From Candidatus Aenigmatarchaeota archaeon (GTDB lineage: Archaea > Aenigmatarchaeota > Aenigmatarchaeia > QMZP01 > QMZT01): a DNA stretch of 64,000 nt. A program made the translations under genes and the position numbers. This document shows, piece by piece, positions 1-64,000 of the stretch (within the stretch, counting starts at the first letter, position 1; every line of letters starts with the position of its first letter). The notes under the pieces were generated by a model. It was not told the origin of the DNA, did no database searches, and worked only from the letters and a program-made list of their open reading frames with translations. The stretch is from assembly GCA_963726265.1 (NCBI GenBank), contig CAVSBQ010000002.1, positions 64,001-128,000 on the forward strand. Reading direction: 5' to 3'.

Positions 1-1
1 C

Positions 2-5972
<5,971 letters not shown>

Positions 5973-6036
5973 ATCTTTTCACACCCGAACACCCCGGTAA
6001 TCACGTCTGCCGGTATATGCAAAGCAAGTGAAATTT

Positions 6037-6459
6037 ATGGCGATGGTTGGAATTTCGCCCCTGATATCCGTGATAATGCTCATAGCCTTTACTCTCGCCG
6101 TTTCAGGCATCCTATTCGGCTGGATTTCGCAGTTCACCTATGCAGAAAGGGAGGAGTTCCAGACGTGTTCGAAGGCCCAGATAAGCCTGCAGAAGGCCTA
6201 TTACAACCCGGAGACTGGCAACATCAACCTCGTCGTGCAGAACACGGGCAGGGTCGATTTGAAAGGTTTTACCGTCCTCATTTCAACTGACAAGAGCGCG
6301 GAGACCGACAGGAGCTCCCTGGAAAAGGAGATAAAGGAAGGCGGCATAGGGCTTTTGCAGGTCAAACGCAGCGACGCCATCAGGACCATCGTGGTCCAGG
6401 CGGTCGAATGCAAGAATGCGCAGGACATGGTAACGATATACGACGTGGAGGGTTTGTGA
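6037..6459 (+). CDS. Archaeal type IV pilin/archaellin-like protein (class III signal peptide)
   Basis: N-terminus G|ISPLISVIMLIAFTLAVSG followed by a small beta-rich domain with a VQNTG motif. Alternative GTG start at 6028 would supply the Lys before the cleavage site. Confidence 0.8.
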   Translation: MAMVGISPLISVIMLIAFTLAVSGILFGWISQFTYAEREEFQTCSKAQISLQKAYYNPETGNINLVVQNTGRVDLKGFTVLISTDKSAETDRSSLEKEIKEGGIGLLQVKRSDAIRTIVVQAVECKNAQDMVTIYDVEGL

Positions 6460-6460
6460 T

Positions 6461-9400
6461 ATGAAAGCGAGAACGGGTCTTCTGTTTGCGTCATGCATAC
6501 TCATAGTTATAGTTTTGGCGCTGTCCCTTTTTCCGACAAAAGCCGCTGCGGCCTACAGGTGCTCGACATGCCAGGACAGCCCGAGCGTGTTCACGCTAGG
6601 CAAGGTGCAACTGGGGACCAGCAACACGCTATCGCTGAGGGGCTATGACCTCTACGGCATCAAGGAGATATCGATAAAATGCGAAAGGGCGGACGAAACG
6701 CCTCCGACCGTCGGCGTGAGCGCCATGCCTGTGAACGCCCTGAACTGCCCCGCCTTCCTGAAAAAGAATGCCAAGGCATCAATAAGCTGCGCCGACAGCG
6801 GCTCAGGATGCGACATGGAGAGCAAGAGCATAATGCTTTGGACCGAAAATCCGCCGGCAGCATGTCCATCCGACCCGTCCGATTACGATATGTATTTCCC
6901 GGACTCGAGCTACGACATAACCGAGCACACGTATGTCTGCGGCGCGGCCACAGACAACGCGGGCAACCCCGGCTTCTCTCCAAAGCCAATCGAGTTCTGC
7001 GTGGATTCGGAGAACCCGGAAGCCTCCCAGATATGGTATGAAAACCTGGGAGGGACTTCCGTCGACATAGTATGGTTCCAGTACACGCTGAACGCGGACT
7101 TCGACCACTATGAGCTCCATTATTCCCAGCACGCGGATTTCACGCCCGGCCCGGAAACCCTGCTTGCCAAGGTCATGACGCAGAAGACTGCTAACACCTA
7201 CGGCGTGGGCAACCTGGAAAAGGAGACGTTCTATTGTTTCAAGATCATCACCTACGACAAGACCGGCCTTACTTCGTCATCGGGAGAGCTTTGCCTGGAC
7301 ACGCTCCAGTGCAACGCAGGCGAGACGACGCAATGCTTCACTGACGACTACGGCATAACCTCATACGGCGATGACGTCATCACGCAAGGGGTATGCGAGC
7401 CGGGCGAAGCGGAATGTTCCGCGGGCTACTGGGGCTTGTGCGAGAACCAGGTCGGACCGTTCGCCGAGACGTGCAACGGGAAGGACGACGACTGCGACGG
7501 CTACACAGACAACTACTGGACTGGCGAACCCGCGCTGCTTTTCCGCTCCTGCACTGCGCCGGGCATATGCGGCATGGGCTATTACGAATGCGCCGGCGGA
7601 AAATGGGGCGACGAAAAGACCGACTGCAGCAGCCTGAGCTATGCGACAACCGAAGTCTGCAACGGCCTCGACGACGACTGCGACGGGATAAAAGACAACG
7701 TCGATGGAGCCACGTCGGTCGCGGCGACGAAATGCGGCTGCTACGGAGGAAGGCCTGCCACCACGGAGACATGCAACGGCATTGATGATGACTGCAATGA
7801 CTGGAGCACGCCGCACGAAGGGGTAGACGACGTCTATGACCAGCAGACGTGCGCATGCTACAGGGCCGCGCACGCCGCGGGAACGCTGCAGGAAACTTGC
7901 AACATGATTGACGACGACTGCGACGGACTCGTGGACGAGACATGGATAGCGACACTCGGCCATGGCTGGCCGCTTTATTTTGCAGGCTGCGGCGGCGGAA
8001 GCGTCTGCGAAGGCGGGCACTGGGAATGCAACGCCGCTGGGAACGGGACGGTCTGTTCGACCGTCGGCGGCAGCGAAAACGCAGTCGAACAGGAAACGTG
8101 CGACCTCATGGACAACGACTGTGATGGAACGGTGGACGAGGGCTGCGCGTGCTCTGCCGGCGAGTGGAGGAACTGCGGCCTTAACAAGGGGATATGCCAG
8201 CCGGGAACGCAGGAATGCGAAAGCGGCTTCTGGGGCAACTGCAGGAATTATGTCGGCCCACAGCCTGAAACATGCAACTGGCTTGACGATGACTGCGACG
8301 GGATAATCGATAATGTTAACGGCGGGAATTCCACGCAGAACACGCAGTGTGGGTGTTATAACGGAAGCGACCCTGCGGCGGAAACCTGCAACAACATAGA
8401 TGACAACTGCGACGGGATAATGGACAATATTGACGGCGGTAATTCGGTCGCGGCGACGGGCTGCGCCTGCTACGCCAACAGCACGTTCAGAGGCGTCAAA
8501 GGTCAGGAAATCTGCAACGGCCTCGACGACGACTGTGACGGAGCGGTGGACGAGACCTGGCCCGGCATAGGCACGGCATGCGGCACGGGAATATGCTCAG
8601 GCGGCGTCGTGAGCTGCGCCCTGGGCGGCAACGACACCGTGTGCTCGACCATGAGCTCCGCGGGCCTAGGCAACACGAGCGACGTGCGCCAGCCCGAGAT
8701 ATGCAATGGCCTCGACGATGATTGTGACGGGATAGTGGACAATGTTAACGGCGCCGCATCTGTCGGAGAAACGCAGTGCGGCTGCTATAATAATACTTAT
8801 GCAAAGGGAGCGAAGGCGGAGACGTGCAACCACATAGACGACGACTGTGATGGAGCGGTAGACAATAACCTGACATGCCTGTGTTATGAAGGCCAGAGCA
8901 AGCCCTGCGGCTCCAACGTCGGCGAGTGCAGCCTCGGCCGCGCCGCGTGTGATGGCGGCGTGTGGGGCGCGTGCAAGGGCGGCAAGAGCCCGGCAAAGGA
9001 GGTATGCAACAGGGATGACGACGACTGCGACGGGGTGATAAACAACGTCGGCGGCAAATATTCCATAGAGGAAACGCAGTGCGGCTGCTACAACGGCAGG
9101 AAGCCTTCCGTCGAGAAATGCAACGGTATAGATGACGACTGCGACGGCAAGGTGGACGACGACGTCGAATGCAGGTGTGAAACTGGCCAGGAGATGCAGT
9201 GCGGCTCCAACGTCGGCGTATGCTCACCAGGCACCAAGAAATGCATCGGCGGGAAATGGGGCGAATGCACCGGTGGCACGCTGCCTTCTGCGGAAACCTG
9301 TAACGGCGACGACGACGACTGCAACGGGGTCGTCGACGACGTGAACAGAGGAAATTCGATAGGCTCGTCCGCATGCGCGTGCTACAACAGGTTCGCCATG

Positions 9401-11743
9401 CCGGGCACGCAGGAGGAGATATGCAACGGGATTGACGACGATTGCGACGGAGCGATTGACGAAGGCTGCGGCAGCCAGCCGGGCCACTGCCAGAACGGCG
9501 TCATGGACGGGGATGAGAAAGGGATTGACTGCGGCGGCTCGTGCAAACTCTGCTCTGCGCCCGTCAGCGTGAGCACGTGGATGCTCGTTTTCGCGGTGAT
9601 CGCCGGCGTTATAGCCGTGTTCGGCATATTCCTCAGCTCGTTCTGGAAAGGCGAGAAGAAGTCGCTCTTCGAGAGGACGGGCGGTAGGCGCAGGAGCGCT
9701 TTCCTGTTTTCGGCATTCTTGGCCGCCTCGCTGTTCATGGTTGCATTATGCGTTTACCCGCTCACGGCAGAGGCGCAGGGCACGCTGCCCACCTTTGAGA
9801 AAATATGGAGCTGCGCCAACGGCGGCCTTTCGGGCTGCGCGGAGAACTGCGGAGGCACGAAATACGAGAAGAATATCGACCTGAGCTTCAGCGCGCCCGA
9901 GGCGGGCTATTACACCTGCACGATAACCGCAACCGCGAACCTTTTCAATTATGCGAACGGGGTCGAAGAAGTCGCGGAGTACAGCGACGTTTACCTGAAC
10001 GGCGCAAAGGTCGGGACAACCGAGGACGCATGGTGCCCGCCCAGCCCCGAATGCAAGAGCACCGTCCCGGACACGCCATCGACGGGCATTCTTAAAACTC
10101 CCACATATTTCCCCGGAGGCTACGGCCAGAGCGTCAGCAACTTCTGCAAGAAGGGCAGCGCCACCTTCAGCATATGGAGCATCCCTTCGTCCGAGCTGCA
10201 GGATGTATACAACCGTGAGCTCAACAACCAGGAAAGATCGTATAACATTTTCGGCCTGGGCAACAGCCAGAACAGGAATTCCATGATGGCAAGGTTCCAG
10301 TATTACATAACGAACTGGAAAACAAAGGCAGGCAGATACATCGTCTGCCTCGGCGGAGGGACGTGCGCGGCCTGCAATTGCTGCAACTGCTTCGAGAACC
10401 TAGAAGTCCAGGATACATGGTGCGGCGACGCCATAGACAGGCCCAACTGCCGCCTGCTGGTGGACGGAGGCAGCGGCGGCCTATCAGCCGACCCTTACGG
10501 CACTCTCATACGCACGGCGCCTTACACATACAAGGTCACATGGGATTCCGATGCGGGAGCCGTATGCCTGTCCAGGATATCACCGGCCTGCCCCAAAACC
10601 GGATCGCTGAGCGGGCTGTGCAAGCAAAGATGCATTGAAGCAAACGGCATTCCCGCATTCGCCTTCAACAACTACTGCGTGGGCAGCAGATGTTCAACCA
10701 CCTACACCAGCGCCTCAACAGGCACCACCACAGGCAGCATAAGCCTGAATTCCATAACCTGCGATGCCGTGGTAACGGAAGCGCCTGAAAGCTGCCCGGG
10801 CTACAGCTCTTCCTCCGGCTCATCATCAACTTCGCAGCTTGCCTCGCCCGATGAAGCCAGCGGGGATTTCAGCGTCGTGGTCATGCCCGACACGCAGACT
10901 CTCGCCGAGAGCAAGTTCTGCAGCCAGACCTCGTGGATAAAGGACAACAAGAAAGCCCTCAACATAAAGTTCGTGGTCCATCTTGGCGACCTGGTGGAGG
11001 AGCCGTTCTCGGCAGCGCGGTGGCAATGGGCTGACAAATGCATGGACACCCTTGATAACGTTGTCCCTTACCTCGTCATTCCGGGCAACCACGATTACGA
11101 AAACTACTGCAGGGACGAGGTGAAAAGCACAATCATGTATAACCAGTATTTCCCTTATACCAGGTTCCAGGATTACAGCTGGTACGGCGGCCATTACCCT
11201 GCGAACGGCAACCAGAACAGCTACGGCCTTTTCGCCAGCGGCGGCAAGAAGTTCCTGGTCATCGGCCTTGAGCTGTGCCCCAGCGACGCGGTGCTGAGCT
11301 GGGCCGACGGCATAATCAACAAATACCCGGACAGGGAGGTCATACTCTTCACCCACGCCTATCTCAACACGACCAACAAGAGACTTGCCAGCATCGAGGG
11401 CGCCACGGGCATCGCAATAAAATGCTGCGCCGACGGCAGGGGCAACAGCGGAGTGGACATGTGGAACGAGCTGGTGACGAAGCACCCGAACATAATCATT
11501 GTCGCCTCGGGCCACGTCCCCGGTACGGGCAAGAGGACGGATTACGTGAGCAGCGGCTCGGATACGACCAAGCCCATCCACCAGACGCTGCAGGATTACC
11601 AGGACAAGGCGAATGCCATGCTCAGGATTTACACCTTCAGCCCTTCGAATAAAAAAATCACGGTTAAGACGTATTCTCCCTACCAGAAAGTATATGACGC
11701 CGCGTCGTCGAACAGCTTCTCCCTTCCGTGGCCAGGTATCTGA
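6461..11743 (+). CDS. Giant surface protein: signal peptide, FN3-like domain, ~14 Cys/Asp repeats, two internal hydrophobic helices, C-terminal calcineurin-like metallophosphoesterase
   Basis: Repeats ETCNGxDDDCDG; FN3-like segment ending GNLEKETFYCFKIITYD; phosphoesterase motifs PDTQ, HLGDLV, GNHD, FTH, SGH. Confidence 0.88.
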   Translation: MKARTGLLFASCILIVIVLALSLFPTKAAAAYRCSTCQDSPSVFTLGKVQLGTSNTLSLRGYDLYGIKEISIKCERADETPPTVGVSAMPVNALNCPAFLKKNAKASISCADSGSGCDMESKSIMLWTENPPAACPSDPSDYDMYFPDSSYDITEHTYVCGAATDNAGNPGFSPKPIEFCVDSENPEASQIWYENLGGTSVDIVWFQYTLNADFDHYELHYSQHADFTPGPETLLAKVMTQKTANTYGVGNLEKETFYCFKIITYDKTGLTSSSGELCLDTLQCNAGETTQCFTDDYGITSYGDDVITQGVCEPGEAECSAGYWGLCENQVGPFAETCNGKDDDCDGYTDNYWTGEPALLFRSCTAPGICGMGYYECAGGKWGDEKTDCSSLSYATTEVCNGLDDDCDGIKDNVDGATSVAATKCGCYGGRPATTETCNGIDDDCNDWSTPHEGVDDVYDQQTCACYRAAHAAGTLQETCNMIDDDCDGLVDETWIATLGHGWPLYFAGCGGGSVCEGGHWECNAAGNGTVCSTVGGSENAVEQETCDLMDNDCDGTVDEGCACSAGEWRNCGLNKGICQPGTQECESGFWGNCRNYVGPQPETCNWLDDDCDGIIDNVNGGNSTQNTQCGCYNGSDPAAETCNNIDDNCDGIMDNIDGGNSVAATGCACYANSTFRGVKGQEICNGLDDDCDGAVDETWPGIGTACGTGICSGGVVSCALGGNDTVCSTMSSAGLGNTSDVRQPEICNGLDDDCDGIVDNVNGAASVGETQCGCYNNTYAKGAKAETCNHIDDDCDGAVDNNLTCLCYEGQSKPCGSNVGECSLGRAACDGGVWGACKGGKSPAKEVCNRDDDDCDGVINNVGGKYSIEETQCGCYNGRKPSVEKCNGIDDDCDGKVDDDVECRCETGQEMQCGSNVGVCSPGTKKCIGGKWGECTGGTLPSAETCNGDDDDCNGVVDDVNRGNSIGSSACACYNRFAMPGTQEEICNGIDDDCDGAIDEGCGSQPGHCQNGVMDGDEKGIDCGGSCKLCSAPVSVSTWMLVFAVIAGVIAVFGIFLSSFWKGEKKSLFERTGGRRRSAFLFSAFLAASLFMVALCVYPLTAEAQGTLPTFEKIWSCANGGLSGCAENCGGTKYEKNIDLSFSAPEAGYYTCTITATANLFNYANGVEEVAEYSDVYLNGAKVGTTEDAWCPPSPECKSTVPDTPSTGILKTPTYFPGGYGQSVSNFCKKGSATFSIWSIPSSELQDVYNRELNNQERSYNIFGLGNSQNRNSMMARFQYYITNWKTKAGRYIVCLGGGTCAACNCCNCFENLEVQDTWCGDAIDRPNCRLLVDGGSGGLSADPYGTLIRTAPYTYKVTWDSDAGAVCLSRISPACPKTGSLSGLCKQRCIEANGIPAFAFNNYCVGSRCSTTYTSASTGTTTGSISLNSITCDAVVTEAPESCPGYSSSSGSSSTSQLASPDEASGDFSVVVMPDTQTLAESKFCSQTSWIKDNKKALNIKFVVHLGDLVEEPFSAARWQWADKCMDTLDNVVPYLVIPGNHDYENYCRDEVKSTIMYNQYFPYTRFQDYSWYGGHYPANGNQNSYGLFASGGKKFLVIGLELCPSDAVLSWADGIINKYPDREVILFTHAYLNTTNKRLASIEGATGIAIKCCADGRGNSGVDMWNELVTKHPNIIIVASGHVPGTGKRTDYVSSGSDTTKPIHQTLQDYQDKANAMLRIYTFSPSNKKITVKTYSPYQKVYDAASSNSFSLPWPGI

Positions 11744-11787
11744 TTTCGCGGCGTGCTGGCTTGCTGTTAACCTTTTTATTGGAAAGC

Positions 11788-12267
11788 TCACGGGAGCCTG
11801 ATGCCTGAAAGCAGGGAAACGTATTTATCCAGGCGCCTTATCTCCTTCTCGAGCGTTTCAATAGCCTTCAGCACGTCTCCGCCGCTGTCATGGAGCTTCG
11901 CCAGCCTCTCCTTCGAGCTTCCAAGCCCGGCAAGCGAGCCGTCAATCCCCCTCTTGAGCCGCATGAGGAATATCTTCTTCAGCGACTCCAGCAGGTCGCC
12001 GCTCAGCTCTATGTAGAGCCTGCGGTCCTGCGATTTCTTCACTTTCCTCACGATGCCCAGGACCTCTAGAAAGTCCATGCTCAGGGATACCATCGATATC
12101 GAATAGCCGGTCTTCCTGGCGATGTCTTGGAGCGACATCGAGCCCCCGCCGATTATCAGCGAGCCGATTATATTGCCGTGTATGGGCGAGAAGCCTATGG
12201 ATTTCGCCAGCTCGGAAAACGTCTCCAGGATGCCCTTCTCTATCGCGCGTATTTCATCGTCGGCCAT
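11788..12267 (-). CDS. GbsR/MarR-family winged-helix transcriptional regulator
   Basis: GFSPIHGNIIGSL..MSLQDIARKTGYSISMVSLSMDFLEVLGIV..RRLY plus a C-terminal helical region. Confidence 0.8.
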   Translation of the reverse strand: MADDEIRAIEKGILETFSELAKSIGFSPIHGNIIGSLIIGGGSMSLQDIARKTGYSISMVSLSMDFLEVLGIVRKVKKSQDRRLYIELSGDLLESLKKIFLMRLKRGIDGSLAGLGSSKERLAKLHDSGGDVLKAIETLEKEIRRLDKYVSLLSGIRLP

Positions 12268-12335
12268 GGCAATCAAGCTCCATGCAAATCAATCCGATTC
12301 CCGCTAATTTTATAAATACAATGGATTAATTATTA

Positions 12336-12365
12336 TTGAACATTTAAAACTTTTTAAAAGTTCAA
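12336..12365. promoter_or_regulatory. 30-bp inverted repeat (candidate operator) between the divergent regulator and tes
   Basis: TTGAACATTTAAAA-CT-TTTTAAAAGTTCAA; the arms match at 13 of 14 positions. Confidence 0.6.
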
Positions 12366-12406
12366 AAAGCTCTCCAAGAAGGGTTTTTGGATGATTGGAT
12401 GATTTC

Positions 12407-14032
12407 ATGACCGAGGAAACGAACAAGGAACAGCAGGAGCCTTTCCGCTCCATGACAACCTCCATATGTCCCGAATGCCTGAAGATAATCCCGGCCGAGG
12501 TGTTCGAGGAGGAAGGGAAGATATGGATAAGGAAGAGATGCGGCGAGCACGGCGAGTTCAGCGACCTCTACTGGGGCTCCGCCGAGATGTTCAGGAAGGC
12601 CGGCAGGTTCGCCTACGACGGCAAGGGCGTCGAGAACCCGAACGTGACCAAGGATTCGCCCGTTTGTCCCAAGGACTGCGGCCTCTGCTCGATACATAAA
12701 TCCCATACCGCGCTCGCGAACCTCGCGGTCACGAACCGCTGCGATCTGTCGTGCTGGTATTGCTTCTATTATGCCAAGAAGGCGGGCTACGTCTACGAGC
12801 CTTCGCTGGAGGAGCTGAGAAGGGCCGTGAAGCTTCTTACAGCCCAGAAGCCCGTCCCGGGCAACGCCATCCAGCTGACCGGAGGGAATCCGGAGCTCAG
12901 GGACGACCTCGTGGACATCATAAAGATGATAAAAAACGAAGGCATCGACCACATCCAGCTCAACATGAACGGCACGCACAGGTTCTGGAAGGACGCTGAA
13001 TGGACGCAGCAGGTCAAGGACGCCGGCATCAACACCATCTACCTCTCATTCGACGGCGTGACGCCGCAGACGAATCCCAAGAACCATTACGAGATCCCTT
13101 ACATGCTCGAAAACGCAAGAAACGCGGGCATAGGCATCGTCCTCGTCCCGACCATAATAAACTCCGTGAACGACCACGAGGCCGGCAGCATACTGAAATT
13201 CGGCTTCAGGAACATGGACGTCGTGCGAGGCGTCAACTTCCAGCCCGTCTCGCTGGTCGGCAGGATGCCCAAAAAAGAACGGGAGAAGCACAGGATAACC
13301 ATCCCGGACCTGATACAAAGGATAGAGGAGCAGACGGGCGGCCAGGTCGCGAAAGAGGACTTCTATCCGGTGCCGGCCATCGGCGCCATAACCGAATTCG
13401 TGGAGTCGCTGGTCAAGAGGCCGCAGTATTCGCTTTCTACGCATTTCGCCTGCGGCATGGCCACCTACGTCTTCGAGAACGAGGGCAAAATGCTGCCCAT
13501 AACGAGGTTCATCGATGTCGAAGGGCTCTTCGAATATCTAAAACAAGAGGCCGAAGAGCTGCGCAAAGGCGCGAGCAAATACATCGTCGGCGCCAAGATG
13601 CTTTTCAAAATCAACTCCTTCATAGACGGCAAGAAGGCGCCAAAAGGGTTTTCGCTGGGCAAGATAATATATGACACGCTGATGAAGCACGACTACAGCT
13701 CGCTGGGCGCTTTCCACCACAAGTCATTGTTCATCGGCATGATGCATTTCATGGACTTGTATAATTATGACATCGAGCGCGTCAAGCGCTGCTGCATCCA
13801 TTATCTCACGCCGGAAGCGGTCATTCCCTTCTGCGCGTTCAACGTCATCCCCGAATGGTATCGCGACAAGGTGCAGAATATCTACGGCATCTCGTTCGAG
13901 GAATGGGAGAGGCGCACGGGCAAGAAGATGAAAGACGACGCCTGCGTCCGCGACATAGAGCAGCTGAAGAACTCCGAGCTTTACAGAAAGACCTACGAGG
14001 GCTTCCTTCCGCCTGAAGCGCCCCAGGCGTGA
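12407..14032 (+). CDS. tes: Radical SAM tetraether lipid synthase (Tes / GDGT-MAS, MJ0619 family)
   Basis: N-terminal CPEC..CGEHG, CPKDCGLCSIH cluster motif, radical SAM CDLSCWYC, THFACG, and C-terminal RVKRCCIHY..PFCAFN, matching the MJ0619-family architecture. Confidence 0.85.
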   Translation: MTEETNKEQQEPFRSMTTSICPECLKIIPAEVFEEEGKIWIRKRCGEHGEFSDLYWGSAEMFRKAGRFAYDGKGVENPNVTKDSPVCPKDCGLCSIHKSHTALANLAVTNRCDLSCWYCFYYAKKAGYVYEPSLEELRRAVKLLTAQKPVPGNAIQLTGGNPELRDDLVDIIKMIKNEGIDHIQLNMNGTHRFWKDAEWTQQVKDAGINTIYLSFDGVTPQTNPKNHYEIPYMLENARNAGIGIVLVPTIINSVNDHEAGSILKFGFRNMDVVRGVNFQPVSLVGRMPKKEREKHRITIPDLIQRIEEQTGGQVAKEDFYPVPAIGAITEFVESLVKRPQYSLSTHFACGMATYVFENEGKMLPITRFIDVEGLFEYLKQEAEELRKGASKYIVGAKMLFKINSFIDGKKAPKGFSLGKIIYDTLMKHDYSSLGAFHHKSLFIGMMHFMDLYNYDIERVKRCCIHYLTPEAVIPFCAFNVIPEWYRDKVQNIYGISFEEWERRTGKKMKDDACVRDIEQLKNSELYRKTYEGFLPPEAPQA

Positions 14033-14064
14033 ATATAAATAGCCCCTACAAAATTCTACTTATT

Positions 14065-14637
14065 ATGAAAATCATTCCGCTTGAAGCCGCCCTGAAGGAC
14101 ATGAACCGCGTCGAGCTGGCGAAGGCCATACGCAACGGCGCCGTCCTTATCTACCCGACTGACACGCTATACGGCATCGGCTGCAACGCGCTGGTGAGGG
14201 AAGGCGTGGAGAAGATCATGAAGGCGAAGGGCCGCGAGCCGGGCAAGCCTTTCTCTGTCATCGCGCCGTCGAAGGCATGGATAACCGAGAACACGCGCAT
14301 AACCGCGGACAACGCGCAGTTCGTCGACAACCTGCTTCCGGGGCCATACACCGTCATACTAAAGTCCAAGATAAACATACCGCTCGTCACGGGCGAAGGC
14401 AAGCTCGGCGTGCGCATCCCGCGCAGCGAGTTCTGCGACTTCATCCGCTCGCAGGGCTTCCCGTTCGTCACGACCTCCGTCAACCTCTCGACCACTGGTC
14501 CCGTAACGTGCCTGAGCGACGTCCCCGCCCGCATAGCGGAAGCGACCGACTACGCGATAGATGCCGGCGAGCTCAACGGCATTTCTTCCAGGATTTTCGA
14601 CATCAGCGGCAAGGACCTGCAGATAGTGAGATGGTAA
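14065..14637 (+). CDS. tsaC: Threonylcarbamoyl-AMP synthase (YrdC/Sua5 domain)
   Basis: YPTDTLYGIGC, KGR..KP, LPGPYTVI, GVRIP and TTSVN motifs. Confidence 0.9.
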   Translation: MKIIPLEAALKDMNRVELAKAIRNGAVLIYPTDTLYGIGCNALVREGVEKIMKAKGREPGKPFSVIAPSKAWITENTRITADNAQFVDNLLPGPYTVILKSKINIPLVTGEGKLGVRIPRSEFCDFIRSQGFPFVTTSVNLSTTGPVTCLSDVPARIAEATDYAIDAGELNGISSRIFDISGKDLQIVRW

Positions 14638-14642
14638 GATAT

Positions 14643-15329
14643 ATGGATGAGAGGGAAATCCTCAGCAGACTCAAAGCCATGCGCAACCCGGCTAACGTCG
14701 CTGGAATGGCGAGGTTCGGCATAAACTCGGAAAACACCCTGGGAATCTCAGTATACGACCTGAGAAATATGGCGAAAGAAATAGGCGTCGATCACGGGCT
14801 CGCGCTCAGGCTGTGGGATTCCGGCATACACGAGGCCCGCCTTCTTGCGGTTTTTCTGGACGAGCCAGCGAAAGTCAATGAAGCTCAGATGGAGAAATGG
14901 GCAGGTGATTTCAATTCATGGGACGTCTGCGACCAGGCCTCCACCAGCCTCTTTGACCAAACCGGTCTGGCGTGGAAAAAGGCCAGAGAATGGAGTTCGC
15001 GAGAAGAGGAATTCGTCAAGCGCGCAGGCTTCGCGCTTATGGCGGGCCTGGCCGTCCACGACAAGAGCGCCGGTAACGAGGCCTTCATCGGGCTTCTACC
15101 GATTATAAAACGCGAAGCGAAAGACGGGCGCAACTTCGTGAGGAAGGCGGTCAACTGGGCGCTCAGGAACATAGGCAAGCGCAACATTATTTTGAACAGG
15201 GAGGCCGTAAAAACTGCGAAAGAAATCGCCAAAATCGACTCCAAAAGCGCGAAATGGATAGCTGCGGACGCGCTGCGAGAGCTTGAAAGCGCGAAGGTGA
15301 AAACCAGGCTGAAAAAAGGCCAGCGGTAA
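14643..15329 (+). CDS. DNA alkylation repair protein (AlkD-like HEAT-repeat glycosylase)
   Basis: LWDSGIHEARLLA, SWDVCD and FVRKAVNWALRNIGKR. The real start is probably the ATG at 14643. Confidence 0.85.
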   Translation: MDEREILSRLKAMRNPANVAGMARFGINSENTLGISVYDLRNMAKEIGVDHGLALRLWDSGIHEARLLAVFLDEPAKVNEAQMEKWAGDFNSWDVCDQASTSLFDQTGLAWKKAREWSSREEEFVKRAGFALMAGLAVHDKSAGNEAFIGLLPIIKREAKDGRNFVRKAVNWALRNIGKRNIILNREAVKTAKEIAKIDSKSAKWIAADALRELESAKVKTRLKKGQR

Positions 15330-15423
15330 AAAATTTTCCTGATTTTTACGTGGTGCAAAATAGCTTTAAATAGGTTCGTAGCATAATTAATAATAATTTC
15401 TAAGTTTGTGGGGTGTCGTTATA

Positions 15424-16035
15424 ATGGCTAAAATTTCCAAGCAATCTGCAGGTGTCGGCAAGGCCACTGCCAAAAGCGAATTCACGATAAAAATCGAGAA
15501 CGTCGTCGCTTTTACGTCGCTGAACATAAAAATTTCATTGAACAAGCTGGTAAACTCGGTCGAGAACACGGAATACGAGCCGGAGCAGTTCCCGGGCCTC
15601 GTCTACAGACCGACGAATCCCAGAGCCGCCGCCCTTATCTTCTCTTCAGGCAAAATCGTATGCACGGGGACGAAATCGATAGACATGGCCAAGGAAGCGA
15701 TGAGGAAGGTCGTCGGGAAGATAAAGGATTCCGGCTTCAAGGTCCCCGATAAATACCCGATACAGGTCGAGAACATAGTCGCCTCCTCAAGAATAAAGGC
15801 GGCGCTGAACCTCGAGGACATCGCCTTCTCGCTGGAGAACGCCGAATACGAGCCGGAGCAGTTCCCGGGCCTGGTTTACAGGATAGGCGACCCGAGAGTC
15901 GCGTTCCTGCTGTTCTCTTCCGGCAAGATAATCTGCACTGGCGCACAGAGCGAGGACGACATCCACCGCGCGCTGGCCAAGTTCAAGGTCAAGCTGGAAG
16001 GCATCGGCGTCAAGGTCAAGCCGATGGCGGAGTGA
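15424..16035 (+). CDS. tbp: TATA-box binding protein
   Basis: Two direct repeats of ENxVA..EYEPEQFPGLVYR..LxFSSGKIxCTG. Confidence 0.97.
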   Translation: MAKISKQSAGVGKATAKSEFTIKIENVVAFTSLNIKISLNKLVNSVENTEYEPEQFPGLVYRPTNPRAAALIFSSGKIVCTGTKSIDMAKEAMRKVVGKIKDSGFKVPDKYPIQVENIVASSRIKAALNLEDIAFSLENAEYEPEQFPGLVYRIGDPRVAFLLFSSGKIICTGAQSEDDIHRALAKFKVKLEGIGVKVKPMAE

Positions 16036-16074
16036 ACCGATTTTCTCAATATCTTACATAGATTTGATAACTTT

Positions 16075-17082
16075 TTAATCTGGCAAATTATCTAAAGGGC
16101 GATGCTCCCTGCGCGGGCTAAAGTCTATTTCTCCCCACGATGACGCGTTGCTTTTTTTCCCGTCTTCTTTCAGTACGCTGCCGAATTCAGTATCTATAAG
16201 ATTCGTAATCATTTCAGCCGTTTCTTTTAACACAGGATAATTTTTTTTGTTCGAAAAATACCATTTTTTTATATCCATTTTTTTGTGTGAGAAAAATTTG
16301 GCTACATATGATGTGTCAATTACGGTTTGGCCCAATTTAATACCAACACGCTCATGAGCAGCATATAACACTCTTCCAAATGTCTTTAGCCACACTCTCG
16401 TATTTCTGGGCTTTCCGCCCAAAAGTTCTTTCAAAGCACGCATGGAAGCGATTTTTGAAGGGCCATGAACGCATTTTAAGAGTCTTAAAGTGTCATCTTC
16501 GTTTGAATCTAGGTATCTGAAATTATGGACAAAACTAGTTTCTGCAGGAGTTGGGACACACGATGAAGTATTTATCACATTATCCGGAAAGCCCTGCCTC
16601 GAAGCTTTATTTTCTGCAAGGCGATTTTTATATTCAGGCGTCGCAAGCAGCTTCTTCAATACAGACTTGTAGTTTCTGCTTGAAACATCTATTTTCCTGC
16701 CGTGCAAACCCAATATTTTCTTTTTAATGCTCGGGTGCTTATGCAATATGCCTTGCACATCAGTTCCGGTAAATCCCATTCTACTGCCTATTGTTATTGT
16801 TCTTATTCCTGAATTGTAAATGTTGTGCTCTTTGAGAAGTTTTTCTGTGAAAGATCTTGCATTTTCATATGTTACATTACCTTTTTCTACCTTTTTTTGC
16901 ACTCTAACATAAAAAATCCTTGATAAATTAGACCGCATTCCGATGTCGTCGGAAAGCGAATTGCCGTAAAGGCATCTGTTGGCATAACCATTTCTGCATT
17001 TTTTATATAGATAGCTGTATATCCTTTGAAGCGACGTAGGGCCAATCCCTTCAATTCCATAGTTCATTCCTATAAAAACCAT
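16075..17082 (-). CDS. Hypothetical basic protein (AT-richer ORFan)
   Basis: 335-aa Lys-rich ORF, visibly lower GC than its flanks, no recognised motif. Confidence 0.6.
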   Translation of the reverse strand: MVFIGMNYGIEGIGPTSLQRIYSYLYKKCRNGYANRCLYGNSLSDDIGMRSNLSRIFYVRVQKKVEKGNVTYENARSFTEKLLKEHNIYNSGIRTITIGSRMGFTGTDVQGILHKHPSIKKKILGLHGRKIDVSSRNYKSVLKKLLATPEYKNRLAENKASRQGFPDNVINTSSCVPTPAETSFVHNFRYLDSNEDDTLRLLKCVHGPSKIASMRALKELLGGKPRNTRVWLKTFGRVLYAAHERVGIKLGQTVIDTSYVAKFFSHKKMDIKKWYFSNKKNYPVLKETAEMITNLIDTEFGSVLKEDGKKSNASSWGEIDFSPRREHRPLDNLPD

Positions 17083-17142
17083 ATAAAGTTTTTATAACGG
17101 TTAGATATTTATTCTTAACTCGTAGTTAAACATCCCATAGCT

Positions 17143-17835
17143 TCAGACATGCGCTATAAGAGACTTGTATTCCGGGGTTTCTCGCACAGCTTCCAAGAAA
17201 CTCGGCATCCGGTCCCTTCTGACGACCCTTCCCTGTCTTCTCTTCTTTATTTCTATCATCCTTCTAATGCGGCGATACCTTGACACAATATAATAATCCA
17301 TTTGCCCCGGTCTAATGCGGAGAAGCGGCACTATTTCGTTGTTAAGGGACGCGCATGGGACGTCTTCAGCAAGCACCTTATATTCAAAACCTGGCCTAAG
17401 GAGTTTATTTTTTCTATGTATTCTGATGCCTGCCTCCTCCGCGAGCGCAAGATGCCTTCTTTCGATGCAGATGGTTACGCCTTGCCTGTAAACCGGAATT
17501 TGCTCTTCCAGGTCAGTTTCGCGAACAAATTCAATCGCACTCATGAGGGACAGCTTGCATTTAACTATTGTCTCGCGGAGCGGGCACAGCACATCGCCAT
17601 TGCCGTTATCATTCCCGCCAAACTTTTTCATGATGATCTCCGCGGCCTCCTGCGGGGTCCTGATGCCATGTGTTTGGAAATACTTCAGAAGCAGTGATGG
17701 TCGGGAACGTTCCGGGGAAATGCAGTTTACGTAATTCGGTAAGCGTTCAAACTTCGTTCCTGCCAGCTGATAATCAGTAACATTTTTTAACAGTTCAGCC
17801 GTCTGGCGCTTGTTGTAGTAAGGGAATGGGTTCAT
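17143..17835 (-). CDS. Hypothetical basic protein
   Basis: 230-aa ORF with an AT-rich upstream region, no recognised motif. Confidence 0.6.
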   Translation of the reverse strand: MNPFPYYNKRQTAELLKNVTDYQLAGTKFERLPNYVNCISPERSRPSLLLKYFQTHGIRTPQEAAEIIMKKFGGNDNGNGDVLCPLRETIVKCKLSLMSAIEFVRETDLEEQIPVYRQGVTICIERRHLALAEEAGIRIHRKNKLLRPGFEYKVLAEDVPCASLNNEIVPLLRIRPGQMDYYIVSRYRRIRRMIEIKKRRQGRVVRRDRMPSFLEAVRETPEYKSLIAHV

Positions 17836-17902
17836 CTATTTTATAAAGGATGCTTAAAGATAAAAACGGTATCTTTCCCGGACTCAGCCGGTTAAATAGG
17901 GA

Positions 17903-18120
17903 TGAGCGTGGGGGGATTCGGACCCCCGGCCTCAGGCTGAAACAGCGAAGGACGCGCGCTTCGCGCGCGTCGGCATGCCAAATCCCTGGCTGCGCTCCGC
18001 TTCTTCGATGTCATCAAGCATTCGAATCCGGATGCTTTCAATTCTTCTAAGCCTCGTTCCGCGCCAAGGCGCAGAACTGCATAGAAGACCCGCGCTCTAT
18101 CCAGGCTGAGCTACACGCCC
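17903..18120 (-). tRNA. tRNA-Arg(UCU) with a 143-nt intron at position 37/38 (intron 17939..18081)
   Basis: 5' exon GGGCGTG TA GCTC AGCCTGGATA GAGC G CGGGT CTTCTA; 3' exon A GCCTG AGGCC GGGGG TCCGAAT CCCCC CACGCTC A. The cloverleaf closes, the anticodon is TCT and the Arg identity base A20 is present. Confidence 0.88.
18008..18054 (-). ncRNA. Candidate intron-encoded box C/D-type guide module (guide, D-like box, K-turn)
   Basis: AGGCTTAGAAGA-A-TTGA-AAGCAT-loop-ATGCTT-GAT-GA-CAT; the first 12 nt are the exact complement of spliced tRNA positions 31-42. Confidence 0.65.
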
Positions 18121-18538
18121 GTGTGCGGTCCAGTGCAAACCCGCGCTACCGCATTAATTAGAATATGGGCGTCCTCATTAAAAACCTTTGCGGACGCAGC
18201 CGGCACGAGACACGTTATCAATAATATCTTCTCGGCGGCTCCGTTGCTGCGCCGCCTATAAATAAACGGCTGATGTCGTAAGGCGGATGAAAATTTTCAA
18301 CATAGCGGTTATCATTCATGAGAGGCGGCGGGCACAAGCATTCCCCGGAAAGCGGATGAGGGGTCGTCACTCTCCTGACCGTTTGCCTTATCGCGCTTAT
18401 CGCGCCGGATGGTTTGAACATAAGCATCACGTCAATTTCTAATATCTACTCTATAGCGCAAAAACCTTTAAATTCCTGACGGTCATGCAGGCTGCCGGAT
18501 ATATGGCTTTTTAAAGGTTCGCATCCAGTAGGTTCACC

Positions 18539-18898
18539 ATGTTTCTAACGACGCTTCCGTCATTTGTACCCTTCCCAGAAGAGCTTGGCACCTGGGATAA
18601 ATATAGAGAGGGCGAAAGGCGTGATCTAGCGAAAGTTGGAATGCATTATCGGGAATTCGTAAGAGTTAACGGACCGCGGCTATTAGATGCACGCGGTGAC
18701 AATTTCTGGGTAGCAGTGGGCGCCAGGAGCGGAAGGATTTTTGGTGCAGGCGGCCATTCTAATTATCCAACGTTCTCAAGCAAAAAAAGGATGTCAGAAG
18801 AGGCTGGAGAATTTGCACTTGTTACTACGCTTCCTGTATCAGTCGAGGATTATGCAGCTTCTTTATCTGGAATGTTAGCACTGAAACCGGATTTTTGA
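18539..18898 (+). CDS. Hypothetical protein
   Basis: 119-aa ORF with a TTTTAAA TATA-like box ~25-30 bp upstream. Confidence 0.5.
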   Translation: MFLTTLPSFVPFPEELGTWDKYREGERRDLAKVGMHYREFVRVNGPRLLDARGDNFWVAVGARSGRIFGAGGHSNYPTFSSKKRMSEEAGEFALVTTLPVSVEDYAASLSGMLALKPDF

Positions 18899-18983
18899 AA
18901 GCCTTTGAGCGTTATTTAAGCAAAATTTCAAATAATAGGTAATAGTAATTATAAACAGGCGCGGGCCTTGAAGGTCGCTTCTT

Positions 18984-21900
18984 ATGACCGATTTCAGGAA
19001 AATCGAGGACAAATGGCAGGAACGCTGGAAGGAAGCGAAGGCATTCGAGCCGAAGATTGATGACGAAAAGCGCAAGTTCTTCTTCACCACTCCGTATCCC
19101 TACATCTCGGGCAGCCTGCACATCGGCCACGGCCGCGCGGTCACGGAAAGCGACATATACGTCCGCTACATGCGCATGAAGGGCTTCAACGTCCTCTACC
19201 CGCTGGCCTTCCACATCACCGGCACGCCCGTTCTCGGCATATCGGCGGCGATAGAGGCGGGCGACGAGGCGAAGACGAACCTCTACAGGGGCTATGTCAG
19301 GAACTACGCAAAGAGCGAGCAGGAGGCCGAGAAGACCGTGCAATCCTTCATCGACCCCTGGAACATAGTCAATTTCTTCGTCCCCAAGATGGTGGACGAG
19401 TATTCGTCTCTCGGCCTGAGCATCGACTGGAGCCGCTGCTTCACGACGGGCGATCCCGATTACCAGAAGTTCATAACGTGGCAGTTCATGCAATACAGGG
19501 ACAAGGGCTACCTGATAAAGGGAAGCTACCCGGTGCTTTACTGCCCCAAATGCGGCAACGCGGTCGGCGAGGACGACATACAGGACGCGGACACGAACCC
19601 CGTGACGAAAATGGAATTCACGCTGCTCAAGTTCCCGCTCGAAGAAGGACATGCCGAACACAGCGGGCTGATGCTTGTCGCCGCGACGCTGAGGCCGGAA
19701 ACCGTCTTCGGCCAGACGAACCTGTGGCTCAACCCCGACACGGAATACGTCAAGACAAAGGTCGGGGTCGAGAGATGGGTGATAAGCAGGGAGGGCTTCG
19801 AAAAGCTCAGGTTCCAGGGCAAGAACCCCGAGGTAAGCGGCTACGTCAAAGGCGGTCACCTCATCGGCAAGCACGTTACGGCGCCCGGCATCGGCAGGAA
19901 GATCATGATACTACCCTCGAAGTTCGTCGATTCCAACGTGGGCAGCGGCATAGTGACTTCCGTCCCGTCAGATGCTCCGTATGACTGGATGGCGCTCCAG
20001 GACCTCCAGAAGAACAGGGAGGAATGCGAAAAGTTCGGCCTGGATTGCGACAAGGTCAGGGCCATAAAGCCCGTTCCCATCATAAAAACGCCGGGCTGGG
20101 GAGACCTGGCGGCGCTCAAAATATCAGAACATTTAAAGCTTACGAGCCAGCACGACCCGCGCCTGGACGAGGCGACCCAGACGATATACAAGGAGGGCTT
20201 CCACACGGGCGTGATGAACGAAAACTGCGGCACGATTCGCGGGCATGAAGGTCGCGGAGGCCAAGGACAAGGTCAAGCAGGAGCTGCTGGACAGCGGAGA
20301 CGCGGACGTGATATACGAGACGTCGCGCGTCGCATTCTGCCGCGACGGGACGAAGGTCGTCGTTTCCGTGCTGGAAGACCAGTGGTTCCTCGACTTCAAC
20401 GCGAAGGGCTGGAAGGCGCTCGCTTCCAGATGCCTGAAGCAGATGGAGCTGCTGCCGGAAACGAAACGCAGGATGTTCGAGGACACGTTCGAGTGGCTCG
20501 ACAAGAGGCCTGCCGCCAGGAAACGCGGCCTGGGCACGCCGCTGCCGTTCGACCGCGACTGGATAATAGAATCGCTGTCCGATTCGACCATCTACATGAG
20601 CTTCTACATCATCAAGAATCTCATAAACAAATACAAAATCAAGCCCGAGCAGCTGACAAGCGAATTTTTCGACTACGTCTACCTTGGCCGCGGCGAACCA
20701 TCGCACGCCAGCAAGGTCACCGGCATAAAAATCGACGAACTGAAGGAGATGCGCGCGCAGTTTGACTACTGGTATCCGAACGACCATCGCCATACGTACG
20801 TCGCCCACCTTTCCAACCACCTGTCATTCTTCATCTTCGCGCACGCGGGCATCTTCCCGGAGAAATACTGGCCGAAGAAGATATCCTTCCATGGTTTCGT
20901 CCAGAGCGAGGGCATGAAGATGTCGAAATCCAAGGGGAACGTCATCACGCTTCTCGAGATTAAAAACAAGTATGGTGCGGACACGTTCCGCGCCTACATT
21001 TCGACCGCGACGACGCTCGAAGGGACGTTCGACTGGAAGACGCACGAGGCGGAGAACATCCAGAAGAACCTGGCCGGCATCAAGGAAATGATAGCCGGGA
21101 TGATAAGCAAGCATGAAAGGGGAGCGAAGCACGGGAAGGAGCTGGGGCCCATGGGCCTCGCCTTCATGGCCAGGTTCGAGGCCGCGCTCGGCGAGGCGGA
21201 CAAGGCGCTTTCGGAGATGCGGCTCAGGGATTACGGCAATATCGTCTTATACTCGATTCCCTCATGGATAAGGAAGCTGGAGCGACGTGCTGGCAAGGAA
21301 GAGCTGCACGCGGTTTTCGGCCTGGTGACGGAGAAATACATCAGGATGCTGGGCCCGCTCGCGCCGCACATCAGCGAGGAGATGTGGGAGAAGCTCGGAA
21401 AGAAGGGCTTCGTCTCGCTGGCTGAATGGCCAGAAAGCGACAAGAAATTCATCAACGAGAAGTTCATCGCTTCCGACGAACTGGTTGACCGTTCGGCGGA
21501 GGATATCCGCAGCGTCCTGAAGCTCGTCAAGTTCCAGCCGAAGAAGATACGCATCTTCGTCTCGCCCAGATGGAAATACTCCTTTTTCAAAAAGCTGAAG
21601 GAAGAGATGGAGAAGACGAGGGACATAGGCGCCCTGATTAAAAAGCTCGGCAGGGAAGAGAAAGAGCACAGGGAACACGCAGCGGAAATCGCCAGAACCG
21701 TGCCTTTCGTCGTGAAGGATCCGTCTCGCCTGCCTTCCCATGTGCTCGATCAGGACAGCGAGATCGCCACGCTGGAAGAAGCGAAGGCGTTCCTGCACAA
21801 GGAGTTCGGGTGCGCGATAGAAATCACGCGGGCGGAAGATTCGGAGAGCGAAAAGGCGAACAAAGCGATGCCGGGCAAGCCGGGAATAGAAGTGGAATAG
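18984..21900 (+). CDS. leuS: Leucine--tRNA ligase (archaeal type), with a single frameshift near 20234
   Basis: PYPYISGSLHIGH, CP1 editing motifs ATLRPET and GSGIVTSVPSDAPYD, and KMSKS in the second frame. The frames join as NENCG../FAGMKVAEAK. Confidence 0.93.
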
Positions 21901-21929
21901 TAACGAAAATGACGCCTTATGAAAACTAT

Positions 21930-22166
21930 TTATGCCGGATAGCCTTCTGCATGCATAGATTTTTTCGATGGTATTTCTAGAACGATTGTTTCGAAAGGCG
22001 GTGTTTCTCCGTTTATCGTTCTTGATGCTCTTCGCATCAATTCTGCAGTGGGATAATGGCCGCTTCGTGCATTCCAGCCTTTAAGTTCTGCCGGTCCAAT
22101 TAAATCGAAAAAGGTTGTATGTTTAAAAGACGTATTAGGCGCGTAGCTGATTTCAAATTTTCCCAT
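21930..22166 (-). CDS. Hypothetical protein
   Basis: 78-aa ORF filling the gap downstream of the TRAM gene. Confidence 0.4.
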   Translation of the reverse strand: MGKFEISYAPNTSFKHTTFFDLIGPAELKGWNARSGHYPTAELMRRASRTINGETPPFETIVLEIPSKKSMHAEGYPA

Positions 22167-22189
22167 TAAAATAAAAAGCGGGACAAGTT

Positions 22190-22459
22190 TTAAATATCTT
22201 CCTCGACCCTCTTCCCAACAGCGCAGTTCTTCTTGACCTCGATGATTTTGACCATGACGGTCTCGCCTTCCTGCGCGCCTGGCACGAAGACCGCGAAATT
22301 GTCATACGCTCCGACTCCGTCGCCCTTCTTGCTCACGTCCTTTATGTAGAGTTTTATTACCTGGCCCCTCTTCACGGGCGGCTTCTTCTTGGTATAAAGC
22401 GTCCTCTTGGTATGGCACCTGGCTATCGTGAAACCCCTGTGATGGTAGAAGGTCGACAT
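22190..22459 (-). CDS. Single TRAM-domain RNA-binding protein
   Basis: PPVKRGQVIKLYIKDVSKKGDGVGAYDNFAVFVPGAQEGETVMVKI. Confidence 0.88.
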   Translation of the reverse strand: MSTFYHHRGFTIARCHTKRTLYTKKKPPVKRGQVIKLYIKDVSKKGDGVGAYDNFAVFVPGAQEGETVMVKIIEVKKNCAVGKRVEEDI

Positions 22460-22483
22460 AAAATGAATATGTCAGCTGCGCTT

Positions 22484-22780
22484 TTAAACGCTTGCCTGCA
22501 ATGAACGTTTCACGGGTATTTCCACAAATTCTACCCAGCGCCTTGTTCCATTGATCTCATTGACCCATTCGCCACCAAGAGGGTAAATATCTCCGTCAAA
22601 AAGCACACAATAGCCACCGTTTGAACAGCGAATGGGATTGAAAGGATATTTTTCACCCGAAACAGGATGTGATATGTACGGTTGAAGCCCTGAGCCCGGC
22701 CTCGGAATCCCGCCTGAAATTCCTCCGAAGTCACATTCAAGTTTCACAAAATTTTTGGTTAATTCGAAATTACCGTCCAT
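22484..22780 (-). CDS. Hypothetical protein
   Basis: 98-aa ORF co-oriented with the TRAM gene. Confidence 0.45.
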   Translation of the reverse strand: MDGNFELTKNFVKLECDFGGISGGIPRPGSGLQPYISHPVSGEKYPFNPIRCSNGGYCVLFDGDIYPLGGEWVNEINGTRRWVEFVEIPVKRSLQASV

Positions 22781-23012
22781 TTCTTATCTCCGTTGAAATG
22801 TTGTCAGAAAGTTTTAAAAGGGTTAAAACGCCGAAAAAACCGCTATGCTCCGCAGGCTATTTGAAAGGCGGATTTGCGGCCAAAAACCATGCGTTAAAAT
22901 CGAGGCTAAATCACCGTAAAACGGCTTTAAAAAGCTTTCTGTTACAGCCATACCACAAAGTATTTTAAGCTAACTGAGAAGCAGATAACAAGACAGCATC
23001 TGGCTGGTGTCT

Positions 23013-23684
23013 ATGCTGGTGTTTGACGACGTTGGGGCGGGGAACTGGGCGAAATACAAGGAGTTCATACTCAATTCTGAAAGCATCTTCCCGGAAAACA
23101 TGAGAAGCTCGCCTGAGGATTTCAGCAACATGTTCTCGGAAGAAGGGCTCGTGGCAAAGGTGGCGTTCCTGGATTCACAATACGTAGGCAACGTGATAGC
23201 ATGCGCAGTGCCCCAGGAAGACAGGTCTTATTACGAGATAACGGGCCTCCCCGAAGGCTCGAGGGTGCTTTACATCCTGAACATGGTGGTGAACCCCGAG
23301 CACCAGGGAAAGGGGTATGGCAAGCAGCTTCTGCAGGAAATAGTCAGGCAGGCTAAAAACATCGGCTACGACTACGTCGTCGGCCACTTCAGGCAGAACG
23401 CCTCGTTCCACATCATGAAGAAGATGGGAGGCGTCGAGACCGGCAACTTCAGGAACTGGGACAACACGCAGGAGGACTTCATCGAATGCTGCCTGGATCT
23501 CCGCACATTCAGCGAAACCAGCCTTACGGCAGGCGAACCGCAGAAAAGCCTTCCTGTGCACGAGGAAGCCCAGCCGAAACTGCAGGTCGATGGCCCGGCT
23601 CCGCTTTCACCGGAGTTGATGCAGACTGGCGATGCGCATCTTGACGACCCCTCGGATATGGCACCTGCACCACACCACTTCTGA
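23013..23684 (+). CDS. GNAT-family acetyltransferase
   Basis: Acetyl-CoA motif VNPEHQGKGYGKQLL; low-complexity C-terminal tail. Confidence 0.85.
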   Translation: MLVFDDVGAGNWAKYKEFILNSESIFPENMRSSPEDFSNMFSEEGLVAKVAFLDSQYVGNVIACAVPQEDRSYYEITGLPEGSRVLYILNMVVNPEHQGKGYGKQLLQEIVRQAKNIGYDYVVGHFRQNASFHIMKKMGGVETGNFRNWDNTQEDFIECCLDLRTFSETSLTAGEPQKSLPVHEEAQPKLQVDGPAPLSPELMQTGDAHLDDPSDMAPAPHHF

Positions 23685-23758
23685 GGCCGAAGTTTTTTAT
23701 TAAATGTGCGCGCATTCCAAGCTATTAAGAGGGCAGGCACCAATTATTTAATACGAGG

Positions 23759-24517
23759 GTGGGCGTCTTGGCCGCTTTTCTAGGCGAAAAGTGCAGGCAG
23801 GGCAGGATAAGGCTCGTGAAGGGTAAAAAGCCCTACATAAGAAAAATCTGCGCGATTTCTGAAATCGAGGTCTGGCTCGTCGACGGCGAATACGTGCGAA
23901 AGAACATATGCGAGGACTTCGTCAATTACGACCACCATTACCACATGAGCTTCATACCTAAGAACGAGTTCTGGATAGCCAGGGAAGCGAAACACGACGA
24001 AACCAGGTTCTACATCGACCGCATGCTGACCGAGCGCAGGCTGATGGCCACCGGCGTGAGCCACGAGGAAGCGAACAGGAAGGCCGAAATCGTCGAGAGG
24101 GGCGAGAGGAGCAAATCGCAAATGATGCAGAAACTGGCCCACAAGAGGATACACAAGAAGGAAGCCCTGGGCAGGGTGCGCAGGAAGCTGCTGAAAGGTT
24201 ACAGCAATAGGAAGCTGAAGATATGGGTGGTGAACGGCGAGCTGGTAAGGGACTTCTTCTATATAGATTTCGGCGGCGGTGGGCACGACAAGGTGTACCA
24301 CTTCATTCCCGAGGGCGAGGTGTGGCTGGACGACGACATGACGGCGAAGGAAAGGAAGTTCATCCTGCTCCACGAGCTGCACGAGCGCTCGCTCATGGCG
24401 AAGGGCGGGGATTACCCGCACAGCCACTGGAAAGCGACGCAAGTCGAGGATTTCTTCCGCCACCATCCCAGAGGGACGGGCAAGGCCATCATGGAAGAAA
24501 TAAAAAAACAGCAATAG
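23759..24517 (+). CDS. Hypothetical protein with an internal duplication and a HExxE motif
   Basis: Repeat 1 VWLVDGEYVR..FIPKNEFWI; repeat 2 IWVVNGELVR..FIPEGEVWL..LLHELHER..HSHWKA. Confidence 0.75.
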   Translation: MGVLAAFLGEKCRQGRIRLVKGKKPYIRKICAISEIEVWLVDGEYVRKNICEDFVNYDHHYHMSFIPKNEFWIAREAKHDETRFYIDRMLTERRLMATGVSHEEANRKAEIVERGERSKSQMMQKLAHKRIHKKEALGRVRRKLLKGYSNRKLKIWVVNGELVRDFFYIDFGGGGHDKVYHFIPEGEVWLDDDMTAKERKFILLHELHERSLMAKGGDYPHSHWKATQVEDFFRHHPRGTGKAIMEEIKKQQ

Positions 24518-24551
24518 AAATCTTTTTAAATACAAAGTATATTTATTACAT

Positions 24552-24878
24552 ATGAGTGACGACTCTTCAGCTAAAACTGGGCAAAAACCTCAGGAAACAG
24601 GGCTGTTTTGCAAATGTTCTGGTTCAAAGGGCTGCGGCAAAACACCTTCAGGAGAGATGATAGTAGCCGCTTTGCAAGGGGATTGCGGCTGGGATGGTCA
24701 ACTACCTAATGACCCTTCGAAAGTTTATATTTTTTGCTTCCAGAGTAACACCGGAAAGGAGGACTACCCCGGTGCTTTTGGATCTTCAGAATGTTATGAT
24801 AAATGGAAAGAAGGAAAGGGCCATATTAACCTGCATATTCTTACCGTTGATGGGCTGAAAAAAAGATATCAGATATAA
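24552..24878 (+). CDS. Small Cys-containing hypothetical protein
   Basis: 108-aa ORF with a TTTTTAAATA box upstream. Confidence 0.5.
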   Translation: MSDDSSAKTGQKPQETGLFCKCSGSKGCGKTPSGEMIVAALQGDCGWDGQLPNDPSKVYIFCFQSNTGKEDYPGAFGSSECYDKWKEGKGHINLHILTVDGLKKRYQI

Positions 24879-25125
24879 GGCAGTTCCGCCAGCCAAGCCA
24901 GCCATCCGAAACCTTTATAAACCCTAAATCCAATAAATTATCACTTATAAATAGTAAAAATGTTTCAAAAGGTTGGAAATCGATTCGCAAACATTTGATG
25001 GTTTGCAACCGAGGCTCGAGGGTGTGCATATGAATCCTTTGCATCTGCTTGGAAGGCATGAGGAAGTACAGCTCAGGCTAATGTTCTGGCTCCTAGAGGA
25101 GAGGAACTGAGGAATTGTGATTGAT

Positions 25126-25572
25126 ATGTACCAAATAAAAGGACACAAAGAACACAAATGCGCGACATGCGTGCATGAGAAGCTGTCTCCAGAGCAGCCT
25201 CTGGGTTGTATAAACCACTATAATGAAGCTATTTTTGATGCTAATAAACTATTCGCCAATCGCTTGGGAGAAATCGCTCCAAATATTGGCGAAGGACTTG
25301 GCAAAAAGATTGACAAATATACTGTGGTTAGCCAACTTTTCAAAACTGAAACTGGCAGAGAAGAATTAAAGAAAATAATAGATGAAGTTTATGCATCTCT
25401 GAATGACGTGGCTGATGAGCTGCGTCGAACTGGACTTGAATTGGAGGATAGGCATGATGGGACGCAACCGTGTTTTGGCTTCACGATGCCTTTTAGAGTT
25501 ACGAGATGCCCAAGATACGAAGCAGACTCGGAAATGCTGGAAATGTCGGATGCTTTTGGGGGGGAGTGGTAA
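25126..25572 (+). CDS. Hypothetical protein (CxxC plus scattered Cys, possible Zn binder)
   Basis: HKCATCVH..GC..QPC..RCPRY. Confidence 0.6.
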   Translation: MYQIKGHKEHKCATCVHEKLSPEQPLGCINHYNEAIFDANKLFANRLGEIAPNIGEGLGKKIDKYTVVSQLFKTETGREELKKIIDEVYASLNDVADELRRTGLELEDRHDGTQPCFGFTMPFRVTRCPRYEADSEMLEMSDAFGGEW

Positions 25573-25575
25573 ATT

Positions 25576-28102
25576 ATGAAAAAGATGTTCGGGGGTTTAG
25601 GGTTAATGATTTTGGCTTTGTTAGCTGTCGCTGTGACAGCTTTGCCGCTTAACGCGACCGCGCTTGCGAACAGCCCGCCGGTTATTGACGTTATTGGCGT
25701 GACGCCGGAGAACCCTGGCGTCTATAATGACCTGACCTGCAATGCTGACGTTTCCGACGTCGACGGGAACTTGGACTACGTCCAACTCATCTGGTATGTC
25801 AACGGCGCCATGCAGAGGCAGGTCACGAAGCTCGTTTACGGCACCAGCGATTCGGTTTCCGACGTTTTCAGCGGCAGCAAGAACGTTAATGATTATGTTG
25901 TGTGCGACGCGAAGCTCTACGATTTCGGCGGAGCGTATGACCACGAGACTCATGCTGTCCGCGTAGGTAATGTGCCATCTAATTCTGGGTCACAAATAAC
26001 CTACGTGGATATCACCCCAAGACACCCCAACCCTCAGCAAGATTTGACGTGCTCTGATCCTAGCGATCGACGCGGATGATAATCTTGACTATGTTGTCAT
26101 CGAATGGTATCGCAACGGCCAGCTGATAAGATCTGCCCCTAAGGACATCCAGGGCTCGAGCGATACCGCATTCGACATCCTCAGCGCCAGTTACACCAGC
26201 GCCGGCAACTGGTTCAAGTGCAGGGCGACGGCGTACGATACGTATGGTGCGGCGGCTACGCTGGAATCTGCCACCGTGACGATTGAGTCGGATGGCCAGA
26301 CAACCCCCTACACCCCGTATTATCCTTACACCCCATACACGCCATACACCCCCTACAGCCCCTACGTCTACGGCAAGCCCGTGGCCGTCCTGTCCGTTGA
26401 CACGTCATACGTGGACGAGGACGAGACCATGCGCTTTTCCGGGGACAATTCATACGACCAGTATGGCGGCACGATAGAGCAATACCTGTTCGATTTCGGG
26501 GACGGCGAGACGTCTCCCTGGATATCAGATGACCTTCCATACGCCTACCACTCATACAACAACAGCGGTACCTATTACGCGCGCCTCAAGGTCAAGGACA
26601 ACGAGGGCGTGGAATCCGCCTGGAGCAATTCGATAGCGATACGCGTGGCTGAAGGCACGGGCACTAACGACGACTACCCGCAGATAGACGACATGACTAT
26701 TGTTAAGGAAACGCATGACCAATATTCCACGTTCAGGTGCGAGGTCGAGCTGTTCGACGAGAACGAGGACCTGGATTACGTCAAGTTCAAGTGGTATCTG
26801 GACGACGACGTCGTCTTCACTTCAAAGGAATTTGTCGAAGGCCGCACGGACGAAGCCGACTCTGAAGTCAACCTCGCCATAAACGAGAATTCTGCCGTGA
26901 AGTGCGAGGTAACGGTTTACGACAAGGAGCACAACATAGCGACCGAGTCCAAGAGCACGAGCGGCTATGTCGAAGGGAAGGGCTGCGGCTTCGAGGTCGT
27001 GAGATTTGATTATAATACCTACCTCATGGAGGGCAAGAAAGGCTGGGTCGAGGCCGAGGTGAAAAACACGGGCGGAGCATCGGGAACCGTGACGCTCAAG
27101 CTTTACGTTGACGGCGTCTACAAGGAGCAGGCCAGCGCCTACGTGCGCACTGGAGAGAGCGAATCCAAGAAGTTTGAGTTCACGCTGGCTGTGGGGAACC
27201 ACAAGGCGCTCGTCGAGATTTCAACGCCCTGCGGCGGCAAGATCAGCAGGAACGCGGATATAACGATTTTCCCAGCCAGTTCGCCGGTCTACATTCCGAC
27301 GACAAGCGGCGGTACCAGCGGCTCCGGAACGCAGGAAATCAAGGGCGTTGACGTCATAATCACGCCAGAGTCCATGGACATTGAAATCGACTCGGGAGAA
27401 ACCGTATCCGTCTACATCCAAAGCCCGGCGACGGCGAAGTTCGCCATAGCGGTCGAAGGCCTTCCAGACAACTGGGCCAATTACCCGGCGGAAGTCGAGG
27501 TCACTGGCAGCAAGACCGCATACATATACATTGTCCCGAAGACTGTCGGGAATTACGAGTTCAAGGTTAAGGTCACCAGCGGGACGAATACGTTCGAAAA
27601 GACCATAGAGCTTTACGTCGCTCCGGCCGGCCAAAAGCATGACATAGGGGCCATGACCGGCCTTGTAAGCGCGCTGGAGAGCAACTGGCTCACCGGAGCG
27701 GTCATTGTGGCCATTCTCGCCGCGCTCACGGTGTTATATTTCATTGCAGGCAGGGGAAAGCTGGGAAGGAAGAAATACGAGGACCACGTCTATGGCGAAC
27801 GCAAGGAGCCGTATTACGGGCCTTACCCCGGACCGGGTCAGATGCAGCCAAGGATGATGAAAGGCAGCGTCGCTGCTGTCAGAACTCCAAGGGCTCCTGC
27901 ACCAGTTGCACCGAAGCCTATCAGGGTTCATGTTCAGACTGCCCAAACTATTCAGCCACAGAGGACTGCAGCCGTAAACAGGCCGCAATCGCAGGGACGG
28001 CTTAACACGAACGCGAACCTTAGCTGGCCTGACCCGGCAGACCTGCTCGGCGTGAAATATTCCGATGGCACGCGCTATCCAAAGTTCGGCATGGACTTCT
28101 GA
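25576..28102 (+). CDS. Secreted, membrane-anchored protein with Ig-like repeats, PKD and CARDB-like domains; frameshift near 26056
   Basis: Signal peptide; three repeats of C..D.D..LDYV...WY..; PKD motif YLFDFGDGETS..HSY..SGTY..L.V.D; C-terminal TM. The two ORFs join as LTCS/ILAIDADDNLDYV. Confidence 0.8.
26303..26371 (+). repeat. Coding tandem 9-bp repeat (Tyr-Thr-Pro)n
   Basis: TPYTPYYPYTPYTPYTPYSPY encoded by tacaccccN units. Confidence 0.8.
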
Positions 28103-28146
28103 ACAACAAGCAGAAGACAGAAAAATACCATACCAAAGGTTTTATT

Positions 28147-28392
28147 ATGGACAGCACAGAAAAACAATTTGTCATGACTTCAACGAAAAACTATGCAATA
28201 CCGCTTGCACAATTCAGGGAGATGTACAAGAAAAGATTCGGCTTCTATCCCGTCTCAGGAAATCTTGCCCGCTTTTTGATTGCATATGACAGAAACGGCC
28301 GCGCGCTCGTGACGGGATTTGATTCTGACATCGATTCCTGCCCGAAAAGGCTTATGAGAAGGGCGCAGGAAATCGAGGAATACGGCCTTTAA
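28147..28392 (+). CDS. Hypothetical protein
   Basis: 81-aa ORF between two surface-protein genes. Confidence 0.5.
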   Translation: MDSTEKQFVMTSTKNYAIPLAQFREMYKKRFGFYPVSGNLARFLIAYDRNGRALVTGFDSDIDSCPKRLMRRAQEIEEYGL

Positions 28393-28503
28393 AACAGGCA
28401 GACGCTGGAAAGGCTGGGATAACACAACGTATAAAAAATTTCACCCCCATAGAGTTTATAAAGTGCTGACTGTTTAGTTTCAGTTTTATTGGTGGGTGAT
28501 GGG

Positions 28504-30555
28504 ATGAGGATTTTGGGTGTATGCTTGGCTTTGGTTATATTGTTGGTTGCGTTTGCGTCTTTCGCAGGCGCTGCGAGCGCGTATTCGAACACGGGCATGG
28601 ATGTTTCGCCTGCGACGGTCTCAAGGTGTCCGGGCGATACGGAAACGCTCGAACTCGCGCTTTCGAACAACGACGACGCCACCCACACCTACGAGCTCAT
28701 GCTGGAGCTGCCCCAGGGCTGGAGCGGCTTCATACAGCCCGCGGTAACGCTCGCTTCCGGGGAAAGCGACAATATAATGTTCTGGATAACCCCGTCCACG
28801 GTCAATCCAGGGGTTTATAATGCAAGGCTCGTTGCAAAGGTCGGGGTCGAGTCGACCTCGAAGGACATCCCGGTCGAGGTGCTCGGCTGCCACATTGTTT
28901 CGATAGATGTGCAGGATGCGATGGAGGTATGCGCTGACTCGGAATTCCAGTTCTCGTTCTCGGTCTCGAACTTCGGCAAGGAGGCCGAGGAATTCGAGAC
29001 CACAGCGACCGCCTCGTGGCTCACGGGGAAGGACGCGGAGCTGCACACGGAAAGCGCGATCATAGAATCAGGAAAGGCGAAGCAGATTTCCTTCAACGTA
29101 AAGACGCCGGAAGCGACAGGAACCATAAAGGTCAAGGCTGTTTCGAAGACTTCTTATGCCTCGGCAGAGAAGCAGACGCAGCTCAACGTCAACAAATGTT
29201 ATGATTTCACCCTGGACATGGCGCCGAACGAAGCGCCAGCCTGCCTGGGCGGCTCGGCTGAATTCGCGCTCACCGTAAAGAACACGGGGACCGCTGCCGA
29301 CGTTTATCTGATAGATGCGCCGGAATGGGTCAAACCAAGCCAGGCGAACGTGACCGTCCTGCCGGGCGAGGAGAGAAGCGTAAGCTTCTTCGCCTATCCC
29401 GCGGCCAAGGGCAAAACGTCATTCGCCATAAAAGTCACGTCCAGGAACTACCCGAAGGCGGCGAAGGAAGCGACAGCCGCAGTCGAAGCGAATGAATGCA
29501 AAGGCGTCGCGGTCATTGTTTCCCCTGCCGAGCAGGAAGCATGCATGGGAACGCCCGCGGAATTCACAGTCACGCTCAAGAACACCGGCATGGCGACGGA
29601 CTCGTATGAGCTCGTGGCGAATTACGGCAGCTTCGGTGAAAAAACGCTGAAAATCGAAGCCGGCGAAATAAAGGAGGCCACGCTCATCGTCGACACGAGC
29701 GGCATGGAAACTGGAGAGGCGTCCGTCACCGTTACCGCAAAGAGCGGCGAGATAATGGACCAGAACTCGGCGAAGTTGAAAATCAAGAACTGCTACGCGG
29801 CGGAGTTCGGGGTGAGTCCCGAGACGGCGGAAGCCTGCGACGGCGACGAAATCCAGTACACGCTGGTCCTCAAGAACACCGGCCTGTTCACGGACAACTA
29901 CACTGTGACGCTGCAGGACGAAGAGATAGGCTTCGTCACGCTGGAGCCCGGCGAGCTGAAGATGTTCTCATCCGCGCTCAGGATAACGGGCTTCGAGGAA
30001 GGCGAGCACGACCTCGTTTTCAGGGCCGTTTCCCAGCACGTCTCGAAGGAAGCCATAACCAAGATAACAGTTAAACCGGACAGGGCATGCTACAACATAG
30101 AGATATCGAGTGACAGCGCCAAGAGCGTGGTCGAGCCGGGCAACGGCATCGCGCTCGCGGTCAGGCTGAAAAATGCCGGCCAGAAGCAGGAGACGTTCGC
30201 TCTCTCGCTGGAGGGGCCCGCATGGCTCCACCTGAACCAGGAAGCGGTGACGCTCGGCCCAGGAGAGGAAGGGACGGTCTATCTTTATGCCTCCCCAGGA
30301 TATGACGTCAAAAAGAGCGTCTATCAGGCTTCTTTCAGGGCGCAATCCGAAACCACTGAAAGCGAGATGATATTCAGGATAGGAGTAGGGGTCGTGCCTG
30401 AAGACGAGACAGCCAAGGCAAACGGCATAAGGCTGCCTACGGGCGCGATAACGGGAATGGTGATGGGAACGACGGGCAAGGTCATCCTGCTGGCGCTCAT
30501 CGTGGCGATCATCCTGATAATACTGGTGGTAAAGTTCGTGCTGTTCGTGAAGTAA
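28504..30555 (+). CDS. Surface protein with tandem Ig-like (NEW3/COG1470-like) domains and a C-terminal TM anchor
   Basis: Signal peptide; ~6 repeats of C....F...(V/L)KNTG...D.Y; C-terminal PTGAITG followed by a hydrophobic helix. Confidence 0.8.
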   Translation: MRILGVCLALVILLVAFASFAGAASAYSNTGMDVSPATVSRCPGDTETLELALSNNDDATHTYELMLELPQGWSGFIQPAVTLASGESDNIMFWITPSTVNPGVYNARLVAKVGVESTSKDIPVEVLGCHIVSIDVQDAMEVCADSEFQFSFSVSNFGKEAEEFETTATASWLTGKDAELHTESAIIESGKAKQISFNVKTPEATGTIKVKAVSKTSYASAEKQTQLNVNKCYDFTLDMAPNEAPACLGGSAEFALTVKNTGTAADVYLIDAPEWVKPSQANVTVLPGEERSVSFFAYPAAKGKTSFAIKVTSRNYPKAAKEATAAVEANECKGVAVIVSPAEQEACMGTPAEFTVTLKNTGMATDSYELVANYGSFGEKTLKIEAGEIKEATLIVDTSGMETGEASVTVTAKSGEIMDQNSAKLKIKNCYAAEFGVSPETAEACDGDEIQYTLVLKNTGLFTDNYTVTLQDEEIGFVTLEPGELKMFSSALRITGFEEGEHDLVFRAVSQHVSKEAITKITVKPDRACYNIEISSDSAKSVVEPGNGIALAVRLKNAGQKQETFALSLEGPAWLHLNQEAVTLGPGEEGTVYLYASPGYDVKKSVYQASFRAQSETTESEMIFRIGVGVVPEDETAKANGIRLPTGAITGMVMGTTGKVILLALIVAIILIILVVKFVLFVK

Positions 30556-30569
30556 TGTGGTGAATTCGT

Positions 30570-31976
30570 ATGACAGTTTCCACAGGGTTGCGAGTAGATG
30601 CCAATAATATAAGACTCTGGATGGATTCGATATCTTTCATAGGAAGAATGGGCAACTCAGAACAAAGCGGATACCATAGGGCAGCCTATTCTGATGAAGA
30701 AACCAAAGCTATTGGGGAGATAGTAAGGGAAGCTAAAACGAGTGGCTTGGGTGAAGGAATATATGACGCGGTAGGAAACCTTTTTTTGAAACTGAAAGGA
30801 AAAGCTGACGACCATGTGGTCCAGGTGGGCTCGCATCTGGACACGGTTCCCAAAGGCGGAACTTATGACGGGGCGGCCGGCGTAGTCGCTGGCCTTGAAG
30901 CGATAAGGACGATATACAAATCAGGGCCGCTCAGCAAAAGGGGCCTGGAACTCGTCGTTTGGAGAGGCGAAGAGGGAGCGGTTTTTTCTGACGCATACAA
31001 GGGATCGAAAGGCGCGTTTGGAATGCCTTTAAGCGCAAAGGCATTCGAAACCAAACACACATACCTGAACGGAAAAACGATGAACTTGGAAGAAGCTCTC
31101 AAATCGCAGGGACTTGAAAATGCCATTGGGCATTTCAGGGGAAGGATACCGACCATAGGGCAAGGCGATATAGACAATATTTTTTCCCATCTTGAACTGC
31201 ACATAGATCAGGGAGATACGCTGGAAGCCGAAGGCAAGGACATCGGCATAGTCGAGAGCATCAGAGGCAACCACAGATTTAGAATCGTGGTTGAAGGCGA
31301 ATTCAACCATTCAGGAGCCACGGAAATGCGTTCGGGGCACAGGAGAGACGCAAATGTCGCCATGGCCCATATGGTTGTAAAGGCCGATGAAATAGCAAGG
31401 ATCTATTTGGCTAAAGGAAAGGACATAGTATTGACTCCGCCTCAAATCAACACGGATCGGCCATTCAATGACAAAGAAGAATATGGAAGGAAATTAGACA
31501 AAAACGCGCTTACTAAAATCAGCGGTTTCGGCTATTTCACGTTGGACGTAAGAAGCAACAGGAGAGATGTGCTGGAAGAGTGCTGCAGGGACGTGAGAGA
31601 GGCCACAAGAAGCATAGGAAATGACCTCAATGTCAAAGTGGAGGATGTAGAAATAGGAGGTTTATGCCCTCCTGTGGAAAGAATGGATGAAAGGATCCAG
31701 CGTTTGACTAAACGCGCATGCGAAAAATTAGGCTACGGTTATCACTTCATGTCGAGCGGCGCAGGCCATGACGCCGCGATAGTAAGCCAGCAAAAATACA
31801 CCGACGGGAATCCTATACCAACCGGGATGGTATTCATACCATGCAGGGATGGCAGAAGCCATGACGAAATGGAATTTGCAAGGAAAGATGCAATAGTGAA
31901 GGGCGCGAACGTTCTGACGCTTGTTGCACGGCATTTGGCAACGGCGGAAAACCCCTTTGAAACCGAATTGCTGTAA
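30570..31976 (+). CDS. M20-family Zn amidohydrolase (N-carbamoyl-amino-acid / allantoate amidohydrolase-like)
   Basis: GSHLDTVPKGGTYDGAAGV, GEEG, ELHIDQG, NHSG, SGAGHDA and GRSH..E. Confidence 0.88.
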   Translation: MTVSTGLRVDANNIRLWMDSISFIGRMGNSEQSGYHRAAYSDEETKAIGEIVREAKTSGLGEGIYDAVGNLFLKLKGKADDHVVQVGSHLDTVPKGGTYDGAAGVVAGLEAIRTIYKSGPLSKRGLELVVWRGEEGAVFSDAYKGSKGAFGMPLSAKAFETKHTYLNGKTMNLEEALKSQGLENAIGHFRGRIPTIGQGDIDNIFSHLELHIDQGDTLEAEGKDIGIVESIRGNHRFRIVVEGEFNHSGATEMRSGHRRDANVAMAHMVVKADEIARIYLAKGKDIVLTPPQINTDRPFNDKEEYGRKLDKNALTKISGFGYFTLDVRSNRRDVLEECCRDVREATRSIGNDLNVKVEDVEIGGLCPPVERMDERIQRLTKRACEKLGYGYHFMSSGAGHDAAIVSQQKYTDGNPIPTGMVFIPCRDGRSHDEMEFARKDAIVKGANVLTLVARHLATAENPFETELL

Positions 31977-31981
31977 TTGCT

Positions 31982-32803
31982 TCAATAAGTAGTCATTTTC
32001 AGAATCCCATAGCCCCTGACAGCGCCCAGGCTCATCTCGGCGAGCGCCCGCCAGGGCGCGTCGCTTGTGGCCAGGAACTTCTTGAGCATCTTGCTGTAAA
32101 GCCAGGTTTTGGGCCACCCGTAATGTTCACTGATGTATGCGTATACGTCTTCTTTCGAATTCTCAAGCCTGTAACGCGTCCAGACGATTATTTCACCCAT
32201 GGGCGTGTATCTGGTTTCAAAGCGCACCTGCCGCTTCTTTATGCATCTGAGAAGCGAGGGAACGTCGTGCGCGTCCATTATGTTTACACAGAGGCCGAGC
32301 GTGGCGAGCGTATGCGAATCCGAGCCCACGACCATCCCCGCATCGGTCTTCCTGAAAAGCGAGGCCGTGAACCTGTTGTTTATCATGTCGATGTTCAGGG
32401 CGTTGAAGATTTCGACGGCGTCCGCACGGAAAGCGAGCCTTTTCAAGCCCTCACCTCGTATGTCGAAGGGATGCGGCGCAATCGCTATGCCGCAGGCCTC
32501 GTGGATTTTTTCAACCGTTTCTTCTACGCCGAGGAAATTCGCTACGGGCTCGCTTATGCCCAGCGCTATGAGATGCCCTTCCCGCGTCTGCAATTCCACG
32601 CCGGGGATGAAAATGATGCCCTGCCTCTTCGCCTCTTTGCGGGCGGCGTCCCATGCCTTTGTCGTCAGGTGGTCGGTTATCGCAACTCCGTCCAGGCCAA
32701 GCGCCTTCGCATGCCTGACTATGTCTTCCGGACTTGGAATGCCCTCGAAGGGGATTTTCGACCCCCTGGAATGGCACGAATGGCAATGTAACTCGAATCT
32801 CAT
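31982..32803 (-). CDS. PHP-domain metal-dependent phosphoesterase
   Basis: ELHCHS, AITDH, PGVE, APHPF and GSDSH motifs. Confidence 0.88.
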   Translation of the reverse strand: MRFELHCHSCHSRGSKIPFEGIPSPEDIVRHAKALGLDGVAITDHLTTKAWDAARKEAKRQGIIFIPGVELQTREGHLIALGISEPVANFLGVEETVEKIHEACGIAIAPHPFDIRGEGLKRLAFRADAVEIFNALNIDMINNRFTASLFRKTDAGMVVGSDSHTLATLGLCVNIMDAHDVPSLLRCIKKRQVRFETRYTPMGEIIVWTRYRLENSKEDVYAYISEHYGWPKTWLYSKMLKKFLATSDAPWRALAEMSLGAVRGYGILKMTTY

Positions 32804-32917
32804 GAGCAATCCCCTGATTCGTCTGGATTTATCCGGGTAGATGATTGGTAATGTATTTATTTATATCTAAACCATATTTTTTATAAACAGACGTAAAACA
32901 GGCATAAAGGTGGTTTT

Positions 32918-33631
32918 ATTATCAGAGTTCCCGAGCACATAGGCATAATTCCAGACGGCAACAGGCGCCTCGCCAGGCGCCTCATGAAAACGCCGTGGAA
33001 GGGCCATGAATGGGGCGTGGAAAAGATAAAGAGCGTCGTGGAGTGGAGCAGGGAGCTCGGTGTAAAGGTCATAACGTTCTACCTTCTTTCGCTCGAGAAC
33101 CTGGAGAAGCGGCCGAAGCGCGAAATCGGCTTCCTTTTCAGGCTCGCCGGGAAGGAAATGGACAGCATACTCAGGGACGAGAAGCACATGGTTCACAGAA
33201 ACAAGGTGAAGGTCAGGTTCTTCGGCAGGCTTGAGCTGCTGCCGGCGGAGCTGCAGGCGAGGATGCAGGAAGTGATGGACAGGACGCAAAACTACTCGGA
33301 CAGCTTCCTGAACCTGGCGATTGCTTATGGCGGCCGCCAGGAGATACTCGACGCGACGAGGAAGATCGCCTCGGACGCGAAAAGCGGGGCCATCGACCCG
33401 GAACGGATAAGCGAGGCGATGTGGAGACGCTACCTCTGGACGGACGGCTTCGCGGACCCCGACCTCATAATCAGGACTGGCGGGGAGAAGCGGCTCTCGA
33501 ACTTCATGCCCTTCCAGACTACGTATTCGGAACTCTTTTTCATGGACAAGTTCTGGCCAGAGATGAGCAAGAAGGACTTCACGGCAGCAGTGAAGGAATT
33601 CGGCGACAGGCAGAGAAGATTCGGGAAGTAA
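32918..33631 (+). CDS. uppS: cis-prenyltransferase (UppS family), copy 1; start uncertain
   Basis: In-frame PEHIGIIPDGNRR lies upstream of the listed ATG at 32984; also SLENL, YGGRQE, IRTGGEKRLSNF and RRFG. Confidence 0.9.
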   Translation: MIRVPEHIGIIPDGNRRLARRLMKTPWKGHEWGVEKIKSVVEWSRELGVKVITFYLLSLENLEKRPKREIGFLFRLAGKEMDSILRDEKHMVHRNKVKVRFFGRLELLPAELQARMQEVMDRTQNYSDSFLNLAIAYGGRQEILDATRKIASDAKSGAIDPERISEAMWRRYLWTDGFADPDLIIRTGGEKRLSNFMPFQTTYSELFFMDKFWPEMSKKDFTAAVKEFGDRQRRFGK

Positions 33632-33674
33632 CCGCTGGTTTTCTGTTTTTAAAACAGCCTGACAAAAAAGCATC

Positions 33675-34382
33675 ATGACGGCGGGTCTCCACATAGGCAT
33701 AATCCCTGACGGCAGCAGGCGCTGGGGCAGGAAAAACGGCAAAGCACCTTCATGGAACGGGGCGGAGGCAGGGGAGACGGTGGAGGAAATCCTCAAGCAC
33801 ATTCTTGGAAATTACCCTGAAATAACCGAGATCACCATATGGGCCATGTCCACCGAGAACTTCAGGAGAAACAGCAAGGACAAGCAAAGGGTTTTCAGCC
33901 TCATAGAGAGCATGGGGAAAAGCCTGATGAAAAGGGAAAACGTAATCCATGAGAACAAGATAAGGGTAAACGTTTTCGGGACCAAATTCGACGAGGTTCC
34001 CGGGTCGCTCAGGAAACTCATAAAGCGGACGACGGACGAGACCAGGAACTACGGCGACAGGAAGCTCAACATCGGCCTCGGCTACGGCGGCAAGTTCGAG
34101 ATAGTCATGGCCGCCATGAACCTCGCGAAAAAGATAGAGAACAAATCCATGTTCAAGACCGACATACCGGAAAAGGTCTTCGAAAAGTTCCTGATGGTGC
34201 CGAGGCCGCTGGACCTGATTATCAGGACTGGCGGAGAGAAGCGGCTGTCGGGTTTCATGCTTTACCAGGCCGAATACGCCGAGCTGTTTTTCAGCGATAC
34301 GCTCTGGCCCGACTTCTCAACAAAGGAGTTCGACAGGATAATGGGCGAGTTCAGGAAAAGGGAGAGAAGGTTCGGCAAGTGA
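33675..34382 (+). CDS. uppS: cis-prenyltransferase (UppS family), copy 2
   Basis: HIGIIPDGSRRW, STENFRR, YGGKFE, IRTGGEKRLSGF and RERRFG. Confidence 0.88.
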   Translation: MTAGLHIGIIPDGSRRWGRKNGKAPSWNGAEAGETVEEILKHILGNYPEITEITIWAMSTENFRRNSKDKQRVFSLIESMGKSLMKRENVIHENKIRVNVFGTKFDEVPGSLRKLIKRTTDETRNYGDRKLNIGLGYGGKFEIVMAAMNLAKKIENKSMFKTDIPEKVFEKFLMVPRPLDLIIRTGGEKRLSGFMLYQAEYAELFFSDTLWPDFSTKEFDRIMGEFRKRERRFGK

Positions 34383-34448
34383 TGCGTAATTCATGTAAGC
34401 AATTTATTCTTGCACACCCCATAGTTATAATTACGGAATGGCTGCAGC

Positions 34449-35063
34449 ATGGCATACAACTTCACCTTTGACCTTTCGAAATTTTCCCAGTCCTTCTTCC
34501 AGGACATAGCAAAATTCTCGGAAAGGAAGAAACTGCACAAGAGGGTTGGCAGCAGCGCCAGGTATCTTGTCGAGAAGTTCGGAGTCCGCAAAATCACGGG
34601 CCTTCCCGTCTCCGACGCGCTGATGATAATAGAAGACCTCATGGACAGCTACATAAAGAACCTCTCAAACAGGGAGCGCTTCCTCAAAACCGACAGGCGC
34701 GCGCTCATGCTGCCGCACTGCTCGCGCAAGTTCATGGACAGCCGGTGCAAAGCCAGCTTCAATACGGAGATGTCCTTCTATGAATGCAGGCGGTGTTCGC
34801 CGGACTGCGGCGTTAACAAGGCGTCTGCGCTCGCGAAGAAGAAGGGCTACGACGTCTACATCCTTCCGGGCGGCTCCTGCGTCAAGAAGATAATCGCCGC
34901 CAAGAAATACGAAGGCGTGGTCGGCGTCGCCTGCTGCGAAGAGATAAAGCTGGCGAACTCGCTACTAGATGCCCATAAAATCCCTTCTCAATCCGTACCG
35001 CTTATCAAGAACGGCTGCTCGGGAACCAAGTTCAGGATGGAAACGCTTGAAGCGGTTATGTAA
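34449..35063 (+). CDS. DUF116-family Cys-rich protein
   Basis: LMLPHCSR..C..ECRRCSPDC..YILPGGS..VGVACCEE..GC. Confidence 0.8.
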   Translation: MAYNFTFDLSKFSQSFFQDIAKFSERKKLHKRVGSSARYLVEKFGVRKITGLPVSDALMIIEDLMDSYIKNLSNRERFLKTDRRALMLPHCSRKFMDSRCKASFNTEMSFYECRRCSPDCGVNKASALAKKKGYDVYILPGGSCVKKIIAAKKYEGVVGVACCEEIKLANSLLDAHKIPSQSVPLIKNGCSGTKFRMETLEAVM

Positions 35064-35122
35064 TTGAGCGAAATCCTTTATTAACACGAAAGAAATTTAA
35101 AACTTCCTTTTAACTAAATATC

Positions 35123-35548
35123 ATGCAAAAATATGCAAGAACAGGGCAAACAAAACCTCCATATGCTGGATGCATCGACCATGTAGCAATTGCTTTACCA
35201 GAAGGTTTACCCACCACGGACACTTATGCTTTACTTGGTCAAATTTTGGAAGCGCACAAACAAAAACCATTGACTATAATGCTAGACAAAGCGACAGTAA
35301 ACCTTTTTTATACACAAGGGGCAATGCCAGAAGAGAGCAGAGAATTTTTTGAAACCCTAAAAGGCGAAGGATTAGACATCCAGTTTAAGTCAACTGTGGG
35401 ATTGTTTGGCGAGCATGAAAAAAAGTCTTTGAGGAAAAATTATTTAGACACTTTAGATTTTAGACACATGAATAACAGAAGAACGACGACAATCTGGATG
35501 CCCGGCGATGTAATTCTTACTAAAAAGAAAAAGACCACCAAAAACTGA
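35123..35548 (+). CDS. Hypothetical protein (AT-rich)
   Basis: 141-aa ORF of lower GC. Confidence 0.5.
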   Translation: MQKYARTGQTKPPYAGCIDHVAIALPEGLPTTDTYALLGQILEAHKQKPLTIMLDKATVNLFYTQGAMPEESREFFETLKGEGLDIQFKSTVGLFGEHEKKSLRKNYLDTLDFRHMNNRRTTTIWMPGDVILTKKKKTTKN

Positions 35549-35622
35549 AGCTCCAAATGGGGGTTTTGATTCCGCCAAAAACTAATTATAAAAGATTAAA
35601 AGAAGTTTTGCGATATTAAAGC

Positions 35623-35862
35623 ATGGAGCAGCTAGTGACCATAGGCATGGTCGTCATTTTTATCGGCGTCGCCATTGTCATAATCGGTTCGCTGCTTGGC
35701 GCGGGCGGCGATGGCAAGGGAGGCGCGAAAATCGCGGTCGGCGGCTTCATCGGGCCAATCCCCTTCGGCTTCGCGAATGACAGGCCGCTGCTCTACGTGG
35801 TCATGGCCGTCGCGGTTGCCATGTTCATTCTTTCGATCCTGCTCAGCCAGAAGATGATTTAG
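35623..35862 (+). CDS. DUF131/TIGR00304-like small membrane protein
   Basis: Two TM helices around GGFIGPIPFGF. Confidence 0.8.
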   Translation: MEQLVTIGMVVIFIGVAIVIIGSLLGAGGDGKGGAKIAVGGFIGPIPFGFANDRPLLYVVMAVAVAMFILSILLSQKMI

Positions 35863-35943
35863 CGCGCCTAGGCTCTTATTTTTATATCTTGGCTACAAAA
35901 AATAAACAATCCATTGGGGGATAAAGGACTTGAGGGTTTTGGC

Positions 35944-36663
35944 ATGATGGCAAGGCAGACCGCAAAAAAAGCGAGAATCTGGGACGTCGTGAACGGCACT
36001 TTTATCAAGAAGGAAGGCTTCGAGCCGAGCGTCGTCAGGACAGGCCTTGGCGAGGAGATATCCAGGGTCCGCTTCCTGGGCACGGTCGTCTCCAAGTTCG
36101 TCGCGGAGGACAGCAAGTTCGCGAGCGTGACCATCGACGACGGCTCCGACACCATCCGCCTCAAGACGTTCAAAACGGCGAAGCCGCTCGATGCCCTGAA
36201 CGTTGGCGATATTGTCGACGTCATCGGCAAGCTGAGGGAATACGAAGGCGAGAAATACATGATACCGGAAATCGCCAGGAAGATCGCCGACCCCAACTAC
36301 GAGCTCATGAGGCGGCTAGAGCTGGTCTACAAGGAAACGGGCATGAAGAAAACGAAGGAGCTTGCGGATAAAAACAAAAACATGGAGCCCGAACAGCTCA
36401 GGAAGGAAATGCTCGAAAAGCACGGCCTAGAAACTCAATGGATAGACATGTTCGTAGGCGGGAAAGGCAAGGAAGGAAAGGACAAGGGAACGCTGAAGAA
36501 GCAGCTCCTGCAGGCCATCGAGGCCTCGAAGGACGGCATAGTCTATTCGGAGCTTGTCAAGAAGGTCAAGGCGAAGGGCGCGGACATCGAGACTGCGGTG
36601 GACGAGCTTCTCAACGACGGCATATGCTACGAGCCCAGCCCCGGCAGAATAAGGAAGATTTAG
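35944..36663 (+). CDS. OB-fold ssDNA-binding protein, RPA32-like, with a C-terminal winged helix
   Basis: RVRFLGTVV..IDDGSDTI..GDIVDVIGKLREY; C-terminal LLNDGICYEPSPG. Confidence 0.8.
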   Translation: MMARQTAKKARIWDVVNGTFIKKEGFEPSVVRTGLGEEISRVRFLGTVVSKFVAEDSKFASVTIDDGSDTIRLKTFKTAKPLDALNVGDIVDVIGKLREYEGEKYMIPEIARKIADPNYELMRRLELVYKETGMKKTKELADKNKNMEPEQLRKEMLEKHGLETQWIDMFVGGKGKEGKDKGTLKKQLLQAIEASKDGIVYSELVKKVKAKGADIETAVDELLNDGICYEPSPGRIRKI

Positions 36664-37289
36664 GCCTTTTCCGTCTGAAGTCTGTTTTTAGTTCTGGTTG
36701 AATCGATGGCTATGTGTATTCTCTGCAATGCGGTTACGTTCGTGAGTATCGCCAGCATCACGATTATGTAGGTCAGGTAGGATAGCCTGAAAGCCGCGAG
36801 CAGGATGCCCGCGAACAGGATTATCAGGCGCTCGCCCCGCTCGAGCAGGCCGCCCGTTATTTCCTTGTCGCTCAGCTCCTTCTCCTTCGCAGCCGCTTTC
36901 GCATAAGTCGTCATGAACGAGCCGCAGAAGAAAACGAATATCCACACGTAGGCGGGCACGTAGAAGTCTGGCAGGTTTATGAACAGGAGGCCGAGCAGTA
37001 TGATGGCCTCAACATACCTGTCCATTATCGTGTCCAGATACGCTCCGAGTTTCGTGACCTTGCCCATCACCCTGGCGACAGAGCCGTCCACGAAATCGAG
37101 AAACGCCGACAACAGCAGGAACGCGGCTGCTATCAGGAACTGCCTGTCCAGGATGAAATAAAGCGATACCAGGGTCGGCAATATGACCAGAAGCGTCCAG
37201 CTGTTGGGCGACAATCCCAGCTTCGAGAACGCCATGCCCACCTTTATTGAAAGGCCTGAGAACACTTCGCGCTTCCTGTAAAGGACCAT
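36660..37289 (-). CDS. CDP-alcohol phosphatidyltransferase, probably archaetidylinositol-phosphate synthase
   Basis: SPNSWT and DFVDGSVAR..G..LDTIMDR; lies directly downstream of ino1. Confidence 0.88.
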   Translation of the reverse strand: MVLYRKREVFSGLSIKVGMAFSKLGLSPNSWTLLVILPTLVSLYFILDRQFLIAAAFLLLSAFLDFVDGSVARVMGKVTKLGAYLDTIMDRYVEAIILLGLLFINLPDFYVPAYVWIFVFFCGSFMTTYAKAAAKEKELSDKEITGGLLERGERLIILFAGILLAAFRLSYLTYIIVMLAILTNVTALQRIHIAIDSTRTKNRLQTEKA

Positions 37290-37350
37290 CCGGCACACAA
37301 CCCCTTATTGATTAATTATTCCCCGGCTCTAGTTAATCTTTGGCTTTCGC

Positions 37351-38454
37351 TTAACGCTCTCTTTCACCTTTGATGAATTCTTCCACCATCTGCTGCGCCA
37401 CCGAATCGGGGAACTGCTGCGGAGGATGCTTCATGAAATACGCCGATGACGAAAGCAGCGGGCCGCCAATCTGCCTGTCCTTCGCGACTTTGATGCATCT
37501 TATAGCGTCGATAACTATGCCGGCCGAGTTGGGCGAGTCTTCTACGGACAAGCGAAGCTCGAGTTCAATGGGCACGTCGCCGAACTTCCTGCCCTCCATG
37601 CGGATGAAGCAGACCTTGTTGTCGTTCTGCCATGGCACGTAGTCGCTCGGCCCTATGTGTATGTTTTCGTCCTTCATCCTCACGGGCAGCTGCGACTGGA
37701 CGGCTTCCGTCTTGGAAATCTTCTTCGACTTGAGCCTGGAGCGCTCCAGCATGTTGAGGAAGTCGGTATTCCCGCCCGTGTTGAGCTGGTATGTGCGGTC
37801 GAGCTTGACGCCGCGGTCGGAGAACAGTTTTGCCAGGACCCTGTGCGTGATTGTGGCGCCGACCTGCGACTTGATGTCGTCGCCGATTACCGGAAGGTGC
37901 GCGCTCTCGAACTTCCTGGCCCACTCGTGATTGGATGCGATGAAAACGGGCATGCAGTTGACGAAGCCGCAATCCGCTTTCAGCGCGGCTTCCGCGTAGT
38001 ATTTTGTCGCCTCTTCCGAGCCGACGGGCATGTAATTCACCAGGACGTCGGCCTTCGTCTCCTTCAGGACTTTTGTCACGTCAATCGGTTTATCATCCGA
38101 GACGATGAACGTCCTGTCCTCAGGGTAGTCTTTCATGTGGCTCGCGATGCCGTCGAGAGCCGGGCCGCGCATGACCGTCACGCCAATCCTGGGCACGTCT
38201 CTGCAGAAGACCTTGGTGCAGTTGGGCTTCGCGAATATCGCCTCGCCCAGGTCTTTGCCAACCTTGCGCTTGTCGACGTCGAATGCCGCTACGGGCCTTA
38301 TGCTCGTTATGCCATACCCTCCCAGCACGTTGTGCATGAGCCCTGGGACCAGTTCGTCGTTCGAATTGACATGCTTGTAGTAATACAACCCCTGTATCAG
38401 GGATGAGGCGCAGTTACCCACGCCGGCGATTGCCAACCTTACTTCCTTGACCAT
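37351..38454 (-). CDS. ino1: myo-inositol-1-phosphate synthase
   Basis: [37 protein letters not shown] and EDSPNSAG. Confidence 0.95.
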
Positions 38455-38559
38455 CAAACCACCACCTGAATTATAATTCCTTGAGAACAGTATTTTACAC
38501 TGATAAAATATTGTGCCCGCGCATATAAATGTTTTATATTCATAAAATAACTAGATAAC

Positions 38560-38859
38560 ATGCCTTTCAGTAAGCTCGCGCTCAACAACACGTCCGATTG
38601 CCTGTGGCCCTACATACTCAGGATACTCAGGGACGAGCCCATGCACGCCTACGTGCTGCGCGGGGAGGTCGAACGCCGCTTCGGCTTCCTGCCGGGCAAC
38701 GTGACCGCCTACCGCGTCCTCTATGCGCTGAAGAAGAAAGGCTACGTGGATAAGACGAAGGACGGCATGAAGCAGGTTTACAGCATAACGCCGAAGGGCA
38801 AGAAACTGCTCAGGGAGGCCGTCAGGTTTTACCGCGAGCGCACGAGAATGCTGAAGTGA
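38560..38859 (+). CDS. PadR-family transcriptional regulator
   Basis: [36 protein letters not shown]. Confidence 0.88.
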
Positions 38860-38915
38860 AACGCTGGAAATTATTTAAATTTGGCCTACAAGTAGATTTG
38901 TATGAGGTGTCGCTG

Positions 38916-39797
38916 ATGGAGAAGGGGACTCTGAGACTTAAGGTCGGCCTGGCAGAGATGCTCAAGGGCGGCGTCATAATGGACGTCGTGAGCGTCGAGC
39001 AGGCCAGAATCGCCGAGAAGGCTGGCGCTGTTTCAGTCATGGTTCTCGAGCGCGTCCCGGCGGATATCCGCAAGGCCGGCGGGGTCGCGCGCATGGCCGA
39101 CCCCAAGAGGATAAAGGAAATCATGGCTGTCGTCTCGATACCCGTGATGGCGAAATGCCGAATAGGGCATTTCGCGGAGGCGCAGATTCTTGAGGTCTTG
39201 GGAGTCGATTATATTGACGAGAGCGAGGTGCTGACGCCGGCCGACGGCGAAGCGCACATCGACAAGTTCAAATTCAAGACGCCGTTCGTGTGCGGCTGCC
39301 GCAACCTCGGCGAGGCGCTGCGCAGGGTCGCGGAAGGCGCCGCGCTGATCCGCACGAAAGGCGAACCGGGCACGGGCAATATAATCGAAGCCGTGCGCCA
39401 CATGAAGCTCGTGAATTTCGAAATAAAGAGACTCAGCACGCTCAACATGGCACACCTTCGCGACGAGGCCGCGGGCATGCACGTGCCTTTCGACCTGGTC
39501 AGGATGGTCGCGGAAAGGAAGAAGCTGCCCGTGCCGAACTTCGCGGCAGGCGGGATAGCGACTCCAGCGGATGCGTCGCTCATGATGCAGCTTGGGGCAG
39601 AATCCGTCTTCGTAGGATCAGGCATATTCAAATCCTCCGATCCTTTGAGGCGGGCGAAGGCAATAGTCGATTCGGTGACGTATTTTGACAAGCCCGAGCG
39701 CATCGCGAAGGCCTCGACTGGCCTGGGAGAGGCGATGCAGGGCATAGACATCTCCACAATGAAGCAGAGCGACTTCATGCAGAGCAGAAGTGAATGA
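38916..39797 (+). CDS. pdxS: Pyridoxal 5'-phosphate synthase lyase subunit
   Basis: [31 protein letters not shown] and [12 protein letters not shown]. Confidence 0.97.
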
Positions 39798-39835
39798 GCA
39801 AAGCGGCATTTTCACAGAGGCGTAAGGTGCTGGTT

Positions 39836-40411
39836 ATGATTATCGGGGTTCTGGGCCTTCAGGGCGATTTCGACGCGCATAAAAAAGCGATAGAAAAGCT
39901 CGGGGCGAAATGCAGGGTCGTGCGCCATCCGGAAGATTTCGAAAGGCTCGACGGCCTGATAATCCCGGGCGGCGAGAGCACGACGATAACGAAGCTTATT
40001 TTCCGCCACAAGCTGGTGGAGCCGATTTCCAAATTCTACATGAGCGGCAAGCCGATCTTCGGGACGTGTGCGGGCATGATAATCCTCGCGAGCAAAATAG
40101 AAAACCACCCGAAGCAGTTCAGGTTCGGCTTCATCGACATCGCGGTCGCTCGCAATGCGTATGGCCGCCAGATAGACAGCTTCGAGGAGGACGTGGCAAT
40201 ACCGAAGCTCGGGAAGAAGCCGTTCAAGGCGGTTTTCATCCGCGCGCCCATGATAGCGAAGATGGGCAAGAACGTCCAGTCGCTTGCAAAGCACAGGAAA
40301 GAGCACGTGCTGGCGAGGCAGGGCAAAATCCTCGTATGCTCCTTCCACCCGGAGCTGACGGATGATACGAGAATCCACAAGTATTTCCTGGGGATGGCGC
40401 GGAAAGCTTAA
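39836..40411 (+). CDS. pdxT: PLP synthase glutaminase subunit
   Basis: GVLGLQGDF, PGGESTT, GTCAG, RNAYGRQ, FIRAP and FHPE. Confidence 0.96.
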   Translation: MIIGVLGLQGDFDAHKKAIEKLGAKCRVVRHPEDFERLDGLIIPGGESTTITKLIFRHKLVEPISKFYMSGKPIFGTCAGMIILASKIENHPKQFRFGFIDIAVARNAYGRQIDSFEEDVAIPKLGKKPFKAVFIRAPMIAKMGKNVQSLAKHRKEHVLARQGKILVCSFHPELTDDTRIHKYFLGMARKA

Positions 40412-40442
40412 AGCATTTTCGCAAGCATTACTTCGCTAAATA

Positions 40443-40685
40443 CTATTCATTGTGTTCCCAAAGTGCCAATTCTACTCCAGGTTTAAGCAGAGTAATTTTT
40501 GCCTTCTCAAGCACGGTTCCTCTATCATAAAATTGAGTTATTGCGCATCTAACTTCGTTTTCGGTGATGCCATCTTTTAATACCTTTTCTGTTCCCTGAT
40601 AAGCCCCGTAATTTGTCGCAATAAACGCTAAAGAAGTTAAGAATATAGGTATGCCTAATTTTTTAATACTTTTGGATATGTACAT
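40443..40685 (-). CDS. Small AT-rich hypothetical protein with an N-terminal hydrophobic segment
   Basis: 80-aa ORF from the ATG at 40685. Confidence 0.45.
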   Translation of the reverse strand: MYISKSIKKLGIPIFLTSLAFIATNYGAYQGTEKVLKDGITENEVRCAITQFYDRGTVLEKAKITLLKPGVELALWEHNE

Positions 40686-40774
40686 CAATTCACCTGTAAT
40701 TAACTTGAAAGTTAATTTTATAAGTATTGGGTAATGCACTTGCATCTAGTCTGATAATTGGAAAATTGGAATAC

Positions 40775-41359
40775 TCAAAGCCTGACGTTTTTTCTGGCTT
40801 TCCTTATGTAGAGCAGCGAAACCGCCATCAGGATCGCGCATGCCGCGAAGCCTACGATGTGCAGATATGGAAGCGCAAAAAGCTGGGAAAGCTGAGGCAG
40901 CGCCAGCGGAGAAGCGGCCTCTGCCGCCTTGGCAGCAGCGTCTGCGGCGAGGATGCCCTCTTCCATTGCAGGCGCGGCCATGCTCCTGGCCGATGCGCCA
41001 TAAGCGCCCATGTTCAAAAAGAAGTTTTTAGCGAGGTCTAGGCCGATCGCTATGAACGCGAGCGCGGAAACCCCCAATAGAATCCACACCCTCTTGTCTT
41101 CCGGGTGCAGGATGCCCCTTCCCTTCCTCGTCAGCTCGTAATACTTCCACTTGTGACCCTCGTCCATCTGGACTATGAGGCCGACAGCGACGAGGTTTTC
41201 AAGGTGCTCCTTTATGGTCGAGACGGACATGTTGAACTGTTTGGCCAGCTCGCTGAGTGTCTTTCTCCGGCGGTCGAGAGACTTGATGATGTCGACACGG
41301 GTTCCGGAAGCGAGAGTCCTGAAGACCTCGCGGTCGAGCGTGATTTTTTCGTCAGGCAT
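40775..41359 (-). CDS. ArsR-like winged-HTH regulator with two C-terminal TM helices
   Basis: FRTLASGTRVDIIKSL..TLSELA..STIKEHL..WKYYELT followed by two hydrophobic helices. Confidence 0.85.
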   Translation of the reverse strand: MPDEKITLDREVFRTLASGTRVDIIKSLDRRRKTLSELAKQFNMSVSTIKEHLENLVAVGLIVQMDEGHKWKYYELTRKGRGILHPEDKRVWILLGVSALAFIAIGLDLAKNFFLNMGAYGASARSMAAPAMEEGILAADAAAKAAEAASPLALPQLSQLFALPYLHIVGFAACAILMAVSLLYIRKARKNVRL

Positions 41360-41451
41360 GAATAATCTTTGGCCGCAGTGTTTTAAAATGCTTCCCTTTC
41401 TTTCGGCCCGGACCGAAAAAATTAATAAGGCCGGAGGATAAAACTAGTCTT

Positions 41452-41952
41452 ATGAGCATGAAAATAAGCAGGATCAGCAAGAAAATTGACGCCAAGAAGC
41501 TTGTCATCTCTCTTGTGATATGCCAGTTCGCAGGCGTGCTGGGCTCGCTGTTCACCATGCCGAAAATCCCTACATGGTACGTGACGCTGGTGAAGCCGGC
41601 GTTCGCGCCGCCGAACTGGGTCTTCGCTCCCGTTTGGACCACGCTTTACGTCTTCATGGGCATCGCGCTCTACCTGATATGGAAGAAGGGCCTGAAAAGC
41701 CACAACGAGATGATGGCAATATACGTCTTCACGCTGCAGCTCGCGCTCAACATCCTATGGTCTTTCCTTTTCTTCGGCCTGCAGTCGCCGTTCTACGGCT
41801 TCGTCGGCATTGTAATCCTCTGGCTTGCGATAGCGGCGACCATATGGCATTTCCACGACCTGGACGCAAGGGCCGCTTACCTTCTTGCCCCGTATATAAT
41901 CTGGGTCAGCATTGCGGCAATCCTTAATTACGCCATCTGGATGCTCAACTAG
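41452..41952 (+). CDS. tspO: TspO/MBR tryptophan-rich sensory protein
   Basis: WYVTLVKPAFAPPNWVFAPVWTTLY, LNILWSFLFFG and LLAPYIIW. Confidence 0.93.
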   Translation: MSMKISRISKKIDAKKLVISLVICQFAGVLGSLFTMPKIPTWYVTLVKPAFAPPNWVFAPVWTTLYVFMGIALYLIWKKGLKSHNEMMAIYVFTLQLALNILWSFLFFGLQSPFYGFVGIVILWLAIAATIWHFHDLDARAAYLLAPYIIWVSIAAILNYAIWMLN

Positions 41953-41995
41953 AATGTCAGATTGCATTTTTTAAGCCAAAAACCATCAGGTAATC

Positions 41996-42529
41996 ATGAA
42001 GCGCGCCAGGACCGCTTCCAAAAAGAGACCGCCCAGACGCAAGCTTCCGGAGGCAGACGAAACGCTCGCCAGGGCAAAGGGCATCGAATGCAGGAAGCAT
42101 GCGAAAATGTCCAGGCAGGAGCGTCTGCTTCTCGCTTCCATAGCGCTGCTTGTTATCATTCTCATGGCGCTTTCCATGTATGCCGACAGGATCGCTTTGC
42201 AGGTCAGCATCGCCAGCCAGGCATCCGAGTGTTTCTCGGTCCAGCATATCGGCTCATCGGCTGAATGGAGCGGCGGCAGCATAGCCATGGTGACAGGCTT
42301 CGAAACAATAGACCCATGTTATGCGATTACTTCTATCGATGCGGAACAGAAGGGAGACATCATAAGCGTGGACATAAGAACGGAGTCCGGCGGGCTCTGC
42401 GTCCAGTGCTTCGGCTACAGGCGTGTCGAATACGAGCTGGCCTCGCCGAGAATGTCAGGAAACCTTAGAATCGACGTTTACGTTGACGGTGTGCAGAGCC
42501 ACCAGATGGCTTTACCTCTTCCTGCGTGA
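41996..42529 (+). CDS. Hypothetical membrane-anchored protein
   Basis: Basic N-terminus, one TM helix, small Cys-containing beta domain (DPCY..CVQC). Confidence 0.55.
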   Translation: MKRARTASKKRPPRRKLPEADETLARAKGIECRKHAKMSRQERLLLASIALLVIILMALSMYADRIALQVSIASQASECFSVQHIGSSAEWSGGSIAMVTGFETIDPCYAITSIDAEQKGDIISVDIRTESGGLCVQCFGYRRVEYELASPRMSGNLRIDVYVDGVQSHQMALPLPA

Positions 42530-42796
42530 TTTCCTGCCGGCTTTTTGATATTGTGGCTCTTCTGCCTGGAAAGTCGGGATGGCATACCTGTAAACCGCCG
42601 CACCCACGACCATCGCAACATAAATGATCAGCCATATCAACACGAAAATCAGCACGAGCACGAACACGACCATGCTCATGTCCACGATGTGGGGCAGCAG
42701 CAGGAAGAATATGGCTGCCGCGAATATGAGGGCTATGACCGCTATGAACGCGGCGCCGCTCAGATGCAGGAAATGCTTCTTTTTATGGAAAAACAT
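42512..42796 (-). CDS. Small two-TM membrane protein
   Basis: Two strongly hydrophobic stretches. Confidence 0.6.
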   Translation of the reverse strand: MFFHKKKHFLHLSGAAFIAVIALIFAAAIFFLLLPHIVDMSMVVFVLVLIFVLIWLIIYVAMVVGAAVYRYAIPTFQAEEPQYQKAGRKSRRKR

Positions 42797-42820
42797 GCCT
42801 ATCGCTTCCAGACAATTAAT

Positions 42821-43864
42821 CTATGCTTCAAGGATTAAATAACCAAACTGGTCCGTTATCCCGCGCAACGGCCTCGCGCAACTTTCGAGGAAGGCTGCAT
42901 AGTCCTTCCTTTTGTCCACGGTCACGCCGGTTTTCTCCAGCAGGCCTACCGCTTCTTCCGCTTCGTAAGCCCTCTGGTCCATCAGGATGCCGCGCTTCCT
43001 GAAGAAATTGTAGAGCATTTTCAGCTCGGGCTGAGTGAAGAAAATGACCGCCTTTTTATCCCTTATCTCCAGCAGCTCTGTCATCCTGCCTCTTTCGATG
43101 TTGCGGAATTTCATCTTCTGCGCGGCCTTGGCGAGCATGTCGAAATCGACCGCGTATTCGCTGTGGCCGAAGACGCCGACCCTGCCTTTTTTCCGGGGCT
43201 TCTGTGATTTCTGCAACGGCGGAGAGGAATGCTCGCAAAGGAACATCTTGCCGCCTTCTGCGAGAAGCGGCCTCGCCCTGCCGAGTAGCCTGAGCGCGCC
43301 GTAATTGAAGTCCGAGACTTTCGTCAGCTGAAGCCCGTAAAATTTGATGAGCGAAACCGCGTCGTAATACGCGTCGCTGTCGCCTTCCCTGATTCTCGGG
43401 CTGTAAAGGCTCATGTTGACTAGCGTGGGAAGGTCAGCGACGACCTCGTTGCATATGATGAGGTCGAACTTGCCTTCATAGTCGAATCTCGTGAACATGG
43501 TCTTCTCGTCAAGGAAGTCGCCCAAGGCGAACGAGAACCTGCGGTCCCTGAAGCGCGAGCGGAGGTGCTTCATCACTTCGAAGGAAATGTCGCAGAACGT
43601 GTAGCTGAAGCCCGCCTCGCTTCCGAGGCTGTCGCAGAACGCTGCAGCGAGATCGCCAAGCCCTGGTCCGATTTCGAGGATGCGCGGGTTTGGCGGGAGC
43701 GCGAGCCTTTTGGCGAGTATCGCTCCGTACGCCAGGCCTGATTTCGTGAACGCATTCGCCGACCTGAGCATGTGCGAGACCGTGAGCTCGTTGTCTATCA
43801 TGTCAGCCGCGCTGCGCAGGCTCCTGTAATAACCGTCGGTCCTGTTGACGAAAATTTCCTTCAT
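42821..43864 (-). CDS. Class I SAM-dependent methyltransferase (MidA/NDUFAF7-like motif)
   Basis: ILEIGPGLG, CDIS and FDLIICNEVVADLP. Confidence 0.8.
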   Translation of the reverse strand: MKEIFVNRTDGYYRSLRSAADMIDNELTVSHMLRSANAFTKSGLAYGAILAKRLALPPNPRILEIGPGLGDLAAAFCDSLGSEAGFSYTFCDISFEVMKHLRSRFRDRRFSFALGDFLDEKTMFTRFDYEGKFDLIICNEVVADLPTLVNMSLYSPRIREGDSDAYYDAVSLIKFYGLQLTKVSDFNYGALRLLGRARPLLAEGGKMFLCEHSSPPLQKSQKPRKKGRVGVFGHSEYAVDFDMLAKAAQKMKFRNIERGRMTELLEIRDKKAVIFFTQPELKMLYNFFRKRGILMDQRAYEAEEAVGLLEKTGVTVDKRKDYAAFLESCARPLRGITDQFGYLILEA

Positions 43865-43901
43865 AAACGTATTTAACATTAGCCGCGGAAATTAAATTGA
43901 T

Positions 43902-44462
43902 ATGCCCCAACCTTCTCAGATAAAGACGCGCGTGGAAAAGGCGACGAGGGAAGCAGTCGAACTCGAGAGGTCCTCGGACGACTTCTCCATAAGGGTCGCG
44001 GTCGATTTCTCCAAAAAACCCGTGCCGCTTAGTTCTGGTCTAAGCTTCGTCGACAAAATCCTGAGCGGCATATCCACCTTCAGCGTTGCTGTCGAGATGC
44101 CGCAACAGGCCGCGGACGAGGAACGGCTGATCAAGAATGCTGGCTTCGCCTTCGGCGAGGCGGTGAGGAAGCTTTACGATAAAAGGAAGGCCAGGGAAAC
44201 GGCGGCCCTGATAAAGTCCGAAGGCAAGGCAATGTGCATGCTCGCCATAGGCGCGAAGCGCCAGCCGGGCGAGGCGAACCTGCAGATAATAGGAACGCCC
44301 GAACGTGGTTTCGAGCCCGACAGGTTCTTCATCTTCTTCGACGGCTTCGCGCAGGGCATGGAAGCGGAGCTCAACCTGACCGTGAACCTGGCCGGAGGAA
44401 AAACCCAGCTAGGCATGATAACCAGAACGTTCTCGGAAGCGCTGAAGCGGATTCTGGGCTAG
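43902..44462 (+). CDS. Degenerate imidazoleglycerol-phosphate dehydratase (HisB)-fold protein lacking the metal-binding histidines
   Basis: [11 protein letters not shown] (cf. TGIGFLDHML), AGFAFGEAV (cf. GIxLGxAL), FFDGFAQ and FSEAL. The protein contains no His at all. Confidence 0.6.
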
Positions 44463-44656
44463 GCGCGGCTTCTCACAAAATTGCCGGCCGACCTGTCATG
44501 CGTCTTTTCCGCATCTTTCGTGAACAAGCAGCCCGGAACTTCGCCGGCCTCGCGGTGATGCGCTATGCATTCGCAGCACATCCCCTTGCGCGAGCAGCCG
44601 GGGTAAGAACAGGTGCAGCGCTTCAGGTTCTCCTTGCGGTTCGCGCATTCCTTCAT
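44459..44656 (-). CDS. DUF6485-like small Cys-rich protein
   Basis: [33 protein letters not shown]. Confidence 0.8.
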
Positions 44657-44664
44657 GCAAAACC

Positions 44665-44868
44665 TCACTGGTCCATGCCCGCATCGGTGTGCTGTCTCTT
44701 TTTTCTGAACAAATTACCGAGCTTCTTGTAGAATGGTTCCTTTTTCCCTAAAAGCGCATCCCTTGTATCAAAATACTCAAAAAAACCAGATATCCCGCCA
44801 ATTCTGATGTAATCCCAAAGGCTGCAGCCCATGATGCTGTCGCCACGATTTATCTTTCCGTATCCCAT
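44665..44868 (-). CDS. Small hypothetical protein
   Basis: Tightly packed between co-oriented genes; GGAGA SD-like sequence upstream. Confidence 0.45.
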
Positions 44869-44870
44869 GT

Positions 44871-45335
44871 TTATCTCCTTTCGTTTCTTCCGGAGAATTT
44901 TTTAATCCGGCCTCCGGCTGTTTTCTTCTTTTCTGCCTTCTTTTCGGTCTCTATGCCTAGCTGGCCTTCGATTTCCCTGAGGAATTTCTTGTCAGGGAAG
45001 CGGATGTCAAGGCTCCTGTGGCCGCGAAGGTTCGCATACCGCTCCTTGTCAAGCGTTATGAAAAAGTCCCTCTTCGCTTTCATGTGGTTCACGAGTAGGA
45101 CGAGGTCGCCGTGCTCCGCGAGGTTCAGGTCATGCTGCGGTCTCGCGAAGACCATCTGCCTGAGCGTGTCATAAATCTTCTCCTCGGTTCTGCTGAGCGT
45201 GCCAAGGTCCCTGTTCAGGTTCTGCGCGTGGAAAAGCCGGAGCTTGCCTTCTTCCTCGAGTTTCTTGAGCTGGTTTATTACCGGATGCCTGTCGTAGAAT
45301 ATCATGGCCGAATGGTCCATGGTTATGCTTACCAT
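44871..45335 (-). CDS. PIN-fold-like protein
   Basis: N-terminal strand ITMDHSA, then GDLVLL..DFFITLD; GGTGA SD upstream. Confidence 0.5.
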   Translation of the reverse strand: MVSITMDHSAMIFYDRHPVINQLKKLEEEGKLRLFHAQNLNRDLGTLSRTEEKIYDTLRQMVFARPQHDLNLAEHGDLVLLVNHMKAKRDFFITLDKERYANLRGHRSLDIRFPDKKFLREIEGQLGIETEKKAEKKKTAGGRIKKFSGRNERR

Positions 45336-45471
45336 ATTATCACCGTCTTATCACCGTCTGTAAAATTCTTGGAAAGAAGATTTTTAACCTTATTTTAGCC
45401 TCTGTTCTGGTATTAGCCCGTTTTCCCGCGTTTTCCGCGTTTTTTTAAGCCGGCTGGGCAAAATTATAATC

Positions 45472-45678
45472 ATGGCAAATGCAAGCGCCTGGGTAGTGAT
45501 TCTGGTCGTGGTGGGGGCTATAGTGCTGGCTGTCGGCGTAATAGGCGGCTACCTGGCCTCGCTTTCGTCTCCCGAATACTTCCCCGTGTGGATGTTCGTA
45601 GCATTTATCGGGATAGTACTCGCCCTGGCCGGGATCGCGATGGGCATGGGCAGTAAGCCTGCTAGCAGCAACCACTAA
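45472..45678 (+). CDS. Small two-TM membrane protein
   Basis: Two hydrophobic helices; TTTTAA box upstream. Confidence 0.6.
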   Translation: MANASAWVVILVVVGAIVLAVGVIGGYLASLSSPEYFPVWMFVAFIGIVLALAGIAMGMGSKPASSNH

Positions 45679-45806
45679 ATTACATTTCTCTTTTGCATGG
45701 TTTGCCTAGTCTTTTTCCTGAAAGCTTAAAATCGATATACGTCGCCTCATTTTTATCGCTCACTTCTGCCGCTTCCCCTCTCTCACCAACGGGTCAAATT
45801 CAAAAC

Positions 45807-45902
45807 AACCCTCACTTTTGATCCAAAAATTATTTTTCATAAAATATATAATTTAGTATATATTTTAAATTATATCTATCATTAAAAATATTTTAAATAA
45901 AA
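45807..45902 (+). repeat. Left arm of an imperfect ~100-bp AT-rich inverted repeat
   Basis: AACCCTCACTTTT .. TTTAGTATATATTTTAAATTATAT .. AAAAATATTTTAAATAAA; matches the reverse complement of 47200..47298. Confidence 0.7.
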
Positions 45903-45956
45903 TATATTATTTTATATATAATTAAGTATAGATAAATAATGTTCCATTTTCCAGGA

Positions 45957-45989
45957 GTTTAAACATCCGTTTAAACGGCCGTTTAAACG
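45957..45989. repeat. Three GTTTAAAC palindromes at a 12-bp period
   Basis: GTTTAAAC-atcc-GTTTAAAC-ggcc-GTTTAAAC; 45968..45989 is a perfect 22-bp palindrome. Confidence 0.8.
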
Positions 45990-46019
45990 TCATCAAAAAC
46001 AGAGGCGATGCTATCTGGT

Positions 46020-46556
46020 TTATACATCTTTAAAGGCCTTTTCAATAAGCTTTCTTTTCTGTTCTTTTCCCATCTGTGTATATATTTTCGTTGTTTCCAG
46101 CCGTTCATGGCCCAGCATATCCTGAACGACGTCTATTCCAACCCCCATGTTAACCAGGTGGGTCGCATAGCTATGTCTAAGCGTATGGGGATGCACCTCT
46201 TCAGGTGCCCGGATGCCCGAGATCCTGGCATACTTCTTAATTATGTTCCTTATTTGGCGGTCTGAAACCGGGAATAATGTCGATGTTGTCATGTTTTTGA
46301 TATAGTCACGCAATTCCTCTGCGAATCTGTCATTTGGTATGAAAACGAGCCTGTCTTTCGAACCCTTCCCCTGAACCACCTTTATCATTTTGTTTATGAT
46401 ATCCACGTCATCTTTTTTAAGGTTCATGGCCTCTGAATTTCTAAGACCCAGATGGAAAAGGCACTTAAGAAGCATGGAATCTCTGGGGTTCTTTGCAGCC
46501 CCGACCATGGCCCTGAATTCTTCCAAGGTCAGAAATCTTGGCAATTTGCGCGCCAT
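46020..46556 (-). CDS. Tyrosine recombinase, catalytic domain only (178 aa)
   Basis: GLRNSE (R), GKGSKDR (K), HTLRHSYATH (HxxR), LGH and TTKIYT (Y) are all intact. It begins at RKLPRFLT, with no core-binding domain. Confidence 0.93.
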   Translation of the reverse strand: MARKLPRFLTLEEFRAMVGAAKNPRDSMLLKCLFHLGLRNSEAMNLKKDDVDIINKMIKVVQGKGSKDRLVFIPNDRFAEELRDYIKNMTTSTLFPVSDRQIRNIIKKYARISGIRAPEEVHPHTLRHSYATHLVNMGVGIDVVQDMLGHERLETTKIYTQMGKEQKRKLIEKAFKDV

Positions 46557-46609
46557 TTTATCAGTTTAGTATTTGTTTTGACCATTATATAAAGCTCAGT
46601 GTGTCGAAT

Positions 46610-46633
46610 TTCCGAAAATAAGTATTTTCGGAA
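46610..46633. promoter_or_regulatory. Perfect 11-2-11 inverted repeat upstream of the recombinase promoter
   Basis: TTCCGAAAATA-AG-TATTTTCGGAA; a TATA-like TTTATATAA (minus strand) lies at ~46585..46593. Confidence 0.65.
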
Positions 46634-46742
46634 GTAGGGGTTCTGAAGCTAAACGTGTTTTCCCATGGGTTTTTCGGCCGGATAGGCCGTCCCACCAGGT
46701 AAAACATGGTTAGAAAAACAAATGTCTGGAATAAGACTAAAA

Positions 46743-47105
46743 TCACGCAGGTTTTTTCTCGGCTTTCTTTTCCTTCTTGACAGGCTGCTTGGCCTGCTTC
46801 CTGCACTTGTCCTCGACCTGGATAAGTTTCTTCTTGACGGCCTCCATGTTGTGCGCTATGTCCCAGCCGTCGTCGGTCAGCTTGACCCCCTTTATGCGCC
46901 CCTTTTTGTCAAAGACTACCAGGCCCATGACCTGCAGGACGTCGAGGATCTTTATCGTGTGCGAATACGTGCAGTCCGCTTCCTTTGAAAGGATGGTCGC
47001 GTAAACAGGCCCTTTCGCCGTCTTCAGCGCGAGCAGTATCCTAGCCGGTTTCTCTCTTAAAAACAAGTCTTCCAATATCGGTTTATCAACCGAGAGTTCT
47101 GCCAT
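46743..47105 (-). CDS. Archaeal winged-helix (MarR-like) DNA-binding protein
   Basis: EKPARILLAL..YATILSKEADCTYSHTIKIL..GLVVFDKKGRIKGVKLT; Lys-rich tail. Confidence 0.85.
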   Translation of the reverse strand: MAELSVDKPILEDLFLREKPARILLALKTAKGPVYATILSKEADCTYSHTIKILDVLQVMGLVVFDKKGRIKGVKLTDDGWDIAHNMEAVKKKLIQVEDKCRKQAKQPVKKEKKAEKKPA

Positions 47106-47199
47106 GTTATATTTTATAACAATTAGAAATATAAACGTTATCTATGTATTAAAACCGCTATTTTTTCCCAAATAGTTTATAATATATATTTTTTATTAA

Positions 47200-47298
47200 A
47201 TTTATTTTAATATATTTTTTTAAAAATATAATTTATAAAATATATACTAAAAAATATAGTTTGGACAGTTTTCCAGATTTTCACAAAAAGTGAGGGTT
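47200..47298 (-). repeat. Right arm of the AT-rich inverted repeat
   Basis: ATATAATTTATAAAATATATACTAAA .. AAAAGTGAGGGTT. Confidence 0.7.
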
Positions 47299-47426
47299 AA
47301 AAGCGGAAGTGAGGCCTCGAAGCGAGGGGGTGCGGGAGGCGGCCGGAGAGGAAAACGCAAAAACCGACATGTATCGGGCATGTTTTTGAAAAAAAGCCTT
47401 ACCGAAAACAATTGGCAGTAAACGGC

Positions 47427-49775
47427 TCAGATTTCAGCTATCTTGGTCACGCCGTCGATTTCCTTGTCGCGCTCGAGACGATAGGTCGAGCCCGTGATGT
47501 AATCCGACAGCCGCTCCTCGTGCGTTATCAGGAAGACCTGGTCGATGATGTTTTCCATCTTGTCCCTGAGAACTGAGCCGAAATGCTCAATGGCGTTCCT
47601 GTCCAGGTTGTGCGTCGGCTCATCCAGAATCAGCCAGCGCAGGTTCGGCGTGAACGCGAGCGAGAACGCGATCCTCAGCGCGAGCGACGCGAGCGAGCGC
47701 TCGCCACCCGACACGGCGTCCGCGTTAAGCCATCCCTTCGCCGCCTTGAGCTGAAGAACATAATCCTTGTCGACGAGCATGCGTATCTCGGAGAAGTCTC
47801 CGTATGGATAAAGCTCCTCCCATATCTGGTTCATTATGTAATTCACGGTCTTCAGGAACTCGTCCCTCAGCTGGTCCTGCGTGCTTCGAAGGACAGAGAT
47901 GAAAACGTCCATGGATACCGTGAGCTTCTCGTATGCCGCAACGTCCTTCTTGTAGCGCAGGAACGTGTTCCTCTGCACCTCCAGGTCGCGCAGCGCGGCG
48001 GTTTTCTCCTTCACCATCTCCTGCAGGGCGTCGAGTTTCGCCTCCAGCGACCTTGAGCTTCCGACCGCCTCCTGGAGCTCGGCTCTCAGCGCCTTTATGT
48101 CCTTGCCCTTCGTTTTCTTCGCAAGCGCCTTCCTGTGCTTCTCGAGGCTTTTCAGCTGCTTCGCCAGCTCGCCTCTCTCCTTATTCAGCGCTTCGAATTC
48201 CTCCTTCTCCCTGAGCAGGCTTTCATCCCTCGCCATCTTCAGGCGCATTTTTTCGAGCAGCTGCCTGGCGCGCTTTTCCTCCGCCTGCCTTTTCTGTATG
48301 TCAGCGGCGATGCTACCGACTTCCTTCATGAGCATGCCGATTTTGTCCTCGCTGTCCTTTATCTTGTCCCTGAGCGGGTCAAGCTCCTTCAGCTCATTCC
48401 TCAGCTCCGAGTATTGCCCGATGCCATTCTTGAAACCCTCGATTTGCGCCGCCTCTTTCGCTTCGTTTTCCTTCGCCTCCCTGAGCCGCAGGTCTATTTC
48501 TCCCATGTGCTTCAGCCTGTGCTCCAGCAGCTCTTTCTTGCGTTCGCCCGTCAGATGCGACTCGCAAACGGGGCATTTGTCTCCCGCGCCTTTCAGCTCG
48601 GACAGGCCTTTCTCCACAGCCTCCCTCTCCGCGGCGAGCGCGTATAATTTTTTGCGGAGCGCGTCCAGGCTCTCCAGCATCTCGCCCAGCTTCTTGTCCG
48701 GGTTTTCGCCGAGCGCGGCCTCGAGCTTCTTCAAGCGCAGCTCGTTTTCCTTGCCCGCGGAGAGGCGGAGTTTCGCGTCCTTTATCTGCTCGCGGAAAAA
48801 ATGAATCCTCCCGTTCTTGGTCGCCACGCCATCGCGCAGGATGCGTATCTCGCTCTCGAAGCCCTCGAGCCTCGCCTCCAGCCTGTAGGCTTCGCTCTTC
48901 GCCTGCTTCAGCGACTCCGGCGTCGTCTTCGCGGTTCCCCTGACCTTCAGCTTCCTGCTCTCGAGCTGCCTCTGCATCTCCGCGATGCGCGAGCTGAGCG
49001 AATCGCTTTTCCTGACTATGTCGTTAAGCATCCTGTCGTCGGCCTCGTATGTCACGACCTTTTCCGACAATCGCTTCCTTGCACGCTCGATGGCCGAGGC
49101 TTCGGAATTCAGCTTTTCGGCTTCGTTTTTTTTCCCAGCCAGCGTTTTTTCGAGATCGCTTGTTTTCTCCTCGAACCTGCGCCCCTTCATGTCCTCGACG
49201 ACCCTGAGCATCTCCTTCCTCCGCTCGAAAAGCCTGTTGCGTATCGAGACCGCCTTCTCCCTCGCCGTCTCGTAGCGGTCGAGCTTCAGCATGGCGTCTA
49301 TCTGCTGCATGCGCTTTCCCTTGGGAATCTGGAGGAAATAGTCCAGCGCGTTCTGCTCCGAGTAAACCGCGCGGGAAAACATGTCGTAATCCATCTGGAG
49401 GACGCGTTCGACTTCGCGGCTCACGCCCTGCGGGTTCACCTCGAGCAGCTTGCCGTTCTCGCGGATTTCAGCGGTCGTCGTCCCGCTGTCCCTCTTGACC
49501 ACCCTCTTCACGGAGTATTTTTTCCCGTTCGCGGCGAACTCGACCTCCACCGAGGCGGAGTCTTTGGAGCTCGGCTTGGACATGATGAGGTCGTCAAGCG
49601 AGAGCTTCCTGGAGCCGAGCGCGGAGAACGTGCCGAAAAGCGCGAAAGCGATTGCTTGCATCACGCTCGTCTTTCCGGAGCCCATGATGCCGAAAAGCGC
49701 ATTCACGCCTTTGGAGAATTCGAGCTCCGAGTTGAGATGCGATTTCCAGTTGACGAGCCTGACGCGCGTGATCAT
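47427..49775 (-). CDS. rad50: Rad50/SbcC-type SMC ATPase with Zn hook
   Basis: Walker A GIMGSGKTS, Q-loop YSEQ, coiled coils around CPVC, signature VSGGE, Walker B LILDEPT, ITH. Confidence 0.88.
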   Translation of the reverse strand: MITRVRLVNWKSHLNSELEFSKGVNALFGIMGSGKTSVMQAIAFALFGTFSALGSRKLSLDDLIMSKPSSKDSASVEVEFAANGKKYSVKRVVKRDSGTTTAEIRENGKLLEVNPQGVSREVERVLQMDYDMFSRAVYSEQNALDYFLQIPKGKRMQQIDAMLKLDRYETAREKAVSIRNRLFERRKEMLRVVEDMKGRRFEEKTSDLEKTLAGKKNEAEKLNSEASAIERARKRLSEKVVTYEADDRMLNDIVRKSDSLSSRIAEMQRQLESRKLKVRGTAKTTPESLKQAKSEAYRLEARLEGFESEIRILRDGVATKNGRIHFFREQIKDAKLRLSAGKENELRLKKLEAALGENPDKKLGEMLESLDALRKKLYALAAEREAVEKGLSELKGAGDKCPVCESHLTGERKKELLEHRLKHMGEIDLRLREAKENEAKEAAQIEGFKNGIGQYSELRNELKELDPLRDKIKDSEDKIGMLMKEVGSIAADIQKRQAEEKRARQLLEKMRLKMARDESLLREKEEFEALNKERGELAKQLKSLEKHRKALAKKTKGKDIKALRAELQEAVGSSRSLEAKLDALQEMVKEKTAALRDLEVQRNTFLRYKKDVAAYEKLTVSMDVFISVLRSTQDQLRDEFLKTVNYIMNQIWEELYPYGDFSEIRMLVDKDYVLQLKAAKGWLNADAVSGGERSLASLALRIAFSLAFTPNLRWLILDEPTHNLDRNAIEHFGSVLRDKMENIIDQVFLITHEERLSDYITGSTYRLERDKEIDGVTKIAEI

Positions 49776-50004
49776 ATCCAACCCTCTACCCAATCCCCAA
49801 TGTCGTGGTACGAAACAATACTGTAGAAAGATTGATTCGGGAATTTTTAAGTTTGGAGGGAGTTTTTTTCCGGTCCGCACGTCCTATATATTATAATGCA
49901 TAATTTTTATTAAAAATATATAAAAAAGTATATAAAGGCCCTGCGGAAAATAATATGCAAACACGATAGACAAAAAGAATCGCAATGAAAACAGGGCGTT
50001 GCTT

Positions 50005-50355
50005 ATGGCATGCAGTTTGAATTTCAGCAATTGGGTGCAGGACGATAGTGTGAAGGAATATCTGGGACCTGGCAAAAAAGATGCGTTTATGGGATTGTAT
50101 TTGAAAAAGATATCAGCCTTCTTCCCGCCAGTAATATTCTATCAGATTGAAGGCTCGGCTGAAGCCAGCCTCGACCTGATTCCAAGGCATGAATTTCCCG
50201 CCGACCTTGAGCACTTGCAAAGGCTCGTGTGCCGCGGCCACAAGGATGACGGAAGAGGAATTGTTGGAACATGCAACGGCTGCCCCTACAGAGAGAATGC
50301 GCTGTCTGCGCTGCCAGAAGGCGGCTCTGACAAACTGGTGAGGTTTCAGGACTGA
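50005..50355 (+). CDS. Hypothetical protein
   Basis: ~116-aa ORF with C..CNGCPY. Confidence 0.45.
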   Translation: MACSLNFSNWVQDDSVKEYLGPGKKDAFMGLYLKKISAFFPPVIFYQIEGSAEASLDLIPRHEFPADLEHLQRLVCRGHKDDGRGIVGTCNGCPYRENALSALPEGGSDKLVRFQD

Positions 50356-50456
50356 CTCTGAGGCCCGCTCTGGCATTTTTTTAATTATGCCTTTTGCCGT
50401 TTTGCCGCCCCACGTTTATAAACCAAAACCGCATATAATCAACATATCTTAGGGTG

Positions 50457-51806
50457 ATGCCGATAAGCGAAAAAGTGTCTGAAAAAACGGAGAGACAGGA
50501 CAAGGTTGACAGACAGGAAAAGGCCGACAAGCTTGAAAAAGCCGGAAGGGTTGAAAAAACCGAAAAGGCGGGCAAGGCGGAAAAGCTGGACAGGAGGCTC
50601 GTTCCCGATTTCAACATAGGGATTGTCGGCCACGTTGACCACGGCAAAACCACGCTTACCGAAGCGCTCACTGGCAAATGGACGGACACGCATTCAGAGG
50701 AGATAAAGCGCGGCATATCCATACGCCTCGGCTATGCCGAGATGACGGTTTACAGATGCCCGAAATGCAAGGACGCGAAAATGTATTCGCTCACGCAGAA
50801 ATGCATCAACTGTTTTTCCAGCTGCGAGCCGGTGCGGACCATCTCGTTCGTCGACGCGCCGGGCCACGAGACGCTGATGGCGACCGTGCTTTCGGGCGCG
50901 GCGCTCATGGACGGCGCCCTGCTGATAATCGCGGCCAACGAGGAATGCCCGCAGCCGCAGACGCTGGAGCACCTTACCACGCTGAACATCGTCGGCATAC
51001 GCAAGATAATAATCGTGCAGACGAAAATCGACCTGGTCACCAAGGAGCAGGCGCTCGCGAACTACATGCAGATAAAGGCTTTCGTCAAGGGGACGATAGC
51101 CGAGAACGCGCCCATAGTGCCGATATCCTCGAGGCAGCGCGTCAATCTCGACGCGCTTGTCGAAACGATCGACCACGTCATGAAAGTCCCCGAACGCGAC
51201 CCGAAGAAGACGCCGAAGTTCCTCATAGCGAGGTCGTTCGACGTCAACAAGCCGGGGACGGCGATAGAGAAACTCGAGGGCGGGGTCATCGGCGGCTCGC
51301 TCACGCAAGGAAGGCTGAAAGTCGGCGACGAGATTGAAATAAAGCCCGGCATAAAGATCAGGGAAAAATACGAACCCGTCAGGACGAGGATTACCGGCCT
51401 GCAGAAGGCGGGAAAGCACATGGAGGAGATAGAGCCGGGCGGCCTCGCGGGCGTTTCGACCACACTGGACCCTTACCTCACGAAATCCGATTCGCTTTCC
51501 GGCAGCATCGCCAGCATACGCGGCAAGCTGCCTCCGGTGATCGAGCGCATGCGCATCAGAACGACGCTGTTCAAGAGGGTCGTGGGAACCAAGGAAAGCA
51601 TGGAGGTCGGCGACCTCAAGACGAAGGACATGCTCATGGTCACGCTCGCCACGATGAGGACCACGGGCGTGGTGATTTCGGCCAGGGCGAATGACGTCGA
51701 CATACAGCTCAAGAGCCCGCTGTGCGCGGACAAGGGTGAAAAGATCGCGGTGTCGAAGCTTTTCTCCGGCAGGTGGAGGCTCATAGGCTACGGGGAAATC
51801 GCTTAA
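50457..51806 (+). CDS. eif2g: Translation initiation factor 2 gamma subunit
   Basis: GHVDHGKTT, HSEEIKRGISIRLGYA, Zn knuckle, DAPGHETLMATVLSGA and RWRLIGYG. Confidence 0.97.
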   Translation: MPISEKVSEKTERQDKVDRQEKADKLEKAGRVEKTEKAGKAEKLDRRLVPDFNIGIVGHVDHGKTTLTEALTGKWTDTHSEEIKRGISIRLGYAEMTVYRCPKCKDAKMYSLTQKCINCFSSCEPVRTISFVDAPGHETLMATVLSGAALMDGALLIIAANEECPQPQTLEHLTTLNIVGIRKIIIVQTKIDLVTKEQALANYMQIKAFVKGTIAENAPIVPISSRQRVNLDALVETIDHVMKVPERDPKKTPKFLIARSFDVNKPGTAIEKLEGGVIGGSLTQGRLKVGDEIEIKPGIKIREKYEPVRTRITGLQKAGKHMEEIEPGGLAGVSTTLDPYLTKSDSLSGSIASIRGKLPPVIERMRIRTTLFKRVVGTKESMEVGDLKTKDMLMVTLATMRTTGVVISARANDVDIQLKSPLCADKGEKIAVSKLFSGRWRLIGYGEIA

Positions 51807-51900
51807 TATAAGCCGCGCCCCGCCGCCGAAAAGATTTAAATAACAGAAGCGATAATCAAATACACGCAAATCATAGTGCATTTAAATTTGGAGGTAAAAC

Positions 51901-52311
51901 ATGGCAATAATCGGCCTGAGTTTCAACTCGGTTGAGGCGAAGAGGGACAAGGAACAGAGGATCAAGGCGGAGATAAAGGTCAATTCCGTGCCGAGGATAA
52001 ACAACATAAAAGAGGTTACGATTTCAACGCTCGGCGACAAGAAGGTGCTTTCGCTCGACTTCGATTTCGTCACGACATACGACCCGAGGGTCGGCGAGAT
52101 AAAGATCGGAGGCGACTTGCTCTACATGACCGACGACAACAAAGCGCTGCTCAAGCAGTGGGACAAGGAGAAGAAAATCCCGGAGAAGCCTTCGTTGGAG
52201 ATTCTGAACTACCTGTTCAGGAGATGCCTGATAAAGGTTTCCAACATCGCCGAGGACCTTCAGCTGCCGCCGCCGCTTCCGATGCCGACGGTGAAGCCGA
52301 AGGAGAAATAA
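51901..52311 (+). CDS. Conserved archaeal hypothetical protein (possibly SecB-like fold)
   Basis: GGAGGT SD; beta-rich N-terminus then a helix ending LQLPPPLP. Confidence 0.7.
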   Translation: MAIIGLSFNSVEAKRDKEQRIKAEIKVNSVPRINNIKEVTISTLGDKKVLSLDFDFVTTYDPRVGEIKIGGDLLYMTDDNKALLKQWDKEKKIPEKPSLEILNYLFRRCLIKVSNIAEDLQLPPPLPMPTVKPKEK

Positions 52312-52378
52312 ATTCTTTTTATTTACCCTTTTCTCTATTTTTATTTAGATTATTTTACGCAGCATAGGGTGGGATTCC

Positions 52379-52936
52379 ATGGCAAGGGAAATCGAGATAA
52401 AGTTCGCAGTAGGCAACGAAGAGAGGATGCTGCAGAAGCTCCTGCTGGCAGGCGCGAGGAAGGCTTCCGAAGGCTTCGAACACAACATCATCTTCGACGA
52501 CGGCGAGCTACGAACCAAGGGAATCCTGCTGCGGCTGCGCAAGAGCGACGAGAAAAGCGTCCTGACGTTCAAGACGGCCATACGCAAGGGCGAGTTCAAG
52601 GTGGCGGACGAGACCGAGATCGAAGTTAGCGACTTCCAGCGCGCCAGGGAAATCCTGGAGGGGCTGGGCTACGAGGTCTGGTGGATTTACGAGAAGCAGA
52701 AGACGACGTTCGTCCTCGGCGACGCGAAAATTTCGCTGGACAGGCTGCCCTTCGGGAAGTTCATCGAAATCGAGGGTTCCGAAGCCGGCATACGCAGCGC
52801 AATAATGAAGCTCGGCCTGGACCCGAAAAGAGGGATAAAGGAAACTTATCTCGAGCTCTACCAGAGCCGATGCAAGGAGAAAGGAATGGAGATGGAGAAC
52901 CTCATATTCTGGAGGAAGACGAGGATGAGCCTTTGA
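52379..52936 (+). CDS. CYTH-domain protein (class IV adenylate cyclase-like)
   Basis: EIEIKF, LRLR, LTFK, EIEV, YEK and FIEIEG. Confidence 0.9.
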   Translation: MAREIEIKFAVGNEERMLQKLLLAGARKASEGFEHNIIFDDGELRTKGILLRLRKSDEKSVLTFKTAIRKGEFKVADETEIEVSDFQRAREILEGLGYEVWWIYEKQKTTFVLGDAKISLDRLPFGKFIEIEGSEAGIRSAIMKLGLDPKRGIKETYLELYQSRCKEKGMEMENLIFWRKTRMSL

Positions 52937-52939
52937 TAT

Positions 52940-53503
52940 TCAGCGGAGCAGGGCCCTGATTTCTTTCAGCAGCAGCGGAAATTCCTTGTAACCAGCCTTC
53001 TCGTTGAAGTGGCCCGCGCCTTTGATAATCCTGATTTTTATTCCCAGATTGTCGGCGATTTCTTTGCCTCTCGCGACCGGGAGGTAAGGGTCGTTGTCCG
53101 CATGCCAGACCTCGAAGTGCCCGCAGTTCTTCGTTATCTTCTCCCAATCAAATCCCTGCGCGAAAAACGAGCGGTTTATCACGTCGAACTTTTCCCTGCC
53201 GACATCTCCCAGAAAACCTGAGATGAGGAACGCGGCTTTTATCGGTCTTTCCATAGATTCGATTTTTTTCAGGACGAAGGCGCAGCTTATGCTGTGGCCG
53301 ACGAGAATGGTGTCTGGCCCGATGTGCCTGTCCAGCTTTTCGAGAACCTTCAGCCAGTTTTCCAAGCTCTGGCCTTCGGGCGTGGGAAACGCTGGAACGA
53401 AAGCCTTGCAGCCGTATTTCCCGAGCGCTTGCCCGAGCCACTGATACCAGTTCTCGTCCGGACGGCCATACGCGCCGTGGCAGATGATGATATTCGACTC
53501 CAT
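52940..53503 (-). CDS. RBBP9/YdeN-family alpha/beta hydrolase
   Basis: HGAYGRPDENWYQWL, GHSIS, DNDPY and GAGHFN. Alternative start at 53533. Confidence 0.88.
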   Translation of the reverse strand: MESNIIICHGAYGRPDENWYQWLGQALGKYGCKAFVPAFPTPEGQSLENWLKVLEKLDRHIGPDTILVGHSISCAFVLKKIESMERPIKAAFLISGFLGDVGREKFDVINRSFFAQGFDWEKITKNCGHFEVWHADNDPYLPVARGKEIADNLGIKIRIIKGAGHFNEKAGYKEFPLLLKEIRALLR

Positions 53504-53525
53504 GTGATTCGCCGCGATGACATAA

Positions 53526-54290
53526 TCAGGCATGATGTTTTATGCTATCCTTTATCACAGCGGTATTTATATTCCATAACTGCCGCAGCCTTTTCCCGAG
53601 GAAGGGAAACCATTCCCCGTTTTCATTATGCCTCTGCTCCGGGCTGTAGGCGAAATCCATGTCACGCCCTTCAACCCTTTTTCCGCCGCGGATTGCACGC
53701 ATCACCGGTATGAAGTTTATTTCCCAGTGGTCTCCATAGGGCCCGTCATACTTGGTAAAATATTCTGAGCTTTCTCTGCTAAATGCCCTCGGCCCGAAAA
53801 ATATGTCCATGTCTCTTCCAGTGCAGATTTTCCAGACAAGATTGCCGACAGGCTCCGTTATTCTCTGGATAGCCGGGCACGACGCTTCCTTGAGCGAACG
53901 CCTCTCGGCAACGACGATATCGACCCCGTCCTCCAGTATCGGCTTGGCCATCGCGTCTATGCTGTCTAACAGATTGACTTTCTCCAGTTCGGTCAGCACT
54001 ATGACCTTCCTGCCGCTTTTATAGGCGCTGAGGATGGCCTTCCTTTTGCCCGGCCCTGATAATGAGCCTTCCTGCCGGCCGATGGAAAAACTGACTCCCA
54101 GACTTTCCATGTAATTCAGGAAACTTTCGTCCGAGCCGCCGTCGGAGACGAAAACGTCGTAGCCAAGTCCCCTGGCCTTTTCCAGGAACTGCCCGGCCAG
54201 CTTCATCCTGCACTTATAGCCTGCCAGGCTTGGATTGTAAAGGGAAACGGCAGCTATTGCCACGTCGCCGGCATATTTTGCCCCTTTCAT
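53526..54290 (-). CDS. GT-A fold glycosyltransferase-like protein
   Basis: VSDGGSD, PILEDGVDIVVAER and DIFFGPRAF. Confidence 0.65.
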   Translation of the reverse strand: MKGAKYAGDVAIAAVSLYNPSLAGYKCRMKLAGQFLEKARGLGYDVFVSDGGSDESFLNYMESLGVSFSIGRQEGSLSGPGKRKAILSAYKSGRKVIVLTELEKVNLLDSIDAMAKPILEDGVDIVVAERRSLKEASCPAIQRITEPVGNLVWKICTGRDMDIFFGPRAFSRESSEYFTKYDGPYGDHWEINFIPVMRAIRGGKRVEGRDMDFAYSPEQRHNENGEWFPFLGKRLRQLWNINTAVIKDSIKHHA

Positions 54291-54359
54291 GATAGCATCC
54301 TGGTTTTACTTTGGAGCAAAATTTTATAAAAAGTTGCTGTTCCTTCACTCGCTGATGCG

Positions 54360-54572
54360 CTATCTCCTGACGAGGCGTATGTCCTCGCCCGTGACAGTCT
54401 TCCTTCCAGCGTGCTTCGCGAACTTGACCGCATCCTGGGCGATTTCGTCGGCGATGCCTTCGATCACCACTGCGAACTCCTTCATCGCGGATTTCGAGAC
54501 GCGCTTCGCCCCCGCGTCCTTGAGGATGCGCTCGAACGGCGCCAGCGGAAGCCGCTGCTTTTTTTCAGACAT
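54360..54572 (-). CDS. Archaeal histone (HMf family)
   Basis: [33 protein letters not shown]. Confidence 0.95.
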
Positions 54573-54805
54573 TTTCTCCCTCCCTGAAGCATAACCTAAA
54601 AAGGCTTGTGCGTTCTTTAAATTTGCCCATAAATGCTTATAAACTTTCTCCGCGGGTTCGGGGAGCTAAAAAATCTTTTTTTCGCCGTTTGGGCATGTTC
54701 GCACGCACGCTGAAAGTTAAAAGGAGCGAGCAGAGACTTTATTTTTCTTGAAAGTTTATAAAGATGTTTAAACATAATCTATAATTAAAACTTCGGAGGT
54801 AAACT

Positions 54806-54946
54806 ATGGCACAAGCATATTGCGTCAAATGCAGGAAAAAAGTTGAAATAAAGAACGAGCAGAGCGTAAGACTGAAGAACGGCAAGCCTGCAAAGAAAGG
54901 CATCTGCCCGGAATGCGGCACAAAGGTATTCAGGATCGGAAAGTAA
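54806..54946 (+). CDS. 46-aa basic Zn-ribbon protein (DUF5679-like); below the ORF-track cutoff
   Basis: Translates as MAQAYCVKCRKKVEIKNEQSVRLKNGKPAKKGICPECGTKVFRIGK; GGAGGT SD upstream. Confidence 0.88.
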   Translation: MAQAYCVKCRKKVEIKNEQSVRLKNGKPAKKGICPECGTKVFRIGK

Positions 54947-55052
54947 AACCCATTTCCTCTCTTTCCAGTTTTGATTGAAAATTAAAACTGTTTCATTGTC
55001 CTTTTTCTTTTATTCTTAACGGTATTTTAGCCCATTCGCCCAAATACGTATT

Positions 55053-55748
55053 ATGGATGCCCTCTCCTTCTGCAACGTGACGGTCCATCTCGGAAAAGTG
55101 AAGGCGCTTGACAACCTTTCATTCTCCGTCAGGGCGGGTGAAATTTTCGGCCTCGTGGGCCGGAACGGCTCAGGCAAAACGACCGCCCTGAAGGTGCTCT
55201 GCGGCCTCGTGAAGCCGAAGGAAGGCTATATCCTCCTGGACGGCCAGAAGGTAAGCGTCGACAGGAAGGAGTTCAAAAGGCTCATAGGCTACTGCCCGCA
55301 GGAAAACAGCTTCTTCGAAAAACTGACTGTGAGGGAGAACATGGAATATTTCGCCAGGCTTTACGACGTCGAAGGCACCGCCGCAAAGCTCATGGAAAGC
55401 ATCTCGAAATCCCTCTGCCTGGATGCCAGGATAAACGACATGGCATCCGGCCTGTCCGGAGGCATGAAAAGAAGGCTGAACATCGCCTGCGCCCTCATGC
55501 ACGAACCGCAGATACTGCTCATGGACGAACCGAGCATCGAGGTGGACCCGGTTTCCAGGGGCGAGCTGTGGAAGATGATAGAGATGATAAACAGGCTCGG
55601 GACCACCATAATAATCTCAAGCAACCACATGGAGGAAATAAACTACCTTTGCAACCGGGTGGCCTTCCTGGAGCAGGGCAGGAAGCTCTACGAAGGCGAC
55701 ACCCGCGAGGTCATGTCAGCCCTGCATTCAAGGGGCTTCGGGCCGTGA
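55053..55748 (+). CDS. ABC transporter ATP-binding protein
   Basis: GRNGSGKTT, LSGGMKRR and LLMDEP. Confidence 0.95.
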   Translation: MDALSFCNVTVHLGKVKALDNLSFSVRAGEIFGLVGRNGSGKTTALKVLCGLVKPKEGYILLDGQKVSVDRKEFKRLIGYCPQENSFFEKLTVRENMEYFARLYDVEGTAAKLMESISKSLCLDARINDMASGLSGGMKRRLNIACALMHEPQILLMDEPSIEVDPVSRGELWKMIEMINRLGTTIIISSNHMEEINYLCNRVAFLEQGRKLYEGDTREVMSALHSRGFGP

Positions 55749-55758
55749 TGGCGGTTTT

Positions 55759-57456
55759 ATGTCTCTAAAAAAACTCATTTATTTGCTGACGAAGGACACG
55801 GGGATTTTTTTAAGGGACATAAGGAGCTTCATGCTGCTTTTCCTTACGCCTATATTCATAGTCATCCTTGTCGGCGTGGCCTTCCTGAGCACGCAGCCTA
55901 GCAACGTCCCGATAATAATCTGCGGAGAAAGCAGGAGCGGCCTTTACAACGACACCGCCTTTGTCATGAAAAATTCCGGCGTCTTCGACGTCAGGGAATA
56001 CGAGGGCAACTGCGACGAGGTGATTTCGCAGAACATAAAGAATTCCATGGTCAGGGCTGGCATCATAATACCGCCCGAAGGCCTGAACATGACGGTAAGG
56101 ATTCTGATCGACAACACGAAACCGGTGAGCGCTTACATACAATCCTATTTCAACCTCATCACCAAGGACCTCTCCCAGAAGCTGATAAACGCCATGATAG
56201 GAGACATGTGGTCGAACACGCAGAACATTTCCGGCGAGATTGACAAAACCCATGCCGAGCTGGTTTCGAGCGCGGCAACGCTGAATTCCGTTGCCGCGGA
56301 ACTGGACACGAAAAAAAGCGAGGTTGAGGATGCAGCAAGGAGGCTTTCAGCCGTAGAGCTTGCAAAGGTGAACGTGGAAACCTCCCTGCTGACGCTGCAG
56401 GGCATCAAGAACAGCGCGGTGTCCATCTCGTCCAACATAAACAGCGTCGACCAGAGGATGCAGGCGGTTTCCAGCAGCGTTTACTCCATGAACCTGAGCC
56501 CGCCGCTCCAGGCCATGATAATTGACAACATAACCGCCGCGCAGAACAGCCTTATGTTGGCAAGGAGCGGGGTCAACGACCTGGAATGGAACATAAACCG
56601 CACGAAAACGAATCTCGAGGGCTCGGAAAAAATCCTGGATGACGCGGACGTGGGCACGCTTGGGCCCAAGCTGAACGGCATCGCCACCTCGCTTTCGCAG
56701 TCATCGTCGTCCGTCAGGAAAATAAGGGACGACATAAACGCCCTGGCGGACAACCTGCTGGCCGCAAAGGGCTTGATTACGGATTCCATGCAAAAATACA
56801 AGCCGGAGTATTCCGAGCCCGTGAACTCGGAAATAGCGTGGTATTTCGGCAACAAAAGATACATAGACTTCGTCTTCCCGACCATCCTCGTGATGATACT
56901 CATGCTGATGTCCACTTTCCTGGCTTCGACAAGCTTCATCAGACAGAGGAGCACGGGCCTGCTCAAAAGGATTTCGATCTCGCCCACAGGCATGAACTTC
57001 CTGCTGCTAGAAAGGATGATGCTCAACGCCATAATATCTCTGATACCGCTGCCCTTCATCCTGGCCGCCGGGGTGCTAGTCCTGGGCATAAGGATAAACA
57101 TCTCGAACGTGGTGCCCATAATTTTCATCTGCGCCATCCTGAGCCTGGTTTTCGTGCTGCTGGGTCTCATAATAGCAAGCTTTTCGAAAACCGAGAGCAC
57201 GGCAATCCTCGCATCGCTTATAATCGTAATACCGATGATGTTCCTGTCCGGGACATTCACGCCCTACGAGGCATTCCCGCCGCTGCTGAAGCAGGTGGCC
57301 GTTTCCATGCCCATAACCATTTCGGCAAGGCTCATAGAAGGGCTGACGTTCTACGAGCTGCCGCTTCCCATGATGGGCATGCTTGTTGCGTATCTTTTCG
57401 TGTATATCGTGGTGGCGGCAATCGTAGCCAGACTCGTCATGAAAAGAGGGCTTTGA
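55759..57456 (+). CDS. ABC-2 type permease with a large extracellular helical insertion
   Basis: One N-terminal TM, a long amphipathic region, then ~5 TMs with PMMFLSGTF.P. Confidence 0.88.
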   Translation: MSLKKLIYLLTKDTGIFLRDIRSFMLLFLTPIFIVILVGVAFLSTQPSNVPIIICGESRSGLYNDTAFVMKNSGVFDVREYEGNCDEVISQNIKNSMVRAGIIIPPEGLNMTVRILIDNTKPVSAYIQSYFNLITKDLSQKLINAMIGDMWSNTQNISGEIDKTHAELVSSAATLNSVAAELDTKKSEVEDAARRLSAVELAKVNVETSLLTLQGIKNSAVSISSNINSVDQRMQAVSSSVYSMNLSPPLQAMIIDNITAAQNSLMLARSGVNDLEWNINRTKTNLEGSEKILDDADVGTLGPKLNGIATSLSQSSSSVRKIRDDINALADNLLAAKGLITDSMQKYKPEYSEPVNSEIAWYFGNKRYIDFVFPTILVMILMLMSTFLASTSFIRQRSTGLLKRISISPTGMNFLLLERMMLNAIISLIPLPFILAAGVLVLGIRINISNVVPIIFICAILSLVFVLLGLIIASFSKTESTAILASLIIVIPMMFLSGTFTPYEAFPPLLKQVAVSMPITISARLIEGLTFYELPLPMMGMLVAYLFVYIVVAAIVARLVMKRGL

Positions 57457-57486
57457 AAAACGGCATTCTAAAACGGGAAGATGATG

Positions 57487-58383
57487 CTATCTTTTATTTT
57501 TATACCACTCCACCATCTTCTCCAGCTCGCTTTCGAAATCGGCATTCGGCTTGTAGCCCAGCTCTTTCGCTTTCGTGACGTCGTAGTTCCTGTTGATGGT
57601 CAGGACTTTGAGATACGCTCCCATCCCCTTCATGCCAGCGACCAGGCTCACCAGCCAGTAAGGGAGGATTTTCGGCCGTTTGCCGAGAAGCCTTACCAGC
57701 TCGCTTGCGAATTCCATGAACTTCACCGGCTCCTCGTCCGCGATGTTGTAAACGCCTTCGACATTCGTTTTTAACGCGAGCCTGAACGCCTGCGCGGCAT
57801 TCGAGATGTGGGTCACGTGAGTGAGGTTGTTGGTGTTGGGGATGGGGAAGCCCTTTTCGAGCAGCTTAAGGTTCTTCAGCCACTGCGGCGAGCCGGCGCC
57901 GTATATAGGCGCTATCCTGAAAATGACGCTCCGGATGCCGGCATCAAGAATGAGCTTCTCTGCCTCGAGCTTAGACCAGCCGTAGAAGTTCTCCGGGCTT
58001 GTTGGATACGATTCGTCGGCCATGCCGGTGATTTCGCCGTAGACCGAGACGCTCGAGGAAAAGATGATTTTCTTCGCATGGGGGCAGGCTTCGAGAACCG
58101 CCCTCGTGCCCTCGACGTTCACCATGAAAAGCTCGTCCTTCGTTTTAGTGTATGAAACCATGCCCGCCAGGTGGACTATCGTGTCGATGCCTTTCGCCGC
58201 CTTTCTCAGCCCGTCCAGCGTGTCAGGCTTCGTTATGTCGCCTTCGATAATCCTGCATTTGGGATAAAGCTTCTTCGCGTTCGCATAATCCTGCGCCAGC
58301 ACCGCTATGTCCTTCCTGAGGCCGGCGATTTCCCTCATCACGTTTAAGCCTAGGAAGCCGGTCGCGCCCGTGACCAAAAGCAT
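57487..58383 (-). CDS. NAD-dependent epimerase/dehydratase (extended SDR)
   Basis: TGATGFLG, HLAG, SSSVSVYG and YGWSK. Confidence 0.92.
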   Translation of the reverse strand: MLLVTGATGFLGLNVMREIAGLRKDIAVLAQDYANAKKLYPKCRIIEGDITKPDTLDGLRKAAKGIDTIVHLAGMVSYTKTKDELFMVNVEGTRAVLEACPHAKKIIFSSSVSVYGEITGMADESYPTSPENFYGWSKLEAEKLILDAGIRSVIFRIAPIYGAGSPQWLKNLKLLEKGFPIPNTNNLTHVTHISNAAQAFRLALKTNVEGVYNIADEEPVKFMEFASELVRLLGKRPKILPYWLVSLVAGMKGMGAYLKVLTINRNYDVTKAKELGYKPNADFESELEKMVEWYKNKR

Positions 58384-58413
58384 ATTTATATCTAACTTTC
58401 CCAATTTAAAGCT

Positions 58414-59187
58414 ATGAAAATCGGCAAAGTCGAGGCATACCTGCGCGAGACCATCGAGAAGGACGGCGTCGTCTTCTTCGGCCTCATAGACCCGATGGAC
58501 GAAAACAAGGGGAACCCGCTGAAATTCGCGAAGGTCTTCGACGAGGCAGGAGCGGACATCATACTCATAGGAGGCTCGATAGGAGCCGAAGGAGAAACGT
58601 TCAACAACGCCGTCAAGCGCATAAAGGAGGCCGTCAGCAAGCCCGTCGTGCTCTTCCCGGGTAATATCGGCGGCGTTTCCAAGAACGCGGACGCGCTCTA
58701 TTTCATGAGCCTGCTCAATTCCAACAACCCTTACTGGATAACCGGCGCGCAGGCGCTCGCCGCGCCCATGATTGCAGCGTCGAAGCTGGAAGCGATTCCC
58801 ACTTCTTTATTGATAATCGAGCCGGGCGAAACGGTCGGCTGGATAGGAGAGGCGAAGCCCATCCCTTATCACAAGCCCGACATCGCCGTCGCATATGCGC
58901 TCGCAGGCAAGCTGCTGGGCCAGAGGGTGACAATTCTGGAAAGAGGGTCTGGCGCGCCCGGGCCGGCGTCGCCGGAGATGTTCAAGGCGGTCAAGGAAGC
59001 TGTCGGCCATCCGGTCATATGCGCAGGCTCGAGCAAGACCATGGATGACATAAAAACCACCATAATGGCCGGCGCGGACGGCGTGCACATCGCGTCGCTG
59101 GTTCAGCATGCCGAGGACCCGCTGGACATGGCGAAGAAGCTGGTCCACTTCACCAAAGGCGTCGGGAAGGAAAAGCTGAAGAAATAA
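58414..59187 (+). CDS. Geranylgeranylglyceryl phosphate synthase (GGGPS/PcrB family)
   Basis: LIDP, LIGGS, PVVLFPGN, ADALYFMSLLNS..WITGAQ and LERGSGA. Confidence 0.9.
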   Translation: MKIGKVEAYLRETIEKDGVVFFGLIDPMDENKGNPLKFAKVFDEAGADIILIGGSIGAEGETFNNAVKRIKEAVSKPVVLFPGNIGGVSKNADALYFMSLLNSNNPYWITGAQALAAPMIAASKLEAIPTSLLIIEPGETVGWIGEAKPIPYHKPDIAVAYALAGKLLGQRVTILERGSGAPGPASPEMFKAVKEAVGHPVICAGSSKTMDDIKTTIMAGADGVHIASLVQHAEDPLDMAKKLVHFTKGVGKEKLKK

Positions 59188-59203
59188 TTCTGTTTCTTTT
59201 TCT

Positions 59204-59848
59204 TTACAAATTCTCGAGGATGTCCTGCGGATTATTGAGTATCACGTCGGGTCCGAACTTCTCCAGGCGCTCCTTGCTGTGGTAGCCATACGTGACGGCG
59301 ATGAGCTTCGCGACATTCGCAGCTCGTCCGGCAAGCATGTCGACTTCCATGTCGCCGATGAAGGCGCATTCGCTGTGCTTCACGCCGAGCTTCTGCATGG
59401 CGAGCAGTATCTGCGCCGGGTCGGGCTTGAGCTTGTTTATGTCCTTCCCTCCCACCACGACGTCTACGTGCTCTCCGAAGCCGAATTGCGCCAGCAGCCG
59501 CCTGATTATGAACTCGTGCGTGTTGGAGGAGATGCCGATTTTTATGCCGCGCTTCCTCAGGCCCGAAAGCACGTCGGCTATGCCGTGGAAAGGGCGGATT
59601 TCCTTTTCCAGCTGGAGGAAGTATTTTTTGTAGGTCTCGTTGGCTATCTCGATTTCCTCCTGGCTTATGCCGAGCTCCGCGTAGAAGTTCCTGTAGTTGC
59701 CGTCGAGGACATGGGCGAACTCGTCTATGGAATACTGGAACCTCTTGCCCATCTCCCTGCAGACCGCCTTGTAAATCTCGTATATCGTCTTCATCGAGTC
59801 CGCGATGACGCCGTCGAAATCGAATATGACAGCTTTAATCATTAGCAT
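59204..59848 (-). CDS. HAD-family hydrolase (phosphoglycolate phosphatase-like)
   Basis: FDFDGVIADS, SSN, KPDP and FIGDMEVD. Confidence 0.9.
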   Translation of the reverse strand: MLMIKAVIFDFDGVIADSMKTIYEIYKAVCREMGKRFQYSIDEFAHVLDGNYRNFYAELGISQEEIEIANETYKKYFLQLEKEIRPFHGIADVLSGLRKRGIKIGISSNTHEFIIRRLLAQFGFGEHVDVVVGGKDINKLKPDPAQILLAMQKLGVKHSECAFIGDMEVDMLAGRAANVAKLIAVTYGYHSKERLEKFGPDVILNNPQDILENL

Positions 59849-59893
59849 AAATGGGTCGAGCGCTTTTAAATTTAAGCGGCAATTAAAATTTGA

Positions 59894-60409
59894 ATGGAAA
59901 AGATGCGCATGGCGCAGCCTGCGCCGGTCAACAGCCGGCCTTTTCTCATAGGCGGCATAGACGTCGGCTACCACACGTCCATCGCCCTCCTAGACCTCTC
60001 GGGGAGCGTCGTTTATCTCGAGACCTTCGTCCAGCCGCAGAATTCCGACGTCCTCGAACGCATGACCGAGTTGGGCAACGTTCTCATACTCTCGACGGAC
60101 CGCGCCAGGCCGCCGTCGCAGGCTAGGAAAATCGCCGCTTCCATCTCAGCCAAAATGCTTTTGCCAGCAAAAAACATGACCAAGAAGAAGAAGCGCGTCA
60201 TAATCGAGGACTTCGCGGAAAGCGACAAAACCCTGCCGAAGCCGAGGATGAACGACCATGAAAAAGCCGCGCTGGCCTCGGCGATATTCGCCTACCGGAA
60301 ATTCCGCCCGGGATTCAAGAAGCTGGAGGACAGGCTGAAGAAGGAGAATGAAGCAAACCTCGAGAAGAGGAGAAGGGAACTTTTCCTCAGAATGACGAGG
60401 GATATTTGA
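59894..60409 (+). CDS. DUF460-like RNase H-fold protein
   Basis: GIDVGYHTSIALLDLSG..STD..NDHEKAALASA. Confidence 0.75.
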   Translation: MEKMRMAQPAPVNSRPFLIGGIDVGYHTSIALLDLSGSVVYLETFVQPQNSDVLERMTELGNVLILSTDRARPPSQARKIAASISAKMLLPAKNMTKKKKRVIIEDFAESDKTLPKPRMNDHEKAALASAIFAYRKFRPGFKKLEDRLKKENEANLEKRRRELFLRMTRDI

Positions 60410-60422
60410 TTTATCAGACATG

Positions 60423-60680
60423 TTATATTATCTGGCCGAGAAACGTCACGAAATAGCCGCCCTCGCAGCTCGCGACCCATCTTCCAAAAGGAAACCACAT
60501 AACGTTATAGTCGCATAAAAGTTCGCCGGTTTGCTTGTCTATCGTCCCGTCTATGCTGGCTTTTTCCTGCAGCATTCTGTCGTGAAGAGTCTGGTCGTCA
60601 AGCCAGGGCGCCCAAGCCAATAATAACAGGATTGACAAAAATGCAAATACGGCAATTTTTAGGTTTCTGTTCATTTTCAT
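60423..60680 (-). CDS. Small membrane-anchored hypothetical protein
   Basis: N-terminal TM; WFPFGRWVASCEGGYFVTF. Confidence 0.6.
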   Translation of the reverse strand: MKMNRNLKIAVFAFLSILLLLAWAPWLDDQTLHDRMLQEKASIDGTIDKQTGELLCDYNVMWFPFGRWVASCEGGYFVTFLGQII

Positions 60681-60738
60681 AAATTAAAGTTATGATGCAA
60701 GTTATTAAAATTTTCTTAAAACAAGTCCTCCGAAAAGT

Positions 60739-61836
60739 TCATCTGTAATTATCGCTCCAGTATTCTTTCACGGCGTCAAAGCTTTGCCTCTTGAAGAGGG
60801 TTTCCGGTTTTGTTCTGTCTCCGCCAATTAGTCCCCAGTGAACCGGCGTCTCCTGGCCCGGTTCTTGATAGTCGTACAAATCAATAGAGAGCCCGATGAC
60901 TTTGGGGTTGTCGAGAAGGGTTCTCAAGGAATTTACATACTGCTCCTTTTGCCATTCTTCGGAATAGCCTCCTGCCCTGGGATAATTGAAAGGCAAACTA
61001 TCAATATTGTCGGCGGGATATCCCATCGCCCAGACAAAAATTCCCTTGTCAATGGCAGACCATTTGTCCAAAGCTACTTTCAGATCCCCCCAGTCGTCTA
61101 TTTTATCATAAAAACCGCTGGCGACATTGAAGCCGAATGCATCAAAGCTGACATCTGCTTCTATCATCCGTTCAACAAAATCCGCGAGAAGAATTTTCCC
61201 GTGGTCATCCGTGTTGTCAAGGGATTCTTCCGGCCTGAATTCAGTCGGCGTCAGGGGGATGGCAATCTTCGCGCCGGGGTCGATAGTTTTAATTAGTTCA
61301 ACTTCCCATTTGATCCAGTCTATAATCCATGCATTTGTGATATTCTCCTTTATTTCATGGCCGGCGAAATTGGATTCAAGCTCGACCAGATATACGTCAA
61401 CAGTAATATTCCTTTTCTTCGCCTGCTTGACCGCCTCCATGACAAATTCGCCATATTCCTCACTGAACTCGCCATCGATATCATTCTTGTTCACCCATGC
61501 AGGGATATTTGCCGGATTCCAGGCCAGTACGTGCAGTATGCCAATTCTCAAAACCGAATGGTCATATTCCCTTACATTATCCGGGAATGCATCAACCCAG
61601 TTCCACTGGTCATCTGCGGGTTCGAATTTTGACCAGTCATCAAGGTAAATAGGAATCGTGTTTGTGCCAAGTTCCCTGGAAAACTCGCCTCCTGCGTTCG
61701 GGCCTTCGCTGTCGAGTAGCATGAAATCGGCGTTGATTGCGGACGACTGCCCTTGCGGCCACATCTTCAGAACCGCCAAAGAAACAATTGCGATAACAGC
61801 TATTCCGATTATGAGGATTGCGATTTTTTTGACCAT
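60739..61836 (-). CDS. Membrane-anchored glycoside-hydrolase-like TIM-barrel protein
   Basis: Signal anchor; WSKFEPADDQWNW, PAWV, FDAFG, SEEWQKEQY and HWGLI, all typical of clan GH-A. Confidence 0.65.
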   Translation of the reverse strand: MVKKIAILIIGIAVIAIVSLAVLKMWPQGQSSAINADFMLLDSEGPNAGGEFSRELGTNTIPIYLDDWSKFEPADDQWNWVDAFPDNVREYDHSVLRIGILHVLAWNPANIPAWVNKNDIDGEFSEEYGEFVMEAVKQAKKRNITVDVYLVELESNFAGHEIKENITNAWIIDWIKWEVELIKTIDPGAKIAIPLTPTEFRPEESLDNTDDHGKILLADFVERMIEADVSFDAFGFNVASGFYDKIDDWGDLKVALDKWSAIDKGIFVWAMGYPADNIDSLPFNYPRAGGYSEEWQKEQYVNSLRTLLDNPKVIGLSIDLYDYQEPGQETPVHWGLIGGDRTKPETLFKRQSFDAVKEYWSDNYR

Positions 61837-61885
61837 ATAATAATGTTAAAACGTTGACATAAAGTTGATAATAATAAGGCGGGCT

Positions 61886-63050
61886 TTATTTTTCCAGAAC
61901 TAGCATGCTCTCGCGAAGAACGCCCACTTTTTCGACTCTGTGACGCATGCACCAGCGCTTGTTCAGCACGAGGATGTTTTTGACATCGAAGCCGGCCTTT
62001 TCTGCGAGTTGCGAAAGAAGCAAGTCGCTGTCAACCACGCGCTCAGGGAAGCAGCCGTTGCCCACGACAATCGCCAGTTTCGCGCCCGGCTTGCACACGC
62101 GGTAAAGCTCTGAAAGCGAACGACTGCATGTCATGCAAATACGCGTTCGCCGCCAGCGGCAGGTCGGGAAAGAGGATTTCAGGCTCGGCCTTCGTTCCGA
62201 TGAAAGAGCGTATGCCGTGCTCGCCGTCGCGGCTGCCGAAGAACAGAGCCTCCTCGACCCTGTAAATCCTCGTGTATTCTATCTTGTTGAGATAAGGGGG
62301 CGAGGTTATAACGAAATCGATGGCTTCGTCCTGAAGGCGGATATGCCTGGCATCGCCTTCCTCGATGATGGTTCTGCATTTCTTCCCCCCAGCCGTCTTG
62401 TGCTTTTTGAGGTCGTGGAGCATGTGCTTTATCCTTGCGAAATAGACCTTGCGGAACGGCGGGACGGGATGCTTTTTGAACTTCAGCGCGCCGCCATCCT
62501 TGAACATGTAGGAACAGCGTGTTGCCGTGGTTATGAGCGCGAGCTTGAAGAAGTCTCGGATTTCATGGTCATGTATCGCGCTCAGCTGGTGCCTGAAGAA
62601 CAGGACGTCATCGAGCGTGTGCGGATTGAAGAAGCGCCTTACGTCGCCAGGGACCATCGTCCTGTCGGGCATCTCGAACCTCGACTGCCTCAGCGAAGCG
62701 AAGGCCTCCTTTAGCTTTGCGACGTCGTAACTCCTGCATTTGACCGTGGCGGCGAAGAGCGCGAGCGGGGAGATGTCGAAACCCACGGAGTTAATGCCGC
62801 GCTCGCGGCACGCGAGGTTCGTCGTCCCGACCCCGCAGAACGGGTCGAGCACGAAGGTTTTGGATGACGCCTTGGCGTTGAACATGTCCAGGACATTCAG
62901 CACCAGGTTGCGGGAATAGCCCTCCTTGTAATAGAACCAGTTGTAGACGGGCGAAAACTTGTTGGGGACGAAGGTCGCGTCCTCGCCCCACTCGGGCCTT
63001 TCGTGCAGCATGCCGTGCATTCCGGCGCCCCTGTAGTTCTTCATGGACAT
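61886..63050 (-). CDS. DNA amino-methyltransferase (probably N4-cytosine); frameshift near 62120
   Basis: Motif I DPFCGVGTT precedes motif IV ITSPPY; the C-terminal LSELYRVCKPG..VVGN lies in the second frame. Confidence 0.85.
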
Positions 63051-63108
63051 GATTTTAATTAGAGCAAGCCGATATTATAATATATAGGCCTTGGGACACT
63101 GTGATTTG

Positions 63109-64000
63109 ATGAAACCTGCAGAATCTCAATTTTATGTCATAAAAAAAGCCGACCTATCACGGTTTATGGATTCCCTAGCCGCTAAATTCAGGGTTTTTGC
63201 GCCTTCCGAGGCGGGCGGCGAGTGGAACTTCGCTGAGGTAAAGGCATGGGGCGACGTTGACCTGAAAGAATATATCAACACCGAATTCCCGCCCAAAAGG
63301 TTCTTCCTTCCGGACGGCGAGGTGCTGGCGGAATACGACAAAGGAGGCACCATAAAAGAGGCCCAGCTGAAGGACAGACTGGTGATTTTCGGGGTGAGGC
63401 CGTGCGACACCCACGCGCTCGACGTCCTGGACAGGGTCATGCTCCCAGGCTGCGCCGACTCCTATTCCGACTCTTATTACAAGAAGCGCAGGGAAGCGGC
63501 GCTAATATTCGCCCTCGAGTGCACGAAGGCTGGCGAACATTGTTTCTGCGAATCCATGAAAACGTGCGAGGCGATTGGCTTCGACCTGCTTTTCAGCGAC
63601 ATGGGGAAGGAATTCCTGGTCAAGACCGGCAGCGAGCAAGGCAAGGCGCTCGTCGCCGGGAACAGGCTTTTCAAAAGAGCCAAGATGCCGGAACTGAACA
63701 AAGCGGCGAAGACGAAGCCTGCGAAGCTCGTGTTCGCGAAAAGGCTGGACACGAAAGGCCTGGAAAGGATAATGAATTTTTCATTTCACAGCAAGGTCTG
63801 GGAAGACGCGGCGAAGCGCTGCCTTTCCTGCGCGTCGTGCACGAGCGTATGCCCGACTTGCTACTGTTTTGACATTATGCACGAGGGCAACATGGGCGCG
63901 CAGGGCAGCCTGGGAAGCGGCAGGGTGATGAGGACCTGCAGCTACTGCATGCTGAAACCCTTCACGCGGGTGGCGGGCAACCGCTTCAGTCGCGGGCCGA
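63109..64000 (+). CDS. 4Fe-4S protein, sulfhydrogenase (group 3b [NiFe]-hydrogenase) beta / AsrA-like subunit; truncated by the window end
   Basis: Own translation from the ATG at 63109: PPKRFFLP, IFGVRPCD, YYKKRR, CFC and CLSCASCTSVCPTCYCF. Confidence 0.85.
   Translation, partial: MKPAESQFYVIKKADLSRFMDSLAAKFRVFAPSEAGGEWNFAEVKAWGDVDLKEYINTEFPPKRFFLPDGEVLAEYDKGGTIKEAQLKDRLVIFGVRPCDTHALDVLDRVMLPGCADSYSDSYYKKRREAALIFALECTKAGEHCFCESMKTCEAIGFDLLFSDMGKEFLVKTGSEQGKALVAGNRLFKRAKMPELNKAAKTKPAKLVFAKRLDTKGLERIMNFSFHSKVWEDAAKRCLSCASCTSVCPTCYCFDIMHEGNMGAQGSLGSGRVMRTCSYCMLKPFTRVAGNRFSRGP

Follow-up and report, generated by a model that had tools for sequence, protein, structure and literature searches.

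A conserved K-turn and guide in archaeal tRNA introns with the geometry of a box C/D guide for the wobble nucleotide

Introduction

Box C/D ribonucleoproteins (RNPs) 2'-O-methylate the target nucleotide that is paired to the fifth guide base upstream of the D or D' box (N+5). In the available text of two reviews (PMC7994747, PMC11408192), stand-alone C/D guides for tRNA position 34 are listed for tRNA-Met, tRNA-Leu and tRNA-Trp, and the pre-tRNA-Trp intron is the only intron-embedded guide named. This euryarchaeal intron (Haloferax, Pyrococcus sR50), as far as these sources describe it, carries its guide within the 37/38 intron of its own target, aims it at position 34 and competes with the splicing fold; its action in cis or in trans is presented there as debated. 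It is a full C/D plus C'/D' RNA with two guides, directed at C34 and U39.

Stand-alone Pyrococcus C/D sRNAs against tRNA-Met, tRNA-Leu(CAA) and tRNA-Leu(UAA) are described as aiming at that position by the N+5 rule as well; each is a gene of its own and has terminal C/D boxes. In synthetic half-mer or hemi C/D RNPs, the architecture is reduced to one K-turn and one guide. According to the available text of Hardin and Batey (2006; PMC1635284), earlier single-site constructs were non-viable, the reduced RNP was active and site-unspecific, and the bipartite two-motif architecture was needed for site specificity. Many introns at canonical and non-canonical sites, together with an epsilon2 EndA, are found in ARMAN-2 (Ca. 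Micrarchaeum); box C, sRNA, K-turn, L7Ae and methylation all go unmentioned in those ARMAN papers whose text was searched.

Here we analyse the intron of a tRNA-Arg(UCU) gene located in a 64,000-nt stretch of archaeal DNA, called the window below; positions are those of the window unless contig C2 is given. The genome that carries it, G000, comprises 1.13 Mb in 4 contigs, is 88% complete and has introns in at least 15 tRNA genes. Like the pre-tRNA-Trp guide, the element resides in its target's own 37/38 intron, points at position 34 and competes with the BHB fold. Unlike it, it consists of one K-turn and one guide, it is hosted by tRNA-Arg(UCU), tRNA-Gln, tRNA-Met, tRNA-Lys and tRNA-Glu of a Micrarchaeota-like lineage, and its match in G000 crosses the exon-exon junction. 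In contrast to the stand-alone sRNAs it is intronic and devoid of terminal C/D boxes. The one-K-turn, one-guide layout is that of the half-mer RNPs, which are however laboratory constructs, and the EndA and intron content resemble those of ARMAN-2. A literature search of main texts gave no description of an intron K-turn plus guide module; in the literature searched, no natural conserved single-site C/D guide was described either. From its sequence we rate the module as an apparent variation on the pre-tRNA-Trp intron guide, one not previously described in that literature.

Results

A guide and a K-turn in the tRNA-Arg(UCU) intron

The anticodon arm of the gene has the stem CGGGU/GCCUG, the loop CUUCUA|A and the anticodon UCU. 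In its default mode, ARAGORN did not detect the gene in G000, and its intron placement was unreliable; exons and intron are delimited as follows, all on the minus strand.

17903..18120, minus strand: tRNA-Arg(UCU) gene with intron, 218 nt (Rfam RF00005, 39.1 bits, model positions 1-71; anticodon-arm parse)
18082..18120, minus strand: exon 1, tRNA positions 1-37, U34 at 18085 (sequence and anticodon-arm parse)
17939..18081, minus strand: intron, 143 nt, at the canonical 37/38 site (sequence, anticodon-arm parse and ortholog comparison)
17903..17938, minus strand: exon 2, tRNA positions 38-73 (sequence and anticodon-arm parse)
18056..18077, minus strand: intron 5' hairpin with a 9-bp stem and UUGG loop (fold and ortholog comparison)
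18043..18054, minus strand: 12-nt guide facing spliced positions 42..31, with A18046 opposite U34 (sequence and pairing controls)
18038..18041, minus strand: D'-like box UUGA, following the one-base spacer A18042 (TTGA in 16/16 aligned modules; TCGA in G341 and G336)
18016..18037, minus strand: K-turn C-stem hairpin, 6 bp and a 10-nt loop, AAGCAT/ATGCTT pairing 18037..18032 with 18021..18016 (covariation)
18008..18015, minus strand: C'-like strand, made of the GAU bulge (GAT, 18015..18013), the sheared-pair GA (18012..18011) and CAT (18010..18008), in which C lies opposite U, A is the partner of box U1 and U that of the spacer A (sequence and ortholog alignment)
18003..18006, minus strand: GAAG, in short-intron relatives the BHB central helix with C32-C35 (G012: hBH, CTTC/GAAG)
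17939..18002, minus strand: 3' extension at the old 3' splice site (constrained fold and BLAST)
18153..18160, minus strand: A/T-rich box TAATTAAT, 33-40 nt upstream of the tRNA 5' end

Similar A/T boxes lie upstream of the orthologs, and TAATTAAT is possibly an archaeal TATA-like promoter element. The intron 5' hairpin is variable in sequence and missing from the short introns of other families. A coding reading of the intron was rejected, the overlapping ORFs all being at most 66 aa.

The guide 12-mer AGGCTTAGAAGA (also written AGGCUUAGAAGA) is read from 18054 to 18043. As the first-pass annotation of this DNA had claimed, it is the exact reverse complement of spliced tRNA-Arg positions 31-42; the pairing stops at both ends, with no match at the next base. 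It is followed by a single A, UUGA, the 6-bp stem AAGCAU/AUGCUU, the GAU bulge, GA and C-A-U. The annotation had also placed U34 at box +5, and the arithmetic is borne out: the guide base opposite U34 is the fifth one upstream of UUGA.

We assessed how readily such a match arises by chance. For that specific 12-mer within the 143-nt intron we obtain P = 7.9e-6, in line with the initial estimate of about 1e-5. Neither the 132 mismatched intron/tRNA pairs (maximum 10) nor the 165 K-turn-box controls (maximum 9, with 16 at 7 or more) contain a run as long as 12. Searching the G000 genome revealed no second exact target of the 12-nt guide and three one-mismatch targets, vs about 5 expected. With G.U pairs allowed the guide test becomes noisy: 35 of the 132 mismatched pairs show a run of at least 7, so the runs of 7-8 of the G000 Gln, Met and Lys guides are insufficient by themselves.

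Conservation and covariation among relatives

The tRNA-Arg(UCU) introns of relatives diverge except for a common core, which consists of the guide (GCUUGGAAGA or a variant), one base, UUGA, a variable stem-loop and NNU-GA-N-A. We found this module in 23 genomes of 7 families, including 14/23 genomes of the family of G000. A search pattern made of the exon-1 end, the guide and the box was run on the 371 genomes of the phylum sample; it was positive in 26 of them, vs none for a reversed-pattern control. Judged by context, 18 of the positive genomes have the match in a tRNA-Arg intron and 8 by chance. Additional Arg modules were found in G013, where the gene is split over two contig ends, and with a covariance model in G015, G133, G336 and G341; of the 30 matches listed for this Arg-trained model, 11 lie in non-tRNA, coding-like contexts. 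Taken by itself, the 13-mer pattern gives many chance matches in AT-rich relatives. A loose DNA pattern run collection-wide likewise returned chance matches, none with tRNA-Arg exon context among the matches listed.

The K-turn stem covaries. In an alignment of 16 modules, all four outer pairs of the C-stem (4/4) show double-sided changes and every cell is paired (100%); the score for covariation, 0.661, compares with 0.26 for shuffles, none of 500 reaching it, and with 0.06-0.21 for slid partners. A separate stem count gives 67/68 paired cells vs 16-36/68 when shifted, a figure that is partly so by construction because selection demanded at least 3 stem pairs. The bulge reads NNU in 17/17 modules, and box U1 is matched with A in 16/17 (15/16 in the 16-module alignment). 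Both tandem G.A pairs, formed by the box GA and the post-bulge GA, are invariant, and are continued by U.N and then U-A. The element possesses the C-stem, the 3-nt bulge, the tandem G.A/A.G pairs and the non-canonical stem of a K-turn; the relatives (bulge GAU, second GA) uphold the register in which the first-pass annotation had drawn UUGA, stem, bulge and G.A pairs. Furthermore, position 34 falls at N+5 in the register of longest pairing for 21/21 script-scored Arg orthologs. That annotation had staked its proposal on conservation of guide and K-turn in orthologous introns and on the presence of fibrillarin and Nop5 in the genome; these computational tests all came out in its favour.

Several relatives differ in their further tRNA introns. 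A second intron of about 39-45 nt lies in the D-loop of tRNA-Arg, after about position 20, in G002, G017, G012, G021, G014, G001 and G018 (loci L006, L008, L011, L012, L013, L014 and L184), and is absent from the tRNA-Arg gene of G000, G003, G004 and G005. A T-loop intron also occurs in G018, G009, G078, G339 and G343. Intron content differs inside one genus.

C/D machinery and class membership

G000 encodes L7Ae, Nop5 and fibrillarin. Its Nop5 is full length (368 aa), with residues 3-356 aligning to solved archaeal Nop5; presumably, some Sulfolobus entries of the PDB group that it matches hold half-mer RNAs.

The module shows the internal arrangement of archaeal C/D RNAs, with a D' box followed by a C' strand to form a K-turn (UUGA, stem, GAU-GA-CA) and a 10-12 nt guide directly 5' of the box whose fifth base faces the target (here 12 bp and U34). 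Terminal boxes C (RUGAUGA) and D (CUGA) are found neither in the G000 intron nor in orthologous introns of 35-39 nt, and the two-motif bipartite architecture is lacking: there is one conserved K-turn and no second, even in those 35-39-nt introns. The exonic CUGA at positions 41-44 was considered as box D and rejected, the paired bases being out of register. An Rfam scan of 17850-18200 with E up to 10 matched no C/D family and returned only tRNA and three weak unrelated matches. Elsewhere in the genome, a strict double-guide C/D sRNA pattern has a single match, at C2:649683-649737 on the minus strand (0 in 5 shuffles).

The module recurs in other tRNAs

The element is not confined to tRNA-Arg, since modules also occur in introns of tRNA-Gln, tRNA-Met, tRNA-Lys and tRNA-Glu. 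The best register places position 34 at N+5 in 9/9 Gln, 8/8 Met, 2/2 Lys and 2/2 Glu script-scored modules, which with the Arg orthologs makes 42/42 over five identities. In the Gln and Met sets of 10 loci, one locus each was missed by the script and is visible by eye.

In G000 itself, the introns of tRNA-Gln(UUG) (C2:959878-960002, L211) and tRNA-Met(CAU) (C2:167442-167570, L212) carry the same K-turn and a guide with 34 at N+5. The module of tRNA-Lys(UUU) (C2:840871-841013, L213) aims at C32, not 34, and tRNA-Leu(CAA) (C2:413777-413926, L214), with an intron at about 31/32, has by eye a K-loop version directed at C34. K-turn-like modules without an anticodon-loop guide are present in the introns of tRNA-Thr(UGU) (C2:236332-236482) and tRNA-Lys(CUU) (C2:475884-475992). 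Intron-containing tRNA genes of G000 total 2,148 nt and hold three strict modules, vs about 0.03 expected from shuffles. We also note that the tRNA-Thr(UGU) intron begins with UCGAU, a copy of positions 39-43.

Among relatives, the Arg-trained model also detects modules with register 34 in tRNA-Lys(UUU) (G339, G317) and tRNA-Glu(UUC) (G342, G343). The guides UUAGAAGA, UUAAAAGA and UCGAAAGA vary exactly where the anticodons vary between Lys or Glu and Arg. Co-variation extends to the pair adjoining the G.A pairs, where U.A becomes C-G in Gln and G-C or G.U in Met. The tRNA-Gln(UUG) of seven relatives (L218-L223, L229) has C33 instead of the near-universal U33, and some of the guides carry the matching G. 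Guide runs are short in many relatives, those of Gln amounting to 5-7 bp on the spliced form. For the same tRNA-Gln(UUG), Um34 has been reported in Sulfolobus, as far as the available source text goes.

Splicing geometry and the 3' extension

In short-intron relatives, the intron end NCGAAGAA|A gives a C32-C35/GAAG helix with an AA|A bulge, and GAAG stands 2 nt from the 3' splice site; in G012 it yields an hBH with the expected cuts. As the guide helix and the GAAG helix share exon bases C32-C35, they are mutually exclusive. In G000, neither a strict nor a relaxed BHB gives the expected cuts (39/182). There, the K-turn is separated from the 3' splice site by 72 nt, vs 10 nt in 9/17 orthologs, and 39-64 extra nt are located exactly at the 3' splice site in G000 (64 nt), G013, G017, G018 and G009.

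In a constrained fold of the G000 extension, GAAG pairs with the intron-terminal UUUC, AGCGGAG/CUUCGCU forms a closing stem, and two hairpins are present, one of them GC-rich (17971..17951). A nested-intron model was rejected: the sole BHB-like geometry (GAAG/UUUC) cuts 2 nt off and deletes A38 and G39. The GC hairpin has partial copies at C2:167575-167603 (93% over 29 nt) and C2:11411-11433 (96% over 23 nt), one of them just 3' of the G000 tRNA-Met gene. A similar hairpin with CUUUCGC is found in the G000 tRNA-Thr(UGU) intron and in the tRNA-Arg extension of G017. The hairpin is possibly a small mobile element.

The sole splicing endonuclease of G000 (398 aa) matches PDB 4FZ2 over its full length with E = 2e-108. 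This accession is given in a study of the three-unit epsilon2 EndA from ARMAN-2 (Ca. Micrarchaeum), an enzyme that cleaves strict and relaxed BHB motifs. It is plausible that the G000 intron is spliced by a broad-specificity EndA of this epsilon2 type.

Discussion

A minimal guide for U34

The tRNA introns of these archaea carry a real, conserved K-turn and guide with the geometry of a C/D guide aimed at the wobble base. We propose, with a probability of about 0.6, that the G000 intron encodes a C/D-type guide of minimal form, with a single K-turn, which directs 2'-O-methylation to U34 of tRNA-Arg(UCU). The single K-turn would have the topology of an internal C'/D' motif (UUGA, stem-loop, NNU-GA-N-A), serve as an L7Ae site and bring in Nop5-fibrillarin. 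Immediately 5' of UUGA, 10-12 nt would pair with the anticodon loop of the host, setting U34 opposite the fifth guide nucleotide, and the RNP would methylate its ribose. Because the guide and splicing helices use the same exon bases, methylation and splicing would have to take alternative folds, as in pre-tRNA-Trp. The main mechanistic objection comes from the single-site constructs, non-viable or unspecific in the available text of PMC1635284; possibly, two introns sharing one Nop5 dimer could answer it.

Alternative readings and the stage of action

The first-pass annotation took the mature tRNA as the sole substrate, which amounts to an excised, perhaps circular, intron RNP that methylates only spliced tRNA in trans, so that splicing licenses the wobble modification. 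The G000 guide suits such an excised intron, forming 12 bp with the spliced form vs 7 bp (then a U.U mismatch and 2 bp) with the precursor. Other observations on the same side are the lack of another exact genomic target and the guide GC opposite G39 and C40, kept in many guides of the G000 family (f1) where intron base 3 is variable. Across the 21 script-scored Arg orthologs, contiguous pairing is longer with the spliced form in 9, all of f1, equal in 6 and longer with the precursor in 6; the precursor runs are maximum values, as the count ignored steric limits of the hairpin loop. Inspected by eye, G303 pairs better as the spliced form and G013 as the precursor. Precursor pairing is longer or equal in 9/9 Gln, 6/8 Met and 4/4 Lys and Glu modules, and the G133 guide mismatches A38. 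Past position 37, what the guides match depends on the genome, being either exon 2 or the first bases of the intron; where the intron starts with AGC and so resembles exon 2 (G014, G105, G124), the two substrates are indistinguishable. The pairing core common to the relatives is confined to exon 1 (31/32-37), as would fit action in cis on the precursor. The junction-spanning match is thus real in G000 but no general property of the module family. Exclusive action in trans on spliced tRNA seems quite unlikely to us; for G000 alone, the pairing leaves precursor and mature tRNA roughly even as the stage at which a guide would act.

The module might alternatively be a structural or kinetic device that works without methylation: with L7Ae on the K-turn and a helix masking the anticodon, the pre-tRNA would be given its shape, its splicing delayed or ordered, or the intron stabilised. 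This would account for the guide-less K-turns in other G000 introns, for the K-turn GA that overlaps the BHB GAAG in G078, for the competition between guide and BHB helices and for the poor in vitro performance of single-site RNPs in the available text of PMC1635284. Against the guide reading, N+5 = 34 could be a by-product, as it is also expected from a loop helix that ends at the loop base 31/32 beside a structural K-turn. Further points against that reading are the missing terminal C/D pair and second K-turn, the lack of a match to a C/D family in Rfam, the short guide runs of many relatives, and, in G000, the guide-less K-turns, the C32-directed Lys module and the missing BHB. We still find it unlikely that structure is the whole explanation: the box-to-34 spacing is constant in all scored modules of the five tRNA identities, the box, bulge and pairing pattern are those of C/D motifs, and, in the available sources, the host tRNAs have known position-34 ribose methylation or wobble modification elsewhere. 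The G000 copy could also be a remnant in a gene that the 64-nt insertion at its 3' splice site has disrupted and that is poorly spliced or unspliced; its lack of a strict or relaxed BHB with the expected cuts and the repetition of the extension hairpin elsewhere in the genome would agree with this. Yet its guide is perfect (12/12) and its K-turn intact, extensions at the same site recur in the four relatives named above, and the EndA is of the broad-specificity epsilon2 type, all of which makes decay a very improbable account.

Implications for tRNA introns in the class

The reading as a single-K-turn C/D guide can be taken further, to a doubtful but specific scenario: this Micrarchaeota-like class would keep its tRNA introns because each holds a natural half-mer C/D guide for ribose methylation of position 34 of its own host, and the Arg guide of G000, having shifted to the exon-exon junction, would modify only correctly spliced tRNA, as a splicing checkpoint for AGA/AGG decoding. 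The hosts under this intron-retention reading would be Arg-UCU, Lys-UUU, Glu-UUC, Gln-UUG and Met-CAU, mainly split-box wobble readers. Elp3 was not found in G000 (best score 24 bits vs a cut-off of 350). Among the 151 sampled genomes of the class it is present in 71, with 1/11 in f1, and 0/8 and 0/5 in f5 and f6, respectively, of the order of G000. Family f37 (Elp3 in 7/8) and G105 carry both Elp3 and the module, so replacement of the Elp3 wobble pathway is not a general rule.

Should the modules indeed act as guides, no single-site C/D RNP would be known from nature before them. The only textbook example of a tRNA intron aimed at its own tRNA, in tRNA-Trp, would then be joined by a whole set of wobble-critical tRNAs in ultrasmall archaea, and there would be a concrete selective reason for keeping tRNA introns in reduced genomes.

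Follow-up and report, generated by a model that had tools for sequence, protein, structure and literature searches.

The question raised by this locus is what a tyrosine recombinase without its core-binding domain and a small winged-helix (wHTH) protein might do together between two mirrored, extremely AT-rich arms. The initial annotation of the 64,000-nucleotide stretch analyzed here (the window), which belongs to a 1.13 Mb aenigmatarchaeal genome (G000) assembled in four contigs and 88% complete by marker genes, had offered three answers: an invertible cassette, a non-canonical replication origin or a chromosome-resolution locus. The third option fits best of the three, but the probable core site is a dyad located between the two genes and not, as had been proposed, the AT-rich arms.

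Recombinase, dyad, wHTH gene, iterons and arms are all contained within 1.7 kb. In agreement with the initial annotation, the AT-rich blocks enclose exactly two open reading frames, both on the minus strand, which encode the recombinase (46020-46556, 178 aa) and the wHTH protein (46743-47105, 120 aa); the 186 nt upstream of the recombinase frame are intergenic. The GC content of the blocks is 0.19 and 0.17 in 200-nt windows, versus 0.53 for the whole window. Thirty stretches of the main contig have a GC content of at most 0.22 per 150 nt, and the two arms are the lowest of these (minima 0.12 and 0.10); no other stretch of the genome is as AT-rich. Rfam gave zero matches in region 44000-49000 at E values up to 1, and PADLOC matched neither the recombinase nor the wHTH protein.

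The left limit of the conserved module is formed by an outermost box (AAAATCGATATAC..GCCTCATTTTT, 45728-45754), which has the same orientation as the outermost box at the right limit (AAAAACCGACATGTATCGGGCATGTTTTT, 47359-47387). The left iteron array (45745-45819, minus strand) consists of a main box, CCCTCACTTTT at 45809-45819, and weaker CTCAC-type boxes at 45745, 45758 and 45780, and includes an element specific for the recombinase side (GGGTCAAATTCA, 45791-45802, plus strand; TTTGAC on the other strand). The left extreme AT-rich block (45820-45945) contains the TA-rich dyad TAAAATATATA-ATTTAG-TATATATTTTA (45840-45867). Three GTTTAAAC palindromes with a spacing of 12 nt (45957-45988) are located just 3' of the recombinase stop codon; pairs with this spacing occur at seven other places on the contig. 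The right extreme AT-rich block (47106-47285) harbors the wHTH promoter at its inner end (TAACGTTTATATTTCT, 47125-47140, minus strand) and a TA-rich core near its outer end (47236-47262), and is followed by the right iteron array (47286-47327, plus strand), composed of AAAAGTGAGGGTT (47286-47298), AAGTGAGG at 47307 and AAGCGAGG at 47320, the first two being spaced 19 nt.

All elements of the inverted arms listed in the initial annotation were found where it had placed them: AACCCTCACTTTT is located at 45807-45819, opposite AAAAGTGAGGGTT on the right, and TTTAGTATATATTTTA, at 45852-45867, returns as its reverse complement at 47237-47252. Its view that the blocks are imperfect inverted copies held as well, the likeness of the arms being beyond that of shuffled AT-rich sequence. 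An inverted local alignment of the arms scored 65, versus 41 +/- 6 for 2000 bin-shuffles (three of which reached 65), and five further AT-rich blocks of this genome gave scores of 24-32. Genome-wide, the main box and the TA-rich core were each found just once on either strand, at this locus only. The extra AAGYGAGG-like boxes reported outside the arms are present, but the left ones (45745 and 45758) are one-mismatch versions and not exact copies. The window contains 11 matches to the AAGYGAGG motif, four of them in the arms, versus an expectation of 5.4; a count of 11 was reached in 2 of 100 shuffles.

Two other roles considered for the arms were discarded. AAAGTGAG was rejected as a motif marking start sites in general: of its 19 copies on the main contig, only the two in the arms are preceded by AT-rich DNA. 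Likewise, outward structured small RNAs starting at the box were rejected, as no common fold emerged from 12 left-arm sequences, all of which gave weak structures (-9 to -23 kcal/mol). Unstructured transcripts may yet arise from the arms.

The residues R39, K64, H124, R127, H150 and Y159 of the recombinase are invariant among 32 sequences and form a complete active site. PF00589 is its only Pfam match, an N-terminal domain is absent, and the open frame of 181 aa extends just three codons upstream of the start; these observations bear out the original description of an intact R-K-HxxR-H-Y set without an N-terminal core-binding domain. The best NCBIfam match is XerA_Arch (E 4.5e-45, profile positions 91-259 of 263), and the best solved relative is XerA of Pyrococcus abyssi (4a8e, residues 97-276, E 1.3e-40), to which Foldseek assigns a TM score of 0.84. 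Repressors with a recombinase fold (SroF, YopR, MrpR) appear low in the fold list, at ranks 42-50. Judged from its sequence, the protein is the catalytic domain of XerA without the core-binding domain, and it is predicted to be active. Its score of 154.3 bits lies below the XerA equivalog cut-off of 220, which argues against a Xer/dif reading. A full-length XerA was not found in G000. Seventeen of 41 relatives have a full-length XerA-like frame, eight of these above the curated cut-off, and the wHTH gene is present as well in all but two of the 17; the module is therefore not simply the sole Xer system, which also counts against a Xer/dif reading. None of the papers listed in our literature search dealt with archaeal tyrosine recombinases without a core-binding domain.

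If the recombinase is active, where would it act? Between the two genes, 51 nt upstream of the recombinase start codon, lies the 28-bp dyad ATTTCCGAAAA-TAAGTA-TTTTCGGAAGT (46608-46635), an 11-6-11 arrangement whose arms are complementary at 10 of 11 positions. This corresponds to the form of dif, two inverted arms of ~11 bp around a centre of 6-8 bp. The dyad pattern has a single match in the 1.13 Mb of all four contigs, as expected of one site per chromosome (the assembly being 88% complete). It abuts the recombinase promoter, a TATA-like element (GCTTTATATAATGG, 46582-46595, minus strand) recognized by eye from comparison with the TATA hexamers of the genome, and the dyad could be an operator only, an option that counts against a Xer/dif reading and to which the repressors with a recombinase fold mentioned above are relevant.

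The distribution of the dyad among relatives follows that of the recombinase. In the order set it is present in 13 of the 16 loci with an ortholog of the G000-type recombinase. In the genome_contigs set, 16 loci match the strict pattern and one further locus (L120) has a 9-of-10 variant, so that 17 of 20 loci of this recombinase class have the dyad and none of the 60 others does. Among 15 aligned sequences, 95.2% of the dyad arm cells are complementary, versus 20-57% when the partner is slid. Six cells are changed on both sides in a mirrored manner, a number reached by none of 500 shuffles, and the spacer is 6 nt in all cases and variable in sequence. Other recombinase classes in the same slot come with other dyads having 6- to 7-bp spacers; one such family, ACGTTACAGAA-TGTATA-TTCTGTAACGT, occupies the same place in four loci. 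Between G000 and its nearest relative, nucleotide identity is 84% for the wHTH gene and right arm and 74% for the left flank and left arm, the inner 68 nt of the left AT block being identical, and there is no shared nucleotide identity over the recombinase and dyad. Taken together, these comparisons point to the 28-bp dyad, and not the arms, as the likeliest recombination site.

The initial annotation had favored inversion among its options, and the arms have features that would suit it. The recombinase could flip the gene pair at the TA-rich cores, or excise it at the outermost direct boxes. The arms are mirrored, their conserved core TTTAGTATATATTTTA belongs, in the left arm of G000, to an 11-6-11 dyad without mismatches, the recombinase is of FimB/FimE size and is matched by the invertase models PRK09870 and PRK09871 (E 5e-14), and the second extreme AT block is found mostly where the recombinase is: at the loci displayed, in seven of seven complete loci with a recombinase versus one of 11 without. 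For excision, the outermost boxes are directly oriented and are kept at both module ends in one family (f1). Set against this, the orientation of the cassette, as read from an outer element made up of the box and TTTGAC, is fixed: this element was detected in 22 loci, in all 22 on the recombinase side and in none on the side of the wHTH gene. An invertible switch is therefore not supported. Moreover, the outer halves of the arms differ by side across genera (ATAATTTAG vs ATTCTTTAG), and the presumed spacers are also unlike between the arms. Recombinase-side and wHTH-side arms have similar values of a generic best-dyad score (8.8 vs 8.5 of 10; in the paired comparison 3 were better, 14 equal and 5 worse), so symmetry alone does not allow the TA-rich core to be called a recombinase site, and this core is unchanged where the recombinase class differs. 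The outermost direct boxes of G000 have no identical common core (direct score 13, shuffle mean 12.5). Finally, both neighboring genes converge on the module, so inversion would switch no outside gene. An invertible or excisable cassette is thus very unlikely.

A synteny break on the right-hand side of the module in G000 was considered as a possible inversion at the module edge. Loss of ~4 kb including a herA-type neighbor fits better, because same-genus relatives retain the order module, herA, rad50.

Inverted arms and direct outer boxes around a recombinase gene would also be compatible with a small integrated mobile element, or the remnant of one, bounded by terminal inverted repeats; in addition, the recombinase is matched by PHROGs integrase families, all of them generic, and the GC content of the locus is below that of its surroundings. 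This explanation is barely credible given that the module is present in one copy per genome, without a second intact copy in G000, that the same flanks recur across a family, that collinearity with a same-genus relative extends for more than 110 kb, and that identical att cores are lacking.

A chromosomal role raises the question of where on the chromosome the module lies. It is located at 110.0-111.4 kb, 519 kb or ~165 degrees away from the single orc1/cdc6 gene, and this terminus-side position is known from one genome, G000. Canonical ORB and mini-ORB boxes are present beside orc1, at positions 629,006-629,130 of contig C2; none occur at this locus, where AT-richness is the only feature of an origin that was found. 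The comparison of whole-genome skew with the position of orc1, which had been suggested initially, gave a peak at orc1 and none at the module: the composite oligonucleotide skew has a single sharp peak at 629.65 kb. The GC skew of G000 is borderline (range 1.48 vs a permutation 95% point of 1.44). The composite curve is lowest and flat from ~25 to 125 kb and rises steadily from ~105-125 kb, which places the module at the edge of the flat minimum. Among the 11 3- and 4-mers with the strongest skew, seven have one extreme no farther than 25 kb from orc1; the other extremes of these seven scatter (34.7, 84.7, 104.7, 114.7, 839.7, 959.7 and 1089.7 kb), and only two of the seven fall within 15 kb of the module. 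The gene-strand skew of G000 was not significant. In G041, a variant without arms whose scaffold contains 8,500 N, the GC skew was not significant and the oligonucleotide skew has its extremes at about 30 and 395 kb, away from both orc1 and the module, so that this genome lends no support to a terminus-side position.

These data do not support the non-canonical origin proposed in the initial annotation. In a broader version of that idea, the locus would be an Orc1-independent second origin or a centromere-like partition site, at which the wHTH protein would nucleate on the iterons and the AT blocks would be unwound or wrapped. The extreme AT-richness of the arms, the iteron-like direct boxes with a spacing of 19-20 nt, the inverted boxes that in one family lie on either side of the AT block itself, the presence of AspA chains among the best fold matches of the wHTH protein and the location of the module nearly opposite orc1 would all be in line with this. 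Such a function is nevertheless highly improbable. Besides the ORB boxes and the skew peak at orc1, the Pfam matches of the window included no ParA or SegA-type gene, the sequence profile match to AspA is weak (E 0.059), and relatives differ in how far the module or wHTH gene is from orc1, with distances between 26 and 519 kb. In two distant relatives the wHTH gene is as close to orc1 as 26-29 kb, which also counts against a Xer/dif reading.

The wHTH protein is MarR-like and of the AF1382/AspA winged-helix type. Foldseek placed AF1382 first and AspA next, and the sequence profile also matches AF1382 (E 5.3e-07); fold and sequence relation both hold, and binding of the protein to the boxes is predicted. 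The structural model (pLDDT 73) has a longer C-terminal helix than these relatives and a lysine-rich tail. Of the 91 genomes from the order, 65 have the gene (21 of the 23 of high quality), always as a single copy except for an extra fragment in G012.

Related genomes had been suggested initially as the place to look for the gene pair and its motif, and the architecture does recur there: across one order of Aenigmatarchaeota, the same two genes lie between such arms, and of the 30 loci in the order set, 26 have the recombinase linked to the wHTH gene. Yet the recombinase is less widely and less strongly conserved than the wHTH gene and than the CTCTCACTTTT boxes that border the extreme AT block on its outer side. 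Twelve of 47 box-bearing loci have the wHTH gene, the upstream AT block and the box, and no recombinase within 2.5 kb on either strand, which speaks against a Xer/dif reading. The initial annotation had suggested that the wHTH protein might provide specificity to the recombinase; it may direct this enzyme, devoid of a core-binding domain, to DNA, but it is thus also kept where no recombinase is close by.

It could therefore be argued that the locus is a unit of regulation or chromatin structure built around the wHTH protein, a conserved nucleoid or transcription factor whose CTCTCACTTTT operators and very strong AT-rich promoter regions bracket its own operon, the short recombinases and their dyads being exchangeable passengers with no housekeeping role. 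Besides the recombinase-less loci, in which boxes are found at the starts of neighboring genes, as expected of operators, this explanation is favored by the more distant relatives, which have neither box nor recombinase, by the far better conservation of the wHTH protein (59-87% identity vs 51-60% for the recombinase), by recombinase classes that differ within one genus while the frame is kept, and by the many places in the arms that fit the TATA hexamers of the genome (TTTAAA, TTTATA). It is less easily reconciled with the retention of every catalytic residue, with the linkage between the two genes, with a second AT block that accompanies the recombinase, and with dyads that have the 11-6-11 form of recombinase sites, a form not specific for operators. 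We consider a unit of this kind unlikely.

The reading we prefer, and give about an even chance of being right, is that the locus is a vertically inherited, single-copy resolution module of the xerA/dif type, in which wHTH-bound arms would have an accessory or insulating role. The recombinase would bind the dyad as a dimer and carry out recombination between two dyads, either within a chromosome dimer or between sister chromosomes, resolving dimers in the manner of XerA/dif, XerS/difSL and XerH/difH; with one core site per chromosome, nothing would invert. The wHTH protein would bind the CTCTCACTTTT iterons of both arms. What the arms would then do is the weakest step: they might mediate autoregulation, bend or loop the DNA, or replace control of the FtsK type, the latter being proposed because archaea, to our knowledge, have no FtsK. 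A Xer function by itself gives no reason for the retention of two mirrored arms whose GC content is the lowest in the genome, which counts against it.

PepA and ArgR act together with accessory sequences at the plasmid sites cer and psi to provide resolution selectivity. By analogy, the wHTH protein, iterons and AT-rich arms might constitute a chromosome-organizing device that licenses a recombinase without core-binding domain. The wHTH-coated arms would position the single dif-like site and confer selectivity without FtsK, and the frame would be a landing pad for recombinase-plus-dif cassettes exchanged between lineages. We regard this elaboration as possible, if doubtful. If it were true, a housekeeping system would here be evolving in a new way, by the swapping of whole recombinase-plus-site cassettes within a frame that stays fixed. 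The locus would also show whether a tyrosine recombinase works without its core-binding domain. If on the other hand the dyad were just an operator and the arms just promoters, this would be an ordinary, oddly built operon. The regulation of archaeal Xer recombination must differ from that in bacteria, as stated in the accessible part of a review (Badel et al. 2021, PMC8371274). With its minimal parts, i.e. a 178-aa recombinase, a 28-bp site, one small DNA-binding protein, iterons and arms, the locus is a minimal natural system for the question of how Xer is controlled without FtsK.

The wHTH protein has the same fold as, and a similar size to, AF1382 of Archaeoglobus fulgidus (PDB 2qvo/3ov8) and AspA (PDB 4rs8/5k5q), and differs from both in the C-terminal helix and tail described above. 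We know of no function for AF1382. AspA is the centromere-binding protein of pNOB8 and part of a ParA/ParB partition cassette, which was not seen at this locus. FimB and FimE, which act on fimS of E. coli, are tyrosine recombinases of ~200 aa without a full core-binding domain that rely on DNA-bending helper proteins. They share with the present locus a short recombinase and inverted repeats; however, no orientation polymorphism is seen here, the G000 recombinase is nearer to XerA than to the invertase models, and its arms consist of ~190 nt of AT-rich DNA, whereas the inverted repeats of fimS are 9 bp.

Among the matches listed in our literature search, no paper linked XerA or a dif site to DPANN or Aenigmatarchaeota. 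A xerA/dif module is present in some archaea, the archaeal dif having 11-bp inverted arms and a 6-bp centre (accessible text of Cortez et al. 2010, PMC2958812, and Serre et al. 2013, PMC3646895). The systems of P. abyssi and Thermoplasma acidophilum resemble the present one in the catalytic domain, the active-site residues, the 11-6-11 site and the occurrence of that site once per genome; in G000 it is located far from oriC, apparently on the terminus side. The core-binding domain of P. abyssi XerA comprises residues 1-103, and this whole domain is missing from the G000 recombinase. Also unlike XerA/dif, the G000 gene is fixed beside a wHTH gene and bracketed by iteron-bearing AT-rich arms, and several recombinase-plus-site versions occupy the same slot among relatives. 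In streptococci and lactococci (XerS/difSL) and in Helicobacter and Campylobacter (XerH/difH), xerS and xerH immediately adjoin their own sites, as is the case here (PMC5357621, accessible text). These recombinases are two-domain proteins of 354-362 aa that depend on FtsK, in contrast to the 178 aa of the G000 recombinase, and the centre of difSL is 11 bp versus 6 bp in the G000 dyad (same excerpt of PMC5357621). The arms of difSL and difH both end in GAAAA beside the centre, and the left arm of difSL, as printed in that text (PMC5357621), reads TTTCCGAAAA, the same 10 letters being present in an arm of the G000 dyad.

The module at ~45.7-47.4 kb of the window (C2:64001-128000) lies in an archaeal assembly of 1.13 Mb in four contigs. 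In agreement with the initial annotation, two AT-rich blocks (17-19% GC, against 53% for the window) bracket exactly two genes, both on the minus strand, and every motif it listed was found at its position. The GC minima of these arms, 0.12 and 0.10, are the lowest of the 30 stretches of the main contig, C2, that have a GC content ≤0.22 per 150 nt. The sole other site in the genome near this AT content is a 1.8-kb island at C2:926,000-927,800 (minimum GC 0.127 per 150 nt). The arms had also been described as imperfect inverted copies, and this similarity goes beyond chance: their inverted local alignment scored 65, as compared with 41 ± 6 for bin-shuffles, which reached 65 in 3 of 2000 cases. 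Five AT-rich blocks from elsewhere in the genome, aligned likewise, scored 24-32. Genome-wide, there is just one occurrence per strand of the main box (C[CT]CTCACTTTT), and likewise of the TA-rich core (TTTAGTATATATTTT).

Twenty-five arms, taken from 15 loci, were aligned and read from the outside inwards; both sides have an identical order of elements. The outermost box (AAAAATCGATAT..AGAGCC) comes first, then a stretch rich in C that contains boxes of CTCAC type, and next the main box ((A)ACTCTCACTTTTT); the TA-rich core lies 25-35 nt inward of the main box, and ~120-150 nt in which only composition is conserved complete the arm. A search of relatives for the gene pair and its motifs, as had been advised, showed that both extreme AT blocks recur around the pair in genomes of 26-46% GC. 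Conservation of the TA-rich core is limited to one family, and the outer halves of the cores are side-specific across genera. A box followed by TTTGAC marks the outer recombinase-side arm in all 22 loci where it was detected, and the wHTH side in none. This fixed placement, together with the side-specific core halves, speaks against the invertible cassette proposed initially. Excision would be the corresponding outcome for direct repeats, and the outermost boxes of the two arms are indeed in direct, not inverted, orientation; in the source genome, however, these boxes share no identical core. We consider an invertible or excisable cassette rather unlikely.

The wHTH gene (46743-47105, minus strand) encodes 120 aa that match no Pfam family above threshold; its closest homologs come from sources named Candidatus Aenigmarchaeota or Aenigmatarchaeota. 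Its structural model (pLDDT 73) is of the winged-helix type; the C-terminal helix is long (78-105), and the tail is rich in lysine. The gene adjoins a recombinase gene in 17 of 19 fetched loci and, at 59-87% identity against 51-60% for the recombinase, is thus the better conserved of the two. Across the order it was found in 65 of 91 genomes (21 of the 23 of high quality), in one copy per genome with the exception of one extra fragment. Most loci have an AT block upstream of the gene with a box at the outer edge of the block. The box is conserved order-wide, as is the invariant recognition helix CTYSHTIKIL, and the wHTH protein is a putative binder of the boxes.

A second set of 80 loci from genome contigs included 76 scorable for upstream DNA. 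An AT window (100 nt, ≤20% GC) was present in 64 of these and the box in 47; one or two short recombinase genes followed downstream on the same strand in 35, and two genes in 6. Since this set overlaps the order set, both being drawn from the same species-genome collection, and relatives are not independent, locus counts describe a pattern and are not statistical tests. Of the 47 loci with the box, 12 had no recombinase on either strand within 2.5 kb; the arm on the wHTH side belongs with the wHTH gene. Among displayed loci, a second extreme AT block lies past the last recombinase gene in 7 of 7 complete recombinase loci versus 1 of 11 without recombinase; an eighth recombinase locus ends too early to be scored. 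Some recombinase-less loci have an inverted box straight after the wHTH gene, or boxes at the starts of neighbouring genes. In two of them, L131 (~2812, ~3152) and L142 (~2863, ~3141), the box AAAGTGAG is followed 8-10 nt on by AACGGAC immediately before neighbouring genes, an arrangement that would look like a small wHTH regulon. The main rival explanation is that the wHTH protein and the arms form the functional unit, the recombinases being passengers or merely autoregulated genes; we regard this as a minority possibility.

The recombinase gene (46020-46556, minus strand) encodes 178 aa comprising only a Phage_integrase catalytic domain (PF00589, E 1.4e-32). Its top NCBIfam model is archaeal XerA, matched at positions 91-259 of 263; the score, 154 bits, is below the cut-off of 220. 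A profile built from 32 homologs retrieved Pyrococcus abyssi XerA (4a8e, residues 97-276, E 1.3e-40), then Thermoplasma acidophilum XerA and Escherichia coli XerD, and an AlphaFold model (pLDDT 85) superposed best on 4a8e (TM 0.84). Residues R39, K64, H124, R127, H150 and Y159 are invariant, so that the R-K-HxxR-H-Y active site is intact as annotated. The absence of an N-terminal core-binding domain was borne out as well: because the profile match starts at 91 and the reading frame has just three open codons 5′ of the start, the protein is a XerA catalytic domain that lacks the N-terminal domain. When 41 relatives were searched at the protein level, 16 genomes, belonging to three families, yielded orthologs (51-60% identity); a fourth family yielded a variant form. 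In one family (L020 682-2055 of genome G027, L021 and L022), the ortholog has an N-terminal extension of ~290 aa including an acidic linker; the wHTH gene is ~1 kb off and convergent, extreme AT-rich arms are absent, and a bona fide XerA is present too. Close to a contig end, at C1:13788-14570, an open frame of 426 aa includes a tyrosine-recombinase domain (32% identity to the short recombinase); it possibly encodes an integrase that belongs to an integrated element.

Within the 186-nt intergenic spacer lies a dif-like 28-bp dyad (46608-46635) that reads ACTTCCGAAAA|TACTTA|TTTTCGGAAAT along the recombinase gene and is unique in the genome. The dyad stops 51 nt short of the recombinase start codon, and a TATA-like element follows just downstream of it. 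The dyad was found in 13 of 16 order-set loci with an ortholog of this recombinase. In the genome-contig set, 16 loci have the strict form and one more a 9-of-10 variant; in the recombinase class that scores ~300 bits on our profile, this amounts to 17 of 20 loci, versus 0 of 60 others. An alignment of 15 dyads shows almost no variation in the arms and no conservation of the flanks; the spacer is constant in length (6 nt) and variable in sequence. Dyad arm cells are complementary in 95.2% of cases, as compared with 20-57% when the partner is slid, and two arm positions are changed on both sides (6 cells), a level of mirrored substitution reached by 0 of 500 shuffles. Another recombinase class has the dyad ACGTTACAGAA|TGTATA|TTCTGTAACGT at the same place (4 loci), and a third form has a 7-bp spacer; thus, each class travels with its own site. 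Comparison with the nearest relative gave 84% nucleotide identity for the wHTH gene and right arm (46641-47313) and 74% for the left flank and left arm (45543-46056), the inner 68 nt of this arm being identical. No shared nucleotide identity was found for the recombinase gene and dyad (46057-46640), where two recombinases of classes other than this one are present in the relative. On these alignments, recombinase and dyad are an exchangeable cassette.

We favor, at about even confidence, an xerA/dif-type resolution module, in which the minimal recombinase would act on the single dyad beside its gene, and the arms with bound wHTH protein would be accessory, regulatory or insulating elements. 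Such a module would explain why the orientation is fixed, why site and recombinase are linked, and why conservation is of the housekeeping type. Chromosome resolution, one option of the initial annotation, is hence the most likely reading, with the candidate site moved from the AT-rich arms to the dyad between the genes. Of 41 relatives, 17 have a full-length XerA-like frame, which exceeds the curated cut-off in eight; four of these eight belong to the family with the armless module and the 290-aa extension. None was found in the source genome or in four other genomes of its genus (completeness 84-91%). As 15 of the 17 also carry the wHTH gene, the module is not simply a XerA replacement.

Flanks are conserved within families: on the right a HerA-type gene in one family and a DUF373 gene in another, on the left two small genes. 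One contig of a same-genus relative is collinear with the source genome over >110 kb, up to the module. Such conservation makes a mobile element highly improbable. On the right flank of the source genome, ~4 kb including the herA-type gene are lost. In relatives (L025 2201-3355, L026) this gene (DUF87 plus HAS barrel) begins just outside the right arm and rad50 lies ~4 kb beyond; here (47427-49880) rad50 abuts the module, and the nearest HerA-like sequence, at position 341 kb, is just 33% identical. A contig of a same-genus relative runs collinear first with C1, in reversed orientation, before it continues along C2, beginning at the first bases of C2; therefore, C1 probably adjoins the start of C2.

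The single orc1/cdc6 copy was located at C2:627.8 kb. In the spacer upstream of it (C2:629,006-629,130; L003 2733-2862), mini-ORBs (TTTCCCATGGAACTTT, TTTCATATGGAACTTT) and an ORB-like box (ATCTCCAGTGGAAATTAGGGT) surround ~60 AT-rich nt, and this is the probable canonical oriC. The GC skew that was to be consulted and the gene-strand skew are weak. Of 152 words analyzed for oligonucleotide skew, however, 11 had z ≥4, and 7 of the 11 have an extreme ≤25 kb from orc1. At 629.65 kb, where the composite curve peaks sharply, the sign of the most skewed 3- and 4-mers changes. The initial proposal of a replication origin at the module thus found no support, and we deem a second origin or a centromere there quite improbable. 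In two distant relatives, wHTH genes without box or recombinase lie 26-29 kb from orc1. The composite curve has a flat minimum at ~25-125 kb and rises steadily from ~105-125 kb; the module, at 110.0-111.4 kb, is ~165 degrees from orc1. This position, in one genome only, fits a terminus-side site; the other extremes of the 7 words scatter (2 of 7 ≤15 kb from the module), and in G041, a gapped single scaffold from the armless-module family, neither orc1 nor module is at a skew extreme. The two mirrored ~190-nt arms, the genome's most AT-rich DNA, are accounted for by none of the five readings.

Other features were noted in the same genome. The palindrome GTTTAAAC, possibly a transcription factor site, has three copies at 45957-45988 and recurs on C2 as pairs at seven places, spaced 12 nt and once 28 nt (43915/43927, 51862/51874, 625120/625132, 668745/668757, 928410/928422, 1004194/1004222, 1084315/1084327); ahead of start codons, TTAAAC and GTTTAA show peaks at -40 and -54. 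Genome-wide (793 long ORFs, all on C2), hexamers of TATA type (TTTAAA, ATTTAA, TTTATA) are most frequent 27-30 nt ahead of start codons, the position to be expected with mostly leaderless mRNAs; another AT-rich element has its maximum at -8 to -10. The region 459-11743 holds two giant ORFs, of 1837 and 1760 aa, which probably encode surface proteins: both have many MopE-type Cu-binding motifs, and one also has a laminin-G domain, the other a metallophosphatase domain.

A survey at the level of listings returned nothing on such a module in DPANN archaea. Best fold matches of the wHTH protein were AF1382 of Archaeoglobus fulgidus, the pNOB8 centromere binder AspA and MarR proteins; AF1382 resembles it also by sequence profile (E 5.3e-07, the sole significant match), whereas the likeness to AspA is one of fold (profile E 0.059). 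Simple tyrosine recombinases usually combine core-binding and catalytic domains, and a 'Cand' group holds separate Xer-related proteins of candidate phyla, according to excerpts of one classification (PMC8138268). The N-terminal domain of P. abyssi XerA spans residues 1-103 in the published excerpt; the recombinase described here differs in being without it. Thermococcales dif sites are placed 122-142 degrees from oriC in a similar excerpt. Excerpts of PMC5357621 describe an xerA/dif module in some archaea, archaeal dif-like sites as a 6-bp centre between two inverted repeats of 11 bp each, and xerS and xerH as adjoining their sites in single modules. The left arm of difSL given there, TTTCCGAAAA, has the same ten letters as an arm of the dyad.
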